Made by a program: the position numbers and the translations under genes. This document shows, piece by piece, positions 1-60,092 of a stretch of DNA of 60,092 bases (position 1 is its first letter; every line of letters begins with the position of its first letter). The notes beneath the pieces are model-generated. The model saw only the letters and a list, made by a program, of their open reading frames with translations, was not told the DNA's origin and searched no databases. Source of the stretch: Candidatus Bathyarchaeota archaeon (GTDB taxonomy: Archaea; Thermoproteota; Bathyarchaeia; TCS64; B23); contig CALEIY010000017.1 in the NCBI GenBank assembly GCA_937898665.1, forward strand, positions 1 to 60,092, written 5' to 3'.

Positions 1-1175
1 GACCACGCTGTGACCGTCGGCAGGCCCCAGAGTTCTATGAAGCCGACGGCGGCCGTCTGGTCGAAGGTTGATGATATGTCGTAGGTGGCGAGGTTGAGGT
101 CGTATAGCGAGTAGGGTGAGCTCCTGCCGACGACGTGGGCGTTCCCCTTATATAGCTTCAGGGTCACCTCCCCCGTCACTCGCTCCTGGGTCTTGTCTAT
201 GAAGGCGTCTAGGGCCTCCTTCAGCGGATCCATCCATAGGCCTGCGTAGACGAGGTAGGCCCATTCATGGTCGACGATGCGCTTGAAGAGTTTCTCATGC
301 CTCGTCAACACCATCTTCTCCAGGTCGAAGTGGGCCTTTAGAATGGTGATGGCCGCTGGGCATTCATAGACCTCCCTAGATTTCAGGCCGACGATCCTAT
401 CTTCAATATGGTCGATTCTGCCGACGCCGTGTCTCCCCGCAATGGTCTTCACCTTCTCCACCAGCTCCAGCGTCGTCATCTCCTCCCCGTTTAGGGAGAT
501 GGGGACCCCCTCCTCGAATCCTATGGTGAGGTATTCAGCCTCATCTGGAGCCTTCTCCGGTGGGACGGTCCACTCATAGATCTCCTCGGGAGGCTCCTTC
601 TCCGGATACTCCAGGATGCCGCACTCTATTGAGCGCCCCCATAGGTTCTGGTCTATGCTGTAGGGTGAGTCAACTGTGGCGGGTATGGGGATTCCATGCT
701 CCTTCGCATACTCTATCTCCTTATCCCTCGTCATATTCCACTCCCTGACGGGGGCGATGATCCTCAGCTTTGGATTCAGGGCCTTGATCGTGATGTCGAA
801 TCTAACCTGGTCATTCCCCTTTCCACTGCAGCCGTGGGCTACGGCCTCAGCCCCCTCCAGCTCCGCGACCTCCACCAGCTTCGATGCTATCAGCGGCCTC
901 GACAGGGAGCTGCTGATGGGATAGGCATCCATGTATAGGGCGTTAGCCTTGATCGCCGGAACCACATAGTCGTTGATGAACTCCTCCCTGGCGTCGATGG
1001 AGTAGTGGTTGACGACGCCGAGGCTCCAAGCCTTCTCCTCCACCCTCTTCAGATCCTTACCCTGCCCTAGGTCTAGGGTGAGGGTTACTACGTCGTATCC
1101 ATACTTCTCCTGGAGCCATTTCACCATCACCGAGGTGTCTAGGCCCCCTGAGAAGGCGAGCACCACCTTCGCCAT
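1..1175 (-). CDS. argG: Argininosuccinate synthase, C-terminus cut by window edge
   Basis: Absent from the ORF track because the frame runs off position 1. Reverse translation from the ATG (rc of cat at 1173-1175) gives MAKVVLAFSGGLDTSVMVKWLQEKYGYDVV... with the AFSGGLDTS P-loop and AHGCSGKGNDQVRFDITIKA block. Confidence 0.9.
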   Translation of the reverse strand, partial: MAKVVLAFSGGLDTSVMVKWLQEKYGYDVVTLTLDLGQGKDLKRVEEKAWSLGVVNHYSIDAREEFINDYVVPAIKANALYMDAYPISSSLSRPLIASKLVEVAELEGAEAVAHGCSGKGNDQVRFDITIKALNPKLRIIAPVREWNMTRDKEIEYAKEHGIPIPATVDSPYSIDQNLWGRSIECGILEYPEKEPPEEIYEWTVPPEKAPDEAEYLTIGFEEGVPISLNGEEMTTLELVEKVKTIAGRHGVGRIDHIEDRIVGLKSREVYECPAAITILKAHFDLEKMVLTRHEKLFKRIVDHEWAYLVYAGLWMDPLKEALDAFIDKTQERVTGEVTLKLYKGNAHVVGRSSPYSLYDLNLATYDISSTFDQTAAVGFIELWGLPTVTAW

Positions 1176-1245
1176 GACATCACCTGGATTAGGAGATGTG
1201 AGAATGGGGTAAACTTAAATAGTTTGTGGCATATATGCAACAAAT

Positions 1246-1857
1246 ATGCCAAGGAATGATCCAGATGGAGCGTCCAGGAGGTCGGTGGCCCAGCTCGTTA
1301 GGGAGATCCTCAGCATGAGACCCTTCCTCCTAGACGCCCTGAAGATGGGCATCGTCAACTACTCAGCCCTGGCAAGAGTTCTCCAGCGTGAGATCGGTGA
1401 GGGAAGCCTGGAGGCCATTAAGGCTGCCATCATCAGGGTCGGCGAGGAGCTGGTGGAGGAGTGGGGTCTAAGAGAGGAGGAGGTGCTCGCCATCCTCAGG
1501 GAGTCGAAGGTGAGGCTTCAGGATAAGATCGCCGTCATAATCTCCCCCGTGATGCTGGACATCCCCTACATAGTCACCGCCTACCTCACCGACAGCTACG
1601 TCTACATCGTAGACCAGACGGAGCTGAAGGGAGAACTCCCCGAGGGAGTTCAGGTCACAAGGAATCTTGTAGCCCTGATACTTCTCAGCCCAGAGAGGGT
1701 GGAGACGACGCCTGGATTCGTCGCCTTCGTCAGCCAGCTACTGGCTAGCAGGAACATTAACATCGTGGAGTTCATAAGCTGCTCGACGAACACCGTCATC
1801 GTCCTCGACTCCAGAGACGCCCTCGAGGCCTTCAAGCTGCTGCACAGGTTCACGTGA
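1246..1857 (+). CDS. ACT-domain protein, predicted amino-acid metabolism regulator
   Basis: 203-aa ORF. The C-terminal block PGFVAFVSQLLASRNINIVEFISCSTNTVIVL looks like an ACT fold. It is divergent from argG. Confidence 0.5.
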   Translation: MPRNDPDGASRRSVAQLVREILSMRPFLLDALKMGIVNYSALARVLQREIGEGSLEAIKAAIIRVGEELVEEWGLREEEVLAILRESKVRLQDKIAVIISPVMLDIPYIVTAYLTDSYVYIVDQTELKGELPEGVQVTRNLVALILLSPERVETTPGFVAFVSQLLASRNINIVEFISCSTNTVIVLDSRDALEAFKLLHRFT

Positions 1858-1897
1858 GGGCAAAGTTTTAGAGGTGGGAGTGGTTAGGGGATTCAGG

Positions 1898-2206
1898 ATG
1901 GCGGAGATATGCCCCATCTGCGGACTGCCGAAGGACCTCTGCGTCTGCGAGGAGATAAGTAAGGAGCAGCAGAGGATCAGGATCAGGCTGGAGACGAGGA
2001 AGTGGGGGAAGCAGATGACGGTCATCGACGGCATAGACCCGAAGGAGGTGAAGCTGAGCAGGTTGGCTCAGAAGCTCAAAACTCGATGCGCATGCGGAGG
2101 GACGGCTAAAAACAATCAGATACTATTACAGGGGGATCATAGAGAGCGGGTGAAGGAGATACTCATCGAGATGGGCTTCCCAGAGGAGAACATCGAGGTT
2201 CAGTGA
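1898..2206 (+). CDS. sui1: Translation initiation factor aIF1 / SUI1
   Basis: MAEICPICGLPKDLCVCEEISKEQQRIRIRLETRKWGKQMTVIDG... is the archaeal SUI1 pattern. The ATG at 1898 is preferred over the track GTG at 1874. Confidence 0.85.
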   Translation: MAEICPICGLPKDLCVCEEISKEQQRIRIRLETRKWGKQMTVIDGIDPKEVKLSRLAQKLKTRCACGGTAKNNQILLQGDHRERVKEILIEMGFPEENIEVQ

Positions 2207-2273
2207 GGGGCATTCTCCTTTTTCACATTAATAAGAAGCCTATTTAAGTGATCTAAGAGGTAGTGAAAACGGG

Positions 2274-3251
2274 ATGTCAACTGAGGGGATGGAATACTAC
2301 AGGGCGAAATATAAAACCCTGGAGGATCTACCAGGCGTAGGACCTGCGACGGCGGCCAAGCTGAGGCAGAGCGGCTACCGAACCGTTGAGGCCCTGGCGA
2401 CGGCGGCCGTAAGCGAGCTTGTCGCAGCGGGCATAGGGGAGGCGACTGCAGCCAGGATCATAGAGGCCGCGAGGAGAAGTATGGCCATCACCTTCGTAAG
2501 GGGCGACGAATTGGTGAAGCTGAGGAAGACCGTCAGGAAGCTGACGACGGGTTGTCCAAGCCTCGATAGACTGCTTGGTGGGGGCATAGAGACGCAGACG
2601 ATCACCGAGTTCTACGGCGAATTCGGGACGGGGAAGTCGCAGATATGCCAGCAGCTCTGCGTAACGGTTCAGCTCCCCTATGAGAAGGGAGGGCTGGAGG
2701 GAGGCGCCCTATACATCGACACCGAGAACACCTTCAGGCCTGAGAGGATCATGCAGATCGCCCCAAGATTCGGCTTGGACCCCGATGAGGTCTTGAAGAA
2801 TATCATCTACGCCGAGGCCTATACGTCCAATCATCAGATGGTGCTACTGGAGAACGCCGATGAGGTCATCAAGGAGAACAATATCAGGCTGATCATAATC
2901 GACAGCGTCACAAGTCACTTCCGAAGCGAATACCTCGGCAGGGAGATGCTGGCCTCAAGGCAGCAGCAGCTCAATAAGCATCTTCATAAGCTCATCAGGT
3001 TGGCGAGGGCCTTCAACGCGGCGGCCGTCGTGACAAACCAGGTGATGGCTCAGCCAGATGTCTTCTTCACCCGAGATGTTAGACCTGTGGGAGGCCATAT
3101 CCTCGGCCACATGAGTCACACCAGGATATATCTGAGGAAGGGTAGGGGGAACATCCGGATAGCTAAGTTGACTGTAAGCCCGAATCTGCCTGAGGGAGAA
3201 GCCCTGATCAGGATTACGGATCGGGGAGTAGAAGGCGAGGAAGATGCCTAA
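2274..3251 (+). CDS. radA: DNA repair and recombination protein RadA
   Basis: N-terminal HhH ([15 protein letters not shown]), Walker [10 protein letters not shown], 325 aa. Confidence 0.95.
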
Positions 3252-3597
3252 AACCCGAGGGAATGTCCAACGCTTCTTCGACTGCCTCCTGGAGAGGAGA
3301 TTCTCAGAGGCTGAAAGGCTTCTAGAGGCCATTAGGGGGGAGAGGCTGGGCGGAGAGGAGTTCAAGGCCGGATACCTAAAGGCCCTAGAGGGGATGCTCC
3401 TCTCCTCTCGATCGGGGGATGAGAGGGATTTCCTCAACAGGGCCTCCTTCACGCCTCAAGACCTGAGGCGCTATGGCAGAGAGTTGAGGAGGATGTTGAA
3501 GAAGGGTGTTAAACCCCCCTTCGATCAGGGTTTCCTCTCAGCCTGGATGGACTTCATCTCCCATAGACTAGGCTCTCAGGGAAGTTCTAAGCGGTGA
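3244..3597 (+). CDS. Hypothetical protein
   Basis: 117-aa ORF overlapping the radA stop by 8 nt. No motif recognised. Confidence 0.4.
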
Positions 3598-3850
3598 GGT
3601 ATGTGTATAGGAATATCCAAGTTGTGATCCAGAGGATGAAGTAGGTGAAGATGCCGATCCTAATTCCCTTTCTCCTGTCGACGGCTGAGAGCACCGATAA
3701 TAGATCGGAGACGATGATGTAGATGACGACGCCGAGGGGGAGGAGCGTCGAGGCTGGAATATTGAGGTTTAGCTGTAAAATTATCGTCAGGATGGCGATA
3801 ACTATCGATGCGAGGACTTTACCCCACCAGACCTTTTCGGCCCCCTTCAA
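3587..3850 (-). CDS. Small membrane protein
   Basis: 87 aa with about three hydrophobic spans. Confidence 0.4.
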   Translation of the reverse strand: MKGAEKVWWGKVLASIVIAILTIILQLNLNIPASTLLPLGVVIYIIVSDLLSVLSAVDRRKGIRIGIFTYFILWITTWIFLYTYLTA

Positions 3851-3868
3851 GGCTTCACCCCATAGACT

Positions 3869-4624
3869 CTAGCTCACATATCTATAGGCCTTCTCCTCCT
3901 CCCTTCGGTAGGCCTCCTCTTCCTCCCTCTGATACTCCAATAGCCTCCTCCTAATCGACTCATCGATCCTCCTCGCCCTCTCCACCAGAGGTGAGGTGTC
4001 GATCTCTATGCCCAGTATCGCGGAGAGCTTCTCCAAAACCGCCTTGGAGGAGAGATGCTGGGGTATATTGGCATATCTGATCTCACCGAGGAGGCAGATG
4101 CCCTCGATGCCACGCTGCTTAGCCACCCCGATCAGGATGCCGTTGAGGCCGTTTACGGCTCCCTCACCCTCCAGGGGCTTGACGTCGTATCTCAGAAGTA
4201 TCTCCATCAACCTTTCATCGTTACAGACGCCGTAGACATTTGGCTCGCCATAATAATCCGTTGGATATGCCGCCATGGTGTATATGCGCCTCACACCGAA
4301 GCGCTCGGCGACTCCTATGACGCATCTCGCCAACCTATATGCCTCCTCAGGTATGGTGGGCTGAGCCTCCCCGACGCAGATGATTAGATCCTCCTTCTGC
4401 GCCGCGTAGAAGGTATGCTTAATGGAGGGGAGCTCGGCCACCCCATCTCGATAGATGATGGAGTTCTGATAGTAGTTTATCTCGGCGAAGGGCTTCGCCC
4501 TCAACCTCTTACGGAGATAGTCGGCCGAGATCTTCGCGAGATAGCCCATCCCAGGCCATGCGGCGACCATCCGCGGCCTGATGAAGGTCGGTGTCCAGAG
4601 GTATCGCAGTTCCATGAGTCTCAT
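3869..4624 (-). CDS. PAC2-family (proteasome assembly chaperone-like) protein
   Basis: N-terminus RPRMVAAWPGMGYLAKISADYL and overall layout resemble the PAC2/ATP-grasp-like family. The C-terminus is acidic. Confidence 0.55.
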   Translation of the reverse strand: MRLMELRYLWTPTFIRPRMVAAWPGMGYLAKISADYLRKRLRAKPFAEINYYQNSIIYRDGVAELPSIKHTFYAAQKEDLIICVGEAQPTIPEEAYRLARCVIGVAERFGVRRIYTMAAYPTDYYGEPNVYGVCNDERLMEILLRYDVKPLEGEGAVNGLNGILIGVAKQRGIEGICLLGEIRYANIPQHLSSKAVLEKLSAILGIEIDTSPLVERARRIDESIRRRLLEYQREEEEAYRREEEKAYRYVS

Positions 4625-4751
4625 ATTGGAGGAGCGTCGATCCCGATTAAATCTTTCTCAAAGCCTATAAGGAAGTTCTTGGACGCCGCGGAATCGTTAA
4701 AGGCAGCTTCACATCTCTCAGATCTGCCTGCCTCCCGGGAGGTGTAAAGGG

Positions 4752-5084
4752 GTGAGGAGGTGGACGAGGGAGGAGGTGGAGAGGCTTAAAACCCTCTACG
4801 CCTCCGACAAGCCCTTTGAAGAGATCGTAAAGGCCTTCCCTGGGAGGAGTCCAAATGCGATAAGGCTGAAGGCCTCGAGGCTCGGCCTTAAGAGGATGCG
4901 ACCACCGGCGGAGGCCTCCCCCCTCATAGTTAAGGGGGGAGAGACCAAGAGGTTTCTCGTTAAATGCGGCGTCTGCGGCCATTGGATGGAGGTGGAGGAT
5001 GCGGCGCGTGGCTTCATCCTCTGCGAGCGATGTGGATCCCCCTGCTATCTCCCAGAGGCTGACGCCAAACCCAGAAGAGGCTGA
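4752..5084 (+). CDS. SANT/Myb-like DNA-binding domain protein with C-terminal zinc ribbon
   Basis: WTREEVERLKTLYASDKPFEEIVKAFPGRSPNAIRLKASRLGL followed by CGVCGHW...CERCGSPC. GTG start. Confidence 0.5.
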   Translation: MRRWTREEVERLKTLYASDKPFEEIVKAFPGRSPNAIRLKASRLGLKRMRPPAEASPLIVKGGETKRFLVKCGVCGHWMEVEDAARGFILCERCGSPCYLPEADAKPRRG

Positions 5085-6132
5085 GGAGATAGTTGAAGAT
5101 GAAGACGATGAGGATGGCGAAGACATTCGAGACGAGGTAATGGAGTCTCAGGAGATCCGTGAATAGCTTCAAGAGGAGAAGCCCCAGGGCAATTCCGAAA
5201 ACCCTGGCGAGATTGAACCTAACAAATCTAGCTAGGAGGCCTCCCCCACTTCGATTGGAGAAGGTCCAATAGTTGTTCCAGATGAAGTTGTTCACTATGG
5301 AAACCTCCGCGCTTATCGCACCGGAGATGAGGTAGTAGAGGCCGGCGACCTCCGTCAAAAGCCATATCACCACCTCGTTGACGAGGAGGCCGCTGAGGCC
5401 GACGGCGATGAATTTCAAGGCCCTACCTATCTCTCCAGATTCGAGGAAGAGTCTGAGGAGGATCCAGAGGAATCTCCGCATTTCTCCGAAGCTCAGCTTA
5501 CTCCTTCCCATGCGACGATCCACGAAGGTTATCGGCACCTCAACGATCTCAAAGCCCATCCGCTGGGCGACGCTGAGAACCTCCACCTGAAACTCGTATC
5601 CGATCCCCCTCACATGGGGCAAGACAGCTCTCATGACCTCAGCTCCATAGCATCTAAAACCCGTCGTTGAATCTCTGCTTGGAACACCCGTTAAGAGGCG
5701 GGTGAGGAAGTTGGCGCCCCAGGAGACCAGCCGCCTATAAAGACCCCAGCCAACTATACATCCACCCTCAACATATCGACTACCCAAGACAATTCGATGA
5801 GGCGCCCCCTCCCCAACAAGCTTGGGGAGCTCCAGGGGATCATGCGAGAGATCGGCGTCCATCGTCACGAGGAGCTCCGCACCCAACTCAAGCCCCTTCC
5901 TAAGGCCATCTCTAAGAGCTGAACCCAAACCCAGTTTGGCTCCCCTCTCCACGAGGATGATATTCCCATACCGCCTAGAGGCCTCCTCCACGATCCTGAT
6001 CGTTCCATCGGTGCTTCCATCGTCGACCACGACCACCTGGAGCTCCAAGCCGAGAGACTCCAACCTCTCCAATAGTTCACCGATCGTCCCAGCCTCATTA
6101 TAGGTGGGGATGATGACGCAGATCCTAGGCAT
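5014..6132 (-). CDS. GT2 glycosyltransferase (polyprenyl-phosphate mannose/glucose synthase-like) fused to GtrA-like membrane domain
   Basis: ICVIIPTYNEAGTIG, VVVDDGSTDGT and TMDADLSHDP motifs. The C-terminal part has four hydrophobic helices (GtrA-like). Confidence 0.85.
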   Translation of the reverse strand: MPRICVIIPTYNEAGTIGELLERLESLGLELQVVVVDDGSTDGTIRIVEEASRRYGNIILVERGAKLGLGSALRDGLRKGLELGAELLVTMDADLSHDPLELPKLVGEGAPHRIVLGSRYVEGGCIVGWGLYRRLVSWGANFLTRLLTGVPSRDSTTGFRCYGAEVMRAVLPHVRGIGYEFQVEVLSVAQRMGFEIVEVPITFVDRRMGRSKLSFGEMRRFLWILLRLFLESGEIGRALKFIAVGLSGLLVNEVVIWLLTEVAGLYYLISGAISAEVSIVNNFIWNNYWTFSNRSGGGLLARFVRFNLARVFGIALGLLLLKLFTDLLRLHYLVSNVFAILIVFIFNYLLSLFWVWRQPLGDSRGIHIARRG

Positions 6133-6373
6133 TCGACTTAAGGTGTGAGGAAACTCTATAAGTGGTTTGAGGGAGAGAAATCCAACTTTCTGAGCGATAA
6201 TTCATTCTCTCCCGGATATCGGCTGAGGGTGATGTAGATGAGATTTCAACTTCCTAACGAGATGAAGAGGTGTTGAATGGAGTTCCCCCTCAAGGCTGCT
6301 GCTCTCTTTAATCTTCAGCGGCATCATCTAGTTGAGAGTTACTGTCTCTTCTTCAAATGTTCTACCCTCTATG

Positions 6374-7396
6374 TTAGTGAGGTAGATGGATTAGAGCCGA
6401 GACGCCGACTATTAGGGCCGTGTAGAAGGCGAGGATGAGGAGTGTCTCCCTCCCCGTCTCGGGCCGCTCCTTCTTGATGAGGATTCTGGATGGAAGCGTG
6501 ATCCAGTCGGAGATCCATCTTGGGAGGGGGAGCATGAAGGGGGTTGAGGCCTGATATTCGACGTATCTCCCACCCAGCCTCTCCCTCATCTCAGCCTCCT
6601 CCATCAGGGCTGATGCCAGTATTGTTAGGGCCATGATGAGCCATGGGAGGGAGGGGGCTGGATAGTATCCTCCTCTAACAGGGGTGAAGACGAAGCGGTC
6701 GTAGATGAGGAGGCCGTAGCTCCAGATTAGGAGGCCGAGATACTGTGGATGCCTCGAATATCGATACGCCCAGAAATCTATGAGGTCTCTACCGATGAGC
6801 CTCCCATAGAGCCAGGTCTGGGAGCCGAGGAATAGGGTTGCAGAGCCGAGGAAGATGAGTAGATTGAAGATGAATTGATCGACGTGGCGGAGGATCGGGG
6901 AGGCGGAGAGGAGGCTAAGCAACACCCTGAGGGGGATGTAGGGGAGGTAGACTGCATCAGCAACGTCGAGGAGCTCCTCAAAGAGGTGGGGGCGATGAAT
7001 CCAGGGGGCTGGGACAAGCTCCATTAGGGGGAGCCAGATAACTCTGAGGACGCAGAGACCTGCGAGGAAGAACATCGTAGATGCGAAGTAGCTGAATGTG
7101 GGGAGGTAGAGGCCGAGGGAGCCGAGGGCTGAAAGCCTAAACCATCTGAGGAGAAAGCCGATTATGATGAGGAGGAGGAAGAGAGTGAAGCAGAGATAAC
7201 CTAATGGCCTCAAAGCCTCTATGGTGGCTTCAGCCTCAATCCAGTGCAGCCCATAGTCAGGAATCCATCTGAGGAGAAGCCTGTGAAGCCTATGTGGGAG
7301 GATGAGGGTGGAGTAGAGGAGGGCTATGATGAAGATCGCTGAAAGAGTTGAAGCCGCCATCAACTTCGAGTAGTCGAGGGGCTGAGGACTCATCAA
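6374..7396 (-). CDS. Polytopic membrane protein with ICMT/phospholipid methyltransferase-like C-terminal domain
   Basis: YRYSRHPQYLGLLIWSYGLL and EEAEMRERLGGRYVEYQ resemble the isoprenylcysteine carboxyl methyltransferase family. Confidence 0.6.
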   Translation of the reverse strand: MMSPQPLDYSKLMAASTLSAIFIIALLYSTLILPHRLHRLLLRWIPDYGLHWIEAEATIEALRPLGYLCFTLFLLLIIIGFLLRWFRLSALGSLGLYLPTFSYFASTMFFLAGLCVLRVIWLPLMELVPAPWIHRPHLFEELLDVADAVYLPYIPLRVLLSLLSASPILRHVDQFIFNLLIFLGSATLFLGSQTWLYGRLIGRDLIDFWAYRYSRHPQYLGLLIWSYGLLIYDRFVFTPVRGGYYPAPSLPWLIMALTILASALMEEAEMRERLGGRYVEYQASTPFMLPLPRWISDWITLPSRILIKKERPETGRETLLILAFYTALIVGVSALIHLPH

Positions 7397-7491
7397 ATGG
7401 AGAGGAAATCGGAGAGTAATAATTCCATGGATTAGAACAGCCCCTCATAACCTCTTTTAAATCTCCACAGCAATTTTCTCATCGATGAGAT

Positions 7492-8982
7492 ATGGGTAAG
7501 GCTAAGGGCTTCAGGCTTGAGGGAGTCATACCGGCGCTTGTCACCCCCTTCGACGAGCATGAGGAGTTCAACGAGGAGGCTTACCGCCGCCTCATAGACT
7601 GGCTCATAGAGAGGGGAGTCACAGGGGTCGTCCCCTGCGGGACAACTGGGGAGTTCTCGATGATGACCCGTGATGAGCGTCGAAGGGTTCTGGAGGTCTG
7701 CGTTGATCAGGTTAACGGCCGTGTTCCGGTTATAGCTGGAACAGGCTGGACGGCTACGAAGCTGGTCATAGAGGAGACCCAATATGCGAAGGATGTTGGA
7801 GCCGATGCAGCTCTCATCGTCAACCCCTACTATCTGAAGCCTAAGGGTGGGAAGGGCATCTATGATCACTATCTAGCCATCGCCGAGGCCGTTGATTTCC
7901 CCATAGTCCTCTACAACATCCCCTCCTGCACTGGTCAGTATATCCCATGGCAGGTCGTCGAGGATCTGGCCGAGATCGACAACATCGTAGGCCTGAAGGA
8001 TTCCAGCGGCGACCTGAAGTATCTCATGTCGGTGCTTGAGAAGGTGGGCGACAAGATCGATGTCGTCGTCGGCTGGGATGAGGTTGTGCTCCCAGCCCTC
8101 TCAGCCGGTGCAAAGGGAATGATCCTCGCCAGCGCCAACGTCATCCCCCACATCTGGCTTGAGATCTACGAGAAGGTGAAGGAGGGAGACCTGGAGGGGG
8201 CGAGGGCTATCCATAGGCGCATCCAGAAGTTCCTGCGGCACATCGTCTCCTCCGGCGCCCTAGGGGTGAAGGCCTGCCTAAACTACATGGGCCTCAACGT
8301 CGGCAGGACCCGTAGGCCATTGATAATGGGGGACACCCTCACCTATGAGCTGAGGGAGGAGCTCCGAATAGAGCTGGAGAAGTTGGGCCTCATAGAGAAG
8401 AAGCCCATCGCCTTCGAGATAGTCCCCGAGAAGCCCCTGATAGAGCGCTTCTACGCCATCGGGGTGACCCCTGAGGAGATCAAGCAGTTCCACCTAAGAA
8501 CCGGTGAGGCCCTCGTCGGTGAAGGAGCTGAGGTGGCCCACATAGACCTTCTAATAGGCAGGGTGGACGGCCCCGTCGGCAGAGCCTATGCAGAAGTTCT
8601 GTCGAGGCTTGTAGAGAAGCAGGAGGCGGTTCAGGTGATCCTCGAACCGGGAATGGCCGTGAAGCCGCCCACAATCATAGTTCCGACCGTTCCGGTTAGA
8701 AGCCTCAGACAGGCGAGTATGGTCTACGGCCCCGCGCAGGCTGGCGTCGCAAAGGCCGTGGCGAAGAGCGTTGAGGATGGGATTCTCCCAGCGACGGATG
8801 AATTGGTCATCATCGCTAAGGTCTTCGTCCATCCAACCGCAACGGATAGGCATAGGGTCTTCATCAACAACTTCAAGGCGATGCGCCACGCCATCAGGAA
8901 GGCGATGGAGGGTAGGCCGACGCCGGAGGAGACGACGGAGCACGCGGAGAACGCCAGACACCCCTTCAGAGAGAGCCTATAA
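7492..8982 (+). CDS. Fusion protein: DapA/N-acetylneuraminate-lyase-type class I aldolase (N-terminal) plus formaldehyde-activating enzyme Fae domain (C-terminal)
   Basis: N-terminal part has GTTGEF, VLYNIPSCTG and the Schiff-base lysine context IVGLKDSSGD. C-terminal part has GEALVGEGAEVAHIDLLIG, MVYGPAQAGVAKAV and a HPF ending, as in Fae. Confidence 0.8.
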   Translation: MGKAKGFRLEGVIPALVTPFDEHEEFNEEAYRRLIDWLIERGVTGVVPCGTTGEFSMMTRDERRRVLEVCVDQVNGRVPVIAGTGWTATKLVIEETQYAKDVGADAALIVNPYYLKPKGGKGIYDHYLAIAEAVDFPIVLYNIPSCTGQYIPWQVVEDLAEIDNIVGLKDSSGDLKYLMSVLEKVGDKIDVVVGWDEVVLPALSAGAKGMILASANVIPHIWLEIYEKVKEGDLEGARAIHRRIQKFLRHIVSSGALGVKACLNYMGLNVGRTRRPLIMGDTLTYELREELRIELEKLGLIEKKPIAFEIVPEKPLIERFYAIGVTPEEIKQFHLRTGEALVGEGAEVAHIDLLIGRVDGPVGRAYAEVLSRLVEKQEAVQVILEPGMAVKPPTIIVPTVPVRSLRQASMVYGPAQAGVAKAVAKSVEDGILPATDELVIIAKVFVHPTATDRHRVFINNFKAMRHAIRKAMEGRPTPEETTEHAENARHPFRESL

Positions 8983-9101
8983 ACCTAAGGCATCCTCCTC
9001 CCATCTTTTATCTCTCATTCAAAGAGTATTCCCGCGGTATTTTAGGTGTCTGAGGGAGATTCGCCGATAATCTTTTCCCCAGGCTTGGGAAGATTCTTAT
9101 A

Positions 9102-9163
9102 GGCGGGCGATGACAGGAAAGCCCCCCTGAGGCGTGATGACGATCTTGAGTGTGGAGCCCGCC
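9102..9163 (+). ncRNA. C/D-box sRNA (copy 1, degenerate D box)
   Basis: Terminal complement GGCGGGC/GCCCGCC. C-like GCGAUGA 9107-9113, D' CUGA 9127-9130, 3-nt loop, perfect C' GUGAUGA 9134-9140, exactly 12-nt spacer, then UGGA at the D position 9153-9156. Confidence 0.55.
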
Positions 9164-9173
9164 GCTCGAAGTC

Positions 9174-9178
9174 TTTTT
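9174..9178 (+). terminator. Oligo-T tract downstream of sRNA 1
   Basis: TTTTT lies 11 nt after the sRNA 3' stem. This is the archaeal oligo-T terminator type. Confidence 0.35.
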
Positions 9179-9203
9179 CCCTAATGGTTTCCCTCCTCTT
9201 ATC

Positions 9204-9267
9204 GGCGGGCGATGAGGGAGTCGAGTTCTCCTGACCCGTGATGATGAACTCTTGACCTGAGCCCGCC
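9204..9267 (+). ncRNA. C/D-box sRNA (copy 2)
   Basis: Same GGCGGGC/GCCCGCC terminal stem. C-like GCGAUGA 9209-9215, D' CUGA 9231-9234, C' GUGAUGA 9238-9244, 12-nt guide, canonical D CUGA 9257-9260. Confidence 0.75.
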
Positions 9268-9311
9268 GATGAACTAATATCGTCTCCGATCACCCTTTCT
9301 TTGGTGTCTCC

Positions 9312-9491
9312 ATGCCGTTGGTGGAGATTAAGTGGTGGAAGGGCCGCAGCGATGAGGTGAAGGCTAAGGCGATAGAGCTTGTAACTAAGGCCATCTGCGA
9401 GGCGACTGGCTGCCCGCCGGAGGCTGTGACCGTCATAATCTATGACATCGAGCGCTCTAATTGGGGTCATGGTGGAAAGCCCTACATCTAA
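9312..9491 (+). CDS. 4-oxalocrotonate tautomerase family protein (59 aa)
   Basis: Below the ORF-track length cutoff. MPLVEIKWWKGRSDEVKAKAIELVTKAICEATGCPPEAVTVIIYDIERSNWGHGGKPYI has Pro at position 2 and a beta-alpha-beta layout typical of the tautomerase superfamily. Confidence 0.7.
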   Translation: MPLVEIKWWKGRSDEVKAKAIELVTKAICEATGCPPEAVTVIIYDIERSNWGHGGKPYI

Positions 9492-9496
9492 CCCCC

Positions 9497-9504
9497 TTTT
9501 ATAT
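9497..9504 (+). promoter_or_regulatory. TATA-like box for a probably leaderless EamA-like gene
   Basis: TTTTATAT ends 23 nt upstream of the GTG at 9527. Confidence 0.4.
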
Positions 9505-9526
9505 CCCTAGACACCTCTCTTCCTCG

Positions 9527-9955
9527 GTGGCCTCCTTGGGTTGGCTCCTCTGGTCTCTCATAGCCCTCTTCTTCTACAGCCTCATGCCCCCTCTCGTCAA
9601 GTCAGCTATGAGGGTGATCCCATCCTATGTCGCCGTCACCGTCACCAACGCCATACTCGTCTTCACAGCCTTCCTCGTGGCGGAGTCTCAGGGCTATAGA
9701 TTCATGAAGTATCTGTCGCTCTCCAGATCCTCGTTGATGCTCTACGCAGCTGGATTGGTTCTAGCCGTCGCCATCATCGCCTACTATAGGGCGCTGGAGC
9801 TTGGGGCCATCAGCGTCGTCGTCCCAATATATGGGATGCACCTCGCCCTCTCAAGCCTCTGGGGCTTCCTATTCATGGGTGAGAGGCCTACAACCCTCAA
9901 GCTCCTGGGCCTCCTCTTCGCCCTCCTCGCCATAATCCTGTTATCAAGGCCCTGA
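9527..9955 (+). CDS. EamA/DMT-family small membrane transporter
   Basis: Four to five hydrophobic helices, AYYRALELGAISVVVPI and LFMGERPT motifs. The GTG at 9527 is preferred because the track start at 9461 overlaps the tautomerase gene. Confidence 0.6.
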   Translation: MASLGWLLWSLIALFFYSLMPPLVKSAMRVIPSYVAVTVTNAILVFTAFLVAESQGYRFMKYLSLSRSSLMLYAAGLVLAVAIIAYYRALELGAISVVVPIYGMHLALSSLWGFLFMGERPTTLKLLGLLFALLAIILLSRP

Positions 9956-9962
9956 GGCCGTC

Positions 9963-10625
9963 TCAACTCCACCTCGGGTAGGTGAGGTAGAGGATGAGGA
10001 AGGAGGTGGAGGGGATGGTTAGGTTGTCGTCTATCGGGCCGAACTCGAAGTGTTCGATGAAGGCTGCGACGATGGCTGAGACGACTCCCCAGAGGCCCAC
10101 CGCGCAGCCTATAGGCAGGCAGACGGCGGCCATGGCGAGGTTCCCCCACCAGGACTTCGTCCTACGCCTGAAGATGAGGTTTCGCACCACCCCCGTGACC
10201 GCATCGCCGAAGGACATGTAGAGAACCGGTATGACGCCCAACCTGAAGTCTCCCTCGGTGAGGAGCCATCCCAGGGTTATGGCCAAACCCCAGGCTATGC
10301 AGAAGTGGACCTCGAATAGGTTTTCAGGCGTTTGAAACCAGGTTAGGAGCCTCCCAGTCCGGTGGGGTATGTAGAGGAGGACTGCGAGGATGAGGCTCAT
10401 CGATAGGGGTATGAGGGGGGTGGAGAAGAGGCGTGGGATGAGCAGGGCGATGAGGCCGCCGGCGAGGATGTGTATTATCTTCCTATTGAAGTATATGGCC
10501 ACGCCATGGCTTAGACCCCTTCCCCTCATCAGGCTGTAGAGCCATCTTGTGAGGGGAATCGAGACGAAGATCACCCAGGTTAGAAGGATGAGGGCGTAGA
10601 AAAGCTCTCGAGGGATCAGATTCAT
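9963..10625 (-). CDS. Polyprenol/dolichol (phytol) kinase-family membrane protein
   Basis: NRKIIHILAGG and SFGDAVTGVVRNLIFRRRTKSWWGNLAM resemble CTP-dependent polyprenol kinases. The ATG at 10625 is preferred over the track start at 10670. Confidence 0.5.
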   Translation of the reverse strand: MNLIPRELFYALILLTWVIFVSIPLTRWLYSLMRGRGLSHGVAIYFNRKIIHILAGGLIALLIPRLFSTPLIPLSMSLILAVLLYIPHRTGRLLTWFQTPENLFEVHFCIAWGLAITLGWLLTEGDFRLGVIPVLYMSFGDAVTGVVRNLIFRRRTKSWWGNLAMAAVCLPIGCAVGLWGVVSAIVAAFIEHFEFGPIDDNLTIPSTSFLILYLTYPRWS

Positions 10626-10645
10626 CCCAATAGAGGGTTTTAAAA

Positions 10646-10653
10646 TATTTAAA
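10646..10653 (-). promoter_or_regulatory. TATA box (TTTAAATA on minus strand) between the lysS stop and the downstream gene
   Basis: Centred about 25 nt upstream of the ATG at 10625, which suggests a leaderless transcript. Confidence 0.4.
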
Positions 10654-10656
10654 AGG

Positions 10657-12264
10657 CTAATCCCCTTCAAGGGCCCTCTCCAACTCCCCTATGGCGTTCT
10701 CAACCCCTATGGCCTCGACGTAGGGGCCGAACCTTGGGCCCTGAGGCTCCCCGAGGAGGATGAGGTATAGGGTGCGGAAGAACCTTCTGGGCGAGAGACC
10801 TAGGCTTCGGGCCACCTTGAAGACGGCGCTCTGATAATCGTCTGCACCCCTCCCCCTCCTCAGCTCCCCTATCAGCCTCCTCACAGCTTCCGCCTCCTCG
10901 GCTGAGAGCTCCACCGGCTTCCTCACCGGCTCCTCGAAGTCCCTAACCCAATTCAACGCATATCTGATCCTCTCCTCCAGCCCTCTCGCCCCCCTCTTGA
11001 GGTAGCCATATTCGCTTAGCTTCTCCCTGATATACTCCTCCTCACGCCCCTCTGGGGCGACTCTCGCGAGGTTTACCAGCAGTCTATAGGGTATGTGGAC
11101 GCTCGGCTCCTTCGGAGGCTTGAGGAGCCAGCAGTATTCGTAGAGGCCTCTGAGCTTCGCCCTCTCCTTTGGATCCTCGATGTTAACCCTGTTGAAGTAG
11201 ATATCCTCCAACCTATCCAGCTCATCCATGTAGACCGGTATATCCTCAACCCCCACGCTTCGAGTCCCTATGAATCTCTTCAAAAGCAGCAGATTGAGGG
11301 ACTGGGGAGACCCATACCTGAACCAGACCTGAGGCGTGAAGACGTTTCCAGCCGACTTCGATATCTTTCGACCACCCTTATCTAGGAACATCTCATATTG
11401 GACGTGCATCGGCGGCTCGTGGCCCAGTATCTCGCGGCAGATGCGGTCATTCACCTTCACGGAGTCGGCGATATCCTTGCCGTAGGCCTCGAATCTTATG
11501 TCGAGGGCCTTCCACCTGGCTGCGAACTCCACCTTCCAGCTGAGTTTCCCCTCGCCGGCTGTGACGTCGACTTCACCTTCGTAGCCGCAGCCCTCCAGCC
11601 ATCGCCCCTTCACCTCCATCCCTTCACAGCGGTAGAGAACCTTGCGTTCATCTGGCAGATACTTGTAGGCGTTGGTGGTGTAGATGCGTCCACAGTTCTC
11701 GCAGACGGGGAAGTAGGGGAGGGAGTTTAGGAACTTCGTCTGGCCAATCTCCTCGTAGATTATCCTCCCCGCCCTCTCGGCGTTCTCCATTATCTCGATG
11801 ATCTCCCTGTTTAGCAGTCCCTGCCTATAGACCCTGGCTCCGGACATGAAGCGATACTCGACGCCGATGACGTCTAGGGCTTCAAGGAGCAGTGATGACA
11901 TGTGATCTCCGAAGCTCTCATGGCATCTTCCAAAGGGGTCTGGGATATCCGAGACGGGGTATCCAAGCCACTTCTCCAGCTCCTTTGGAAGTCCAGCTGG
12001 AACCTTTCTTAGGCCATCCTTATCGTCGGAGAAGGCGATATACTCAGCCTTATATCCCTGCTCCTCCACCGCGAGGGCGATGGCATAGTTCCTTATACAG
12101 TCTCCGAGGCTTCCGATGTGGGGGAACCCCGAGGCCCCCAATCCACTCTCCGTTCTTATGAGATCCAGGCTTCTACCTAGTCTCAACTCCCTTTCTATGA
12201 GCTCCTTAGCCGCCTTGTCATACCAGGTTCCATGTCCTATGATCTCTGGTGGGGAGACCATCAC
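10657..12264 (-). CDS. lysS: Lysyl-tRNA synthetase, class I
   Basis: SGLGASGFPHIGSLGD (HIGH-like), FSDDKDGLRKVP, zinc-knuckle region CENCGR...C, KISKSAGN (KMSKS). 535 aa. Confidence 0.9.
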   Translation of the reverse strand: MMVSPPEIIGHGTWYDKAAKELIERELRLGRSLDLIRTESGLGASGFPHIGSLGDCIRNYAIALAVEEQGYKAEYIAFSDDKDGLRKVPAGLPKELEKWLGYPVSDIPDPFGRCHESFGDHMSSLLLEALDVIGVEYRFMSGARVYRQGLLNREIIEIMENAERAGRIIYEEIGQTKFLNSLPYFPVCENCGRIYTTNAYKYLPDERKVLYRCEGMEVKGRWLEGCGYEGEVDVTAGEGKLSWKVEFAARWKALDIRFEAYGKDIADSVKVNDRICREILGHEPPMHVQYEMFLDKGGRKISKSAGNVFTPQVWFRYGSPQSLNLLLLKRFIGTRSVGVEDIPVYMDELDRLEDIYFNRVNIEDPKERAKLRGLYEYCWLLKPPKEPSVHIPYRLLVNLARVAPEGREEEYIREKLSEYGYLKRGARGLEERIRYALNWVRDFEEPVRKPVELSAEEAEAVRRLIGELRRGRGADDYQSAVFKVARSLGLSPRRFFRTLYLILLGEPQGPRFGPYVEAIGVENAIGELERALEGD

Positions 12265-12337
12265 GACTAATCTCTCATAAAGCCCCTTTATAAAGTGGCG
12301 GATAAGCCTATAATGTCCTCAACCTATTTTCTCGTCG

Positions 12338-13018
12338 ATGGGGGAGAGACGCCCTCTCTTCACCTACGCTCTTCTCCTCCTACTGGTTTTCATACAGCTA
12401 TATCTATCAATCCTCCCCCTAGACGAGGCCTTAAGGCTCTATGAGGCCTACTCTCTGACCCCGGTGAGGCTGCTGCGGGGTTTAAACCCCGACTCCATCG
12501 TCACCTACATGTTTCTACATGGAGGCTGGCTTCACCTAGCTTTGAATGCCGTCGCCCTCCTGGGGGCTGGAGGCATAGTGGAGGGGGAGCTTGGAGCATT
12601 GAGATGCGCTGCGATATATCTCTCCTCCGGCATCGTCTCGGGTCTAGTCCACGTCCTCCTCAACCCCCGCTCCGATGTCCCCCTAGTCGGCGCCTCTGGA
12701 GCCATCTTTGGGTTGATCGCCGTCCTCTTCCTCCTCACACCCTTCAAGATCACCTACGTCCTCTTCATCCCCCTTCCCGCCTTCCTCGTAGGCGTCATCC
12801 TCTCAGCCGCGGAGTTCTCCTCCCTCTGGCTCGGCGTCGAGGGCTTCGTAGCCCATGACGTCCATGTCGCCGGCCTCATCTACGGCTCCCTCTGCGCCTT
12901 CCTCATAGATTCTAAGAGGGCGTTGAAGGGGCTGCTGGTGGCCGTCGCCACGGTTATACTGCTCTATCTCCTCGCTTGGAGGCTTGGCCTCCTCCCTCCT
13001 CTACCTCATGGACTCTAG
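12338..13018 (+). CDS. Rhomboid-family intramembrane serine protease
   Basis: MFLHGGWLHLALN and GASGAIFGL catalytic-serine motifs, with a later His in VHVAGLIYG. Confidence 0.85.
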   Translation: MGERRPLFTYALLLLLVFIQLYLSILPLDEALRLYEAYSLTPVRLLRGLNPDSIVTYMFLHGGWLHLALNAVALLGAGGIVEGELGALRCAAIYLSSGIVSGLVHVLLNPRSDVPLVGASGAIFGLIAVLFLLTPFKITYVLFIPLPAFLVGVILSAAEFSSLWLGVEGFVAHDVHVAGLIYGSLCAFLIDSKRALKGLLVAVATVILLYLLAWRLGLLPPLPHGL

Positions 13019-13225
13019 CTCCCTACTCCACTGATTAATCCTCCTCAGCTTCTCCGTCAATTTAAGCCAGTAGGAGATTCTCCCCCTCAGCTCCTCCATC
13101 TGCCTCATATGCCTCTTGAACTCCCTCAGCTCCCCGTCGATCCTCCTCAGCCTCCGTTCATGTTCGAGAAGCATCCTCAGGATCAGCGCCTTATCCAGCT
13201 CCTCTCCATTCATCTGATGCCTCAA
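13001..13225 (-). CDS. Hypothetical coiled-coil protein
   Basis: 74 aa, Arg/Glu-rich heptad-like sequence. No family recognised. Confidence 0.3.
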   Translation of the reverse strand: MRHQMNGEELDKALILRMLLEHERRLRRIDGELREFKRHMRQMEELRGRISYWLKLTEKLRRINQWSRELESMR

Positions 13226-13281
13226 CCCCTCCAGCTGTGATAAGCTGAGTGTAACCGATTTCTGGGTGGAGGCGTGTACAG

Positions 13282-13899
13282 CTATCTATATGTCTTCTCC
13301 CTCTTCCCCCTCCGCGTCAGCTCTATCCATCTTATCGGCATCCTTCCCACCCTCCTCCTAAGCTGGTTGAGGAATCCCCTTGGATCTCGGGGGGAGAGCA
13401 GATAGGCTTCCTCCCCCTTAGTCAATAGGAGTACCACCACCTCATCAGAATTGGTGTAGTCCCTCAGCTTATACCCCGCCTCCCTGAGAAGCGCCACCGA
13501 TGACTTAGCATACTCGACGGCCTTACTTGGAATCCTCTCCAACCTCTCCCTCCTGATGTAGACCTCAGCCCTCTCTATCGCATCATAGGGGATGAGCGTC
13601 TCCCCCTTTGGAAACCTCTCGATGATAACCCCCTCCCCGCCCAGCTTATAGGAGCTGCTGTATATCGGTGCTCTCCAGAGCAGCAGGAGGGCGACGAATA
13701 GGGTGAGGAGGAAGAGAGCTAGGTCGCCGAGAAAATCCTCAGAGATGGGTGGAGCTCCAGCCATTAACCTAATCACCATGGAGTAGAACGTCAAGGCGAG
13801 GATCGGGATATTGAGTAGGGGGAGGATGAGGCCGATAAGCTTTCTCCTACGACTTAATGGAAGCGCCTCCACCTCCAAGTCTCCATCACGAGGCATCAT
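13282..13899 (-). CDS. Hypothetical membrane protein
   Basis: Two N-terminal hydrophobic helices followed by a soluble domain of about 110 aa. Confidence 0.4.
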   Translation of the reverse strand: MMPRDGDLEVEALPLSRRRKLIGLILPLLNIPILALTFYSMVIRLMAGAPPISEDFLGDLALFLLTLFVALLLLWRAPIYSSSYKLGGEGVIIERFPKGETLIPYDAIERAEVYIRRERLERIPSKAVEYAKSSVALLREAGYKLRDYTNSDEVVVLLLTKGEEAYLLSPRDPRGFLNQLRRRVGRMPIRWIELTRRGKREKTYR

Positions 13900-13960
13900 A
13901 TAGCCATTTGATTAGACCTTTAAATAGGGGCATACACCTCAAGCGAGGGGCGGCCGCCGT

Positions 13961-14491
13961 ATGGAGATATGGGTGCTAAGGCTGGGCCATAGACCCCATA
14001 GGGATCAGAGGATAACAACCCACGTGATGCTGGCAGCCAGGGCCTTCGGCGCCCATGGCGCCCTATACACCGGCGTGAGGGATGAGTCGATGGAGCGGTC
14101 TGTCCATGGGGTTGTGGAGAATTGGGGAGGCTCCTTCGAGGTTCGATACGTTGAGAGTTGGCGTAAGGCCTTAAGGGATTGGAGGGAGCGGGGAGGGAGG
14201 GTGATCCACCTAACGATGTATGGACTGCCGGTTCAGAGGGTCATCGATGAGATCAGGACCGATCCCTCGCCGAAGCTCATAGTCGTCGGCGGAGCGAAGG
14301 TTCCAGGGGAGCTTTACGGCGAGGCTGATTGGAATGTCGCTGTAACCTCTCAACCCCACTCCGAGGTGAGTGCCTTAGCCGTCTTCCTCCACATGCTCTA
14401 CGAGGGGCGTGAATTAGAACTGGAGTTTAAGGGCGCAAAGCTGAGGGTTATACCCCAGGAGCGGGGGAAGAGGGTTGAACGCCTCGCTTAA
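13961..14491 (+). CDS. trm56: tRNA (cytidine56-2'-O)-methyltransferase aTrm56
   Basis: VLRLGHRPHRDQRITTHVMLAARAFGA is the signature N-terminus of the SPOUT enzyme aTrm56. Confidence 0.9.
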   Translation: MEIWVLRLGHRPHRDQRITTHVMLAARAFGAHGALYTGVRDESMERSVHGVVENWGGSFEVRYVESWRKALRDWRERGGRVIHLTMYGLPVQRVIDEIRTDPSPKLIVVGGAKVPGELYGEADWNVAVTSQPHSEVSALAVFLHMLYEGRELELEFKGAKLRVIPQERGKRVERLA

Positions 14492-14527
14492 CTTAAAGGG
14501 TCGTGGGACTAAATATTAGAGAGGTCG

Positions 14528-15037
14528 ATGTTAGGAGGCGTCGATGAGGAGAGGCTCCTAGAGGTGGCGCGTATCATAGGCGGCCAGGAGGGCGTCGAGA
14601 TTATAAAGGCTCTAAAGGAGCGGGATGATCTAACCGTCGAGGAGATCTCCGAGCGGACGGGTATACAGATCAACACCGTTAGGAGGCTTCTATACAAGTT
14701 CTATAATCATCGAATCGTCGCATCCAAGAGGTTTAGAGATCCCGAGACGGGCTGGTTCATCTTCCAGTGGAGGCTTCAACCCGACCTCGTAGACGCCTTC
14801 ATACAGGGGATGAAGAAGAAGATTTTGAAGAAGTTGAGGGAGCGCCTTGAATACGAGGAGGGCCACGACTTCTATCACTGCGGCGGAGAGAATTGTCCAA
14901 GGCTTACCTTCGAGGAGGCGATGGAAGCCGTATTCCGCTGTCCGAAATGCGGCGAACCCCTAAAACCCTTCGATAACACACCTCACAAGGAGTTTCTCCG
15001 ACGCAAGATCAAGGAGTTAGAGGAGGAGCTGGGATGA
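14528..15037 (+). CDS. tfe: Transcription factor E (TFE alpha)
   Basis: Winged helix (LTVEEISERTGIQINTVRRLLYKF) plus zinc ribbon CGGENC...CPKCG. Confidence 0.8.
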   Translation: MLGGVDEERLLEVARIIGGQEGVEIIKALKERDDLTVEEISERTGIQINTVRRLLYKFYNHRIVASKRFRDPETGWFIFQWRLQPDLVDAFIQGMKKKILKKLRERLEYEEGHDFYHCGGENCPRLTFEEAMEAVFRCPKCGEPLKPFDNTPHKEFLRRKIKELEEELG

Positions 15038-15570
15038 AGCTTCCAAGCAGGGATGAGGCCATAAAGCTGATGAGGGAGGCGGGATGCAGCGAGGGAGTCA
15101 TAAGGCATTGTCGAAGCGTCACCAGGGTGGCTTTGAGGATCGCTGAGAAGCTGAGGATGAGGGGATATAATCTGGACTTGTCTCTCATAGAGATCGGCGC
15201 CCTTCTCCACGACTTAGGTAGGGCGAAGACCCATGGAGTTGAGCATGGAGCCATAGGGGGCCAGATGGCGCGGGAGAGAGGCTTACCGGAGCCGATAGCT
15301 AGGATCATAGAGCGCCACGTCGGAGCCGGTATAACCCCCGAGGAGGCTAAAAGACTGGGACTGCCGGATGGAGACTATATTCCCAGAACTCTGGAGGAGA
15401 AGGTGGTGGCCTACGCAGATAAGCTCATCGAGGGCGAGAAGGAAGTTGATTTCGAGGAGACCCTAAATAGGTTTATAGAGGAGCTAGGGGAGGATCACCC
15501 CGCGATAGAGCGGATGAGAAGACTTCACAGGGAGATGATGGAGCTCCTTGGGGAAACTATAAAGGAGTAG
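15034..15570 (+). CDS. HD/HDIG-domain phosphohydrolase
   Basis: LLHDLGRAKTHGVEHG and ERHVGAGI motifs. Overlaps the tfe stop by 4 nt. Confidence 0.75.
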   Translation: MKLPSRDEAIKLMREAGCSEGVIRHCRSVTRVALRIAEKLRMRGYNLDLSLIEIGALLHDLGRAKTHGVEHGAIGGQMARERGLPEPIARIIERHVGAGITPEEAKRLGLPDGDYIPRTLEEKVVAYADKLIEGEKEVDFEETLNRFIEELGEDHPAIERMRRLHREMMELLGETIKE

Positions 15571-15588
15571 AAGCATTAAGCCTAGAGA

Positions 15589-15663
15589 GGGCCGGTCGTC
15601 TAGCCTGGCTGGGACGCTGCCCTTACGAGGCAGAGGTCGCCGGTTCAAATCCGGCCCGGCCCA
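15589..15663 (+). tRNA. tRNA-Val (anticodon UAC)
   Basis: Cloverleaf folded by hand. Acceptor GGGCCGG/CCGGCCC, anticodon stem CTGCC/GGCAG with loop CTTACGA, T arm GCCGG-TTCAAAT-CCGGC. No encoded CCA. Confidence 0.9.
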
Positions 15664-15734
15664 CTCCCTAAAGCTCCTCAACTAGAGGTGGCGGAGGAGG
15701 GGATCCGTTATAAGTGGCAGCCACTTATAAGGCG

Positions 15735-16334
15735 TCACGTGATTACCCTTAAGGCCTCGGGCTTGAACTGCTGTAGGGCCCCTAACAGGGTTTCATACTC
15801 CTTCTTTCCGCTTATATCGATCTTGATCTCATCTCCGAAGCGCCTCATGATCTTCAGGTGGCCGCCCTTAATTCTCCCAGGCTTCTTAAGCTCTATGTAG
15901 GTTACATCATCCCTATAGACCTCGAAGTCCTTCCCCTTCTCGATCTCCGAGAGCGTCTTATCCACCTCCTTCCTCGTCATCCTTGAGGCTATGAGGCCGC
16001 CTATAACCCCGCCGAAGGCGAATCCCAAACCGCTTAGAAGACCCTTCCCCCTCATCTTCACCCCTATGATTCTTCTATCGGTGACGTAGACTCCATAGCC
16101 TCTGAGGAATCCTTTCTTCATATTCGCGCTTGAGACTCCTCCAAGGATTCTCTCATATGCTGGGGGCTGAGCCGCCGTTGGGGGAGTGTATGCCGGTGGG
16201 GGCTGGTATTGGGGTTGGGCCGGTGGAGGAGTCGGCATACGCCTCTCGGCGAGGTTGTATCCGCAGTTTGGGCAGAACCTATCCGTGGGCTCGACGGGGG
16301 TTCCACAGTTGGGACAATACTTCACTCTACTCAC
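15735..16334 (-). CDS. Zinc-ribbon protein with Pro-rich linker
   Basis: CPNCGTPVEPTDRFCPNCG, then a PPPAQPQYQPPPAYTPP linker and a C-terminal globular domain. Confidence 0.5.
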   Translation of the reverse strand: MSRVKYCPNCGTPVEPTDRFCPNCGYNLAERRMPTPPPAQPQYQPPPAYTPPTAAQPPAYERILGGVSSANMKKGFLRGYGVYVTDRRIIGVKMRGKGLLSGLGFAFGGVIGGLIASRMTRKEVDKTLSEIEKGKDFEVYRDDVTYIELKKPGRIKGGHLKIMRRFGDEIKIDISGKKEYETLLGALQQFKPEALRVIT

Positions 16335-16392
16335 CTAAAATTGATTCAGCGAGGATGATGAGATAATTTTATCGCCTGATGCGGTGCTATGC

Positions 16393-16983
16393 TCAGCCTT
16401 CCGCTAATCTTCTCAATTCGCTTAGAAGTTCCTCCATCGACTCGACGGGTTTCTCAAGTTTTTCCACCAGCTCCTCCGCCGCTTTGCCGTCGATCTCGAC
16501 GCCTCTAAGCCTCTCCCTCAGATCCTCTGGGTTAATGGGGAATTCAGCGTCTCTCATCCTCTTGATGACGTTTAAGGCCCATCCGACGCCGAGGGCTTCA
16601 AGCTCACCCTCCTTAATGAAGACGCCTCGCTCCCGCTTCATCTTTTCATAGGCCATCTTAGCTATGCCGCCGGCTATGTGTTCATCCACCTTCTCTATCT
16701 CCCCCTCCAGGTAGCGTTTAACCTCCTCAACGTTTGATCGCAGTATGTTCTTCACCGTCTGCTCCGTTATGCCGAGGGTTTCAGCGATCTCCTTACTCGT
16801 CTTAAGCATCTCCTCCTTCAACAGGATGACGTAGGCCGCCTCAGCTAGGGATGGCAGCCAAGTCAGCCGGCCATACTCAGCCAGCCGTCTAAGCCCCCCA
16901 AGGATTCTAAGGCATTCATGGAAGAGATTCTCAGCCATCTGATCGATATCCCTCTTGGCCACCGGACCCCTGATGACCTCCAT
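16393..16983 (-). CDS. Predicted HTH transcriptional regulator
   Basis: TSKEIAETLGITEQTVKNILR helix-turn-helix. Lies 2 nt downstream of the KaiC-like gene. Confidence 0.45.
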   Translation of the reverse strand: MEVIRGPVAKRDIDQMAENLFHECLRILGGLRRLAEYGRLTWLPSLAEAAYVILLKEEMLKTSKEIAETLGITEQTVKNILRSNVEEVKRYLEGEIEKVDEHIAGGIAKMAYEKMKRERGVFIKEGELEALGVGWALNVIKRMRDAEFPINPEDLRERLRGVEIDGKAAEELVEKLEKPVESMEELLSELRRLAEG

Positions 16984-16985
16984 TT

Positions 16986-17834
16986 TTAACCCCTCCTCTC
17001 AATGAATTCGGATAGAGGGGAAATAATCTTTATCGTCCCAGCCTCGGTTATCTCGAAGACCCATGTCCTGGTATCATGCCCCGTTAAGCGGCAGCCATCG
17101 ATCCTTATGGTTCTCAAAACCGATCCCACGGGGAGGCCGTAGAGCTTTGATTTCCAGGCGTTGTCGATGAGCACCTTATCCAGGACGATGCTCCCATCGA
17201 CGATGTGAGCCACAGCCAGGCCGCCGGCCGCCTCCGCGGTGTCGGAGGCCTGAGCTGACCGCTTCTGGGAGATGAATATACCGGTCTGCCTCCACTTCTT
17301 CAGGAAGTTGAAGAACATCCTGACGATCTGCCTCGCCATAACCTCCCTATGCTCATAGAGACCCGTTATGCTGTCTATGACGACGTTCTTAGTCCCCTTC
17401 TCCCTGATCGCATAGGCCATCGTATCCATCAACGTCTTAGGATCCTCGCGGAGCTCCTCGCTCTGAGAAGCGTCGATGACGACGATATTCCTCTCAACCC
17501 TCTCAAAGTCGGCTCCGAGGTAGGATGCCTTAGCCTTCATCGAGGTATAGAGGAAGCTGGCCGGGGACTCAACGGTGATGTAGAGCACCTTATATCCCGC
17601 ATCAGCCTGCTTCAAGGCGAACTGTTCAGCCAACACGCTCTTACCGCTGTCAGGAACCCCTGTGACGTTGAGAACTGAGAGATAGGGTATGCCCCCAAGG
17701 GGCTTTTTCACAAAGCGTCCATCCTCCTCCACGACCCTCCAGAACATCTCGTCCAGCTTGGTTCCAGTGCTAACCCCGAAGAGTTTTGGAGCCTCCCCCT
17801 CCAGCTCCCCCAGCTCCTTAAAAGCCCTCTCCAT
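16986..17834 (-). CDS. KaiC/RecA-superfamily ATPase
   Basis: Walker A GVPDSGKSVLAEQF, Walker B NVVIDSITGL, single RecA-like domain of 282 aa. Confidence 0.75.
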   Translation of the reverse strand: MERAFKELGELEGEAPKLFGVSTGTKLDEMFWRVVEEDGRFVKKPLGGIPYLSVLNVTGVPDSGKSVLAEQFALKQADAGYKVLYITVESPASFLYTSMKAKASYLGADFERVERNIVVIDASQSEELREDPKTLMDTMAYAIREKGTKNVVIDSITGLYEHREVMARQIVRMFFNFLKKWRQTGIFISQKRSAQASDTAEAAGGLAVAHIVDGSIVLDKVLIDNAWKSKLYGLPVGSVLRTIRIDGCRLTGHDTRTWVFEITEAGTIKIISPLSEFIERRG

Positions 17835-17885
17835 AGCCGGCCCCAGAGAACATCGAAAAGCCGAGATTTAAGGCTACAGATTAAG

Positions 17886-17958
17886 CGGGCCCGGGGGGAT
17901 TTGAACCCCCGCTCTCCGGCTCCGGAGGCCGGCGCCTTATCCACTCGGCTACGGGCCC
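17886..17958 (-). tRNA. tRNA-Arg (anticodon CCG)
   Basis: The reverse complement folds as acceptor GGGCCCG/CGGGCCC, anticodon stem CCGGC/GCCGG with loop CTCCGGA, T arm GGGGG-TTCAAAT-CCCCC. Confidence 0.9.
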
Positions 17959-17989
17959 AGGTTAAGGGAGGTCTTGAGGCATATAGGTT

Positions 17990-19756
17990 TTAGGCGTAGT
18001 AGTAGCGCCCAGCCCTCCGCTGCTCCCTATCGAGTTTGGAGCCTTCCTTATTAACTCTCGGCCTCCCCGTCTCTGGGTCTCTTCGGAAGGTGATGCCCAC
18101 ATCTTTCAGGAACTTGTTCATCCCCTCTTCGAGGGTTAGGGGGCTGCTTCCATATCCCTCTCTCGCTGGCTGACCTGTGAAGACTATCAGCCTGTCGGCG
18201 ATGAAGTCTTGGGCATAGATGTCGTGTTCGACGACGAAGGCTGTCACTCCCCTCATCTTAGTGATTCTCCTTATGGCCCTGGCCATGGATAGGCGCTCCT
18301 CGACGTCTAAATAGGCGCTTGGCTCGTCGAGGAGGTAGAGGTCTGCAGGTCTCCCTAGGCATTCAGCTATGGCTGCTCGCTGTAGCTCTCCTCCGCTCAG
18401 CTCGTCTAGTTTTCTCTCCAATAATCTCCTCACGTTTAGGCGGTCTATCACCTCTACTTGGAACCAATCCTCGTCGTAGCGTTCTCCCGCCGCCCTCTTG
18501 AGGAGCTCCTCAACGGTTCCCTCGAATTCCCTGGAGGGGTATTGGGGCTTATAGCTCACCTCGGCCACCCCCTGGATGACGCCCTCATCTGGCTCGCGTA
18601 GGCCTGCCAGCATCTCTAGGAAGGTCGTCTTTCCCGTCCCGTTTTTACCCAGTATCCCTATCACCTCGCCTTCTCCTATTTCGCCGGCCTCTATGGTGAC
18701 TTGGAAGTTGTCTCTGCTCCCCCTAAGCCTGCTCCACCTCATTATGGTTCTGGACTTCTGCGGAGGTGTCGGCGGCTTCACATGGAACCTTATGGGGGCG
18801 TCCCTGAACCTTATGTTCTCATCTGGTATGTAGCCCTCGATGTAGATGTTGATGCCCTCCCTCACACCATGGATGTGGGAGAAGATTCCATAGACATCGG
18901 GTTCGCCATATAGGATGTAGATGTCGTCGGAGAGGTAGTCTAACACTGCGAGGTCATGCTCGGCGACGATCACCATCGCCCCACGCTCAGCAGCCTTCCT
19001 AATCACCCTCGCAGCCCTGAGCCTCTGATAGACGTCGAGATGGCTGGAGGGTTCGTCGAAGAGGTAGACATCAGCCTCGCGGCATAGGGCTGCAGCTATC
19101 GCCACCCGCTGTAGCTCTCCCCCGCTGAGGGTCTGGATATCTCTATTGAGGAGATGTCCGATCTCCAGGGCTTCGTATAGCTCATCGAGTCGTCCCCCCT
19201 CATCGAGGCGACTTAGGATCTCATCGACCCTACCTGAGACTACTTTCGGTATTCTATCGACGTATTGGGGCTTATAGACCGCCCTCAACCCCTCACCATA
19301 GAGTTGTTTGAGATATTCGTGGAGGGGTGTCCCTGAGAAGTGGCTTATGATCTCGGCTTCATCCGGTGGATCATCGTAACGTCCAAGATTCGGCTTCAAA
19401 TCCCCCGATAGGATTCTGAGGGCCGTCGTCTTCCCCATCCCATTTCTGCCTAGAAGCCCTATAACTCTCCCCCGTTGAGGTGTGGGAAGTCTGAAGAGGG
19501 TGAAGGCGTTTGGCCCGAAGCGGTGTATATGCTCCTCCTCCAACTTATCTGGAAGATTTACGATGCTGAGGGCCTTGAAGGGGCATTTCCTGACGCAGAT
19601 GCCGCAGCCCGTGCATAGCGGCTCTAATATGACGGCCTTGTCACCCTCGATCTTTATGGCCTCCCTCCCCAATCTGACCATGGGGCAGAACCTGACGCAT
19701 GGTATATCACATCTATCCGGCCTGCAGCGTTCCTGATCGACTACGGCTACTCTCAA
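17990..19756 (-). CDS. abce1: ABCE1 / RNase L inhibitor ribosome-recycling ATPase
   Basis: N-terminal 2x[4Fe-4S] (CRPDRCDIPCVRFCP, CTGCGICVRKCP), two Walker A motifs (GRNGMGKTT, GKNGTGKTT), two LSGGELQR signatures. Confidence 0.95.
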   Translation of the reverse strand: MRVAVVDQERCRPDRCDIPCVRFCPMVRLGREAIKIEGDKAVILEPLCTGCGICVRKCPFKALSIVNLPDKLEEEHIHRFGPNAFTLFRLPTPQRGRVIGLLGRNGMGKTTALRILSGDLKPNLGRYDDPPDEAEIISHFSGTPLHEYLKQLYGEGLRAVYKPQYVDRIPKVVSGRVDEILSRLDEGGRLDELYEALEIGHLLNRDIQTLSGGELQRVAIAAALCREADVYLFDEPSSHLDVYQRLRAARVIRKAAERGAMVIVAEHDLAVLDYLSDDIYILYGEPDVYGIFSHIHGVREGINIYIEGYIPDENIRFRDAPIRFHVKPPTPPQKSRTIMRWSRLRGSRDNFQVTIEAGEIGEGEVIGILGKNGTGKTTFLEMLAGLREPDEGVIQGVAEVSYKPQYPSREFEGTVEELLKRAAGERYDEDWFQVEVIDRLNVRRLLERKLDELSGGELQRAAIAECLGRPADLYLLDEPSAYLDVEERLSMARAIRRITKMRGVTAFVVEHDIYAQDFIADRLIVFTGQPAREGYGSSPLTLEEGMNKFLKDVGITFRRDPETGRPRVNKEGSKLDREQRRAGRYYYA

Positions 19757-19809
19757 GGATGCTCAGAGTAGAAGGGTGGAAACCCCTCTTAGACCCTTCG
19801 CTGCCAAGC

Positions 19810-21159
19810 CTAAAGGTGATAGCTCCTCCCCCTCTCCGGATTCTCAACTCTTCTCCCCCTCAATAGCCTTCTATACAACTCTGGATGCTCCGTGTGTATG
19901 GGGTAGACCCTCCTCGGATTGATGAGCTCCACGGCCTCTAGGAGTTCCCTTCGACCCATGTGGCCGGAGGCGTGGAGCTGATGTAGCCTCAGCGAGAAGT
20001 GGCTAAGCCAGTTTTTCATCAGCTCCTCCTCCAGGGCTTCCTCCTCCACATGTTCGCTCATGCTATAGATGTAGTGGCCTCCCCTGGGTTTGATGTCTAT
20101 CAGCTCTTGGAAGTGGTGGAGCTCCAGGCAGACGAGGTATTCCCAGGGGCGTCGACGTATCTCCTCCGCGGTGACCATCCTCTCCAGGTAGGGTCTCTCC
20201 CAGCGATAGTAGTCCTGCTCCCTGTATCTCCCACTTCTCTTCCTCCTGAAGTAGACTGCGATATCCTCATCTCTCATGGGGTCTGGTAAGTCTAGGCGTT
20301 CATCCTCGACGAGCTTTGAGAGTAGATGAGCCGTCCAGGTAGTGATGACCAGCCTACGCCCCGAGACCTTAGCAGCTTCATAGAAGGTTCTGAAGCGGTC
20401 GGTATCCCTCCTATTCTGGGTGTAGAAGACCGGCTTCCCCTCGGCCTCCCCCAACACCCTGAGAACCCCCTCATAGACCTCCCCCTCTGAGAGGCTTCCC
20501 TCCTCCTCATCGATCTTGGTTCCCTCTATGATGAGGGCTTCAGGCTCAGCCTCGGCGGCTGCCTCCAAGAACTCCTCCGTCATCTCACCCTTAGGGCCAT
20601 GTCTACGCAGGTCTCCGGTATAGACGATTGAACCCGATGATGTGTGGATGATGAATCCATAGGCCGCTGGAATCGAGTGATCAACATGGATCGGCTCCAC
20701 CTCCACGTCGCCCATCCTGATCCGGTCTCCCGTTCTGAAGGTCTTGTAGAGATGCTCCCCATAATCCATGTGGCCTACGGTCTCCGAGGCCTCTAAGAAG
20801 AGCTTAGTTCCTGAGCCGCAGTAGATGGGGATGGAGGAATCCAGAAACCTTACATAGTCAACGTGATCGGCGTGGGCGTGGCTGATGAAGACCGCATCAT
20901 AATGGGCCTCCTCATATGGGATTGGAGAACCCTCCAGGTGATGCTGAGCGTATAACCCTCTCAACGGGGGTATGAGATCGAACTCTAGAAGATCCATCAG
21001 CTGGCTGTGCCCTCTGGGCTGAAGCCACCCCGCATAGAAGCGTCTCTCAGCCGTAAAGGAGCGTCCGAAGTCAAGCCACAGCTTGACATCGCCATCCTCA
21101 ATGAGTATCCTATTACCCCCAATCTCCCCGACGCCGCCGTGGAAGGTTATGGAAACCAT
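19810..21159 (-). CDS. Metallo-beta-lactamase/beta-CASP ribonuclease (archaeal RNase J-like)
   Basis: HGGVGEIGGN N-terminus and the HAHADHVD zinc motif. The 449-aa size matches aRNase J. Confidence 0.75.
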   Translation of the reverse strand: MVSITFHGGVGEIGGNRILIEDGDVKLWLDFGRSFTAERRFYAGWLQPRGHSQLMDLLEFDLIPPLRGLYAQHHLEGSPIPYEEAHYDAVFISHAHADHVDYVRFLDSSIPIYCGSGTKLFLEASETVGHMDYGEHLYKTFRTGDRIRMGDVEVEPIHVDHSIPAAYGFIIHTSSGSIVYTGDLRRHGPKGEMTEEFLEAAAEAEPEALIIEGTKIDEEEGSLSEGEVYEGVLRVLGEAEGKPVFYTQNRRDTDRFRTFYEAAKVSGRRLVITTWTAHLLSKLVEDERLDLPDPMRDEDIAVYFRRKRSGRYREQDYYRWERPYLERMVTAEEIRRRPWEYLVCLELHHFQELIDIKPRGGHYIYSMSEHVEEEALEEELMKNWLSHFSLRLHQLHASGHMGRRELLEAVELINPRRVYPIHTEHPELYRRLLRGRRVENPERGRSYHL

Positions 21160-21211
21160 CGACGTATAGCATTAGGCCTTAACCCCTATATTAGCCTCAA
21201 CTTTCTCCAAT

Positions 21212-21236
21212 AATTTTTGGTTTAAAACCAAAAATT
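21212..21236. repeat. Perfect 12+1+12 palindrome in a divergent intergenic region
   Basis: AATTTTTGGTTT-A-AAACCAAAAATT, checked base by base. Confidence 0.8.
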
Positions 21237-21264
21237 TTAACATTGGCAGGGCCTAATAAGGGCG

Positions 21265-21459
21265 ATGTCGAGGAAGATAGACCTCGACGAGGTTGAATTC
21301 ATAACCGAGACCGCTATAACAATCCGTGGTTCGAGGAGGCGAACCACCGTTCCAAGTAGAATCGTCGAATACTTCCAACTGAGGGATGGGGACATACTGA
21401 GATGGATTCTATTCAGGGATGGCTCCTTAATGATCATACCGAAGCGTCGAGGTGAATGA
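21265..21459 (+). CDS. AbrB/SpoVT-fold DNA-binding protein
   Basis: ITIRGSRRRTTVPSRIVEYFQLRDGDILRW is a swapped-hairpin AbrB/MazE-like pattern. Confidence 0.7.
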   Translation: MSRKIDLDEVEFITETAITIRGSRRRTTVPSRIVEYFQLRDGDILRWILFRDGSLMIIPKRRGE

Positions 21460-21664
21460 GGTGGTTAGGAGGGGGAGCAGGAGAATATATAACTTAAGCG
21501 AGAGAACCCTAAAGATCAATAGAAAACTTTTCGGAGACTCATTCAGATGTCAATATTGTGGAGAGGAATTTGAAGTTGGCGATGTGATATATGCCGTATA
21601 TAACAAAAATGTTAAATGGTATCACAAGAAATGCTATGATCTCACATTATATGATGGTGGATGA
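21452..21664 (+). CDS. Small CCHC zinc-binding protein (hypothetical)
   Basis: CQYCGEEF...WYHKKCY. The start overlaps the upstream gene by 8 nt. Confidence 0.4.
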   Translation: MNEVVRRGSRRIYNLSERTLKINRKLFGDSFRCQYCGEEFEVGDVIYAVYNKNVKWYHKKCYDLTLYDGG

Positions 21665-21706
21665 GTTATATAAACTTCCAGGATGGGAGGACTTCGATAG
21701 GGTGAA

Positions 21707-22513
21707 ATGTTCCCTGTAATGCTCTATGTCCTCATAGCCTTCTTCTGTGGACTTGTTGATTCCTCCCTGGGAATGTGCTATGGCACTATATTATCTCCAA
21801 CCCTTCTTCTCATGGGTTATAGTCCGATAATTGTAGTGCCTTCGATCCTATTCTCCCAAGCCCTAAGTGGAGTCTTAGCAGCGATCATCCATCAACATCT
21901 GAGAAATGTCGACTTCTGTCTAAAGTCGATGGATGAAGGATCAAATGATAGGGGTCTTTCCATGGATTTAAAGGTGACCCTATGCATAACCTTACTTGGA
22001 ATAATAGCAACTATTATAGCCGTCTTAACTGCTATAACCATCCCCAGGATGATCCTTGAGACCTATATTGGAATACTTGTTCTCATAATGGGTGTTCTAC
22101 TTCTTTTTAATAAGCGTTTCAAATTCTCCTGGAATAGGATGATTATCGTGAGTATATTAAGTGCCTTTAACAAGGGTTTATCTGGTGGCGGATTCGGACC
22201 CATCGTTATCAGTGGTCAAATAATTTCTGGAAGAGAATATGGAAGATCGATCGCCACCACTATTCTTTCAAAAGCATTAGTATGTATTGTTGGCTTTCTA
22301 ATGTATCTACTTAGATGTAATCATTTAAAGTGGGATTTAATCTTTCCACTATCTGTCGGAGCTATTCTTGGATCGATTATTGGGCCCCATATAACTCAAA
22401 GGCTTAAATTGGGGGGTAGAGGGAGATTTATCCTAGGTTCCCTGATAATAGCGTTAGGTTTGTGGACTCTTTTAAGAATCTACCTGGTCGACTTTATTAG
22501 AATGGGATGTTAA
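21707..22513 (+). CDS. TauE/SafE-family anion exporter-like membrane protein
   Basis: About 8 hydrophobic helices with a two-half repeat and glycine-rich helix starts. AT-rich codon usage. Confidence 0.6.
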   Translation: MFPVMLYVLIAFFCGLVDSSLGMCYGTILSPTLLLMGYSPIIVVPSILFSQALSGVLAAIIHQHLRNVDFCLKSMDEGSNDRGLSMDLKVTLCITLLGIIATIIAVLTAITIPRMILETYIGILVLIMGVLLLFNKRFKFSWNRMIIVSILSAFNKGLSGGGFGPIVISGQIISGREYGRSIATTILSKALVCIVGFLMYLLRCNHLKWDLIFPLSVGAILGSIIGPHITQRLKLGGRGRFILGSLIIALGLWTLLRIYLVDFIRMGC

Positions 22514-23277
22514 TGTCTAAGGCGATGCCTACAAGGATTATGGCTGTCGTTGGATTCAAGGGCGCTGGGAAAACGAGGCTAATTGAGAATTTAGTGGGAT
22601 ATCTCTCATCTAAAGGATATCGGGTTGGAACCTTGAAGCATTCGACGCCGCATCACCCGCTGGATACGCCTGGGAAGGATACTTGGAGGCATAGGGAGGC
22701 TGGCGCCGAGGCTTCAGCTGTCATAGCCGATGGACGGGCCGCCATCTTCATCGATCGCCCCCTCTCCCTCGCCGAGGCTCTGGATGTCATAGGCCCCCTC
22801 GACTTCGTCATCCTGGAGGGCTTCAAATCCGTTGGGTATATACCCCGCATCCTCGTCGTCAGAACCCCTAGTGAGGTGGAGAAACTCTCCAATGGATTGG
22901 AGGTCGCCATAGTTTCCCAGAGTCCCCTCGAGGGGTTGGATGTCGAGGTCTCAACGCTTGGCTTCAGTGATGTGGAGAGGCTTGCTTCTATCGTTGAGGA
23001 GAAGTCGATCCCCCTCCTCCCTGGATTCGATTGTGGCCGATGCGGCTATGAAAGCTGTAGGGAGCTTGCCCTAGCCACCATGCGTGGGGAGGCGGATCCC
23101 TATAGATGTGTTCACCTACAGGCTGGGGATGTAGCGCTTCGAGTTGATGGTCGCAGAGTACCTCTAAACCCCTATGTTAGGAGCGTCTTTAAGGGAGTCC
23201 TCCGAGCGCTGGTCGCCACCCTGAAGGGCTGTGAGACGGCTAGGCGTATAGAGATACGGGTGGAAGGGGATGGTTGA
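22507..23277 (+). CDS. mobB: MobB-like molybdopterin-guanine dinucleotide biosynthesis adapter with C-terminal Cys-rich domain
   Basis: GFKGAGKTRL P-loop, LKHSTPHHPLDTPGKDTWRHREAGA, then CGRCGYESCRE...C. Confidence 0.75.
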   Translation: MLMSKAMPTRIMAVVGFKGAGKTRLIENLVGYLSSKGYRVGTLKHSTPHHPLDTPGKDTWRHREAGAEASAVIADGRAAIFIDRPLSLAEALDVIGPLDFVILEGFKSVGYIPRILVVRTPSEVEKLSNGLEVAIVSQSPLEGLDVEVSTLGFSDVERLASIVEEKSIPLLPGFDCGRCGYESCRELALATMRGEADPYRCVHLQAGDVALRVDGRRVPLNPYVRSVFKGVLRALVATLKGCETARRIEIRVEGDG

Positions 23278-24034
23278 GTCCCTGTGGATCTGCGTCGACA
23301 GCAATGAGGCCTCCCAGAGACCTGAGATCATCAACTATCTCAGGCTTTCCGGCTGTGAAGTGGAGGTGAGGAGGCTACCTGTCTGCGACTACGTGGTCTC
23401 TGACCGATGTGGCGTTGAGAGGAAGGATGCACAGGACTTGGCCAATAGCCTGAAGGATGGACGCCTCTTCAATCAGGCGAGGGAGATCGCTGACGCCTAT
23501 GATAGGCCCATACTGATCCTGGAGGGGAGGCTCACAGCCGTTCTGAGGCGCAGCAGGATGAGGCCCTCCTCCCTATACGGCGCCCTAGCCAGCCTAGCCC
23601 TCGACTATGGATTCTCCATCATACCCACAGTGGACCCCTACGCCACGGCGATTCTACTACAGAGGCTGGCCTACAGGGAGCAGATTGAGGAGCGGAGACC
23701 ACCACAGCTGAGAAGCGTAAGCCGGCGGATGCCGCTGCAGGAGCAGCAGCTATTCCTCCTCTCAGGACTCCCAAATATAGGTCGATCCCTCGCGGAGGAG
23801 CTCCTAAAACACTTTGGCACCCCGATAAGGGTGTTAGAGGAGCTCGCCTCAGCGGAGATCAGGCGATCCAAGACGGGTAAGACTCGGAGATTGGAGGGGC
23901 CTCTGAAGGCTGTGAGAGGTATCGGCCCGAAGATCGTTGAGGAGGCTAAGAGGCTGCTGACCACACCCTACAACGCCGAGGGGGAAGATGAGGCAACTCC
24001 AGATCTAACTAGATATCTCCATGAAGATGAGTAG
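23270..24034 (+). CDS. xpf: XPF/ERCC4-type structure-specific endonuclease, short archaeal form
   Basis: CDYVVSDRCGVERKDAQDL (ERK nuclease motif) and tandem HhH (GLPNIGRSLAEELL, VRGIGPKIVEE). Confidence 0.85.
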   Translation: MVESLWICVDSNEASQRPEIINYLRLSGCEVEVRRLPVCDYVVSDRCGVERKDAQDLANSLKDGRLFNQAREIADAYDRPILILEGRLTAVLRRSRMRPSSLYGALASLALDYGFSIIPTVDPYATAILLQRLAYREQIEERRPPQLRSVSRRMPLQEQQLFLLSGLPNIGRSLAEELLKHFGTPIRVLEELASAEIRRSKTGKTRRLEGPLKAVRGIGPKIVEEAKRLLTTPYNAEGEDEATPDLTRYLHEDE

Positions 24035-24096
24035 CGAAGCCACATCCTCCACGGCGGAGGCCAAAACTTTATCCACACCCCCCTCCAAATCTCCCT

Positions 24097-24169
24097 GGGC
24101 CCGTAGCCGAGTGGATAAGGCGCCGGCCTTCGGAGCCGGAGAGCGGGGGTTCAAATCCCCCCGGGCCCG
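24097..24169 (+). tRNA. tRNA-Arg (anticodon UCG)
   Basis: Identical to the tRNA at 17886-17958 except anticodon position 34 (loop CTTCGGA). Confidence 0.9.
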
Positions 24170-24183
24170 CTGAGGTGGCGGTG

Positions 24184-26118
24184 ATGTCGAATCCACTGGA
24201 AGAGTTGAGGGGGGAATGCCGACGTCTCCTTGAGGGAGGTCTCAGGTCTCTCTCGATATCTGAACCCCTAGAATTGGTTTTCTCCAAGCCTCCGAGTCTT
24301 GAGATGGGTGAGGTTTCAACCTCCATCTGCTTCAGGCTCGCCTCAAAGCTTCATAGGAGTCCACGGGAGCTGGCCTCAGAGCTGGCCTCAGCCCTCGATG
24401 CCTCGTCTTCACAGCTTGTAGAGTCGGTGGAGGCTGTTGGGGGTTATATAAACTTCCACGCCGATATAGGCGAGTTTTCGAGGCTGACTCTGGAGACGGT
24501 TTTGAAGCTTGATGAGGAGTATGGCTTCTTGAAGGCGGAGAGGCCTGAGAGGGTGATGGTTGAGCATACCAGCGCCAACCCGAATGGGCCTATACACATC
24601 GGGAATGCCAGGAACTCGATTCTCGGCGACGCCCTGGCGAGGATGCTGAAGAGACGTGGTCATAGGGTTGTCATACACTTCTACGTCGACGACATGGGGA
24701 GGCAGGTGGCCATGGCCACCTACGGCTGGAGACTCCTCGGCAGACCAGAACCTAAGGGGCCTCCAGACCTATGGGTTGGCACAATCTACGCCTCCGTGAA
24801 TGTCATCAAGGAGGTGAAGAGGCTTAAGAGGGAGCTGGAGGAGGCCAAGACCCTCAAGGCCTATGCACGGGTCAGCGAGATAAACGCCCAGCTCAGCCAC
24901 TATGCCGCGGCAGCTCAGGAGCTGAGGGAGAGAGATCCCCAGCTCTTCGATAGGCTCCTGGAGGCCCTGGAGGATGAGGAGGATCCCGATGGGGCGATCT
25001 CAAGGTTGAATGCCGAATATGAGCGTGGCGAACCTGAAGCGAAGAGGGATGTCAGAAGGCTCGTCGAATACTGCCTAAAGGGCTTTAAGGAGGCTCTAGG
25101 CGAGATCGGCATCCACTTCGATTCCTGGGACTATGAGAGTGACCTCGTCTGGAGTGGGGCGGTTGATGAGGTGATCAATAGGCTGAGGAGAACCCCCTAC
25201 ACACGTTTTGAGGATGGGGCGCTCGTCCTCGACTGTGAGGCCGTGGCGAGAGACCTGAAGTTGAAGGAGCGTTGGGGCATAAACCCCCGATACGAGATAC
25301 CTGAACTCGTCCTCGTGAGGGCTGATGGGACGACTCTCTACACAACGCGAGATATCGCCTATTCGCTCTGGAAGTTTGAGAGGGTTGACCGCGTCATCAA
25401 CGTCATCGGATATGAGCAGAGCACAGCCCAGCTTCAGCTTAGGATAGCCCTAGCAGCCCTCGGCCATGTCGACATCGCCGATAGGCAGCGGCATTACGCC
25501 TACAAGTTCGTCACGCTTCCAGGGTTGAAGATGAGCGGTCGATTGGGGCGCTACGTCACCCTCCGAGAGGTGGTGGAGAAGGCTGTGGAGCTTGCCTATA
25601 GGGAGGTGGATGCGAGGTCACCGGGGCTGCCAGAGGGGGAGAAGCGGCGCATCGCTGAGATGGTGGGCCATGGAGCTGTGAAGTATGCCTTGCTGAGCGT
25701 CGACCCGATGAAGACCGTCGTCTTCGATTGGGATAGGGTTTTGGACTTCGAGAGGAATAGCGCCCCCTTCATCCAATACTCCCATGCGAGGGCCTGTAGT
25801 ATACTCCGCAAGGCTGAGGATCGACCTGAACCTGATTATGGCCTGCTGAGGGATGTGAAGGAGAGGGAGCTGATCTATCTCATAGCCAGCTTCCCCGACG
25901 TCTTCCAGGAGGCCGTTGAGGCCCTCAGCCCTCAGGCCATCGCCTCCTATGCCAACCAGCTGGCTGATAAATTCAACAGCTTCTATGCCTCTCACCCCGT
26001 CTTGAAGGCTGAGCCTGAAGGCCTGGCGGGGGCGAGGCTGATGCTCGTCGACGCGGTTAGGATTGTTCTGAGGAACGCCCTATCGGTTCTTGGCATCGAG
26101 GCCCCTGAGAGGATGTAA
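24184..26118 (+). CDS. argS: Arginyl-tRNA synthetase
   Basis: SANPNGPIHIGNARN (HIGH) and overall ArgRS layout. The ATG at 24184, preceded by GAGGTG, is preferred over the track GTG at 24175. Confidence 0.95.
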   Translation: MSNPLEELRGECRRLLEGGLRSLSISEPLELVFSKPPSLEMGEVSTSICFRLASKLHRSPRELASELASALDASSSQLVESVEAVGGYINFHADIGEFSRLTLETVLKLDEEYGFLKAERPERVMVEHTSANPNGPIHIGNARNSILGDALARMLKRRGHRVVIHFYVDDMGRQVAMATYGWRLLGRPEPKGPPDLWVGTIYASVNVIKEVKRLKRELEEAKTLKAYARVSEINAQLSHYAAAAQELRERDPQLFDRLLEALEDEEDPDGAISRLNAEYERGEPEAKRDVRRLVEYCLKGFKEALGEIGIHFDSWDYESDLVWSGAVDEVINRLRRTPYTRFEDGALVLDCEAVARDLKLKERWGINPRYEIPELVLVRADGTTLYTTRDIAYSLWKFERVDRVINVIGYEQSTAQLQLRIALAALGHVDIADRQRHYAYKFVTLPGLKMSGRLGRYVTLREVVEKAVELAYREVDARSPGLPEGEKRRIAEMVGHGAVKYALLSVDPMKTVVFDWDRVLDFERNSAPFIQYSHARACSILRKAEDRPEPDYGLLRDVKERELIYLIASFPDVFQEAVEALSPQAIASYANQLADKFNSFYASHPVLKAEPEGLAGARLMLVDAVRIVLRNALSVLGIEAPERM

Positions 26119-26161
26119 CACTTTATATACTCCGCCGCGGGTGAGGCGATCCTGGTGCGCC

Positions 26162-27130
26162 ATGAATCTCTGGAGGCTTAGGCTCTCCATATTGGGGACG
26201 CTCGCCCTAATAATAGGCATCTCAACCCTCGGCTTCTCCCTGATCCTCTCCCTATTAGGCGCCTTCAGCCTCCTCTCGCTTCTCATCCTCACGGCCCTCT
26301 TCAACATAATCCAATGGCTTTTAGCCCCCTACCTCATCAACGCCATCTATGGGGTGAGACCCCTCGGCGAGCATGAATATCCCGAGTTGCACCGCATCGT
26401 AGATGAGCTTTCTCAGAGGGCTGGCATCTCCCGCCCTAAGCTGATGCTGTCTGAGATGTCGATACCGAACGCCTTCGCCTATGGCTCACCGTTGACCGGT
26501 AATATGGTAGCCGTTACTAGAGGTCTCTTGAGGCATCTTGAGTTGGAGGAGGTGGAGGCCGTCATCGGCCATGAGCTGGGGCATATCCGGCATAGGGATG
26601 TCCAGGTGATGATGTTCGTCTCCTTCCTCCCCTCCCTATTCTACCTCCTCGCCAGGTCAACCCTCTACCCCTATTATTATGGCTACTATGCTGAGAGGAG
26701 GCGTGGAGACTACTCTGCTCTCGCCTTGGTGGGCGCTGCCTCGATGTTCATCTACTTCATTCTCCTCCTCTTCACCCTAGCCTTGAGTAGGTTGAGGGAA
26801 TACTATGCCGATCAGCATAGCGTCTCTATCGTCGACGATGGGGCGAGGAAGCTGGCTGAGGCCCTGGCGAAGATATCAACCTCAACCAGCAGGATGAGGC
26901 GGGCTGAGACGATGGGGCTGGGAAGCTTCAAAACCCTCTTCATCTCAGATCCTGATAGGGCCTTAGCCGATGCCGCTGATCTCCAGCGACTTCGATATGG
27001 TGGGAGGGACGATGAGATTGTGAGGAGGCTGCTGGAGCGGAAGCTAACCTGGTTTGATAGGTTTACGGAGCTCTTCTCCACGCATCCGAATGTCGTTAAG
27101 CGGATCAGGGCGCTCCTCGAAGCCTCCTGA
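26162..27130 (+). CDS. htpX: HtpX-like M48 zinc metalloprotease
   Basis: HELGHIRHRD plus four transmembrane helices. The ATG at 26162 is preferred because the track start at 26090 overlaps argS. Confidence 0.85.
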   Translation: MNLWRLRLSILGTLALIIGISTLGFSLILSLLGAFSLLSLLILTALFNIIQWLLAPYLINAIYGVRPLGEHEYPELHRIVDELSQRAGISRPKLMLSEMSIPNAFAYGSPLTGNMVAVTRGLLRHLELEEVEAVIGHELGHIRHRDVQVMMFVSFLPSLFYLLARSTLYPYYYGYYAERRRGDYSALALVGAASMFIYFILLLFTLALSRLREYYADQHSVSIVDDGARKLAEALAKISTSTSRMRRAETMGLGSFKTLFISDPDRALADAADLQRLRYGGRDDEIVRRLLERKLTWFDRFTELFSTHPNVVKRIRALLEAS

Positions 27131-27704
27131 GAATTCCCCCTAGAACCCTGAAGTCGTCCTCCAAAATCCTTAGGAGCTCCTTTGCGTAGAGGGCTGCGGC
27201 TGGATGGTAGAGGGGGAAGAGGAGCACCCTTCCCCAGGGGGCTTCAGCCTCGAAGCATCTGCCGTGAACCCTGCTTATGGAGAGGGCCTCGTAGCCGAAG
27301 CGTTTTAGGAGGTATCCAGCGGCGGAGTTTCCCATGGGGGCTATCACCCTCGGCTGGATGATGGCGAGCTGCCTCTCCAGATATGGGGTGCAGGCCTCCA
27401 CCTCGTCGGCTCTCGGCCTCCTATTTCCAGGGGGTCTACACTTCAATATGTTCCCAATGTAGACCTCCCCTCTCTCCAGACCTATATCCGCTAAGAGCCT
27501 GTCCAGGAGTCTTCCGGCGGCCCCCACGAAGGGTCTGCCTGTCTCATCTTCAACTCTTCCAGGGGCCTCGCCCACGAGGAATAGCTCAGCCTCCAGGCTC
27601 CCCTCTCCAACGACGGCGTTCTTCCTGAGACTTCCAAGCCTACATCTTCTACAGCTCCAAACTTCCTCCGCCAGCTTCCTCATCAACTCCTCCCTTGACG
27701 TCAT
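27105..27704 (-). CDS. udg: Uracil-DNA glycosylase, family 4
   Basis: CRRCRL, GEAPGRVEDETGRPFVGAAGRLL and HPAA motifs. Confidence 0.9.
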   Translation of the reverse strand: MTSREELMRKLAEEVWSCRRCRLGSLRKNAVVGEGSLEAELFLVGEAPGRVEDETGRPFVGAAGRLLDRLLADIGLERGEVYIGNILKCRPPGNRRPRADEVEACTPYLERQLAIIQPRVIAPMGNSAAGYLLKRFGYEALSISRVHGRCFEAEAPWGRVLLFPLYHPAAALYAKELLRILEDDFRVLGGILRRLRGAP

Positions 27705-27716
27705 CCCTATTCGCCT

Positions 27717-28904
27717 CTATACGGCTCCAATCTCTCTAAGCCTCTCAACCTCCTCTGGCTCCAATCCGAGGATCTCCCTTAAAACCTCCTCCGTATCCCC
27801 ACCTAGCCTTGGAGCAGGGCCTCGAGGCCTAGGCCTCGTCTCCGACATCTTGATCGGCGACCCTAACAACTTGACTCTGCCTAATCCTGGCTGGTTTAGG
27901 GGGATGACCATCTCCCTCGCCTCGGCTATATGCTCATCTTCCACGACATCTCTCACCGTGTAGATTGGAGCCGCTGGAACCCCATGGCCGTTTAGGAGCT
28001 CCACGATCTCTTTGACACGCCTCTTAGAAGTCCAGGCCTCTATCCCCTTCTTCAACTCCTCATGGTGTTCAACTCTACTCGGATTCGTCTTGAATCTCTC
28101 ATCCTCAGCGAGATTTCTCAGTCCAGTGGCCTCTATGAAGCGCCTCCAGATTCGATCGTTGGCGACGCCTATGATGACCCATCCATCCCGCGCCCTGAAG
28201 GAGTCGTAGGGGTAGACGAACTCGTAGCGGTTGCCTATGCGCCCTGGGATGACGCCCTCCACAAAGTATCTCTGTGGAATGTTCTCCAGGGATGCGAAGA
28301 CGGAGTCCACCATGGCGACGTCGATGAGCTGCCCCCTGCCAGTCTGCTCCCTCACCCATAGAGCCGCCAGGATGCCTATACAGCAGAAGAGGGCTGCGAG
28401 GATATCCCCTATCGCTGTCCCAACCCTCGTCGGCGGCGAGTCCGGCCAACCCGTGACGCTGAGGAGTCCTCCCATCGCCTGAGCTATTATGTCGTAGGCA
28501 GCCCTATGCCTATACGGCCCAGTTCTACCAAAGCCTGAGATAGCCGCATAGATGAGCCTTGGATTCACCTTCTTAAGGTCTTCATAGCCTAGGCCTAGGC
28601 GCTCCATGGTTCCAGGCCTGAAGTTCTCCAACAGCACATCACTCCGCCTCACAAGCTCTAGGAAGATTCGTCTACCCTCGGGATGCTTCAAGTTGAGGGT
28701 GATACTCCTCTTACCCCTGTTGAGGTTAATGTAGTAGAGGCTCTCCCCATGTAGGAAGGGTGGGAAGGCCCTGGAGTCATCTCCCCGACCAGGCATCTCA
28801 ACCTTAATCACCTCCGCCCCAAGATCCGCGAGGATCATCGAACAGTAGGGGCCGGCTAGAACCCTACTTAGATCCAGAACCCTCACATCGCTTAAGTCCA
28901 TCAT
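27717..28904 (-). CDS. CoA-transferase family III (CaiB/BaiF/formyl-CoA transferase-like)
   Basis: RVLDLSRVLAGPYCSMILADLGAEVIKVE N-terminus. 395 aa. Confidence 0.85.
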   Translation of the reverse strand: MMDLSDVRVLDLSRVLAGPYCSMILADLGAEVIKVEMPGRGDDSRAFPPFLHGESLYYINLNRGKRSITLNLKHPEGRRIFLELVRRSDVLLENFRPGTMERLGLGYEDLKKVNPRLIYAAISGFGRTGPYRHRAAYDIIAQAMGGLLSVTGWPDSPPTRVGTAIGDILAALFCCIGILAALWVREQTGRGQLIDVAMVDSVFASLENIPQRYFVEGVIPGRIGNRYEFVYPYDSFRARDGWVIIGVANDRIWRRFIEATGLRNLAEDERFKTNPSRVEHHEELKKGIEAWTSKRRVKEIVELLNGHGVPAAPIYTVRDVVEDEHIAEAREMVIPLNQPGLGRVKLLGSPIKMSETRPRPRGPAPRLGGDTEEVLREILGLEPEEVERLREIGAV

Positions 28905-28997
28905 GAAGTAGATCCTGCGGTCAAATCGTTTAAGTGCGGTGATGAATCCCTCAAGATATATAAATTTATAAATAGGTATCTTATTTATCTAGATAGC

Positions 28998-29342
28998 ATG
29001 CATCACCATTCCCGCCATCACCACCATATACGTCTCCCCATAAGGGGACTTCTCCACATCGCCATCCTCAGCATCCTCCGTGATAGAGAGGTGCATGGAG
29101 CTGAGATTGGGCGGCTTCTCGAGGATAGATATAATATTGTGGTGCCGAGGGCTATGGTCTATGGCTTATTGAGGCGTATGGAGAGGCATGGCTTCGTCTT
29201 CTCACAGTGGAGCGTTGAGGAGAGCGGCCCCGCTAGGAGGATATACCGCATAACGGAGGAGGGGTTGGACTATCTTAAAGACTACCTGAGGAGACTTAGG
29301 AGGGTTAAGTTTCTTATAGAGCGTCTCATCTCTGAGGGCTGA
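28998..29342 (+). CDS. PadR-family transcriptional regulator with His-rich N-terminus
   Basis: ILSILRDREVHGAEIGRLL...VYGLLRRMERHGFV...RRIYRITEEG winged helix. The N-terminus is MHHHSRHHHHI. Confidence 0.8.
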   Translation: MHHHSRHHHHIRLPIRGLLHIAILSILRDREVHGAEIGRLLEDRYNIVVPRAMVYGLLRRMERHGFVFSQWSVEESGPARRIYRITEEGLDYLKDYLRRLRRVKFLIERLISEG

Positions 29343-29590
29343 TCCAGGAGGGTTTAGCCCTGCCTCGAGATCGGGAGAGGGGCTGGAGGGAGACTCTGAG
29401 GATTGCTAGGCGTCTCCTAGGCTACATCACCCCCTACTGGCAGCTGAAGGCTATACTACTGCTTATCATAGTTACGAACATACTGGAGATATTCTCGCCC
29501 ATCATCATCGGCGGCGTCGTCGATCTCGTTGGTGCTATCGCCGTTGGGAAGTCTCCTGCTGAGAGAGGCGTTGAGGCCTTCATCTATCGG

Positions 29591-31231
29591 TTGGCTAAAC
29601 CCCTATCACTTTTCATCTCCCATCTCTTCTCTCTCAACTCTAATTATGCTCTCCTACTCGTTCTGTCCCTCTCCCTTATCGTCCTCGCAGCTATCACGGG
29701 TTTAGGAAACTATTTGAGGAGATATGCCTCGGCTTGGATATCTCAGCGTGGCTCCTTCGAGCTTAGGAGAGACCTCTATGATGCTCTTCTGAGACAGTCC
29801 TTCCGCTTCTATGATCGACAGAGGACGGGGCAGCTAATAGCGAGGGCGACGGGTGATATAAGGCAGATTGAGCGCTTCCTCGGCTTCGGCCTCCCAACCC
29901 TCCTCTCATCGCTTCTCATCACCATCCTCATCGTCTCATCTCTTCTCGCCCTCGATTGGAGGCTCACCCTCCTCTCAGGCGTCATCCTCCCCCTGATAGC
30001 GCTGACGGCCGGTAGATATGCCATGGAGATCGGCCCCCTCTGGTCTGAGATTCGTGAACGCTTCGGTAGGCTAACCTCCATCGTCCAGGAGGTTTTGGCG
30101 GCCATCAAGCTGGTGAAGGCCTTCGCCAGGGAGGACTATATGATGGAGCGCTTCTCTAGGGAGTGCGATGGATATCTCAAAGTCCTCATCGACACCGCGA
30201 GGATTAGGGCCTTCTATCTCCCACTCTCAACCCTGCTGGCCACCCTTGGGGGAGTCCTAGTCATCTGGTATGGCGGCTTGGAGGTCATACGTGGCGCCCT
30301 CACCATCGGAGGCCTCGTCGCCTTCTATCTCTACCTCACGAGGCTTCAGTGGCCCATTAGGAGCATAGCCTTCCTCGTGGGGATGCTTCAAAGAGCCGTC
30401 GCCGCCGCTGGGAGGGTCTTCGAGGTTATAGACGCCAGGGAGATGGTGGAGGAGCGGCCTGATGCCATAGAGCTGGGCGAGATAGAGGGAAGAGTCGCCC
30501 TCAAGGATGTCTGGTTCAGCTACGACGGGGAGCATATGGTGTTGAAGGGTGTCAGCCTCGAGGTGAAGCCAGGTGAACGGGTGGCGATCCTCGGCCCCCC
30601 AGGTTCGGGGAAGACTTCCATCATAAATCTAATCCCAAGATTCTATGACCCTCAAAGAGGCTCCGTCACAATAGATGGAGTTGATGTTAGGGATGTGAAG
30701 CTGAGTTCTCTGAGGCGTCAGATAGGGATAGTGAGGCAGGATCCCTTCATCTTCTCAACCACCATCAGGGAGAATATAGCCTACGGCGCCGAGAATGCCT
30801 CGATGGATGAGATCATCGAGGCGGCTAAGAGGGCGAGGATACATGGCTTCATCGAATCGCTTCCAGAGGGCTATGAGACCAGGGTTGGGGAGCGCGGAGT
30901 CACCCTCAGCGGCGGTGAGCGTCAGCGCATCGCCATCGCCCGAGTCATTCTGAGGAATCCTAAAATCGTAATTCTCGATGACTCCACATCGAATATCGAC
31001 GCTGAGACCGAGGAGGAGATCAGACTCGCCCTCGAGGAGCTCTTCAAGGGTAGAACCGTCATCATCATAACCCATAGGGTCTCGATGGCGAAGTGGGCTG
31101 ATCGCATCATCGTTCTGAGGGATGGCAGGGTCGTGGAGGAGGGCTCCCATGAGGAGCTCCTGAGGAGGGGCGGCTTCTATCATCGCCTATACATGGAGCA
31201 GGTAGGTGACCCTGATGGGTATGGGTCATAG
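29591..31231 (+). CDS. ABC exporter, fused permease/ATPase (subunit 1 of heterodimer); true N-terminus probably upstream
   Basis: GPPGSGKTS, LSGGERQRIAIAR, VILDDSTSNID. The start shown is the first canonical start (TTG). The frame is open from 29336 (see findings). Confidence 0.9.
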   Translation: MAKPLSLFISHLFSLNSNYALLLVLSLSLIVLAAITGLGNYLRRYASAWISQRGSFELRRDLYDALLRQSFRFYDRQRTGQLIARATGDIRQIERFLGFGLPTLLSSLLITILIVSSLLALDWRLTLLSGVILPLIALTAGRYAMEIGPLWSEIRERFGRLTSIVQEVLAAIKLVKAFAREDYMMERFSRECDGYLKVLIDTARIRAFYLPLSTLLATLGGVLVIWYGGLEVIRGALTIGGLVAFYLYLTRLQWPIRSIAFLVGMLQRAVAAAGRVFEVIDAREMVEERPDAIELGEIEGRVALKDVWFSYDGEHMVLKGVSLEVKPGERVAILGPPGSGKTSIINLIPRFYDPQRGSVTIDGVDVRDVKLSSLRRQIGIVRQDPFIFSTTIRENIAYGAENASMDEIIEAAKRARIHGFIESLPEGYETRVGERGVTLSGGERQRIAIARVILRNPKIVILDDSTSNIDAETEEEIRLALEELFKGRTVIIITHRVSMAKWADRIIVLRDGRVVEEGSHEELLRRGGFYHRLYMEQVGDPDGYGS

Positions 31232-33002
31232 ATGGTTTAGGATGCTGGAGGATGAGGGGCAGCCTCGGCGGCTGCCGGATAGGGTGCTGATAGCGCGGAT
31301 GCTGAGATATCTCTGGAGCTATCGGGGGAGGCTGCTCCTCCTCCTGGGAGCCGTCATCTCTAATACGGCGCTGAGCCTTCTACCACCTCTCCTCCTCGCC
31401 TGGGCCATCGACCGCTACATCACAGCCCTCAACCCGAGGGGTCTCATGATCATCGCCTTCTCCCTCATCGCCCTAGCCCTCGCCAACTATCTCTCCCAGC
31501 TGGCTCAGGGCTATCTCATCGGATGGCTGGGTGGAAAACTCGAATATAATGTCCGCATAGACCTCTTCAAACGGCTTGAGAGGCTCTCCCTCGCCTTCTA
31601 CTCGGATAGGGAGGTTGGAAGCCTCGTATCGAGGGTTATGAACGATGTCGACAGGATATCTGAGCTTGTCACCTCTGGGGTGGCCAACGCCATTGCGGAT
31701 ATCGTCACCCTGGTAGGCATAGTGGCGGTGATGCTGTCGCTGAACCTCCATCTATCGCTGATAACCTTCACCGTCATCCCCCTCATCGTCGTCTTCATGC
31801 TTCTCTGGGGGCGCAAAGCCAGGGAGGCCTATAGGAGAACGAGGAGAACCATCGCCAGCGTCTCAGCCCTCATAGAGGAGAGCGTAAGCGGCGTCAGGGA
31901 GATCAAGGCTCATACACGCGAGGAGGCGACTAGACGCCGCTTCAACCTCGTCAACATATCGAACCTGGAGGCTAACGTCGAGGCTGCGAGAGTTATGGCT
32001 GCCTTCTGGCCCATCGTCAACGTCTTCGGCGCCCTCGGAAACTGCCTCGTCCTCCTCTTCGGCGGAGTCGCGGTTATGAGGGGCACCTTAACCATAGGCA
32101 TCCTCTTCGCCTTCATGACCTACCTCCAGAGATTCTTCTTCCCCATCAGGGATCTCAGCCTCCTATGGAACAACGTCCAATCAGCTCTCGCAGCAGCTGA
32201 GAGGGTCTTCGACATCCTCGACTCGGAGATAGAGGTGGAGGAGAAGCCCGACGCCGTGGAGCTCCCACCCATTAAAGGCTTTATAGCCTATGAGGATGTG
32301 ACCTTCGGCTACGCCCCCTCCAAACCCGCCTTGAGGGGCGTGAATCTCGCCATAAGGCCTGGTGAGCGAGTCGCCATCGTCGGCCCAACGGGGGCTGGGA
32401 AGACGACCCTCATCAACCTTCTCTATAGGTTCTATGACCCCCAGAAGGGGAGGATAACCATCGACGGCTATGACCTGAGGGATGTGACCCTCAAGTCGCT
32501 GAGGAGGCAGATGGCCTTCGTCCCTCAGGAGCCAATTCTCTTCACGGGAACCATCATGGATAACATCCGCTTCGGAAGACCCGACGCCTCGGATGAGGAG
32601 GTGGTGGAGGCCGCGAGGAGGGTGGGCGCCCACCGCTTCATAGAGTCCCTTCCCAAGGGCTATGAGACGGAGGTTGGTGAGCGGGGTGTGAGGCTGAGCG
32701 TCGGGGAGAGGCAGCTCCTCTCCCTCGCCAGGGCGGTTTTGGCTAATCCACGGATCCTCATCCTCGATGAGGCGATGTCCAGCGTCGATCCCTACACAGA
32801 GGCGGAGATTAGGAGGTCTCTAAGGGATGTTTTCAAGGGTAGAACCACCATCATCATCGCCCATAGATTGTCGATGGCGAGGGATGCCGATCGCATCATC
32901 GTCTTGGAGAATGGGAGGATCGTTGAGGAGGGGACACATGAGGAGTTGATGAGGCTTGGAGGCCGGTATCGAAGGCTATATGAGAGGCAGCTAGGAGTCT
33001 GA
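31206..33002 (+). CDS. ABC exporter, fused permease/ATPase (subunit 2 of heterodimer)
   Basis: GPTGAGKTT, degenerate signature LSVGERQL, ILILDEAMSSVD. Overlaps the subunit 1 stop. Confidence 0.9.
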   Translation: MTLMGMGHRWFRMLEDEGQPRRLPDRVLIARMLRYLWSYRGRLLLLLGAVISNTALSLLPPLLLAWAIDRYITALNPRGLMIIAFSLIALALANYLSQLAQGYLIGWLGGKLEYNVRIDLFKRLERLSLAFYSDREVGSLVSRVMNDVDRISELVTSGVANAIADIVTLVGIVAVMLSLNLHLSLITFTVIPLIVVFMLLWGRKAREAYRRTRRTIASVSALIEESVSGVREIKAHTREEATRRRFNLVNISNLEANVEAARVMAAFWPIVNVFGALGNCLVLLFGGVAVMRGTLTIGILFAFMTYLQRFFFPIRDLSLLWNNVQSALAAAERVFDILDSEIEVEEKPDAVELPPIKGFIAYEDVTFGYAPSKPALRGVNLAIRPGERVAIVGPTGAGKTTLINLLYRFYDPQKGRITIDGYDLRDVTLKSLRRQMAFVPQEPILFTGTIMDNIRFGRPDASDEEVVEAARRVGAHRFIESLPKGYETEVGERGVRLSVGERQLLSLARAVLANPRILILDEAMSSVDPYTEAEIRRSLRDVFKGRTTIIIAHRLSMARDADRIIVLENGRIVEEGTHEELMRLGGRYRRLYERQLGV

Positions 33003-33320
33003 GGATGCCTTACGTCTGACGATCTCTAGGTATCTCTCATATCGGGGTTTAAGCATCAACCCCTTCTCGGTTATATCATAGTAGCATCTCCTCTCTCCCC
33101 CTGGATTGTCGACTCGCCTAACCATCTCCATGGCGCAGAGCTCCTTCAGATGCCTATAGACATTTCTTATGTCGCCGTCGTCGAGGTAGATGTGGAAGTA
33201 TCTCTTGAGGTCTCTCCAGATGCCATAGCCATAGGAGGCATCTCCCCTCTCCCAATTGTAATGGATGATGGCGAGTATCTTCATCTTCGTCGATCCGGTG
33301 GTTCCACGCGGCTTCGTCAA
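32991..33320 (-). CDS. PadR-like winged-helix regulator
   Basis: ILAIIHYNWERGDASYGYGIWRDL...RHLKELCAMEMV...RRCYYDITEKG. Confidence 0.6.
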   Translation of the reverse strand: MTKPRGTTGSTKMKILAIIHYNWERGDASYGYGIWRDLKRYFHIYLDDGDIRNVYRHLKELCAMEMVRRVDNPGGERRCYYDITEKGLMLKPRYERYLEIVRRKASSDS

Positions 33321-33409
33321 GGTGTCTCGGAAACTTTTATAAGAGCGGTGAATATATATAATTTACGAATAGGTAAATTATCCCTATTACTCCGGCCCAG
33401 GTGATAGAG

Positions 33410-34333
33410 ATGAGCGAGGAGAGAGTGAGGTGTCCCCGCTGTGGGAGCTATGAGTTGATACTAGACCCAGAGGCGGGGGAGGAGGTCTGCAGCCGCTGCG
33501 GCCTCGTCGTCAGGGAGGGCATAGTTGACCCAGGGCCGGAGTGGAGGGCCTTCACCGTCGAGGAGCGTGAATCCAGGGCCAGAACGGGGTTAGGCTCCTC
33601 CTATACCATCTTCGATAAGGGCCTCTCAACCGCCTTCTACGAGGATAGGGATGCCAAGGGGAGGAAGCTCGACTTCGACACGAGGCTTATGATGAGCAAG
33701 CTCAGACGCTACGACAACAGATCCAAGATGGATGAGGCCTGGGGTAGGAATCTCAGCATAGCCATGGCCGAGCTGGATAGATTGGCGGCCAGACTTCACA
33801 TCCCAGATGGGGTGAAGGAGGAGGCAGCCCTCATCTATCGGAGGGCCTTGAAGCAGGATCTCATCAGGGGGCGCAGCATAGACGCCTTTGTGGCCGCCAG
33901 CCTCTACGCCGCCTGTAGATTGCAGCGCATACCGAGGTCTCTCAAGAGGATCGCTGAGGAGAGTACAAGGGACTACTCCGAGATCGCCAGAACCTATAGA
34001 TTATTGATTAGGGAGCTGAGGCTTAAGATGCCCATCGACGACCCGATGAAGTTCGTCCCCAGCATCGCCTCAAAGTTGAAGGTTAAGAGGGAGACGGAGC
34101 AGTATGCCATAGAGATATTGAGGAGGGCCCGTGAACGCCACGGCCTGGCGGGTAAAGACCCAAGGGGCCTAGCAGCCGCAGCCCTCTATCTCGCCTGCCT
34201 CGAGACAAATGATCGGAGAATCCAGAAGGAGGTGGCCGCCGCAGCCGGAACCACCGAGGTGACCCTGAGGAATAGGCTTAGAGGTCTTGAGGCAATCTTG
34301 GGGGACGCCCTCCCCCATAGGGGTCTAAACTAG
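33410..34333 (+). CDS. tfb: Transcription initiation factor IIB (TFB)
   Basis: Zinc ribbon CPRCGS...CSRCG, B-finger, two cyclin folds. ATG at 33410 with AGGTGA 6 nt upstream (track GTG at 33401). Confidence 0.95.
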   Translation: MSEERVRCPRCGSYELILDPEAGEEVCSRCGLVVREGIVDPGPEWRAFTVEERESRARTGLGSSYTIFDKGLSTAFYEDRDAKGRKLDFDTRLMMSKLRRYDNRSKMDEAWGRNLSIAMAELDRLAARLHIPDGVKEEAALIYRRALKQDLIRGRSIDAFVAASLYAACRLQRIPRSLKRIAEESTRDYSEIARTYRLLIRELRLKMPIDDPMKFVPSIASKLKVKRETEQYAIEILRRARERHGLAGKDPRGLAAAALYLACLETNDRRIQKEVAAAAGTTEVTLRNRLRGLEAILGDALPHRGLN

Positions 34334-34399
34334 ATAGGTTCTCTTAACTTCCGGTTTCCCTAAAATTATTAAAAGATTTAAAAGAAGGTTTACGAAAGG

Positions 34400-34528
34400 C
34401 TACTCCTCTGAGACTTCAGCCTTCTCTATCTCAGCGAGCGCTCTCCGCTCCTTGATCTCCTCGTAGACTATGAAGGCTGGCATTATCACCCATAGGGCTA
34501 CCATGACCCAGAATAGCACCATATCCAT
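34400..34528 (-). CDS. Candidate 42-aa hydrophobic mini-protein
   Basis: [42 protein letters not shown]. Starts 12 nt after the livM-like stop, which embeds GGAGGTGA. Confidence 0.3.
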
Positions 34529-34540
34529 ATCCACAGTGCC

Positions 34541-35716
34541 TCACCTCCTCCAGAACTTCAGTGAGAATCTCCTCCTCTTCCCCGCGAGCCTCATCTTCGG
34601 CGCCGTCCTCCAGTCAACCTTCACCCTCTCCCTGACCAGCTTCGTGTAGTTGACCCCGGGTATGTATAGCAGCTTCTCAGGTATCAGGCCGTCAGGTCTG
34701 AAGATCATGACGACGATCAGCAGCACTCCGAGGAGTATCTGCTCGAAGTAGCTTATTGGGAAGAAGAGTATCTTGTCGAAGAACCACTTATAGACGATGA
34801 TGACCCTCCGCATCGCGATGACGAGGGCGCATCCCAGGAAGGTTCCAGCGTTGTTCCCTGGGCCTCCCAGTATGAGCATCAGCCATGACCAGTAGGTCCA
34901 ATAGGCACGCTGATACATGGCGTCGACGACGTAGGAGTAGTAGTAGGCCGTCATCACGCCTGGTATAGCGGTGATGGCTGAGGCGAACATGAGGATGTTC
35001 CGCCTTATGCCTACGACGTTCTTACCCACGCTCAGGCAGGTGACCTCGTTCTCCCTTATAGCTCTCATCAGCCTTCCATAGGGGGAGTTAAGCATCGTTC
35101 TGAAGATGAAGAAGCAGATGAGTCCTATGGCGAGGGTGACTACGGCTGTGATGACGCCCCTGTCACCTGGATACCAGGCGAAGACGTTGGGTATCCAGAT
35201 GCCGAGGGTTCCACCGCAGATGTAGGGTATGTTCCTGCCGAAGATCTGCGATGCATCGGCCATGGTGATGAGGGTGATCATCAGATAGGTGGCCCTCAGC
35301 CTGATGGCTGGAACCGAGATCACCCATCCTATGACTGCTCCAAGAACCATGGCGACGGCTATGGAGAAGAGGAGCAGCGAAACTCCAAGGAGGGGGTGAG
35401 TCTTGAGGTAGTTGTTCACCGTGACGACATTCAACTGGCTGTTATAGAGCCAGTCGTAGGCTGTCTGGTAGGGGAGGAGCTTCACACCTGCCTTCTCAAC
35501 CAGCCAGTAGGCCAATCGCAGCGTTATGCCGCTGACGGTGAATCCTCCAACGATGACCTGGACGGCGCATCCGAAGTTGGGGATGCCAGCATTTCCATAC
35601 TGGAAGTTGAGGGCCATGGCGACGATGACGAAGAGGCCGAAGTACATCGCTATGTCGACGATGAGCCTGCTCATCCCAGTGATGGCGGCGACACTAGAAC
35701 CGATAACGGCCAACAT
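34541..35716 (-). CDS. livM: Branched-chain amino acid-type ABC transporter permease (LivM-like)
   Basis: 391-aa polytopic protein adjacent to the LivH-like gene, with a typical LivM layout. Confidence 0.8.
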   Translation of the reverse strand: MLAVIGSSVAAITGMSRLIVDIAMYFGLFVIVAMALNFQYGNAGIPNFGCAVQVIVGGFTVSGITLRLAYWLVEKAGVKLLPYQTAYDWLYNSQLNVVTVNNYLKTHPLLGVSLLLFSIAVAMVLGAVIGWVISVPAIRLRATYLMITLITMADASQIFGRNIPYICGGTLGIWIPNVFAWYPGDRGVITAVVTLAIGLICFFIFRTMLNSPYGRLMRAIRENEVTCLSVGKNVVGIRRNILMFASAITAIPGVMTAYYYSYVVDAMYQRAYWTYWSWLMLILGGPGNNAGTFLGCALVIAMRRVIIVYKWFFDKILFFPISYFEQILLGVLLIVVMIFRPDGLIPEKLLYIPGVNYTKLVRERVKVDWRTAPKMRLAGKRRRFSLKFWRR

Positions 35717-35722
35717 CCTCCA

Positions 35723-36679
35723 TCACTCCACCTTAATCCCCAATTTTGATAATAACTCTATCCCTCTCTTGCTCTTCGTCAGCCATTCATAGGCCCCCTG
35801 TAGGCCTCTAGGCTGGATCAGTAGCACGGCGATGAGGAAGAACATCGGTATCAATGGCCTATACTCGCCGACCCAGATGCCAAAGGTTGCCTGAAGCCTA
35901 TTTGTCAGCAGGATCTCCGAGAGGCCGACTCCGAATCCCCCTATAATGGCTCCATAGACGTTCTCCATCCCCCCTAGGAGGCTGCCGGCCATGATGCTGG
36001 TGATGATGTAGGATCCAGCCGCTGGGTGGGACTGGAACCACATTGGATACATAGCGCCGGCGAGGGCTGCGAGGCCTCCAGTGAGGAACCAGGAGTAGAG
36101 CTGGGTTCTATATACGTCGATGCCGAGAACCGATGCCAGCTCAGGGTCTTCAGCCACAGCCCTCATGGAGACGCCGAGCCTCGTCTTCGTCAGGAAGGTG
36201 TGGAGGAGGACGACGGTGACAATACAGATCGTAAGGGCTACGAAGAAGATCCCAGGTGTGCCCCCGAGTTGGAAGTCTTTCTCCTTCAATATGAAGAATA
36301 TAGTATAGGTCTTAAAGGTATCCCTAAGCCAGTAGGCGTAGATGTAGAGGAGAGCTGTGAGGAAGATGTCGATGGCGATGGTGGAGATCGTCAACACTAT
36401 GGCTCCACTACCCATCTTCGTGAGAACCCCAATTACAAGCATGTAGACGACGACCCCTATGCTACCGCCGACGAGGAAGGCTACGGGGAAGGAGATGTAG
36501 GGGTTTAGGCCTAAGATCTTAGAGATCGTGTAGTTGACGTAGATGCCGTAGCCAGCGTAGGTGCCGTGGGCGAAGTTGGGTATCTTAGCCGTCAAGTAGG
36601 TCATTGTGAAGCCGATGCTGAGGATGGTGATTTCGCAGGCATATACTATCGCGGCCATCACGAGTGGTGGTAATAGCAT
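35723..36679 (-). CDS. livH: Branched-chain amino acid-type ABC transporter permease (LivH-like)
   Basis: 318-aa polytopic protein with a GYGIYVNY.. region and Gly-rich helices. Confidence 0.8.
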   Translation of the reverse strand: MLLPPLVMAAIVYACEITILSIGFTMTYLTAKIPNFAHGTYAGYGIYVNYTISKILGLNPYISFPVAFLVGGSIGVVVYMLVIGVLTKMGSGAIVLTISTIAIDIFLTALLYIYAYWLRDTFKTYTIFFILKEKDFQLGGTPGIFFVALTICIVTVVLLHTFLTKTRLGVSMRAVAEDPELASVLGIDVYRTQLYSWFLTGGLAALAGAMYPMWFQSHPAAGSYIITSIMAGSLLGGMENVYGAIIGGFGVGLSEILLTNRLQATFGIWVGEYRPLIPMFFLIAVLLIQPRGLQGAYEWLTKSKRGIELLSKLGIKVE

Positions 36680-36882
36680 AATCCCATCACTCCCATAATG
36701 GAGCCTTCCATCACTTAAATAAATTTTTTTAAACGCAGCAATTCATTTAGAGTTTGATTCCTATTCTGTGATATTCAATTCTGGTTATTTTTAGCGAAAA
36801 TATAAACACACCCCTCCATATTGACTCTAAAAACTTATATAAGGATCAGTAACGATACTAAAAATTGCGAAAATAAAAAGAG

Positions 36883-38217
36883 GTGAAAACTTTGGAGCGA
36901 AGTGCTATTGCTCTTGCTGTGGTTTTATTGATTGTTGGCCTAGGGATTGGTGTCGGCGTCGGTAGATACACGGCTCCGGTAAAGGTGAAGGAGGTAACTA
37001 AGACCGTCACCGTCGAGACCAGACCTCTGGAGGGCAAGACCATCCAATTCGGCGATATAGTTGCCCAGACATCTGACCTGGAGACCTACAAGCCGATCCT
37101 CGATAACGTCATCCTTCCCGACATAAATGAGTATGCGAAGCTCCTAGGCTATGACGTGAAGTTTGAGGGCCTCCTAGACGACGCTCAGGCTCAGGCCGCT
37201 ATCCACTTGGAGAAGGTTCAGAGCTTCAAGGCTATGGGCGTCAACCTACTCATCTGTGGTCGATGGTCGTCCCAGGCTCAGGCCGCCCTATCATACGTCA
37301 ATGAGAACGACATGATCATGTTCAGCCCCTCCTCCACCTCTCCGCTGCTGTGGATCGAGGGTGACAGGCTCTTCAGGATGTGTCCAAATGACTATATCCA
37401 GGCTCCAGCCATCGCTAAGATGCTTTGGACCTGGGGGATCAAAGGCGTCATAGTGATTCAGAGGGGAGACCCGTGGGCAGATGGTATATATAATATCTTC
37501 GAGAAGGAGTTCCCGAAGCTGGGTGGCGAGATCCTCGCTAGAGTGAGGTACGCCGCTGAGGTGACGGAGTTCAGCAGCTACCTAGAGCAGATGGAGGAGG
37601 TCGCAAAGGAGGCCGTTGAGAAATACGGTGCAGAACATGTCGGCATCTTACCTATCAGCTTCACCGAAATCGTCACCATACTAACTCAGGCTAAGGATTA
37701 CCCAACCATATACAATCTAATGTGGTTCGGCACCGATGGTACAGCCTTCGTTGCACAGCTTGTAGACGATGCACCAGAGCACGCTGATCATTGCAAGGTG
37801 CTGAGCACTCTAGCAGCTCCAGCAGAATCGCCAAAATGGGATTACTTAATGGAGAAATCCTATGAGGTGAGGAACATGCCTGCAGATTACTACACGGCGT
37901 GTGCCTATGACATCTATCTCGCTTATGTCCACATAATCTTAGAGGAGCAGACCGATGAGCCGAGTGAGATCGCCGACCATATCATACCATACTGCTATGA
38001 CCTCTTCGGAACCAGCGGCTGGTGTCAGCTCGATAAGTGTGGAGATAGGGCTGCTGCCAACTATGACATATGGGGCTATACCATCGTCGATGGGAAGTGC
38101 ACTTACGTCAAGTATGGTGTCTATAGTAGCGTAACCGGCGAAGTAAAATGGTTTGAGAAGGGAGTAACAACGGAAGGAGTAGAGGTTCCAGGGCTAACTC
38201 CACCTGGTCAGGGTTAA
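36883..38217 (+). CDS. Type I periplasmic-binding-fold substrate-binding protein (LivJ/K-like), membrane anchored
   Basis: N-terminal TM anchor AIALAVVLLIVGLGIGVGVG, then an SBP domain of about 400 aa. Divergent from the permeases, upstream of the ATPases. Confidence 0.8.
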   Translation: MKTLERSAIALAVVLLIVGLGIGVGVGRYTAPVKVKEVTKTVTVETRPLEGKTIQFGDIVAQTSDLETYKPILDNVILPDINEYAKLLGYDVKFEGLLDDAQAQAAIHLEKVQSFKAMGVNLLICGRWSSQAQAALSYVNENDMIMFSPSSTSPLLWIEGDRLFRMCPNDYIQAPAIAKMLWTWGIKGVIVIQRGDPWADGIYNIFEKEFPKLGGEILARVRYAAEVTEFSSYLEQMEEVAKEAVEKYGAEHVGILPISFTEIVTILTQAKDYPTIYNLMWFGTDGTAFVAQLVDDAPEHADHCKVLSTLAAPAESPKWDYLMEKSYEVRNMPADYYTACAYDIYLAYVHIILEEQTDEPSEIADHIIPYCYDLFGTSGWCQLDKCGDRAAANYDIWGYTIVDGKCTYVKYGVYSSVTGEVKWFEKGVTTEGVEVPGLTPPGQG

Positions 38218-38306
38218 ACCCATCTTTTTTGAGTTCTCTTTCTCTCCGGGAATGGGTGAAAAATATTTAAGGTTCTAATTGAGGTTAGTATGGTTGGTCG
38301 AAGGGG

Positions 38307-39068
38307 ATGACCGAAGTTCTCAGGGTTGAGAATGTGAGGAAATTCTTCGGTAAATTCGCAGCTGTCGACGGCGTAAGCTTCACCCTCCATGAGGGGGGGA
38401 TATACCTCCTCGTCGGCCCTAATGGATGTGGAAAGACGACGCTTGTCAACTGCATCTCAGGCTACTTCAAGCCTGAGGAGGGACGCATCTACTACCGAGG
38501 TGTCGACATCACCGATGAGCCGATGTACATCAGAGCCAGGAGGGGATTGGTGAGAACCTTCCAGATCGCATCCCCATTCATGGCCCTGACGACCCTGGAG
38601 AATATGCTCGTCGCCCTCCCCGACAACGCGGGTGAGAACATCTTCCTCTCCCTCTTCAGGCCGACCTGGATCGACAGCGAGATCAGCGCGGTGCGGAGGG
38701 CTGCGGAGCTCCTGAGGGTTCTCGGCCTCATGCATGTCTGGAATAAGCCAGCTAAGACCCTCAGCGGAGGCGAGCTCAAGCTCCTGGAGATTGGGAGGGC
38801 GCTGATGAGCGGCGGTGAGACCATCCTCCTCGACGAGCCCGTAGGCAGCATAGACCCGAAGCTCTGCCACCAGATCTTCAGCCACATCATAAAGCTGAGG
38901 GATGAGCTGAACATCACCTTCCTAGTCATCGAGCACCGCCTCGAGGTCGCCGCCCAGTATGCCGACTGGGTCTTCGCCATGGATAGGGGCAAACTCGTCT
39001 GCCAGGGCAGAGCTGAGGAGGTCTTCGAGGATCCAAGGGTCATCACCTCATACCTAGGGGAGGAGTGA
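38307..39068 (+). CDS. livG: ABC transporter ATP-binding protein (LivG-like)
   Basis: GPNGCGKTT, LSGGELKLLEIGRAL, LLDEP. Confidence 0.9.
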   Translation: MTEVLRVENVRKFFGKFAAVDGVSFTLHEGGIYLLVGPNGCGKTTLVNCISGYFKPEEGRIYYRGVDITDEPMYIRARRGLVRTFQIASPFMALTTLENMLVALPDNAGENIFLSLFRPTWIDSEISAVRRAAELLRVLGLMHVWNKPAKTLSGGELKLLEIGRALMSGGETILLDEPVGSIDPKLCHQIFSHIIKLRDELNITFLVIEHRLEVAAQYADWVFAMDRGKLVCQGRAEEVFEDPRVITSYLGEE

Positions 39069-39072
39069 GAAA

Positions 39073-39822
39073 ATGGGAAACATAATTGAGACTAAGGGTT
39101 TAAACGCGGGTTATGGGCCTATCCACGTCCTCTATGACCTAGACTTCGAGGCTCCAGATGAGGCTGTAACCGTTATCGTAGGCCCCAACGGCGTCGGCAA
39201 GACGACGCTCCTAAAGGCCATAATGGGATTGGTCACCATCTACTCTGGGAAGATATACTTCCAGGGGAAGGATATAACGAAGATGCCGCCCCATGAGAGA
39301 ACACGTATAGGTATAGGGTACATGCCTCAGGTGGGCAACATCTTCAGCAGGCTGACGGTGTGGGAGAATCTAAAGATGGCGGCCTACATCGTTAAGGATC
39401 AGAGTAAGATCGAGGAGAAGCTGGAGATGATCTTCACCCTATTCCCGAAGCTGAAGGGCTTCCTACATCGAAAGGCTGGAACCCTCAGTGGAGGTGAGAG
39501 GCAGATGCTCGCTGAGAGCATGGTGCTTATCAGAGACCCGAGGGTGATGCTCGTCGACGAGCCGACGGCGGGTCTGATGCCAAAGCTGGTGACGGAGGTT
39601 ATGAAGAAGTTCAAGGAGATGGCCGAGCTGACGGGTCTACCCGTAATCCTCGTGGAGCAGAGGGCCCGTAGGGCTCTGCAGGTAGGCGACTATGCATACA
39701 TGATGAGGCATGGCCGCTTCATCTTCAAGGGAACCGCCAAGGAGCTCCTGAATCATCCACACCTGACGGAGATGTACCTCGGCGCCATAGAGGTCAGGGA
39801 GCTGAGGTACGTCAGAGAGTAG
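39073..39822 (+). CDS. livF: ABC transporter ATP-binding protein (LivF-like)
   Basis: GPNGVGKTT, LSGGERQML, LVDEP. Confidence 0.9.
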   Translation: MGNIIETKGLNAGYGPIHVLYDLDFEAPDEAVTVIVGPNGVGKTTLLKAIMGLVTIYSGKIYFQGKDITKMPPHERTRIGIGYMPQVGNIFSRLTVWENLKMAAYIVKDQSKIEEKLEMIFTLFPKLKGFLHRKAGTLSGGERQMLAESMVLIRDPRVMLVDEPTAGLMPKLVTEVMKKFKEMAELTGLPVILVEQRARRALQVGDYAYMMRHGRFIFKGTAKELLNHPHLTEMYLGAIEVRELRYVRE

Positions 39823-39827
39823 ACGCC

Positions 39828-40172
39828 CTAATATATTCCAGGTATAAGCCTCCACCTCACCCGTTTCATATACCTTCTATATGCCTCTCCATATCTTTTG
39901 AGCAGCTCCTTCTCCTCTCCTCTGATATGGAGCGGTATGACTGCTAGGGTTATGAGCAGCAGCATCAGGGTCTCGGGGATCGTTATCAGGAGGGCTAAGC
40001 CGAGGACGAGGATGAGAAAGGATGCATATAGGGGATGTCTAACATGGGAGTAGGGGCCATAGGTTATCAGCTTACCCCTATAGTGCCTCCTCCAGAATAT
40101 CCACCATCGAAGGCAGAGGATGCCTCCAAGGGCTGTCAGGGGCGCCCCGATCAGCTGATTCAACGATAGCAT
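39828..40172 (-). CDS. Short ICMT/phospholipid methyltransferase-family membrane protein
   Basis: GPYSHVRHPLYASFLILVLG and EEKELLKRYGEAYRRY motifs. Confidence 0.6.
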   Translation of the reverse strand: MLSLNQLIGAPLTALGGILCLRWWIFWRRHYRGKLITYGPYSHVRHPLYASFLILVLGLALLITIPETLMLLLITLAVIPLHIRGEEKELLKRYGEAYRRYMKRVRWRLIPGIY

Positions 40173-40216
40173 CGATCAACTTAAAGGTCAATCCATGTAA
40201 ATAGTGTGGGGATGCC

Positions 40217-40525
40217 ATGTCCGAGCCCCGTAGGGTTAAGATCACGGTTCTAAAGTGTATGAGGCCTGAGGAGGTCTTCAAGGAGTCTCCAGTTAAGGGT
40301 GGCCCAACGGAGCCATGCCCAGTCTTCAAGGAGGGGCAGGTCTTCTACGTGGAGGATGGAAGTATGCCTGAGGGCTTCTGCACCTGGGCATGGAATGATA
40401 TCTACAAGGTGGTTTTAACCCTGAGGTTTAACGGCGACTTCCCCTGGTATGAGGAGAGGGGCGTCATGATCTGCTGCTGCACCGACGGGTTGAGACCCGT
40501 AATCTTCAGGGTTGAGAGGGCTTAG
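40217..40525 (+). CDS. Cys-rich small protein resembling the TIGR04076 family
   Basis: PCPVFKEGQVF, PEGFCTWAW and CCCTDGLRPVIF blocks. Confidence 0.5.
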   Translation: MSEPRRVKITVLKCMRPEEVFKESPVKGGPTEPCPVFKEGQVFYVEDGSMPEGFCTWAWNDIYKVVLTLRFNGDFPWYEERGVMICCCTDGLRPVIFRVERA

Positions 40526-41388
40526 CTGGATATATGCTCCTCAACCAATCTCTGCAGCGTCTGAGCCTTCATCTGGGCGAGGGAGAGGAGCTCGCTGAGG
40601 GTTTCAGGCGTCGGGTAGGCGGCCTCCAGGGCGACCTTCCTCGCATTGAGGTAGGCCTTTGAGAGGATCATCGGGAGAGTTTCAGGCGTCGGGTAGGCCG
40701 CCTCAACGGCCACTCGGAAGGCGTCGGAGTAGGCCTTCATCAGCTCCTCCCTGTAGGCCTCGACATCTATCTGGAGCTCCTCCCTTGGGATGACCCTGCC
40801 ATGGTCGTAGACGGCCTTGATCTCCAATCCCATCTCGGCTACCCTCATCCCAAGTCGGCTGAGAACCTCCGCGAGGTCTCTGGAGATTACGTCTCCAGGC
40901 CTTGCGACTACCGTGTCCTTTGCAACCCATATGCTTCCACTCTCGATGCGTGTTCTCACCCCTAGAGAGGCGAGCTGGCTTAGGATCGGCCCAGGCGAGA
41001 GACCCGTATTTCCGGCTGGTATGACGATCTCCTCAGTGGCTATGTCGCCGGGCTTTGCGAAGACCTTCACCTTATTCTTGCTGAGGGTCATCGCCAATTC
41101 GAAGGGGTTGCCGTTGTAGAAGATGAAGATGTTCTGCCCCTTTATGGCGTTGAAGAACTCTTTGATGTTGGGCATATCAAGCTTCTCCATCGCCCGTCTC
41201 ATCAAGGTGTTCTTTATCACCTTGAAGACCATCTTCCCTCTCAGCTTCTTCCTCAGATCCTGGAGCATTCTGCTCTCGATCTTGTGGAGGTCTGCCACCC
41301 CTATGACCTCATACTCCTTTAGAAGCCTCAGGGCCTCCTCGACGATGCGGGCCTTCCTCTCCCTAGCTCTCCTACTCATAGGCTTCAC
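40522..41388 (-). CDS. rpl10: Ribosomal stalk protein uL10 (P0)
   Basis: ERKARIVEE...YEVIGVADLHKI N-terminus and position after uL1. Confidence 0.9.
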   Translation of the reverse strand: MKPMSRRARERKARIVEEALRLLKEYEVIGVADLHKIESRMLQDLRKKLRGKMVFKVIKNTLMRRAMEKLDMPNIKEFFNAIKGQNIFIFYNGNPFELAMTLSKNKVKVFAKPGDIATEEIVIPAGNTGLSPGPILSQLASLGVRTRIESGSIWVAKDTVVARPGDVISRDLAEVLSRLGMRVAEMGLEIKAVYDHGRVIPREELQIDVEAYREELMKAYSDAFRVAVEAAYPTPETLPMILSKAYLNARKVALEAAYPTPETLSELLSLAQMKAQTLQRLVEEHISS

Positions 41389-41389
41389 C

Positions 41390-42034
41390 TCAGATGAGTC
41401 TCACCGCTGGCCCCATTGTGAGCTTCACATATGCCGACTTTATGTTGCCCATACCCTTCTTCAGCGTCCTCAGGAGGGTTGAGAAGACGGCTTCGATGTT
41501 CTCAGCCACCTCCTCGTCGCTCATCCCCTCCTTTCCGACGATGCACATAACATAGGGTTTATCCCTACTCCTGAGAAGGATCGTCTTCCTCTCCCTCTCC
41601 ATGACCTCCTCTATCGATGCCTGGGGTGGAACCGGCGTGGGCATCTTACCCCTCGGCCCGAGGATTGGGCCTACGATGCGGCCTATGAGGGGCATGAGCG
41701 GCGCCTCGGCGAGGAAGAGGTCATAGTCCTTAAGCCTCCTCTTCACCTCCTTCTTGTCTCCAGCGATGCTCTGAAGCTCGTTTGGATCCATCACCTCGTC
41801 GGCTCCGGCCTCCCTGGCTCTCAGGGCGAGGTCTCCGGAGGCGAAGACGAGGACTCTGCGTTTACCGACTCCGTTTGGAAGCCTTATCTTCAGGTTTATC
41901 CTGTTTTCAGGCCTCTTCAGGTCGATGTCCTTGAGGTTTATCATCAGCTCTATCGACTGCTCGAATCGGCGTTTAGGTGAGACCTTTCTAGCCTCCCTCA
42001 AGGCCTCTAGGATTCTCTCCCTTGGAATCGACAT
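41390..42034 (-). CDS. rpl1: Ribosomal protein uL1
   Basis: KRRFEQSIELMINLK and GKMPTPVPP motifs. Confidence 0.95.
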   Translation of the reverse strand: MSIPRERILEALREARKVSPKRRFEQSIELMINLKDIDLKRPENRINLKIRLPNGVGKRRVLVFASGDLALRAREAGADEVMDPNELQSIAGDKKEVKRRLKDYDLFLAEAPLMPLIGRIVGPILGPRGKMPTPVPPQASIEEVMERERKTILLRSRDKPYVMCIVGKEGMSDEEVAENIEAVFSTLLRTLKKGMGNIKSAYVKLTMGPAVRLI

Positions 42035-42071
42035 CTAGGCTCCCCCCTCCTCCGATGCCTGATATAAAGTT

Positions 42072-42557
42072 TTACTCCTCCTTGAGCTTGTCATCGTAGG
42101 CCCCTTCATCTATAAGCCTTAAAACCTCCTTCACCGGCTTGCCGTCGACGGTTATACCCATGCTTAGGCAGCTTCCCAGAATCTCCTTCACAGCTCCCTT
42201 AAGGGTGGCGGCGAGGAGGTCGTCCCACTTCTTCTTAGCTATCTCCACCACCTGGTCGAAGGTTAGGTTGCCCACGAACTCCCTCTTCGGATCGGAGGAT
42301 CCCTTCTCCAGGCCGAGGGTTTGGGTGATATGGGCGTAGGTTGAGAGGGAGCCGAGCTTCACGGTGAACTCCTTCGTATCGGTGTCTACGGTGACCTCCA
42401 CGGGTACCTTCACACCCTTATAGACCGCTGTAACCTCATTGATCTTGTTGACCACCATCATCACGTTTATGCCTAGGGGGCCGAGGGCCGGCCCAATCGG
42501 CGGCCCCCCCGTCGCCTCCCCGCCTGTGACGATGAACTTGAAGGTTTTCTTCACCAT
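42072..42557 (-). CDS. rpl11: Ribosomal protein uL11
   Basis: GGEATGGPPIGPALGPLGINV. Confidence 0.95.
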   Translation of the reverse strand: MVKKTFKFIVTGGEATGGPPIGPALGPLGINVMMVVNKINEVTAVYKGVKVPVEVTVDTDTKEFTVKLGSLSTYAHITQTLGLEKGSSDPKREFVGNLTFDQVVEIAKKKWDDLLAATLKGAVKEILGSCLSMGITVDGKPVKEVLRLIDEGAYDDKLKEE

Positions 42558-42997
42558 TAGCCCTCCCTCACCTCCCTTACATAGTCTGCGTGAACCGTTA
42601 TCGGAAGCGTGAAGCTCGCCTCCAGCAGCTCTATTGTGACTTCTTCCTTAGCCTCATCGATCCTGATGATTCGGGCCTGCATTCCCTTGAAGGGGCCTGC
42701 CACCACCTCTACGATGGCTCCCTCCCTCAACCCCTCTATAGCCGGCTTTGTTTCGAGGTAGTGATCCACCTCAGCTGGGTTCACTACGCCTGGGACTCGG
42801 CCTCTGACGTGTCTCATTCCCCTTATCAGCTCGTCGACCATGTGGGGCATAGCCGCCTCAACTATTATGTAGCCTCTGAGCTCCGCTGGGGCGAGGATGG
42901 CGGCTATCGGCAGCCCCTCCACCTCCGCTCTGTCGGCTAGCATCATCGCAACATTTCTCTCCTGGCCTACCGTCACCTTCACAGCGTAGAGGGGCAT
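42557..42997 (-). CDS. spt5: Transcription elongation factor Spt5 (NusG)
   Basis: NGN domain (YAVKVTVGQERNVA) and KOW (GAIVEVVAGPFKGMQARI). Confidence 0.9.
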   Translation of the reverse strand: MPLYAVKVTVGQERNVAMMLADRAEVEGLPIAAILAPAELRGYIIVEAAMPHMVDELIRGMRHVRGRVPGVVNPAEVDHYLETKPAIEGLREGAIVEVVAGPFKGMQARIIRIDEAKEEVTIELLEASFTLPITVHADYVREVREG

Positions 42998-43054
42998 CCC
43001 TCACACCCTAAGACGCTTAACCATACTCTCCTGGGGGAGAATTAAACCTATTGG

Positions 43055-43225
43055 TCATATGCCCTGGAGGGTTACCGAGATCAGCCTAATCAGGTAGCCT
43101 ATCCCCCCTATGAGGGCTACTCCCATGAGGCAGACCTTAACGCTGAGCCAGAAGGTTCTACGATCCGGCTTTGAGATTGTTCTCAGCAGCCTTGAGGCCG
43201 ATGTCAGGAATTCTCTCAGGCCCAT
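43055..43225 (-). CDS. secE: Protein translocase subunit SecE / Sec61-gamma (56 aa)
   Basis: Below the ORF-track cutoff. MGLREFLTSASRLLRTISKPDRRTFWLSVKVCLMGVALIGGIGYLIRLISVTLQGI, in the canonical position upstream of spt5. Confidence 0.75.
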   Translation of the reverse strand: MGLREFLTSASRLLRTISKPDRRTFWLSVKVCLMGVALIGGIGYLIRLISVTLQGI

Positions 43226-43259
43226 CTGACGCTCCTAATCGTCGGGAGCCTTAAAACCT

Positions 43260-44162
43260 TTATGGGAGCAGCCTCTCCACCAGCCAGTCTGGATTGAAGG
43301 GTTGGAGGTCGCCATAGCCCTGACCCGTGCCGAGGTATAGGATGGGCTTACCCGTCGAGTAGGCGATGCTCAGGCTTGATCCACCCCTCGCATCGGCGTC
43401 CACCTTCGTTATTATGGCTGCGTCGAAGCCCACTTCTCGGTTGAAGGTCTCAGCCTGTTCAACGGCGTCGTTTCCCGTCAAGGCGTCGACGACGAGGATG
43501 GTCAGATCAGGCTGTATAACCCGCTTTATCTTACGGAGCTCCTCCATGAGGTTTCGATTCGTCTGCATCCTCCCAGCCGTGTCGATTAGCACGGCGTCGT
43601 AGCCCCTAGCCCTGGCGTGTTCAACGGCGTCATAGCTGACGGCGGCTGGGTCAGCCCCATATCGATGTCTGATCACCCTCAGCCCAAGCCTCCTGGCATG
43701 CTCCTCCAGCTGCTCTATGGCCCCAGCTCTGTAGGTGTCTCCCGAGGCGAGTACGACCCTGTAGCCGTGATCGGTCAGCAGCTTCGCCACCTTCGCTATC
43801 GTCGTCGTCTTCCCAGTTCCGTTTACGCCTATGAAGAGTAGGATGAGTGGCTCACCGCTTCTTCGCTTCTCCTCCACCATCTTCGGTAGATCTTCAGATG
43901 GCGCCCTGAGTATCTCCCTCAACGCCTCTCGAAGGGCCTCTCTGACTATCCGCCCCCTATCGCCGAAGCGGGGGGCCTCCGCCTCTAGGAGGCGTCTCTT
44001 AAGCTCCGAGCCGATATGCTCAGCTACCTTCAGGGCGACGTCGTTTGAGATGAGTTGGAGTTGGAGCTCCCATAGGATTTGATCCAGCTCCTCCTCTGTG
44101 AATCTCCTCTTGGAGAGCCTCTCCACCAGGCCTTTAAGGCTCTCCCTAAGTTTCTCGAACAC
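43260..44162 (-). CDS. ftsY: Signal recognition particle receptor FtsY
   Basis: GVNGTGKTTT and DTAGR motifs, NG domain. Confidence 0.9.
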   Translation of the reverse strand: MFEKLRESLKGLVERLSKRRFTEEELDQILWELQLQLISNDVALKVAEHIGSELKRRLLEAEAPRFGDRGRIVREALREALREILRAPSEDLPKMVEEKRRSGEPLILLFIGVNGTGKTTTIAKVAKLLTDHGYRVVLASGDTYRAGAIEQLEEHARRLGLRVIRHRYGADPAAVSYDAVEHARARGYDAVLIDTAGRMQTNRNLMEELRKIKRVIQPDLTILVVDALTGNDAVEQAETFNREVGFDAAIITKVDADARGGSSLSIAYSTGKPILYLGTGQGYGDLQPFNPDWLVERLLP

Positions 44163-44604
44163 CTGCTCTCCCTCTCAGCTCAGCTGCGAGTCGGCTGATA
44201 CCCTCCTGATGGATCTCCATCTGGGTGAGCAGCTGCTCCAGCTGCTGCTCCACGGCCCTAGAGGCCCTCTCAACCTCCTCTAGTCTATTGGAGAGATCCT
44301 CCAACGCCTTTTCAGGCTCCATCTCCACCGAGACGTCGGCTCCTACGCCGACGATCACTCTCTTGAGGGCTCCAATCTTGGCGTCTATATAGGTTCCGCC
44401 GCCGATGGGTATGAGGATCGGCGTCCCCTCCTCCACATCCCTCAAGGCCTTTAGGGCTGACTCAGCTATCCGCAGCTCCGCCTCCATGGATCTGAGGAGT
44501 TCAAGTCTCCGCTGTAGAACCTCAGCCGAGCTCTGCATCAATCTTAGCTCGGCTATGAGTCTCCTCAGCGTCTCCTCCTTCTCAGAGGTTTTCTCCCCGC
44601 TCAA
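44146..44604 (-). CDS. pfdA: Prefoldin alpha subunit
   Basis: 152-aa coiled-coil/beta-hairpin/coiled-coil layout, in the conserved position before ftsY. Confidence 0.8.
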   Translation of the reverse strand: MSGEKTSEKEETLRRLIAELRLMQSSAEVLQRRLELLRSMEAELRIAESALKALRDVEEGTPILIPIGGGTYIDAKIGALKRVIVGVGADVSVEMEPEKALEDLSNRLEEVERASRAVEQQLEQLLTQMEIHQEGISRLAAELRGRAGVRET

Positions 44605-44782
44605 TCTCCTCTACCTCTAGGATCTTGATCTGGAATCTCTTAGCCCTATGTCTGCTTCCCAGGTCGCAGTATATCTTCTCCAGGGCGTCTCTAAGCCTCG
44701 TCGCCGGTATCTCCTTCTCGAATCTCATGGGTTCTAGGAGCTGCGGCTTTCGGATTTCACCCTTAATCCTGTAGAGCTTCAC
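44582..44782 (-). CDS. rplX: Ribosomal protein LX (eL20 family)
   Basis: VKLYRIKGEIRK...LEKIYCDLGSRHRAKRFQIKILEVEEI. GTG at 44782 is preferred because the track start at 44836 overlaps rpl31e by 74 nt. Confidence 0.7.
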   Translation of the reverse strand: MKLYRIKGEIRKPQLLEPMRFEKEIPATRLRDALEKIYCDLGSRHRAKRFQIKILEVEEIERGENL

Positions 44783-45065
44783 CTCGCTCAACTCCCCTCC
44801 CCTCGGCGAGGGTGACCCTGACGACTCCATCCTCATCCTTCGTCATCTTCACCCTTATCCGCCTAGGGGGCTTCTGTATCCCCCTCCTCCAGATGGCCTC
44901 GTTGACCTCTGGGTCTATGATTATCTCCGTCGGCTTCATATGTCTCTCCACGAACTCTCGGAGCACCCTCACCGCCTTCTCAGCTCTCCTCCATCTAGGC
45001 GCCGCCCACGCCTTTTTAAGCGGCACCGTGTAGATGCGCTCCTCAACCGCCTCCGACATCTCCAT
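44763..45065 (-). CDS. rpl31e: Ribosomal protein eL31
   Basis: RIYTVPLKKAW...RAEKAVRVLREFV...IWRRGIQKPPRRIRVK. Confidence 0.9.
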   Translation of the reverse strand: MEMSEAVEERIYTVPLKKAWAAPRWRRAEKAVRVLREFVERHMKPTEIIIDPEVNEAIWRRGIQKPPRRIRVKMTKDEDGVVRVTLAEGRGVERGEALQD

Positions 45066-45069
45066 TCAC

Positions 45070-45228
45070 CTAATCCTTGAGCTTACTCCTCCTCCAGTGC
45101 CTCCTGCTCTTAGGGCTGGAGCGTACTCTACCCATGGTCTTTAATATGATCCAGGCTGGGACAGGTCTATTCTGCTTTCCAGCTTTCGCCAATCTAAGCT
45201 TATAGGCCAGCGGCTTATATCTCCCCAT
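45070..45228 (-). CDS. rpl39e: Ribosomal protein eL39 (52 aa)
   Basis: Below the ORF-track cutoff. [52 protein letters not shown]. Confidence 0.85.
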
Positions 45229-45229
45229 C

Positions 45230-45562
45230 TCAGATCCTCCTTATCTTTATCTCCCTCCTCTGCTGGGCCTGTATCTGAGCTAGGAGTCTTCGAAGCATGT
45301 CATCGGTTATCGGCAGCCTGATCCTCCCACTCCTCGCGGCCTGGATGAGCTGGAGCTCCAGCTGCTCGGCGTAGTCCGGCCTCACCATCTTGATATTCGT
45401 CAATCTCTGCCTCGCCTTAGGGGTGAGGATTCTCCAGAGGAGGAGCTGCTTCTGAGCCTCAGCCTCCCTGCGGAGCTCCTCCTCCCTCTGCTGAGCCTGG
45501 AGCTCCATCAGCCTCCTCAACTTAAGCCGTTCAAGCTCCTCATCCGACGACATCTCGACCAC
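45230..45562 (-). CDS. PDCD5/TFAR19-like dsDNA-binding protein
   Basis: [31 protein letters not shown], in the conserved position between rps19e and rpl39e. Confidence 0.8.
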
Positions 45563-46018
45563 CTAGTAGGCCTTAAGCTCGGGTATCTCCCTCTCCAGCT
45601 CCCGTTTGATCCTCGCCGCCATCGCGTCTAGGAGGCTCCTACCCTTAGGGGTGAGAACACGCCCCTTATTCCCATCCTTCTCCGCTAAGCCCGCCTCCTC
45701 AAGCTGCTGTAGTATATGCCTTATGATCGAGCCCCCCGCCTTTCTGAAGTGGGCTGGCTTGACGCCTCTACGCTTACGGCCTCCATAGAGCTTCCTCAGC
45801 CTTGAAACCCCTATTGGGCCTTTTATGTAGAGCTTCCTCAGTATCGAAGCCGCCCTGACATACCACCAATCAGGATTGTGGGGGGCCCGCTCGACGTGGG
45901 AACCCGTCTTCACGTACGCGGCCCACTCAGGTGGCCTAACCTCCCTCACATTCTCCTTTAGATATTTTGACAGCCTATCTATCAGGATGTCCGCCGGCAC
46001 ATCGTAGACCGTCGTCAA
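45563..46018 (-). CDS. rps19e: Ribosomal protein eS19
   Basis: [18 protein letters not shown]...[17 protein letters not shown]...[15 protein letters not shown]. Confidence 0.9.
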
Positions 46019-46079
46019 CTCTGACCCCTTTTCCCTGAAGCGCTAAAGAATTGGAGATGAACCGACATAAATATATTCC

Positions 46080-46853
46080 CTACCCACCCCTCAGCCTTCT
46101 AAGGGTCTCCTGACATCCATAGCTCATCAGGGAGACGTCGCTTCCGATGCCGATGAATCTGAAGCCCATATCGATGAGCTCCCTGAGATGTTCGACGCCT
46201 AATCCATAGGCGATGCCTGGGGCCACTCCCGCCGCCTCCGAGGCCTCTATGACTCTCCGCATCATCTCCACCACCTCTGGGTGGAAGGGTTGACCCCTAT
46301 GCCCCGTCGAGGTGGAGAGGTCTGTTGGCCCTATGAATGTGGCGTCTACACCGTCGACGGAGACGATCTCCTCGACGTTCTCAACGGCTCTGCCGGTCTC
46401 GATCTGGACGGCGACGAACATCTCATCGTTCACATGGTCGAGATACTCCTCTGTTGAGACGCCCCACGCCGACGCAGGCCGCCCAGGGGCGCATCCCCTA
46501 ACCCCCTCCGGTGGATAGCGGGTATACCTAACCGCATTCTCAGCCGCCTCACGGGTCTCAACGAGGGGAACGACGACGCCGAGTGCTCCCGTATCCAGAG
46601 CCCTCTTAATGGCGTTCATATCGTTCCATACAACCCTGATCAGCGGGGTGGCCCCTGAGCCGCAGACCTCCCTCACCAATAGATCTAGGGTCTCAAAGCT
46701 GGCTGCTCCATGTTCCGTGTCGAAGAGAACCCAGTCGACGCCGCTTCGGGCGAGATTCCTCACCGAGACGGGGTGTAGTATATGAACCCAGGCTCCGAGG
46801 CAGGTTTCACCCCGCTTAAGCCTCCACTTCAACTCATTCCTCAGCCTAGACAT
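46080..46853 (-). CDS. HpcH/HpaI-family (class II, pyruvate-dependent) aldolase
   Basis: LKRGETCLGAWV...VDWVLFDTEHGA, VPLVETREAAE and VAVQIET motifs. Confidence 0.8.
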   Translation of the reverse strand: MSRLRNELKWRLKRGETCLGAWVHILHPVSVRNLARSGVDWVLFDTEHGAASFETLDLLVREVCGSGATPLIRVVWNDMNAIKRALDTGALGVVVPLVETREAAENAVRYTRYPPEGVRGCAPGRPASAWGVSTEEYLDHVNDEMFVAVQIETGRAVENVEEIVSVDGVDATFIGPTDLSTSTGHRGQPFHPEVVEMMRRVIEASEAAGVAPGIAYGLGVEHLRELIDMGFRFIGIGSDVSLMSYGCQETLRRLRGG

Positions 46854-46925
46854 GGTGAATCCTAATGGTCTAAAGGGGATTTAACCCTACCCCAGAACAA
46901 TTAAATCCCCGAGGCATATCCAAGC

Positions 46926-47708
46926 TTGATGCTTGAGGAGGTTCTGGAGGCCTTCAGGGGGGAGGCTGAGCGGTGGGGTTTGAGGGGTGTCCTCGGCTTC
47001 GCCCCCTTCGGAGACGTCTATGCTGCGCTGATGCCGATTCAGAGGAGGCGGCTTGAGGAGCTCTGCGGCGACACCATAGACTCCATGCGGGGCGCCATCT
47101 CCATCGCCTATGCCTATCCGAGGGAGGTTATCGAGGCCATACCCATGAGGGGGTATAGGGAGTCTTGGAACATCTATGCCAGGGCCTATCATAGGTTGAA
47201 TAGGGCCTTGAACCATACGGCGGAGAGGATCGCCGAGCTCGTCGATGGGGTCGCCGTCCCCGCAACCCTCGAGGGGTTCACCGGCAGTGTGGGGCATGTG
47301 AAGGATTTCTACGCCGCGACGGTCTCCCACAGGGTTGCAGCTGAGCTGGCTGGGTTGGGCTGGAGGGGGAAGAGCGGATTGATTGTGAATCCCAGATACG
47401 CCTCGGCGATTAGATTGGCCACCATCTACACCCCCCTATCGTTTCCATCTACGGGGCCGTCTGAGGGGGGATGCGGCGAATGTCGAGCCTGCCTTGAGAC
47501 CTGCCCGCTGCTGCGGGCTGAGAGGCTCGGCGAGGATTATAGGGAGCTGTGTCGGCGATACATCATCGCCCTTGAGCGGCGTGGATTGGAGGCCGATGTC
47601 TGCGGACGCTGTGTGAGGGCCTGCGTCGAATCCTTCGAGTCGGGATATATGAGTCGACACCTAAACCCAGATTGGATTAGGAGGCCCTACTACATCGACA
47701 TAGATTGA
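46926..47708 (+). CDS. QueG/reductive-dehalogenase-like iron-sulfur protein
   Basis: AAELAGLGWRGKSGLIVNP block, CGECRACLETCP, and a second Cys group C...CGRCVRAC. TTG start. Confidence 0.55.
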   Translation: MMLEEVLEAFRGEAERWGLRGVLGFAPFGDVYAALMPIQRRRLEELCGDTIDSMRGAISIAYAYPREVIEAIPMRGYRESWNIYARAYHRLNRALNHTAERIAELVDGVAVPATLEGFTGSVGHVKDFYAATVSHRVAAELAGLGWRGKSGLIVNPRYASAIRLATIYTPLSFPSTGPSEGGCGECRACLETCPLLRAERLGEDYRELCRRYIIALERRGLEADVCGRCVRACVESFESGYMSRHLNPDWIRRPYYIDID

Positions 47709-47746
47709 GGCGAGAGCCTTCTTACAGCCACTGTAATTCCATTCTC

Positions 47747-48646
47747 CTATGGGATTTTGAAGAGGGGGTGTTCCCTGCTGAGTTTTAGGCCTCCCCTCAT
47801 CGCTGGGAAGGCGTAGGCGGCGTCCACCATCGCTACGGCTGGATAGACGTAGGGGGCCTCCTCTATTGGGCCGTAGAGGAGGAAGTCGGCTCCGAGGGCT
47901 GCTGCCACGGCGTTGACGGCCGCCACCGCCGGCCTTCTGGCTTTGACTCCCATCTTCCTTTTCAGGCCCCTCCATAGGCCTATGGCGTTGTGGGGGCCGC
48001 ATCCAGATGGTAGTCCCCATCTGGACTTGGCTTCAGGTATGGCTTGGAGGGCTGCTCCGAGGCTTGGGATGTCCATCACGAAGGTGTCGAGAAGGGGTTT
48101 CTCGATGCCATATCCCTCAACGGCCTTTAGGAGCTCCTGGAGCGCCTTCAACCTTCCAGCTGAGGTGAGGCTTGAGACATTATAGGCGAGGAGTATGGCG
48201 CATTTGACTCCCGCATCCCTTATGGTCTCAAGCTCCTCTCTTCCGCATCCTGGTAGCAGCGAGTTGTAGACGATTCGGTTTGTAAGCCCCACCTCCCCAG
48301 CCCACTTCAGGGCCTCGATCCTAACCTCCGGCGTGGGGCCGCCTAGGAGGAGGGGTTCATCGGTGACGTCTGCCGCGAATTCCAGGTATCTCCTCAAGGC
48401 CTCCGAGGTAGCCCCCTCGACGTCCAGCATGGAGGGGTTCCCCGTCCGATCTGAGTACTCCTCCTGCAGCTTTATGAGCTCCTCAGCCTTCTCCTCGTCG
48501 AAGACTCCGCGGCGTTCATCCTCGACGATCCGCTGCTTCTTGTAGAATATTGTACCTATCAGCACCGTTGGGTCTCGACCTGGTATTCCGCCGACTTTGA
48601 CTCCGGCGATCTCGAAGACCTTCTGCTCAGCCTCCAGCCTCATCAA
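47747..48646 (-). CDS. MtrH-family methyltransferase (methylcorrinoid:tetrahydro(methano)pterin type)
   Basis: VFEIAGVKVGGIPGRDPTVLIGTIFYKKQRIVEDERRGVFDEEKAEELI...TGNPSMLDV closely follows the MtrH pattern. Confidence 0.85.
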   Translation of the reverse strand: MMRLEAEQKVFEIAGVKVGGIPGRDPTVLIGTIFYKKQRIVEDERRGVFDEEKAEELIKLQEEYSDRTGNPSMLDVEGATSEALRRYLEFAADVTDEPLLLGGPTPEVRIEALKWAGEVGLTNRIVYNSLLPGCGREELETIRDAGVKCAILLAYNVSSLTSAGRLKALQELLKAVEGYGIEKPLLDTFVMDIPSLGAALQAIPEAKSRWGLPSGCGPHNAIGLWRGLKRKMGVKARRPAVAAVNAVAAALGADFLLYGPIEEAPYVYPAVAMVDAAYAFPAMRGGLKLSREHPLFKIP

Positions 48647-49769
48647 CCTGCTCCACCACCTCGACGCCGCGTCTCCGGAGCTCCATGAGTATCTCCTCGA
48701 AGATCTTTGGCCTCAGACCAAGCCTCTCAGGGGGTATAACTCCCCTCTCCTCTATTCGCCCCTTCGCCAGCAGTTGGGCCACTATGGAGGTTGTGTAGCC
48801 CGTCGTCCTAGCCATCGCCGTGACGCCCCTCGCCCTGTCATATCTGTCGAGGAGGTGGAATCTGATGGTCTTCTCGGCTCCATCCTTCAAGCCCTTAACC
48901 TCCACCATCATCGCCAGGAGGTCTCCCACATCGGGCATCCTCAGATGCCTCTCCAGCAGCCTGGCGGTGAAGCGCTTTGGTGAAACCTTCACCCCCTCAA
49001 CCTCTATGGGCTCATCGTCGAAGAGGCCGAGGTCTCTGAGCAGCTTAACCCTCTCCACATGCCCAGGATACCTAAGCGTCTTCTCATACATGCTCTCCAC
49101 CCCCTTGAAGGTGTCGATGAGGGTTCTCAGGCCATCTGTGTAGAAGGCCTCCAAACGGCCGAGCCCTGGAAACTCGATCTCCTCGAGGCCGCTGAGGGCT
49201 GGAACCTCGACAACTCTGCCGCCCTCGACGATGCGGACGGGTCGTATATACTCGTCGATGAGTCCCTCAGCCGACCATGTTATCGTATAGCCCAGCGGTG
49301 GAACAGGCCTCTCAGGTATGCCTCCGACGAGTATGTGGGCCGCCCTCACCTCGTCGAGCTTCGAGGCCCCATAGCCCACCAGCATATTCGACAATCCAGG
49401 GGCCACTCCGCAGTCGGGGATGAGTGTCATCCCCCTCCGCCGAGCCTCCTCGTCGAGGATCAGCGGATTCTCAGGGGTGTAGGAGACATCCACCATGTCG
49501 ACGCCCATCTCAACGGCGGCCTTCATGGCGTTGAAGCCGTAATCCCCTGGCAGCGCCCCCACAGCTAGGTCGAATCCCTCAAGGGCCTTGGCTATTCCCT
49601 CCTTACTTGAGGCGTCGACGGTCGTCCACTCTCCACCGATCTCCTCAGCCACCCTCTGGGCCGCAGCCTTGAATTTGTCGCCGACGGTTATCTCAGCCTC
49701 CAGCGACTCCGAGAGGTCTTTGGCGATGGTGGAGCCGATCTTTCCGCAGCCGATGACTATGATTCGCAT
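48627..49769 (-). CDS. Saccharopine dehydrogenase-family NAD(P)-dependent oxidoreductase
   Basis: IVIGCGKIGS Rossmann motif, IPDCGVAPGLSNML, and TAMARTTGYTTSIVAQLL C-terminal block. Confidence 0.8.
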   Translation of the reverse strand: MRIIVIGCGKIGSTIAKDLSESLEAEITVGDKFKAAAQRVAEEIGGEWTTVDASSKEGIAKALEGFDLAVGALPGDYGFNAMKAAVEMGVDMVDVSYTPENPLILDEEARRRGMTLIPDCGVAPGLSNMLVGYGASKLDEVRAAHILVGGIPERPVPPLGYTITWSAEGLIDEYIRPVRIVEGGRVVEVPALSGLEEIEFPGLGRLEAFYTDGLRTLIDTFKGVESMYEKTLRYPGHVERVKLLRDLGLFDDEPIEVEGVKVSPKRFTARLLERHLRMPDVGDLLAMMVEVKGLKDGAEKTIRFHLLDRYDRARGVTAMARTTGYTTSIVAQLLAKGRIEERGVIPPERLGLRPKIFEEILMELRRRGVEVVEQVDEAGG

Positions 49770-49772
49770 CTC

Positions 49773-51218
49773 TTACACCTCCGGCCTCTGTAGGTTGTAT
49801 CTTTTGAAGATGGAGTTTACGACTTCCTCTAAGGCCTGTGCCCTCTCCTCTGGCATAGGTTTGGGTTGATGTTCTCTCAGCAGCTTCTCTACTCGTTCCT
49901 TGGCTCTGGTGATGATGTCCTTTGATCCGGCTTTCTTCCAGGCGTCGAGGGTGAGTCTGCAGACTACATCTGATGGTATGTATCTTTCTCTTCTGAAGTG
50001 CTTCATCGTATGCCTCTCACCCAGATAGTGGCCTCCAGGGCCCACCTTCTCTATGACATCCAGAGCCAAGGTCTCCTCATCGACATCGATGCCCTCCACC
50101 AACCTATAGGCCATGGCACACAGCTCATCATCAATAACCAACTTCTCCAAGGACTGACAATTCTCTGAGGCCAACATCCCTGGGCCTGAGACGACGTTTA
50201 CGCCGGTGAGAGCAGCCATCAAGATGCCTATGGCGGACTCGAAGCAGCACTGACCATCAACAACCTTAGAGTCGCTGAGGCCGAGGTAGCCATGGGTGGG
50301 CAGTCCATAATACTTACCTACCTCCGCTTCGGCGCAAGCCGTCATCATCGACTCTATGGCTCCAAGCCTCGCGGTGGCGTATCTCATGTCGAAGAGCGTT
50401 GGGGAGCCGCCGTAGATGACTGGGGTTCCAGCCCTTTTAAGCTGGGCGATGACGATGCCGCTGAGGATCTCGGCGTTCGCCTGAACGAGGCTTCCGGCTA
50501 TGGTCACAGGCCCTGTCGCCCCTATCTGGGGCGCAGCTATGATCTCAGCCGGTATCCCCCTCTCGGCGAGGTCTATGACATTCTGGGCCGTGACATCTCC
50601 CCACATGAGTGGTGATGTTGGGCAGCAGTCGAAGATGGCTCTTGGTCTGCGTCTCAATTCCTCTGGGCCTCCTACGGCTGCGTTCAGCATCTCAGCCATG
50701 TCTATGAGGCCCTGCTTCGAGAAGGCTCCAGTGATGATGGGCTTATCAGAATTCCTCAAAACGATATACAGCCTATAGAGGTCTGCGACAACATCTGGAA
50801 CATCGGAGGGAACTATAGCAGTGCTCTGCGCCCCTATGTGTTCGAGGGCGTCAGTCACCCTCACCAACTTCTCCAGGTCTCTCGACGTCCCCCTCCTAAT
50901 CTCTCCGGTTTCGGAGTCTAGGAAGTATATGGCTGCCGATCCTGGGTTGTAGACGACGTTGTCGCCTCCGATGAGGAGGCTTCTATCGCCGTCTCTGCTG
51001 TATAGCTCTATCTTGGATGGAGCCTTCTTCAGGCATTCCCTCGCCAGCTCCTCAGGGATCCTCACCCTTCTACCCTCAACCTCACAGCCATTCTCCTCCA
51101 GCAGCCTCAAGGCATTCTCATTTCTAACCTCCACCCCCACCTTCTCTAAGATGTGTAGAGTGGAGCTGTGTATCTCCTCTATCTCATCTCTCTCTAGAAG
51201 CTTGAATTCCCTAACCAT
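49773..51218 (-). CDS. MttB-superfamily methyltransferase, non-pyrrolysine member
   Basis: EIEEIHSSTLHILEKVGVEV N-terminus. 481 uninterrupted codons with no in-frame TAG. Confidence 0.85.
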   Translation of the reverse strand: MVREFKLLERDEIEEIHSSTLHILEKVGVEVRNENALRLLEENGCEVEGRRVRIPEELARECLKKAPSKIELYSRDGDRSLLIGGDNVVYNPGSAAIYFLDSETGEIRRGTSRDLEKLVRVTDALEHIGAQSTAIVPSDVPDVVADLYRLYIVLRNSDKPIITGAFSKQGLIDMAEMLNAAVGGPEELRRRPRAIFDCCPTSPLMWGDVTAQNVIDLAERGIPAEIIAAPQIGATGPVTIAGSLVQANAEILSGIVIAQLKRAGTPVIYGGSPTLFDMRYATARLGAIESMMTACAEAEVGKYYGLPTHGYLGLSDSKVVDGQCCFESAIGILMAALTGVNVVSGPGMLASENCQSLEKLVIDDELCAMAYRLVEGIDVDEETLALDVIEKVGPGGHYLGERHTMKHFRRERYIPSDVVCRLTLDAWKKAGSKDIITRAKERVEKLLREHQPKPMPEERAQALEEVVNSIFKRYNLQRPEV

Positions 51219-51312
51219 TTCTTTCGTCGATCTGGTCTATGATAAATTAAGTTTGACGATATACTCGCCCTTCAGCCGTTGAATCAGCCATAAATTGGAT
51301 GGCTCGCGTCTA

Positions 51313-52068
51313 CTATACGCCTATACAGGGCGCTAGGTAGTAGATGAGTCTCCCCTTTGGTATCTCGAAGTTCAGTTTGATGGGCATATCGGTTGAGAGC
51401 TCCAGGGTGGCTACCTCGCTGGAGGCCGATGCCGCGTTGATGATGTCCTGTAGATAGCTGAGGGTGAAGGTGGCTGAGCTCGGCTCCTCCACCTTCAGCT
51501 CTAACAGGTCTTCGGCCTCTAGGGTCCAGACGCTTGAGACGCTTCCCACATCGCCCTCGGCGCTGATCTTGAACTCCTCCTCGTTGATCTCAAGTTTCAC
51601 GTGTTCACCGACGAGGGAGGCGTCTTTAATCGCCCTCTTCAGGCTCGGCGTCAATATTCGGGCTGAGGCTTTGAAGAATATCTTTGGCGTCGGCGTCTCC
51701 TCCTCCAGGGGTTCCAGGAGGGGGATGAGAAATCTCCTTTTATGTCCCCCCCTCACGCATTCGATGGAGAGTCTCCCCTCCTCCAGCTTCATTCGAACTT
51801 GTTCTCCCCTCTCAACCCTGTCGAGGAATTTCAGGAGCTCCCTTATGTTGACGGTCAGCTTCGTCTCCTCATCGCAGAGATACTCGTCGAAGAAGTCTCT
51901 GGGCAATTCGAAGTCCACCATGGCGACGTGGCTGGGATCCATGGCTAGGAGCTTCAACTCCTCCTCGTCGATGTTGAAGCTTCCCTCCTCAACTATCACT
52001 GATAGGGCCTTAATCATCCTCTTGAAGGAGTCGACGCTGGAGAGCTGGATCTCGAACAAGGCTTCCAC
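51313..52068 (-). CDS. pcn: DNA polymerase sliding clamp PCNA
   Basis: FKRMIKALSVIVEEGSFNIDEEELKLLAMDPSHVAMVDFEL. 251 aa. Confidence 0.9.
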   Translation of the reverse strand: MEALFEIQLSSVDSFKRMIKALSVIVEEGSFNIDEEELKLLAMDPSHVAMVDFELPRDFFDEYLCDEETKLTVNIRELLKFLDRVERGEQVRMKLEEGRLSIECVRGGHKRRFLIPLLEPLEEETPTPKIFFKASARILTPSLKRAIKDASLVGEHVKLEINEEEFKISAEGDVGSVSSVWTLEAEDLLELKVEEPSSATFTLSYLQDIINAASASSEVATLELSTDMPIKLNFEIPKGRLIYYLAPCIGV

Positions 52069-52116
52069 CTTCGTTTTTGACGCTAATAAATGGGGTGATG
52101 ATGTTTAAATCCTTTC

Positions 52117-52437
52117 TCAGGTGTATTCACGCCAGGTGTAACCACATTTAGTGCATCTATAGAACTGGGTGGTACTCTCATCGATGCCCCTCGTCTGAAC
52201 CATCCACCAGTAGGCCTTGTTATTGCCGCATTTGGGGCATTCGATGGTGACCTGGGGCATCGTCCTCAGGCTCCGCTCCTCCTCTCCAACGACGACGATC
52301 TTATCCGTCTCTGGGGTGCTCCTCTGGTAGAGGATGCCCCCCTCCATCGACTCTTCATATCCGCATCTAGGACATCTGTAAGCCCTCTCCTTTCTATCGA
52401 CTATGAGGGCCGAACCACATTTGGGGCAGAACCTCAT
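52117..52437 (-). CDS. tfs: Transcription factor S (TFS / RpoM-like)
   Basis: CPKCG...CPRCG and CPKCGN...QTRGIDESTTQFYRCTKCG. Confidence 0.9.
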   Translation of the reverse strand: MRFCPKCGSALIVDRKERAYRCPRCGYEESMEGGILYQRSTPETDKIVVVGEEERSLRTMPQVTIECPKCGNNKAYWWMVQTRGIDESTTQFYRCTKCGYTWREYT

Positions 52438-52485
52438 TTCTCTAGAACCTCTTCCAGCGTTTTCCTTTACGCCTCTAAGCGCCTT

Positions 52486-53010
52486 TTAAGTCTTTTGATC
52501 GAGGGCTGAGGCTATAAGCCCCGCGACTCTCAAGGCCTCAGGCAGCCTCTCCCCCTCCCTAGTAGCCACCTTGAGGATGGAGGCTGCCTCCCTGCTGCGG
52601 AGGCCTATGGAGAGAACCTTAAGCCGTTCCCCGCCGATCTCCATCTCGAAGCCTATCGAGTAGGCTTCCTCCCTCCGCTCGGGCCAGCCGCCGTCGCCGG
52701 ATAGGGCGATGACGGGTCTCTCAACCTCTAGATGTAGGCTGTAGGGGTCTAGCCTAACACCCCTGAGGAGTTCTCGGTGTAGTAGTATCACCCTGATCTG
52801 GGGGTGGTGGCTTGACTCTCGGATCATCTCCGCAACCCTTAGGGTTGGCGAGGCCTCGTCTCCCCTCAGGTTGATGGCTAGAACTCCATCGAGCCATAGT
52901 GAGCCTCGATAGACGACCCCAACAACGGTTTGTAGGCTTCCCCTGGGTTTGGAGGCGATGCCTAGAACCCTGATCTCCCTCTTAATCCTCCTAATCTTCG
53001 CTATCCCCAT
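52486..53010 (-). CDS. DUF99 (UPF0215) family protein
   Basis: IRVLGIAS...VVGVVYRG..WLDGVL...RPVIAL layout resembles DUF99. Confidence 0.55.
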   Translation of the reverse strand: MGIAKIRRIKREIRVLGIASKPRGSLQTVVGVVYRGSLWLDGVLAINLRGDEASPTLRVAEMIRESSHHPQIRVILLHRELLRGVRLDPYSLHLEVERPVIALSGDGGWPERREEAYSIGFEMEIGGERLKVLSIGLRSREAASILKVATREGERLPEALRVAGLIASALDQKT

Positions 53011-53299
53011 CGCCCTTAATTCTCTCCAGCTCCCCTTTGAAGGCTGAGAGGAACTCCCTCAACTCCCCCTTAGTCCTCTCAGCCGCGTCTATGATGGCCT
53101 GCTCCGGCGTCTTATCCCCCTTCATCTCGACGAAGAGGATGGAGTAATCCATTAGGGGATGGGGCTTCGCATATCCGGCCATCCTCACCGCTTCATCCCT
53201 CAGCAGGGAGCTCTGGAGTAGATTCAGCAGTGTATGCCCCTCTCCCCCCACCGCTATCTCTATATGCCCCTCCCTCCGCTTGAGAACCTTCAACCTCAT
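52991..53299 (-). CDS. rpoL: DNA-directed RNA polymerase subunit L (Rpo11)
   Basis: GEGHTLLNLLQSSLLRDEAVRMAGYAKPHPL. Confidence 0.85.
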   Translation of the reverse strand: MRLKVLKRREGHIEIAVGGEGHTLLNLLQSSLLRDEAVRMAGYAKPHPLMDYSILFVEMKGDKTPEQAIIDAAERTKGELREFLSAFKGELERIKGDGDSED

Positions 53300-53898
53300 G
53301 CCAACTCCTCCGATCCATATGTTCTAGCTATCTTCCTCCTCTCAACCCTACCGCAGCGGGGGCATATGAGCCTCATCCTCCTCTGCTCCAGGAGTGAGCC
53401 GCATTTGGAGCAGAAGGCGTAGATGACGCCGTATCTCGACCCCTCGATGGAGAGCTGTGTAAATCTGTTCTTCGTGTTTATCACCCGCGCCTTCACTATG
53501 TCCCCGCTTCTAAGGGCTAGATTCATATTCTTCACGTCCAGCCCCACGCTGGAGATGTGGATCACCCCCGTGAAGGGGGGTGAGACCTCCACGCCCTTTA
53601 TATAGAATATCTCGACATTCGCCGTCCTCCTCTTCACGGAGCCTACCTCGCCGATGACGTCTAAGCCCTCCTCGGGGAGGATGGGCGTCCTCGTCCTCTT
53701 CGAGACCCTCACCTCCCTCCTCTCCAGATCGAATTTGACGTCTCCAAGCTCCGCCGACCGAACTACTCCATCCTCCTCATAGGCCCCGGGGCCGTCGAGG
53801 AACTCCTCTATGACTGCGAGCTTATCCCCGGGGAAGACGAGTCCGCTTCTCAGTCTCTTCACGCCCCTAGACATGCCGGCCTCCACCGGCTCGCCCAA
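53296..53898 (-). CDS. csl4: Exosome RNA-binding subunit Csl4
   Basis: N-terminal domain, S1 fold (GVIHISS...GDIVKARV), C-terminal zinc ribbon CSKCG...CPRCG. Confidence 0.85.
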   Translation of the reverse strand: MGEPVEAGMSRGVKRLRSGLVFPGDKLAVIEEFLDGPGAYEEDGVVRSAELGDVKFDLERREVRVSKRTRTPILPEEGLDVIGEVGSVKRRTANVEIFYIKGVEVSPPFTGVIHISSVGLDVKNMNLALRSGDIVKARVINTKNRFTQLSIEGSRYGVIYAFCSKCGSLLEQRRMRLICPRCGRVERRKIARTYGSEELA

Positions 53899-53914
53899 CT
53901 AAATCTCCCCGGCC

Positions 53915-54559
53915 TCAATTTAAACCCTTAGGGCTCTCAATCCTGTAGAGGTCTACCTCCACGAATCTCCTGGGCTTCCGGTGAAACCTGAACATATGGG
54001 GTATCTCCATCTCCATCTCGAAGAGGGCTGAGATCCTGCCACCTCGCCCCCGGATGTGTCTTCGGATGAACTCCCTCGTGCTACTCTTATGTATGCTATA
54101 CACCGCTCCAGCCAGCCTTAGAGCCTCGTCTAGAAACTCTATGTCCGCGTGGCGACGCCTAGTTCCGAAGGGGGGATTCATGATGACTGTGTCGAAGACG
54201 GCCCTGAGGGGTGCGACATCTCCGATGAGGAGGTGAAGGCGATCTGAGACGCCGGCCTTCGCCGCGTTCTCCCTGGCTGTGGAGATAGCTGTTGAATCGA
54301 TGTCGACGCCTACAACTGCCTCGGCCCCCAGCATTATGGCTCCTATGCCCAATCGCCCCGTTCCACATCCCAAGTCCGCGACCAGCCTACCTTTGATGTC
54401 GTCGTAGATGTATCGCGCTGTGAAGAGGAGCTCGGCTGCCACCCTTGGAGGCGTGGTATACTGCTCTAGCTCCGGATCTGGATGGGGGTGGGGTTTAAGT
54501 CTCCTCAGAGCCTCTTCCAGCCTCCTCCTGGGTATGATCTCCTCAGCATCTCTCCCCAA
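53915..54559 (-). CDS. METTL5-like N6-adenine RNA methyltransferase
   Basis: LEQYTTPP, DLGCGTGRLG, IMNPPFG. Confidence 0.75.
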   Translation of the reverse strand: MGRDAEEIIPRRRLEEALRRLKPHPHPDPELEQYTTPPRVAAELLFTARYIYDDIKGRLVADLGCGTGRLGIGAIMLGAEAVVGVDIDSTAISTARENAAKAGVSDRLHLLIGDVAPLRAVFDTVIMNPPFGTRRRHADIEFLDEALRLAGAVYSIHKSSTREFIRRHIRGRGGRISALFEMEMEIPHMFRFHRKPRRFVEVDLYRIESPKGLN

Positions 54560-55533
54560 TCCATCACCCCCATCATGATGTAGGCCTCCTGAAGGGTGAT
54601 CATCGGCCTCCTGAGGTCTGGTAGGCCGTCTAGGGCGATCCTGGGGCAGGCGGTGTCGATGAAGGCTTCAAACTCTGTGAAGTCGTTTAGGATGTCAGCT
54701 CTCACCACGTCGAGGGTGATTATGGCAGCCCTATACCCCCTCTTCTCGAGTTCCCCTCTGAGCTTCTCAGCCTCCCCTATCCTACTCTGACCTGGCTTTA
54801 CGCTCACCACGATCCCTATATTCCTAGCCTTCTTAACCATCTCCACGATGGCTATCCTCCTCTTCAGCATCCTCATGGCCTCCCCACGCCCTATCCTGGC
54901 GGCCTTACCCGTGTAGGGGTCGGCTGCCACCACCTCCCTCCCCGTGGCTAGGGCCATGCCAAGGGGGTGGAAGCGTCCTCCCCCTATGAAGAGGAAGCCA
55001 TCCACCATCTCGGCGATGGAGAGGGCTGTGGAGTAGTCGCAGCCTAAAACCTGTCCATCATAGGGAGTCCATCCGGCTCCCCGACCGATGTGAGGTGTGA
55101 ATCCCCACCTCCTTAGGATCTCAGCCGCCCTCGGCAGTAGGTGGACATGCTGAACCGTGGAGGCCAAACCTATACTCCCCCAATTCTCCAGTAGGGGGCG
55201 AGCCTCATTGAGGAGCTCCTCGACGTCGAAGTCTGCTCTCAGCTCCACGTAGATGACTGGTATCCCAGCGTCGGGCAGCATCCTGTTATGGCCGTAGTGT
55301 ATGATGAGGTCTACGCCTAGGCTCTCGGCCTCATGGAGGGGTAGGTCGCATCCCCCATAGCAGGTGCCCCCTGAGATGTAGGCCCTGACACCCGTCTCAG
55401 CCTCCAGCCTCCTCGTCAGCCAGAGGGCCTTGGGTCTCAGCCCCTCTGGGAGCTGTATCAGAACCCTCTCAACGCCTCTCTCAGCTATCTCCTTGATAAC
55501 CCTCTCCATCTCGAAGTTGTAGGAGATGGTCAA
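54505..55533 (-). CDS. dph2: Diphthamide synthesis radical-SAM enzyme Dph2
   Basis: YNFEMERVIKEI..RVLIQLPEGL and three-domain size. Conserved neighbourhood with csl4 and the methylase. Confidence 0.85.
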   Translation of the reverse strand: MTISYNFEMERVIKEIAERGVERVLIQLPEGLRPKALWLTRRLEAETGVRAYISGGTCYGGCDLPLHEAESLGVDLIIHYGHNRMLPDAGIPVIYVELRADFDVEELLNEARPLLENWGSIGLASTVQHVHLLPRAAEILRRWGFTPHIGRGAGWTPYDGQVLGCDYSTALSIAEMVDGFLFIGGGRFHPLGMALATGREVVAADPYTGKAARIGRGEAMRMLKRRIAIVEMVKKARNIGIVVSVKPGQSRIGEAEKLRGELEKRGYRAAIITLDVVRADILNDFTEFEAFIDTACPRIALDGLPDLRRPMITLQEAYIMMGVMDWGEMLRRSYPGGGWKRL

Positions 55534-55575
55534 GACCCTCTCTATTAAGGGGTTGGAGACTTATAATGGTGAACG

Positions 55576-56091
55576 CTAGGAGTGGAGCTGGGCTGTGGAG
55601 ATGGGGGTTATCCTGATCCTACAGGGGACGGGGAACTTAGCTGAGGCCCTCCTCAGAGCCTCCTTCGCGATGTTAACTGCCTTCTCATCCACCTTCACGA
55701 CCATGAGTCTCTGCCCCCGTCTAACCCTCGCCGCCGTCCCAGCTGGCTTCCCATAGGGTCTGCGCATCCCATCCTGGAATCGGTCTGCCTGGGCGACGGC
55801 CAGCCTCCTCTTCTCCCTCAATATGTGATGGGGATATGGAACGATCTGGAGGAGATAGTTGTCCCTGCCGAGATTCTTCTCCAGATACCTGTTAGCCGCC
55901 AGCCTCGCCGCCTCCAGGGCGTTATGCCTTATCTGCGCATCCCTCAGGTTTAGGAGCTCCACGATGTATTCATAATCCCTATTGGGGTTTCCCATGGTGA
56001 ACTTGACTATTCTGAGGCCTGGGACTCCCCCTATATACTCCTTCCTGGTGTATGGCATCCTCTTTATCGGCCTATAATTCCTCGCCCTCAA
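55576..56091 (-). CDS. rpl10e: Ribosomal protein uL16 (L10e)
   Basis: RARNYRPIKRMPYTRKEYIGGVPG. Confidence 0.9.
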   Translation of the reverse strand: MRARNYRPIKRMPYTRKEYIGGVPGLRIVKFTMGNPNRDYEYIVELLNLRDAQIRHNALEAARLAANRYLEKNLGRDNYLLQIVPYPHHILREKRRLAVAQADRFQDGMRRPYGKPAGTAARVRRGQRLMVVKVDEKAVNIAKEALRRASAKFPVPCRIRITPISTAQLHS

Positions 56092-56132
56092 GGCCCATCA
56101 ATCTTCCCCTATGGGGGTTTAAAAAGCTGACT

Positions 56133-56696
56133 CTAAGCCGGTCTGGTGAAGAGGAAGTATTTCTCATCCTCAGAAAGCTCTCTCAGAATCCTCCTTGTCA
56201 ACAGCTTAACGGGGTCGGGGATGTTCACCCTCCTCTGGAGATCCTCAAAGCTCTCGAAGGGTCTACGCTCACGCTCCTCCAATATCTGCCACATCAACTT
56301 CTTCCCAATACCGGGGATCAGCTCGAGGGCGTGCATCTTAGGCGTCACGGGCTGAGACCTATTGAAGAACTCTATGAAGCGCTTCTCGTTGGCCTTGATG
56401 ATCCTCTCTATTATGCCTGGCAGCTCAGCCTTGGCTGTGGCCGTCAACTCGTCGTAAGAGATTCGTCCAAGTATGTGATCAACCTTGGTTCTGCCGATCC
56501 TCCCCACGTAGAGGCGCTCCCCTATATCGATCTTGGCATCCCTCCTCGGCGTGGCCTCCAGCAGCGTGAAGTAGGTTTCGCCGACGAGCTGTATTATGCC
56601 TCTTCCATAGCTGTACCTAGGGGCGCCTGGCCTACCATGCGGCAATTTATCCAGAACGTATGCATACTCCTCGTATTTTTTACCCTCTCTCTCCAT
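56133..56696 (-). CDS. DUF655-family nucleic-acid-binding protein
   Basis: EEYAYVLDKLPHGRPG..., HhH LELIPGIGKKLMWQILEER. Conserved next to rpoF and rpl21e. Confidence 0.7.
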   Translation of the reverse strand: MEREGKKYEEYAYVLDKLPHGRPGAPRYSYGRGIIQLVGETYFTLLEATPRRDAKIDIGERLYVGRIGRTKVDHILGRISYDELTATAKAELPGIIERIIKANEKRFIEFFNRSQPVTPKMHALELIPGIGKKLMWQILEERERRPFESFEDLQRRVNIPDPVKLLTRRILRELSEDEKYFLFTRPA

Positions 56697-56710
56697 CTCC
56701 TGCCTCCCCG

Positions 56711-57040
56711 CTATTGAGAAGTAGCCTTAGACCTGTATTTCTCTATGATCCTCATTAGATTCTCCATGGTCTCCTTCGATATTATGCGTTGGCGTCCCAG
56801 GAAGGTTCTCAGCTCCTCTATGCTTCCGGGGAGGCAGTTGGCTATCTGAACCGCTATGCTTCTCTCAAGTCCGCTCTCCACGAGCTCCTCTACGAGTTTC
56901 CCCGCCTCCTCTGCGGGGAGTTTTGAGAATTTGAGGGTGTAATCTAAAACCCTTCTCTGGAGTGGGTCTAGCTCTCCTATGGATTCGAGTATCTTCTTCG
57001 CCTCTGGTATGGTGATCTCCCTGCGCTCTATGATGGACAT
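56711..57040 (-). CDS. rpoF: RNA polymerase subunit F (Rpo4)
   Basis: ITIPEAKKILESIGELDPLQRRVLDYTLKFSK and size. Confidence 0.8.
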   Translation of the reverse strand: MSIIERREITIPEAKKILESIGELDPLQRRVLDYTLKFSKLPAEEAGKLVEELVESGLERSIAVQIANCLPGSIEELRTFLGRQRIISKETMENLMRIIEKYRSKATSQ

Positions 57041-57333
57041 ACCGTATGCCTCCTCAGATGCTCGGGTCTGGCGATGACTAGCTTCACCTTCTTCCTCTGC
57101 GGTATCTCTATGACGTAGGCCTTTCCACGCTTCTCCACGATGGTTCCCACTTTACCCTGGAATCTCCTGTGGGGCATACCCTTGTGAACCGTTGGGTTGA
57201 TGTCTATGATGACTCGGTCTCCTATCGAGTAGTTCTCCAGAAGCCTGCTGAGGGGTATCTTACCCCTCTCCCGAACCGGCTTCCGGAGCTTCCTCCTCGT
57301 CTTCCTCCTAGGCCCCTTAGAGTGCCTCCCCAT
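57028..57333 (-). CDS. rpl21e: Ribosomal protein eL21
   Basis: SKGPRRKTRRKL...GDRVIIDINPTVHKGMPHRRFQGKVGTIV. Confidence 0.9.
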   Translation of the reverse strand: MGRHSKGPRRKTRRKLRKPVRERGKIPLSRLLENYSIGDRVIIDINPTVHKGMPHRRFQGKVGTIVEKRGKAYVIEIPQRKKVKLVIARPEHLRRHTVCPS

Positions 57334-57339
57334 CTCCCA

Positions 57340-58665
57340 TCATCCTAACCTGAATCTCTGAAGCTGCCTGAGGAGTCTACGCCTACCCCTCAGCTGCTTC
57401 AGCATCTTTCTCATGGCGTTATACTGTTTTATAAGTTCTCTCACATCCCTCTCCTCCGTTCCGCTTCCCCTGGCGATGCGCCTGATCCTGGAGGCGTTTA
57501 GGATGCGTGGATTCTCCCTCTCCTCAGGGGTCATAGACTGTATGATGACCCTCCACTTATCCAGCCGCTCCTCGGCGATGTCGAAGACGTCGCTGGGAAG
57601 CTCATAGCCGAAGCCTGGGAGCATGGAGATGATCCTCCTCAGAGGCCCAAGCTTCCTCATCGCCTCCAATTGGCCGTAGAGGTCTTCCAAGGTGAACTTC
57701 CCAGAGAGGATCGCCCTCACATCCCTCTCCGAGACCTCAACCTCAGCCTCCTTAACCCTCTTCACAAGGCTCTCTATGTCGCCCATGCCGAGGAGGCGTC
57801 CGATGAACCTAGGGGGATCGAAGGGCTCCAGGTCGTCGACGCTCTCACCGGTTCCTATGAACTTTATTGGGGCCCCCGTGGCTGCGACGCTTGATAATGC
57901 CCCGCCGCCTCTCGCTGAGCCGTCGAGCTTTGCGACGATGATGGAGCCTATCTCCGTGGCCTCCTTGAAGGCCTTTGCCTGGGAGGCCGCCTGCTGCCCT
58001 ATTGTGGCGTCGATGACTAGGATGACCTCCCTAGGCTTGACTGCCTCCGCTATCCGCCGCATCTCCTCCAGCAGCGGCTTCTCCTCCTTATGCCTCCCAG
58101 AGGTGTCTATGATGACGGCCTCATAATCCCTGAAGCGTTCAACCCCCCTCCTAGCGATCTCTATCGGGTCTCGGCATTCTGGATCTCCATAGAAGTCAAC
58201 CTTTATGGATTCGGCGAGCTGCTTGAGCTGGTCGTAGGCTCCAGGCCTGAAGGTGTCGGCGCATATCAGAGCCGTCTTGAAACCCCTCTTCTGTAGGTAT
58301 CGCGCCAGCTTCGCCGCTGTGGTCGTCTTACCAGAGCCCTGTATCCCTATGAGCATATAGATGTTCTGGGTTCCAGGCCTTAGGTCTAGGGGCTGAGCCT
58401 TCTCCCCAACCAGCCTGGTCAACTCGTCGTAGATGACCCTGATGAGATGCTCCCGTCTACTTATCCCCGGGGGGAGCTCCTCGAAGGCCTTCTCCTCGAT
58501 GCGCTTAGACAGCTCGAAGACGAGTTTCACATCGACGTCGGCCTGGAGTAAGGCCCTCTGGAAGTCCCTTATGAGCGTCTTAACGACCTCTCTATCAACG
58601 GTTGGAGCTCTGAGCATCCGCTTTATGGCGTCGTAGAGCGATGATCCAAGCTTCTCCAGCACCAT
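57340..58665 (-). CDS. srp54: Signal recognition particle protein SRP54
   Basis: GIQGSGKTTT, DTSGR, Met-rich M domain. Confidence 0.95.
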   Translation of the reverse strand: MVLEKLGSSLYDAIKRMLRAPTVDREVVKTLIRDFQRALLQADVDVKLVFELSKRIEEKAFEELPPGISRREHLIRVIYDELTRLVGEKAQPLDLRPGTQNIYMLIGIQGSGKTTTAAKLARYLQKRGFKTALICADTFRPGAYDQLKQLAESIKVDFYGDPECRDPIEIARRGVERFRDYEAVIIDTSGRHKEEKPLLEEMRRIAEAVKPREVILVIDATIGQQAASQAKAFKEATEIGSIIVAKLDGSARGGGALSSVAATGAPIKFIGTGESVDDLEPFDPPRFIGRLLGMGDIESLVKRVKEAEVEVSERDVRAILSGKFTLEDLYGQLEAMRKLGPLRRIISMLPGFGYELPSDVFDIAEERLDKWRVIIQSMTPEERENPRILNASRIRRIARGSGTEERDVRELIKQYNAMRKMLKQLRGRRRLLRQLQRFRLG

Positions 58666-58698
58666 TTCCCGTTCTTCCCTAATCTATCCCTCTCACCT

Positions 58699-59634
58699 TC
58701 ATGTAAAGGTTGCCTCAACCCTCTCCAGGGCGGCGGCGACTATCAATGGAAATAGGATCGTCGCATCGCCGTAGACGTCAACTATCCTCGCCCCCTTAAC
58801 CTTCCCCCAGCTGATGGCCTCTCTAAGCGGAGCTCCGCTGAGACTTCCATCCTCAGCCCTCGCGGTGGTTATCTGAACCGCCGCATCTAGGCCGCCTCTC
58901 AAGGTGTTCATGTATAGTGTGTGATGCTTCGGAACTCCCCCGCCTAGGATGATGGCTCCAGCCTTCTCGGCGTCGTAGACCAACTCGGCGAAATGCTCGA
59001 AGTCCCTGAGGGGGTTTATGCTGAGCGTCCTCCGCTGGGAGTACATCCAGAGGGGTATGCCGATCATGGAGTCTAGGAGGGCTGGGCTGAAGATGGGGAC
59101 ATCCCTCAACGCCGCGCATCTGAGGATGGAGTCCTCATCTCTCAGCCTCAACCCGATCTCACGTAGCAGACCCCAGATCGGGGTCTCCCTCCTCTTCTCC
59201 TCCGGTATCTCATCGAGGATCCCGTAGAGGAAGCGTTCCAACTCCTGGAAGACCCTGGACTCTATGTAGATGTCATAGGCCCTGGAGACACCTCTCTCCC
59301 TAAGCCTCTCATCATCGGCCTCGGGGCTTCCGGAGTGGTGTTCCCCTCCCATCGCCTCTATTAGGTCGTGTACCAGGTTGGCCCCGCTGGTTACCAGGGC
59401 GTCTATGTACCCCTTCTTTATGAGGTCTGAGATGATTAGGCGTAGCCCAGCTGGGACGAGGGGGCCTGATAGGGAGAGGAAGATGGTGTAGCTCTCATCG
59501 CTGAACATCTCAGCTATTATCTCGACGGCCTTCGCAACCCTTCCAGCCCCTATGACCCCCGCCCTGCCCAGCTCCCTCGCTAAGCTGTCGACGGTCATCC
59601 CAGCCTTGAGGCGTATCGGTTTGATTCTCCTCAT
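58699..59634 (-). CDS. dys: Deoxyhypusine synthase
   Basis: LSGPLVPAGLR, VTSGANLVHD, GGGVPKHH. Directly downstream of aIF5A. Confidence 0.9.
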   Translation of the reverse strand: MRRIKPIRLKAGMTVDSLARELGRAGVIGAGRVAKAVEIIAEMFSDESYTIFLSLSGPLVPAGLRLIISDLIKKGYIDALVTSGANLVHDLIEAMGGEHHSGSPEADDERLRERGVSRAYDIYIESRVFQELERFLYGILDEIPEEKRRETPIWGLLREIGLRLRDEDSILRCAALRDVPIFSPALLDSMIGIPLWMYSQRRTLSINPLRDFEHFAELVYDAEKAGAIILGGGVPKHHTLYMNTLRGGLDAAVQITTARAEDGSLSGAPLREAISWGKVKGARIVDVYGDATILFPLIVAAALERVEATFT

Positions 59635-59638
59635 CCCC

Positions 59639-60037
59639 TCAGCCCTTCACCCTCACAAGTTTCCTATGCCCCATGATGTTCCAGTATTCAACCTCCTTCC
59701 CGACTTCAAGCCTCGATTTAACCTCCTCCTCCGATGGATGGGGAACCTCGAAGACCTCATAGGTCTCTAGATCCATGAGCTGGACATAATCGGGGGTGAT
59801 GGAGACGATCTGGCCTCGCCGTTTGTCGACGATTGGTATCTCTATCGTCGCGTCGACGGGGCTTACGAAGCTCTTCTTACTGCCGTCTAGGAGGCTTACG
59901 GCTATGCATCTGAACTTCGCGCTCCCATGCTTCCCAGGCTTACTCTTCTGAATTGAGAGTATCTGGCAGGGTTCTCCGTCGATGACTGCGTAGGAGCCAA
60001 CCTTCAACTCCCCAACCCTACCAATCCTATATGCCAT
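59639..60037 (-). CDS. eif5a: Translation initiation factor 5A (aIF5A)
   Basis: Hypusine loop SKPGKHGSAKFR. Confidence 0.95.
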   Translation of the reverse strand: MAYRIGRVGELKVGSYAVIDGEPCQILSIQKSKPGKHGSAKFRCIAVSLLDGSKKSFVSPVDATIEIPIVDKRRGQIVSITPDYVQLMDLETYEVFEVPHPSEEEVKSRLEVGKEVEYWNIMGHRKLVRVKG

Positions 60038-60092
60038 TTAGAGTCCACCAGCCCATGAGAGAGTATATGAGGAGAGATAAATCATTTCCGCG

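Follow-up and report, generated by a model that had tools for sequence, protein, structure and literature searches.

The window, a stretch of 60,092 nucleotides from contig CALEIY010000017.1 of a Candidatus Bathyarchaeota archaeon, carries a gene that joins an aldolase of the DHDPS/DapA/NAL type to a formaldehyde-activating enzyme (Fae). Its features, and those of one further gene in the window, are the following.

7455 to 7462, + strand: candidate archaeal TATA box TTTTAAAT, about 30 nt 5' of the fusion ATG, recognised from sequence only
7492 to 8982, + strand: DapA-like aldolase/Fae fusion, complete and uninterrupted ORF of 496 aa plus stop
7516 to 8328, + strand: DHDPS/DapA/NAL class I (Schiff-base) pyruvate-aldolase domain, residues 9-279 (Pfam PF00701)
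7927 to 7929, + strand: codon of Cys146, at the site of DHDPS Arg138 (the binder of the aspartate-semialdehyde carboxylate), placed by alignments to M. jannaschii, bacterial and E. coli DapA
7996 to 7998, + strand: codon of Lys169, the Schiff-base lysine, which corresponds to K161 of E. coli DapA and aligns with the catalytic K in DapA, NanA, YagE and YjhH
8071 to 8082, + strand: motif G194-W195-D196-E197, specific to the fusion clade by conservation across 211 fusions (G-D/N-D-x in DapA)
8383 to 8496, + strand: inter-domain linker, residues 298-335
8500 to 8967, + strand: Fae domain, residues 337-492 (Pfam PF08714)
8539 to 8547, + strand: codons of His350-Ile351-Asp352, the H-x-D motif conserved in Fae, which matches A-H-I-D in the M. 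extorquens enzyme
47747 to 48646: MtrH-family methyl-H4MPT methyltransferase (PF02007, E 6e-92)

The gene directly upstream of the fusion lies on the opposite strand, and the candidate TATA box suggests transcription from a promoter of the gene's own, with a very short leader. The original prediction had read this frame as a single ORF joining a DapA/NAL-type aldolase to Fae, and it was borne out in full, as both domains are matched by Pfam and NCBIfam within one frame. The motifs quoted with it are likewise in place, with GTTGE at residue 50, NPYY at 111, YNIPSC at 141 and GLKDS at 167 (containing Lys169) in the aldolase half, and GEALVGEG at 338, AHIDLL at 349, YGPAQAGV at 412 and HPF at 490 on the Fae side. 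The predicted model consists of two well-folded domains and, between them, about 30 flexible linker residues, with pLDDT below 50 for residues 307-335 (AF2). Within this linker, predicted to be flexible, F320, T326, P327, I330 and F333 are conserved as invariant columns of alignments A3 and A5. Fae forms pentamers, and enzymes of the DapA type are built on dimers.

A genuine gene rather than an assembly artefact, the fusion is also conserved and under selection. Unitigs from four independent metagenome runs of different studies tile the junction (8206-8610) with substitutions only and without insertions, deletions or joints; an indel splitting the ORF, which would have refuted the prediction, is absent there. 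The identical fusion protein also occurs on two other independently assembled contigs. A chance or chimeric fusion is excluded by at least 120 full-length proteins that carry both Pfam domains (62-80% identity) and by the existence of about 15 clusters at 50% identity. Full-length homologs number more than 200, and relatives were found in 368 species genomes, chiefly of Bathyarchaeia and Asgard archaea. Conservation is expressed below as counts among 211 fusion sequences, with 124 stand-alone relatives as the comparison set. One locus (P0131) encodes the aldolase without Fae and has a ThrC-like gene next downstream; it was rejected as the representative of an unfused family and is treated as a single exception, since its nearest relative in a metagenome scan is again a full fusion. 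It should be noted that whether the architecture had already been catalogued was left undecided by the prediction. Public protein sets do hold the fusion, with both Pfam domains precomputed, under names that cover one half of it, either '4-hydroxy-tetrahydrodipicolinate synthase' or 'formaldehyde-activating enzyme'. No paper describing a DapA-like/Fae fusion was found in the literature searched, nor anything useful on lysine biosynthesis in Bathyarchaeota, and the fusion appears to be unstudied.

Judged by its sequence, the aldolase half is a DapA-derived pyruvate aldolase. The match to PF00701 (E 8e-81) spans profile positions 2-273 of 289, and in the AF2 prediction the TIM barrel reaches about residue 297, with pLDDT of about 90 or higher over residues 10-297. 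The half scores 240.3 bits against the NCBIfam dapA equivalog TIGR00674 (cut-off 206.15). In the PDB its best matches, whether by sequence or by fold, are all DHDPS, with M. jannaschii DapA (2yxg; TM 0.95, 39% identity) as the top Foldseek match. The segment G50-T-T-G-E54 and the residues Y113/Y114, Y141 and K169 align with their counterparts in E. coli DapA, NanA, YagE and YjhH, so that the Schiff-base lysine, the Tyr/Thr proton relay and the motif for the pyruvate carboxylate (GxxGE, Y133 and Y107 in E. coli numbering) are all in place. Lys169 is kept in 209 of the 211 fusions, and T51/T52, Y113/Y114, Y141 and K169 are each kept in at least 195.

The site that holds the substrate aldehyde of DapA is a different matter. 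The position equivalent to Arg138 is R in E. coli DapA, in M. jannaschii DapA and in 56 of 124 stand-alone relatives, whereas it is never R in the fusions (Ala in 94, Cys in 83, Thr in 22, Leu in six, Val in five and Tyr in one). Position 195 is W or H in the fusions (W in 198/211) and D, N or E in the Arg-type stand-alone DapA relatives; at position 197 the same relatives have S, D, G or A and the fusions an invariant E (211/211). G-W/H-D-E and K-D-S-S-G are invariant motifs of the fusion clade. Since none of the fusions has the arginine with which DapA binds aspartate semialdehyde, the aldolase half is probably something other than a lysine-pathway DapA. Clustering with genuine lysine-pathway DapA would have refuted the prediction, and here too the outcome favoured it: the HMM score and the best PDB matches point to DapA/DHDPS, but the aldolase halves of the fusions form one clade of their own, apart from the DapA of E. 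coli and M. jannaschii and from NanA, YagE and YjhH.

The Fae half matches PF08714 over nearly the entire profile (positions 1-158 of 159; E 2e-48, 164.6 bits, cut-off 27) and exceeds the NCBIfam cut-off for TIGR03126 fae (170.6 bits vs 118.05). It aligns to M. extorquens Fae (1y5y, E 5e-29) through A-H-I-D and GPAQ.GVA, and it also matches PRK13307, the bifunctional Fae/hexulose-6-phosphate synthase of NCBIfam (E 1.6e-41). The residues on which the prediction depended are retained, with H350 in 205/211 fusions, D352 in 207/211, G413/P414/Q416 of the GP.Q motif in about 205/211 and R489-H490-P491 in 204-205/211. We take the H4MPT-contacting residues to lie among these conserved motif residues. 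As these motifs are strictly conserved both in the protein of the window and in about 205 of its 211 homologs, the Fae half is indicated to be catalytic. There are, however, divergent lineages in which the motifs are degenerate despite the kept architecture (P0123, P0126, P0128, P0129, P0132 and P0136), and one contig carries tandem fusion copies without the catalytic lysine; the fusion may therefore also have a structural role.

The genomic neighbourhood offers few clues to a pathway. In the window, the fusion is accompanied by a glycosyltransferase, membrane proteins, an EamA transporter, a class I LysRS and other housekeeping genes, and no pathway signal was seen in this operon context. Neither thrA/B/C nor dapB (E. 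coli probe, tblastn E<1e-4), nor any other interpretable pathway gene, occurs within 10 kb of the fusion in the window and 100 archaeal loci. The gene itself behaves in a housekeeping-like manner, being single copy and highly conserved in a variable neighbourhood. The MtrH homolog and an MttB-family methyltransferase, at 47.7-51.2 kb of the window and thus on the same contig, make H4MPT a plausible cofactor of the organism. Two candidate partners were set aside. A 59-aa tautomerase of the 4-OT family lies 330 nt downstream of the window fusion, but it recurs only in near-identical strains and in one other lineage, there 3.6 kb off. Genes for a 2-oxoacid:ferredoxin oxidoreductase, about 4.5 kb upstream of the fusion in 18 loci, likely represent coincidental synteny of an abundant gene family.

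A more persistent neighbour is a TIM-barrel protein of about 428 aa, which adjoins the fusion in 51 of 80 loci and in three gene orders, and of which no homolog was found within the window. It belongs to a highly conserved family of at least 8,000 members and has no match in Pfam, NCBIfam or the PDB sequences. Foldseek returned generic barrels alone (class II FBP aldolases, MTHFR and TrpA; TM 0.3-0.46), and hhalign comparisons with MttB, MtrH and the fusion itself yielded nothing. This conserved neighbour probably shares a pathway with the fusion.

We tentatively favour, at a confidence that approaches an even balance without reaching it, a bifunctional enzyme in the manner of Fae-Hps that couples the reaction pyruvate + formaldehyde <-> 4-hydroxy-2-oxobutanoate (HOB) to methylene-H4MPT. 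The N-terminal half would be a pyruvate aldolase that evolved from archaeal DapA and acts through a Schiff base at Lys169. It would take a small uncharged aldehyde, because the Arg and the acidic or polar residues that hold aspartate semialdehyde have been lost. The Fae half would interconvert free formaldehyde plus H4MPT and methylene-H4MPT, giving the reversible net reaction pyruvate + methylene-H4MPT + H2O <-> 4-hydroxy-2-oxobutanoate + H4MPT, with formaldehyde as a tethered intermediate that would not be released to the cell. The fusion would then amount to a two-module 'hydroxymethyltransferase', a functional analogue of ketopantoate hydroxymethyltransferase. That the aldolase partner of Fae handles formaldehyde we infer from the lost aspartate-semialdehyde site; we likewise infer pyruvate as the donor, the direction of flux and the channelling itself. 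The channelling of formaldehyde put forward in the original prediction is partly supported. It gains plausibility from the loss of that site and from the Fae-Hps precedent, and it is consistent with all of the findings in that the junction, the Fae residues and the aldolase clade came out in its favour. Genes of the homoserine, threonine or lysine pathway do not cluster with the fusion.

Several observations run counter to the formaldehyde model. The aldolase half stands above the dapA cut-off, and among solved structures those nearest to it are without exception DHDPS. The D-E pair of G-W-D-E resembles the sugar-binding G-Y-D-E/D of NanA, YagE and YjhH, which could mean a larger hydroxylated aldehyde. 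The lack of interpretable pathway genes within 10 kb, the lineages with degenerate Fae motifs and the copies without the aldolase lysine also count against it.

In an unlikely, if not negligible, alternative, the aldehyde is something other than formaldehyde. The aldolase would then cleave or make a 2-keto-3-deoxy (sugar) acid of larger size, or some further 4-hydroxy-2-oxoacid, and Fae would serve mainly as an oligomerisation or regulatory scaffold or would scavenge formaldehyde made elsewhere (e.g., by the reverse RuMP pathway). Six loci of Bathyarchaeia (clusters 22 and 23 taken together) have the fusion divergent to a LarA-like 2-hydroxyacid racemase and a UxaA/GarD-type sugar-acid dehydratase, with a small cupin added in three of them. 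Such dehydratases yield 2-keto-3-deoxy acids, the usual substrates of the non-DapA members of the family, and the D-E pair, the degenerate Fae lineages and the lysine-less tandem copies, which argue for a structural role, would also agree with this reading. The racemase/dehydratase context is, however, limited to one sub-lineage and absent from the window and the Asgard loci. The strict conservation of the Fae motifs noted above, which points to a catalytic Fae, also counts against this reading, and Trp195 would be expected to narrow rather than open the aldehyde pocket.

An improbable reading is that of a genuine lysine-pathway DapA fused to Fae without metabolic coupling, with another residue replacing the Arg. 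The TIGR00674 score, the DHDPS structures headed by M. jannaschii DapA and the public annotation as DapA speak for it. Against this stands the absence of the Arg138 equivalent from all of the fusions, when both reference DapA and 56/124 stand-alone relatives keep it; E. coli R138 variants (PDB 2a6l and 2a6n) are severely impaired in their use of aspartate semialdehyde. The absence of dapB within 10 kb in the 100 loci and the clade's own invariant motifs also weigh against a lysine-pathway enzyme. More improbable again would be a hydroxymethyltransferase for another 2-oxoacid, e.g., one that converts alpha-ketoisovalerate and methylene-H4MPT to ketopantoate as an H4MPT-dependent PanB analogue for coenzyme A. 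The argument for it is one of chemical logic only, as ketopantoate is a 4-hydroxy-2-oxoacid by formal addition of formaldehyde, along with the housekeeping-like behaviour of the gene. Enzymes of the DapA family are, as a rule, specific for pyruvate; the fusion keeps the residues that bind it (GTTGE, Y141 and K169) unchanged, and pantoate/CoA genes were not seen among the annotated neighbour clusters.

Comparison with known systems helps to place the favoured HOB-forming enzyme. Fae-Hps of methanogens (5,6,7,8-tetrahydromethanopterin hydro-lyase/3-hexulose-6-phosphate synthase; PRK13307) also has Fae covalently joined to an aldolase-type TIM barrel, one that makes or uses formaldehyde as the aldolase half here would, and in both proteins formaldehyde is presumably passed between aldolase and H4MPT. 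Fae is N-terminal in that protein and C-terminal in the DapA-like fusion, however, and the partner is an Hps of the OMP-decarboxylase fold rather than a class I Schiff-base DapA-family aldolase; it works on a sugar phosphate where a 2-oxoacid skeleton is expected here, and its hosts are methanogens instead of Bathyarchaeia and Asgard archaea. With DapA/DHDPS of M. jannaschii (2yxg) and E. coli the aldolase half shares the fold (TM 0.95), 39-41% identity, a score above the dapA HMM cut-off, the Schiff-base lysine and the Thr-Thr and Tyr relay residues. It differs from them in Cys for E. coli R138 (A/C/T/L/V/Y across the fusion clade), in Trp for Asp/Asn187, in a 200-residue C-terminal extension containing Fae and in its placement in a separate clade. 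PanB resembles the proposal in its net reaction, which moves a hydroxymethyl group from a methylene-pterin onto C3 of a 2-oxoacid. It has, however, a single domain, depends on a metal, belongs to an unrelated barrel family and acts on methylene-tetrahydrofolate directly, whereas the fusion would employ two catalytic modules by way of free formaldehyde, and the sequences are unrelated. The proposed reaction itself is that of RhmA in the synthetic homoserine cycle (PMC8879981). Formation of HOB from pyruvate and formaldehyde is an established aldolase reaction, so far as a promiscuous activity only, in which class II (HpcH/HpaI) or sugar-acid aldolases act on free formaldehyde as a side activity, and HOB has been described as a non-native metabolite (PMC8879981). 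In contrast to such promiscuous enzymes, the fusion is proposed to be a dedicated, natural, H4MPT-coupled one.

There are several consequences for the interpretation of these archaea. In hundreds of Bathyarchaeia and Asgard genomes the fusion is labelled 'DapA' or 'Fae', and with names that cover one half only, metabolic reconstructions may wrongly credit a step of the lysine pathway and may miss the real role of the protein. The neighbouring TIM-barrel protein, from a large family without annotation, gains a testable functional context. A wider reading, possible yet doubtful, is that Bathyarchaeia and Asgard archaea carry out a dedicated natural C1 transfer from methylene-H4MPT to pyruvate as 4-hydroxy-2-oxobutanoate, in a hitherto unrecognised route that would connect C1 units with C4 metabolites such as homoserine and have the TIM-barrel protein as a further component; the Wood-Ljungdahl pathway or the oxidation of methyl groups would supply the C1 units. 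Synthetic methylotrophy has so far had only promiscuous pyruvate-formaldehyde aldolases at its disposal (PMC8879981), and a dedicated, possibly thermostable one with built-in formaldehyde delivery would be of interest to that field. Should the proposed function hold, the fusion would be nature's counterpart to the key reaction in the synthetic 'homoserine cycle'. It would link the H4MPT C1 pool directly, and without ATP, to central C3/C4 metabolism in two of the most abundant groups of sediment archaea, with bearing on the assimilation or disposal of C1 units by these groups, e.g., from methylated or methoxylated compounds.

The gene considered here encodes a DHDPS/DapA-type aldolase joined to a formaldehyde-activating enzyme (Fae), arranged as follows (strand in brackets).

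7492..8982 (+): fusion reading frame, 496 codons, no interruption
Residues 10-297: TIM barrel, confident in the AlphaFold2 model
Residues 307-335: linker, low confidence in the AlphaFold2 model
Residues 336-488: Fae domain in the AlphaFold2 model

The original prediction of a single 496-codon frame with DapA-type and Fae domains was borne out by Pfam and NCBIfam, and every motif it named was found where it had been placed. Pfam detects a DHDPS/DapA-family domain (residues 9-279, E 8e-81) and a complete Fae domain (residues 337-492, E 2e-48), while the protein scores 240.3 bits against the NCBIfam dapA model (TIGR00674, cut-off 206.15) and 170.6 bits against the fae model (TIGR03126, cut-off 118.05); it belongs to both the DHDPS/NAL superfamily and the Fae family. 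For the Fae half, PRK13307, the model for bifunctional Fae/Hps, is a further match. In the whole-protein AlphaFold2 model (mean pLDDT 79, pTM 0.78), the linker has invariant residues despite its low confidence, and the barrel superimposes on DHDPS structures, best on M. jannaschii DapA (2yxg; TM 0.95, 39% identity); no PDB entry among the structure matches holds both domains. A TTTTAAAT box lies ~30 nt 5' of the fusion ATG and the gene upstream is on the opposite strand, and therefore the fusion gene looks monocistronic, with its own putative archaeal-type promoter.

The DHDPS-Fae fusion is real. No indel splits the frame: the domain junction (8206-8610) is tiled by unitigs of four independent metagenome runs, taken from sediment and hydrothermal-vent samples in different studies, with substitutions only and no insertion, deletion or joint. 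Two further contigs, assembled independently, encode an identical protein. Among 5.8 billion proteins searched, at least 120 full-length proteins (~495-497 aa, 62-80% identity) carry both Pfam domains in all cases, and an exhaustive search of 50%-identity clusters yielded ~15 clusters of full-length fusions with identity down to ~38%. When one genome was scanned for each species, 368 proved to encode a relative. The best 80 of the 368 are full-length fusions in every case and belong mainly to Bathyarchaeia (~27, with MAG JAGHBJ01, isolate AUK253, 98% identical to the window) and Asgard archaea (~50, with Promethearchaeota/Loki, Hodarchaeota, Hermodarchaeota or Odinarchaeota labels); Thorarchaeota and Korarchaeota/Thermoproteota labels occur on more divergent fusion classes. 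Typical archaeal fusions were also found in MAGs labelled Candidatus Desulfaltia, Nanopelagicaceae bacterium, Undinarchaeota and Anaerolineae bacterium (L030, L060, L037, P0394), which are probably binning contaminants and not real bacterial or DPANN occurrences. Low-depth metatranscriptome unitigs from a related strain match parts of the two halves, weak evidence that the fusion is expressed. One low-depth metatranscriptome unitig (run X24) joins 8995 to 7638 via 30 unmatched bases, a step back of 1358; an assembly chimera is the probable cause, and a tandem arrangement in a related strain a possible alternative.

The predicted class I aldolase machinery hardly varies across 211 fusion sequences: they keep the Schiff-base Lys169 (209/211), Tyr141 (210/211), Thr51 (207/211), Thr52 (208/211), Tyr113 (205/211, the remaining six Phe) and Tyr114 (195/211, the remaining 16 Phe). 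The predicted substrate site is altered. Arg138 of E. coli DapA, which holds the carboxylate of aspartate semialdehyde, aligns with Cys146 of the window protein, which reads YNIPSCT where both reference DapA proteins read YNVPSRT; the mutant structures 2a6l and 2a6n are among its PDB matches. None of the 211 fusions has Arg at this position (Ala 94, Cys 83, Thr 22, Leu 6, Val 5, Tyr 1); Arg occupies it in 56 of the 124 closest stand-alone relatives. At residue 195 the fusions have Trp (198/211) or His, where Arg-type DapA has Asp, Asn or Glu, and all of the fusions have Glu197. In a neighbour-joining tree of the fusions, the 124 stand-alone representatives, E. coli DapA, NanA, YagE and YjhH, and M. 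jannaschii DapA, the fusion aldolase halves form one clade. Whether this half groups with genuine DapA, which would have counted against the original prediction, depends on the level considered: it does by coarse HMM match and does not at the substrate-binding arginine. Its sequence argues that the aldolase half is derived from DapA, yet is not DapA; in our reading, an ancestral DapA was recruited, and remodelling left its pocket for aspartate semialdehyde smaller and uncharged.

Along its whole length the Fae half can be aligned with M. extorquens Fae (1y5y, E 5e-29), and the two share E-V-A-H-I-D-L, GPAQ.GVA and the C-terminal HPF. These residues, whose loss would have weakened the prediction, are kept in ~205/211 fusions, and the Fae half is predicted to be intact. 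H4MPT is plausibly present in the source organism because an MtrH-family methyl-H4MPT methyltransferase and an MttB-family methyltransferase are encoded at 47.7-51.2 kb of the same window. They lie within a four-gene cluster (46080-51218, minus strand) with genes for a class II pyruvate aldolase of the HpcH/HpaI type (HpaI/GarL is its best NCBIfam match, below cut-off) and a saccharopine-dehydrogenase-like protein. The MttB-family gene is of the trimethylamine type, and the cluster is possibly a module passing methyl groups from methylated amines into H4MPT.

Unrelated housekeeping genes surround the fusion in the window.

9312-9491 (+): 4-oxalocrotonate-tautomerase-family gene, 59 aa (PF01361), 330 nt downstream of the fusion
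15589-15663 (+), 17886-17958 (-), 24097-24169 (+): tRNA genes (Rfam RF00005)

The remainder is archaeal housekeeping and includes class I LysRS, ArgRS, TFIIB, PCNA, ribosomal proteins L1/L10/L11, SRP54/FtsY, and diphthamide and deoxyhypusine synthases. The tautomerase was rejected as a general neighbour, as it recurs only in near-identical strains and, as a distant homolog, in L004/L037 of one other lineage, where it lies 3.6 kb away from the fusion and beside an aldehyde dehydrogenase. When all ORFs of 80 loci and the window were clustered, a ~428-aa protein adjoined the fusion on the same strand in 51 of the 80 loci. It lies upstream in 49, nearly all Asgard, at a median gap of ~22 nt (two have an intervening gene and a gap of ~1.5 kb), and downstream in L037 and, with a 4-nt overlap, in the Bathyarchaeota locus L019; on a 398-kb Bathyarchaeia contig (L090) it forms a divergent pair with a 492-aa fusion paralog. 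Example genes, all outside the window, are listed here.

L019:11491-12795; L043:8692-9978; L037:11512-12768; L090:10001-11284: ~428-aa partner

Because three gene orders recur across two phyla, the partner probably works functionally with the fusion. It has no match in Pfam, NCBIfam or PDB sequences and no homolog within the 60-kb window; its family counts at least 8,000 members, every one of them named 'hypothetical', with 65-94% identity within Bathyarchaeia and 58% between Bathyarchaeia and Asgard. The partner model (pTM 0.79) has an N-terminal helical bundle and a TIM barrel, for which Foldseek returned generic barrels only (class II FBP aldolases, MTHFR, TrpA; TM 0.3-0.46). A weaker neighbourhood signal comes from six loci of one Bathyarchaeia sub-lineage.

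L030:5642-8921; L027:4856-7586; also L025, L031, L033, L035: racemase and dehydratase divergent to the fusion

These encode a LarA-like 2-hydroxyacid racemase of the nickel-pincer type and a split UxaA/GarD-type sugar-acid dehydratase, with a small cupin directly upstream in L030, L031 and L035, a context that hints at hydroxy-acid or sugar-acid metabolism.

Some relatives have lost parts of the fusion's machinery. In two tandem fusions with a 4-nt overlap (L096:8544-11449; GCA_003560875.1, PWJQ01000035.1), position 169 is Ala or Leu instead of the Schiff-base lysine and the GTTGE motifs are altered; one of the two also has a degenerate, truncated Fae half. Because the architecture is retained despite loss of catalytic residues, its role in this lineage may be structural or heteromeric. 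In a class of divergent fusions (P0123, P0126, P0128, P0129, P0132 and P0136 in the alignment), which includes a Thorarchaeota member, the Fae half lacks H-x-D and the last ~20 residues, including HPF, and most members retain the aldolase lysine. The sole unfused relative found, P0131 (L097:717-2530; 310 aa, 58% identical), shares the fusion signature (non-Arg, GHDE) and has a gene for a threonine-synthase-like PLP enzyme 12 nt downstream; its nearest metagenome relative (L098) is a full fusion.

The best-supported model, a tentative one based on the analogy with Fae-Hps and the lost aspartate-semialdehyde site, is a formaldehyde-coupled pyruvate aldolase. It would catalyze pyruvate + methylene-H4MPT + H2O <-> 4-hydroxy-2-oxobutanoate + H4MPT, with formaldehyde as the intermediate handed from one module to the other; which aldehyde and which 2-oxoacid it uses, which way the flux runs and any channelling are inferred. 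The data show the fused architecture and that it is conserved, catalytic residues that are kept, an arginine that is lost and genes linked to H4MPT on the same contig. Condensation of pyruvate and formaldehyde to 4-hydroxy-2-oxobutanoate is established chemistry, thus far only as a promiscuous activity, and its product is called a 'non-native metabolite' in a review (PMC8879981).

In one rather unlikely reading, the substrate would be a larger aldehyde or a sugar acid and Fae a scaffold or scavenger; this reading draws on the dehydratase context, the NAL-like D-E pair and the lineages with degenerate Fae or aldolase halves. That the fusion is a genuine DapA is improbable, as it fails the arginine test that defines DapA proper; the 1.49 Mb of DNA flanking the fusions yielded no homologs of dapB or thrA/B/C. 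A PanB-like ketopantoate synthase is very improbable. Conceptually the protein would resemble Fae-Hps, from which it differs in aldolase fold class, domain order, predicted substrates and hosts.

We rate the protein among the bifunctional Fae fusions, with a function that is a proposal. Public databases contain the sequences and detect both domains, and name them after one half only; the literature searched yielded no published description of a DHDPS-Fae fusion. The fusion is systematically mis-annotated and occurs widely among archaea that dominate ecologically and are prominent in evolutionary terms, and it offers a directly testable hypothesis along with a new uncharacterised partner family.

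Follow-up and report, generated by a model that had tools for sequence, protein, structure and literature searches.

Gene clusters that combine mtrH, mttB and mttC (+RACo) are known from Culexarchaeia, Brockarchaeia, Asgard archaea and Bathyarchaeia, where they are predicted to support methylotrophy on quaternary amines or unassigned substrates; in these non-methanogenic archaea the Wood-Ljungdahl pathway is believed to receive the methyl groups through its H4MPT or H4F branch (PMC9723716, PMC11291895, PMC7886697). The characterised MttB-family enzymes, among them those of the Desulfitobacterium hafniense MtgB/MtgC/MtgA and Methanosarcina barkeri MttB/MttC systems, all demethylate amines (PMC13080624, PMC8604678).

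The locus analysed here lies in a DNA stretch of 60,092 nucleotides (the window) from an uncultured, non-methanogenic Bathyarchaeia archaeon of sediment or hot spring. Like the mtrH-mttB-mttC (+RACo) clusters, it encodes a non-Pyl MttB-superfamily methyltransferase (MT1) and an isolated MtrH homologue (MT2) lacking the other Mtr subunits. Unlike them, it has no corrinoid protein or activase gene in the cluster, and a gene resembling L-lysine 6-dehydrogenase and saccharopine dehydrogenase (SDH-like) stands between MT1 and MT2. We found no paper on mtrH-mttB-mttC clusters that mentions such a gene there. On balance it is probable that the locus supplies the MT1 and MT2 of a standard corrinoid-dependent methyl-transfer system whose parts are dispersed, with an NAD(P)-dependent amine dehydrogenase as an accessory.

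Layout and families of the three genes

The features discussed below are the following.

49773-51218, minus strand: non-Pyl MttB-superfamily methyltransferase (MT1), 481 aa, PF06253
48627-49769, minus strand: predicted NAD(P)-dependent amine oxidoreductase of the saccharopine/L-lysine-6-dehydrogenase family, 380 aa, PF03435 + PF16653
47747-48646, minus strand: predicted MtrH-family methylcobamide:pterin methyltransferase (MT2), 299 aa, PF02007
51241-51254, minus strand: putative, promoter-like BRE/TATA element AAACTTAATTTATC, read from the sequence

A 3-nt spacer separates the MttB and SDH-like genes, and the SDH-like and MtrH genes overlap by 20 nt. The first two start with ATG and MtrH with TTG; if MtrH instead began at the ATG one codon further in (48643), the overlap would be 17 nt. 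SD motifs are found ahead of the SDH-like (GGAGGTG) and MtrH (GGTGGTGGAG) starts, and none is found ahead of the MttB start. About 28 nt separate the TATA centre from the downstream MttB ATG, so that the transcript would be leaderless or near-leaderless. The motif AAACTTAATT(T/G)-AT upstream of MttB is kept in the window and five close relatives, among them two whose upstream genes differ (L004 and L092); it is degenerate in L013. We take the element to be a putative promoter, and the three genes are predicted to be transcribed as one leaderless operon. On the opposite strand, and convergent with the operon, a QueG/RDH-like Fe-S protein is encoded at 46926-47708, 38 nt from the MtrH stop. QueG is a cobalamin enzyme. 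The QueG-like gene is kept in close relatives, is syntenic there only, and is absent from all other linked clusters. A Fae domain is also encoded in the window, and a FolC-like gene is found beside one related cluster.

MttB matches Pfam MTTB (PF06253; COG5598) at full length (362.8 bits, cutoff 25, residues 3-467 of 481), and its top PDB match is DhMtgB (9yce/2qne, 293 bits), followed by M. barkeri MttB (7xcl, 235 bits). The 481-codon frame is uninterrupted by any in-frame stop, the residue at the position of Pyl334 in M. barkeri MttB (PDB 7xcl) is Leu314, and the score against the Pyl-type equivalog TIGR02369 is below cutoff (461.3 versus 525 bits), which together rule out a Pyl-type trimethylamine methyltransferase. 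The M. barkeri system, which delivers methyl groups to coenzyme M via MtbA in an MCR context, also differs in its acceptor: the window has no MCR context, and the acceptor here would be a pterin, reached via MtrH. DhMtgB, like the window MttB, has Leu at the Pyl position. The MtgBCA system, a glycine betaine:tetrahydrofolate methyltransferase, is the nearest one with biochemical and structural characterisation; to our knowledge, its gene cluster has no oxidoreductase.

The substrate pocket sets the window MttB apart from DhMtgB, in which Y97 and F356 form an aromatic cation-pi pair and R312 and H348 bind the carboxylate (PMC13080624). Y97, R312, H348 and F356 are replaced by S94, H309, S344 and E352, respectively, and the replaced ligands include the Arg common to characterised members. 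With all four ligands replaced, an MtgB glycine betaine methyltransferase is ruled out. Almost every SDH-adjacent MttB keeps the resulting pocket, S94/H309/L314/S344/E352 (S-H-L-S-E), as do 97 of the 120 closest database homologues; co-resident paralogues differ at these positions. The SDH-adjacent MttBs form one distinct orthologue group.

For MtrH, full-length similarity to PF02007 (308.5 bits, residues 7-280) is accompanied by a score above cutoff for NF002142 'MtrH family protein' (325.1 versus 287 bits) and scores below cutoff for both the MtrH equivalog TIGR01114 (260.5 versus 271.4) and the MtgA equivalog NF047990 (257.7 versus 550). The PDB matches are 8z9u_B (311 bits) and DhMtgA (6sj8, 221 bits). 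A true MtrH subunit of the MtrA-H complex is ruled out by the TIGR01114 score and by the SDH-like and QueG-like neighbours; no Mtr subunit is found among the annotated ORFs of the window, which are mainly at least 300 aa. The NF047990 score likewise speaks against an MtgA methylcorrinoid:tetrahydrofolate methyltransferase, and, unlike in DhMtgA, the acceptor is probably H4MPT, not H4F.

The SDH-like protein carries the Rossmann motif GCGKIGS at residues 7-13 and two SDH domains, Sacchrp_dh_NADP (PF03435, 60.3 bits) and Sacchrp_dh_C (PF16653, 175.2 bits), both above cutoff and together spanning residues 3-369. Its nearest solved homologue is the Pyrococcus horikoshii L-lysine 6-dehydrogenase PH1688 (3abi, 248 bits), to which it is 41.9% identical end to end and with which it shares an Asp (D31) at the beta-2 end, as in an NAD-type site, although in the SDH family specificity cannot be read from 42% identity. 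L-Lysine 6-dehydrogenases (EC 1.4.1.18) use NAD to deaminate the epsilon-amino group of L-lysine oxidatively. We know of no report linking PH1688 to methyltransferase genes. The SDH domains cover the whole protein and no PF02310 or PF02607 match and no DxHxxG motif is present, which rules out a cobalamin-binding carrier. Carboxy(nor)spermidine synthase/dehydrogenase, an enzyme with a catalytic His-Glu-Glu triad (PMC10413350), is not indicated either, the NF043000 score being only 23.7 bits where the cutoff is 800.

An earlier note on this DNA had described a tight operon of three minus-strand ORFs, 3 nt apart and then overlapping by 20 nt, and its coordinates prove exact; the tight operon is supported. 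It had also named a non-Pyl MttB, MtrH-like blocks (KVGGIPGRDPTVLIGTIFY and TGNPSMLDV, both present) and a middle gene with GxGxxG and saccharopine-dehydrogenase blocks and no DxHxxG. The frame without a stop, Leu314, GCGKIGS and the PF03435/PF16653 matches bear this out, and in profile-HMM searches all three family assignments hold, with scores far beyond chance.

The corrinoid protein and its activase

The MT1 and MT2 genes of the three-component system are both present, in one operon. Using tblastn with a relative's corrinoid protein (CoP) and RACo, and a six-frame scan for B12 motifs, we found no homologue of either in the window, in keeping with the earlier observation that no corrinoid-protein gene accompanies the triplet. 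A congener (GCA_054042865.1) provides a longer view. Its 574-kb contig JBPKUH010000004.1 is collinear with the window, with 88% DNA identity over 13.5 kb (L097) and the same gene order, PCNA-MttB-SDH-MtrH-QueG-like-HpcH-S19e. At ~488.9 kb on this contig, ~455 kb from the triplet, lies the gene for a stand-alone 217-aa MttC-like corrinoid protein (L099; PF02607+PF02310, DIHSIG), which is 69-78% identical to six CoPs found directly beside S-H-L-S-E-group MttBs elsewhere. We infer from the congener that the corrinoid protein of the window lineage is probably encoded far from the operon.

In other relatives the components are found together. At ~70% SDH identity, relatives have CoP-MttB-SDH-MtrH-RACo in one cluster. 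L015 has CoP-MttB-SDH-MtrH on one strand and RACo on the other, and L102 has CoP-MttB-MtrH-RACo without SDH, its MttB likewise S-H-L-S-E and its MtrH 65% identical to that of the window. L015 and L102 hold exactly the MttB, MtrH, MttC-like and RACo set of the described clusters. Islands with several MttBs, SDH, CoP and MtrH are found in L068 and L083, the former also containing an aminotransferase and RACo; in all, RACo lies beside related clusters L015, L037, L068, L101 and L102. M. barkeri MttC (7xcn_M, 221 bits) is the best match of the relatives' CoP. The earlier note's reading that an amine oxidoreductase is found where a carrier would be expected, hinting at an undescribed route, is not supported, given the distant CoP gene of the 88%-identical congener and the clustered CoP genes of these relatives.

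Linkage of the dehydrogenase to MttB in Bathyarchaeia

De-replication of SDH loci at 90% identity gave 57 clusters, and positions were counted over 55 loci. MttB is adjacent in 16 of the 57 clusters and is found directly upstream (position -1) in 15 of the 55 loci, versus 0-3 at any other position. The linkage spans four or more separate SDH clades and takes five or more gene orders, and the order is reversed (SDH->MttB) in L059 and L063. SDH->MtrH without MttB is found in L034 and also in L037, where the upstream gene is not evaluable; MtrH is directly downstream of SDH in only 3 of 72 non-close loci. In the window lineage, changes in the upstream flank, with insertions between PCNA and MttB in L004, L092 and L013, leave the triplet whole. 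The SDH-like gene is a non-random partner of MttB. The suggested functional tie between the oxidoreductase and the methyltransferases gains support from the recurrence of the MttB->SDH pair in divergent Bathyarchaeia loci with varied surroundings, and the triplet itself is conserved, for example in L097 and L015. SDH-linked clusters also hold M20/ArgE-DapE-type deacylases, an amidohydrolase, PRK07324-type aminotransferases, MFS transporters, SHMT and non-Pyl MtmB homologues.

Most SDH-like loci (41 of 57, ~72%) have no adjacent MttB or MtrH and have MFS transporters and a HAD hydrolase as neighbours. Moreover, none of four MttB-seeded look-ups at ~62% identity had an adjacent SDH; one of the four has an SDH-like gene at a distance of 6.4 kb. 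The partnership is therefore facultative, and the dehydrogenase may act more broadly. It could even be a general amine or amino-acid catabolic enzyme, such as a lysine 6-dehydrogenase, that is mechanistically unrelated to methyl transfer and that in some lineages landed in the operon and was inherited with it. We consider this unlikely, although the unlinked loci agree with it, as do the S-H-L-S-E MttBs in full CoP-MttB-MtrH-RACo clusters without SDH and the 75 near-invariant columns shared by linked and unlinked SDH-like proteins, with no residue column separating the two. Chance placement is at odds with the excess of MttB at position -1, with linkage across that many clades and architectures, L059, L063 and L034 included, and with the SDH-like gene of the window being translationally coupled on both sides; repeated juxtaposition with one MttB orthologue group is hard for drift to produce.

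Proposed route of the methyl group and the amine

In the corrinoid-dependent system with an accessory dehydrogenase that we favour, MttB would take a methyl group from an N-methylated amine and pass it to the Co(I) of a separate MttC-like corrinoid protein, and MtrH would move it from methyl-Co(III) to a pterin, more likely H4MPT because the window also encodes the Fae domain. A RACo-type activase encoded outside the window would repair the oxidised cofactor. The SDH-like enzyme would have no carrier role and most likely acts on the carbon-nitrogen skeleton of the MttB substrate: once the amine is (partly) demethylated, the enzyme would oxidise one of its C-N bonds, giving an aldehyde and ammonia or a (methyl)amine. 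L-lysine 6-dehydrogenase and saccharopine reductase, acting at C6 of lysine, provide a model. With this bond oxidised, the remaining molecule could be catabolised.

The same enzymes might run in the anabolic direction, the SDH-like protein using reductive amination, in the manner of carboxyspermidine or homospermidine synthases, to build a secondary amine or polyamine-like compound that MtrH, CoP and MttB then methylate with methyl-H4MPT into an N-methylated solute or polyamine. Enzymes of the SDH family work in both directions, several of them in biosynthesis (PMC10413350), an anabolic function of CoP-MtrH couples in Bathyarchaeia has been suggested (PMC7886697), and the gene order MT1, dehydrogenase, MT2 gives no direction. 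The demethylating activity of the characterised MttB-family enzymes (PMC13080624, PMC8604678) nevertheless makes this direction improbable, as do the uptake and degradative genes of related clusters (MFS, M20 deacylase, amidohydrolase, aminotransferase), none of them biosynthetic, and the NF043000 score far below cutoff.

It is very improbable that the SDH-like protein is a new NAD(P)-linked methyl-/methylene-pterin oxidoreductase, an analogue of Mer/MetF that oxidises methyl-H4MPT. Its gene does lie directly upstream of, and overlaps, the MtrH gene, the SDH->MtrH pair occurs without MttB in L034 (and in L037, with the proviso given above), and hydride transfer at a C=N+ species is the same type of chemistry as that of the SDH family. 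Yet the link to MttB at position -1 is far commoner than MtrH downstream, unlinked copies stand beside transporters and hydrolases and not C1-pathway genes, and the ~42% identity to a characterised lysine 6-dehydrogenase is accompanied by shared motifs throughout. Least probable of all is a corrinoid-protein-independent route in which the oxidoreductase or the QueG/RDH-like Fe-S protein replaces the carrier: CoP and RACo genes are absent from the window and the QueG-family gene close to the MtrH stop is kept in close relatives, but an orthologous MttC-like CoP is encoded on the triplet's contig in the congener, relatives keep CoP beside the same MttB-SDH pair, the SDH-like protein is accounted for by its SDH domains, with no DxHxxG, and the QueG-like gene is convergent, confined to the close lineage and missing from other linked clusters.

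The favoured corrinoid-dependent system is inferential in its direction of flux and its pterin acceptor, and the dehydrogenase's role and the substrate are proposed through guilt by association. The lysine 6-dehydrogenase-like closest homologue of the SDH-like protein, and the ArgE/DapE-type deacylases, aminotransferases and MFS transporters in related clusters, mildly favour the methylated lysine or polyamine-type substrate of the earlier note; a methylated basic amino acid, for example N6-methylated lysine, would be our guess. The SDH-like gene between the methyltransferases is a useful clue to the substrate.

The MttB-SDH-MtrH operon

The three genes of the triplet lie, on re-reading, exactly where the earlier note had placed them, with a 3-nt gap between MttB and the SDH-like gene followed by a 20-nt overlap of the latter with MtrH (17 nt from an alternative MtrH start, ATG 48643).

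Features of the operon and its downstream neighbour
49773-51218, minus strand: MttB, MT1 methyltransferase, 481 aa
48627-49769, minus strand: SDH-like, saccharopine/L-lysine-6-dehydrogenase (LysDH)-family oxidoreductase, 380 aa
47747-48646, minus strand: MtrH, MtrH-family methylcobamide:pterin methyltransferase (MT2), 299 aa
51254-51241, upstream of MttB: promoter-like AAACTTAATTTATC element, TATA-like core centred ~28 nt before the ATG
46926-47708, plus strand: QueG/reductive-dehalogenase-like Fe-S protein, 260 aa, its end 38 nt from the MtrH stop

Pfam profile searches bear out all three proposed families: MttB matches MTTB over residues 3-467 (362.8 bits), the SDH-like protein is covered over residues 3-369 by Sacchrp_dh_NADP (60.3 bits) and Sacchrp_dh_C (175.2 bits), and the third protein matches MtrH over residues 7-280 (308.5 bits). 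Of the NCBIfam models, the third protein passes the one for the "MtrH family protein" subfamily, with 325 bits (cutoff 287), and lies below the cutoffs of both the true MtrH equivalog and MtgA. MttB reaches 461 bits, below the cutoff of 525 for the Pyl-type trimethylamine methyltransferase model; no stop interrupts its reading frame, and it has Leu314 where the M. barkeri enzyme has pyrrolysine 334, so that MttB is indeed a non-Pyl member. PCNA, S19e and other archaeal ribosomal proteins, TFB, RadA and deoxyhypusine synthase are encoded around the triplet; together with the nearest relatives in the databases, these genes place the organism in the Bathyarchaeia.

We found no Shine-Dalgarno motif upstream of the MttB start, and GGAGGTG and GGTGGTGGAG precede the SDH-like and MtrH starts, respectively. 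A leaderless first gene with Shine-Dalgarno-led internal genes is the usual arrangement in archaea, and with an apparently leaderless MttB followed by two such genes, co-transcription is well supported at the level of sequence. When the upstream regions of relatives are aligned, the AAACTTAATTTATC element is kept in close relatives, including two loci with genes inserted between PCNA and MttB (L004 and L092), and is degenerate in a third (L013). These inserts comprise 2.5-3.3 kb of extra genes (L004 3245-6550, L092 1245-4550, L013 3004-5552) encoding HAD-like hydrolases and, in L013, an Asp-protease-like protein and small ORFs; the triplet is intact in all three. At another related locus, L001 (an ERZ650341 contig), the SDH-like protein matches the window's at 100% identity and MtrH, the QueG-like protein and HpcH do so at 97-99%, with just 90% identity in the adjacent MttB fragment (L001 2-937, window 49773-50708), a sharp drop at the MttB/SDH boundary that suggests recombination or strain mosaicism.

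A QueG-like protein is odd in itself in an archaeon. The one found here scores 62 bits with TIGR00276, below cutoff, and 41 bits with a PDB epoxyqueuosine reductase. Its gene is convergent with the operon; all close relatives keep it in synteny, the more distant MttB-SDH clusters lack it, and we treat it as unrelated to the system.

The corrinoid carrier

Isolated mtrH genes accompanied by mttB and by genes for a corrinoid protein (CoP) and the activase RACo are recognised in non-methanogenic archaea, where they have been assigned to methylotrophy, with quaternary amines or methylated compounds of unknown identity as substrates (PMC9723716, PMC11291895, PMC7886697). The window locus belongs to these systems but differs from the described clusters, which include both carrier and activase, in lacking both and in having an SDH-like gene added. 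With the CoP and RACo of a relative as tblastn queries no homologue of either was found in the 60-kb window, and a scan of all its frames for DxHxxG...SxL...GG gave no match; the earlier observation that the triplet has no corrinoid-protein gene beside it thus holds throughout the window.

The interpretation placed on that absence, an amine oxidoreductase in place of the carrier, is not supported by comparison with relatives. A congener (GCA_054042865.1) carries, on a 574-kb contig, a collinear PCNA, MttB, SDH, MtrH, QueG-like, HpcH and S19e region (88% DNA identity to the window over 13.5 kb; MttB 93% identical in amino acids) and, ~455 kb from the triplet on the same contig, a stand-alone MttC-like CoP of 217 aa with the cobalamin-binding motif DIHSIG. 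This CoP is 69-78% identical to six CoPs that adjoin, at other loci, MttBs of the orthologue group to which the window's MttB belongs, named S-H-L-S-E after its pocket residues. A more distant locus, L015, encodes a FolC-like protein, a CoP (B12-binding_2 and B12-binding domains), MttB, SDH-like and MtrH and, on the other strand, a RACo-type activase; its SDH-like protein is 70% identical to the window's and its flanks are wholly different. The same MttB orthologue group is also found in a CoP-MttB-MtrH-RACo cluster that has no SDH gene (L102) and in three CoP-MttB pairs (L101, L103, L104). The SDH-like protein itself has no B12-binding features, its NAD(P)-binding and SDH C-terminal domains accounting for all of it. 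Together these findings speak strongly against a corrinoid-free route or one with the SDH-like protein as carrier: in the window lineage, judged by the congener, the parts of the methyl-transfer system are dispersed rather than the carrier absent. Because a carrier may be encoded hundreds of kilobases off, the lack of a CoP gene beside MT1 and MT2 genes is no sign of new methyl-transfer chemistry, tempting as that reading is.

The congener's stand-alone CoP gene is surrounded by thiamine, polyamine (AdoMet decarboxylase, BpsA) and toxin-antitoxin genes, with no methyltransferase nearby. In two independent assemblies a PNPOx-like (FMN-binding split-barrel) gene precedes the stand-alone CoP gene on the same strand (L099 7504-8654, from the congener, and L100 131-1269).

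Recurrence of the MttB-SDH pair

The whole neighbourhood of the triplet is conserved in close relatives (L001-L005, L013, L017, L092, L097), which makes synteny there weakly informative, and we therefore scanned metagenomes with an alignment of SDH-like homologues as seed, obtaining 80 further loci. After de-replication at 90% identity, MttB is immediately adjacent in 16 of 57 evaluable SDH clusters. As a positional control, the ORF at position -1 relative to SDH is of the MttB family in 15 of 55 loci, compared with 0-3 at any other position from -6 to +6; these counts rest on ORF calls and tblastn thresholds. The association occurs in at least four separate clades of a simple neighbour-joining tree of SDH-like proteins. 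Checking relatives for the triplet, as had been proposed, thus reveals a pair that recurs without being obligatory.

Architectures at linked loci
MttB-SDH-MtrH
CoP-MttB-SDH-MtrH/RACo
MtrH(-)/CoP-MttB-SDH
MtmB-MtmB-MttB-SDH, with a weaker CoP-like match just upstream
MttB-MttB-SDH-aminotransferase-RACo/MttB(-)/CoP/MtrH(-)
SDH-MttB (reversed order)
SDH-MtrH

The majority of SDH-like loci are unlinked, with MFS transporters and a HAD hydrolase as neighbours. Four look-ups seeded with MttB (~62% identity) returned no adjacent SDH gene and, in one case, an SDH-like gene 6.4 kb off. Linked and unlinked SDH-like proteins are not told apart by any column of their alignment, and the two groups share 75 columns conserved to at least 97%. 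The SDH-like protein probably represents a single enzyme function, whose gene repeatedly, though facultatively, comes directly after that of an S-H-L-S-E MttB.

Several loci stand apart in content. Two loci of a deep SDH clade are islands dense in methyltransferase genes (L068 1-13134, L083 1-13134). Both encode an amidohydrolase, two or three MttB paralogues that differ in pocket signature, SDH-like, CoP, MtrH and a divergent MttB on the minus strand; L068 adds an aminotransferase and RACo, and L083 a second SDH-like copy and a first MttB split as if by a frameshift. Uninterrupted (non-Pyl) MtmB-family genes lie directly upstream of MttB-SDH at two loci (L027 2815-4266; L028 1424-4265, a tandem pair). 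Unlinked SDH-like genes are preceded at six loci (family 13; L040 3929-5029 and five others), together with MFS transporters, by a gene for a 366-aa protein that has no Pfam match and resembles dimethylargininase only weakly (18 bits, E=0.0016); the SIHC motif at its C-terminus recalls guanidino-modifying enzymes.

Substrate pocket, methyl acceptor and candidate pathway

In the glycine betaine methyltransferase MtgB of Desulfitobacterium hafniense, Y97 and F356 hold the quaternary nitrogen through cation-pi interactions and R312 and H348 hold the carboxylate, R312 being conserved in the other characterised superfamily members aligned, MtcB, MtpB, MthB and MtyB (2026 structure, PMC13080624). 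The window MttB shares with MtgB a Leu at the Pyl position, but all four ligand residues are replaced: Y97, F356, R312 and H348 align with S94, E352, H309 and S344. The resulting S94/H309/L314/S344/E352 signature is present in 21 of 21 MttBs encoded directly upstream of an SDH gene (SDH 53-97% identical to the window's) and in 97 of the 120 closest database homologues, most others having Q or N for H; relatives at E<=1e-30 number 2,488. The two MttBs of reversed-order SDH-MttB loci have Ala for the second Ser, one of them also Tyr for His, and other MttB paralogues at the same loci carry S-G-M-T-E or G-D-D-S-G. With its four ligands replaced and the pattern conserved in homologues, the window MttB is therefore not an MtgB with glycine betaine as substrate. 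By its residues it is a member of one large, distinct orthologue group, and loss of the carboxylate-binding Arg together with gain of a Glu suggests a substrate unlike the acidic betaines studied to date.

MtrH is nearer to the archaeal MtrH-annotated structure 8z9u_B, its best match (311 bits), than to folate-dependent MtgA (221 bits); the partner chain of MtrH in 8z9u is no CoP homologue. A further gene in the window bears on the pterin:

7492-8982, plus strand: DHDPS-family (class I aldolase-like)::Fae fusion, 496 aa

Fae is an H4MPT enzyme, and the DHDPS-family domain is, to our knowledge, not a recognised partner of it. The predicted fusion implies that the organism handles formaldehyde via H4MPT, and although a FolC-like gene adjoins the related L015 cluster, H4MPT appears the more likely methyl acceptor of MtrH.

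The closest characterised relative of the SDH-like protein is the P. horikoshii L-lysine 6-dehydrogenase 3abi, to which it is 41.9% identical over the full length (248 bits) and with which it has motifs in common throughout; saccharopine reductases and carboxyspermidine dehydrogenases are far more distant, and a carboxy(nor)spermidine synthase can be dismissed, the carboxynorspermidine synthase model giving 23.7 bits against a cutoff of 800. Enzymes of the family interconvert an aldehyde plus an amine (or ammonia) and the corresponding amine (PMC10413350). Uptake and degradation genes recur in related linked clusters:

Recurrent accessory genes
M20 peptidases, ArgE/DapE-deacylase or dipeptidase type: L015, L057, L062, L101
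Amidohydrolase
PRK07324-type class I/II aminotransferases
MFS transporters
SHMT
Uninterrupted (non-Pyl) MtmB homologues

For one non-Pyl MtmB, demethylation of tetramethylammonium and choline has recently been demonstrated (PMC13044021). On the most economical reading, the dehydrogenase would oxidise a C-N bond of the (partly) demethylated amine and so make its skeleton usable, and an N-methylated lysine, a related basic amino acid or a diamine is a reasonable guess for the substrate. The window itself encodes two functions, 8-20 kb from the operon, that are a possible context of amino-acid or amine catabolism:

34541-39822: LIV-type ABC amino-acid uptake system with two BPD_transp_2 permeases, a periplasmic binding protein and two ORFs in the ATPase position
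27717-28904: family III CoA-transferase

Flux direction, acceptor, dehydrogenase role and substrate are all points that we infer. Taken as a whole, and rather unlikely in its full form, the S-H-L-S-E MttB and LysDH-like protein would constitute an anaerobic pathway, so far undescribed, that uses N-methylated basic amino acids or diamines such as N6-trimethyl-, dimethyl- or monomethyl-lysine from detrital protein. Methyl groups would pass via CoP and MtrH to H4MPT, and the dehydrogenase would cleave the C6-N bond, yielding allysine and ammonia or (methyl)amine; further MttB and non-Pyl MtmB paralogues, ArgE/DapE-type deacylases and aminotransferases would extend the set in related clusters.

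Our literature search found no paper in which a saccharopine or lysine dehydrogenase is paired with MttB or MtrH. As far as the literature found shows, the recurrent MttB-LysDH-like pair, the definition of the large S-H-L-S-E pocket group and the dispersed carrier of the window lineage are new. Bathyarchaeia are among the most abundant archaea of anoxic sediments and encode thousands of non-Pyl MttB homologues with substrates still to be assigned. A pocket without any glycine-betaine ligand, including the Arg common to characterised members, and a LysDH-like gene repeatedly found directly downstream narrow the substrate question. The locus is of interest as a concrete way into the substrate question for abundant Bathyarchaeial MttBs, with no new methyl-transfer chemistry implied; a pathway for methylated basic amino acids or diamines, if true, would provide the first substrate class for one of the most abundant MttB groups of Bathyarchaeia.
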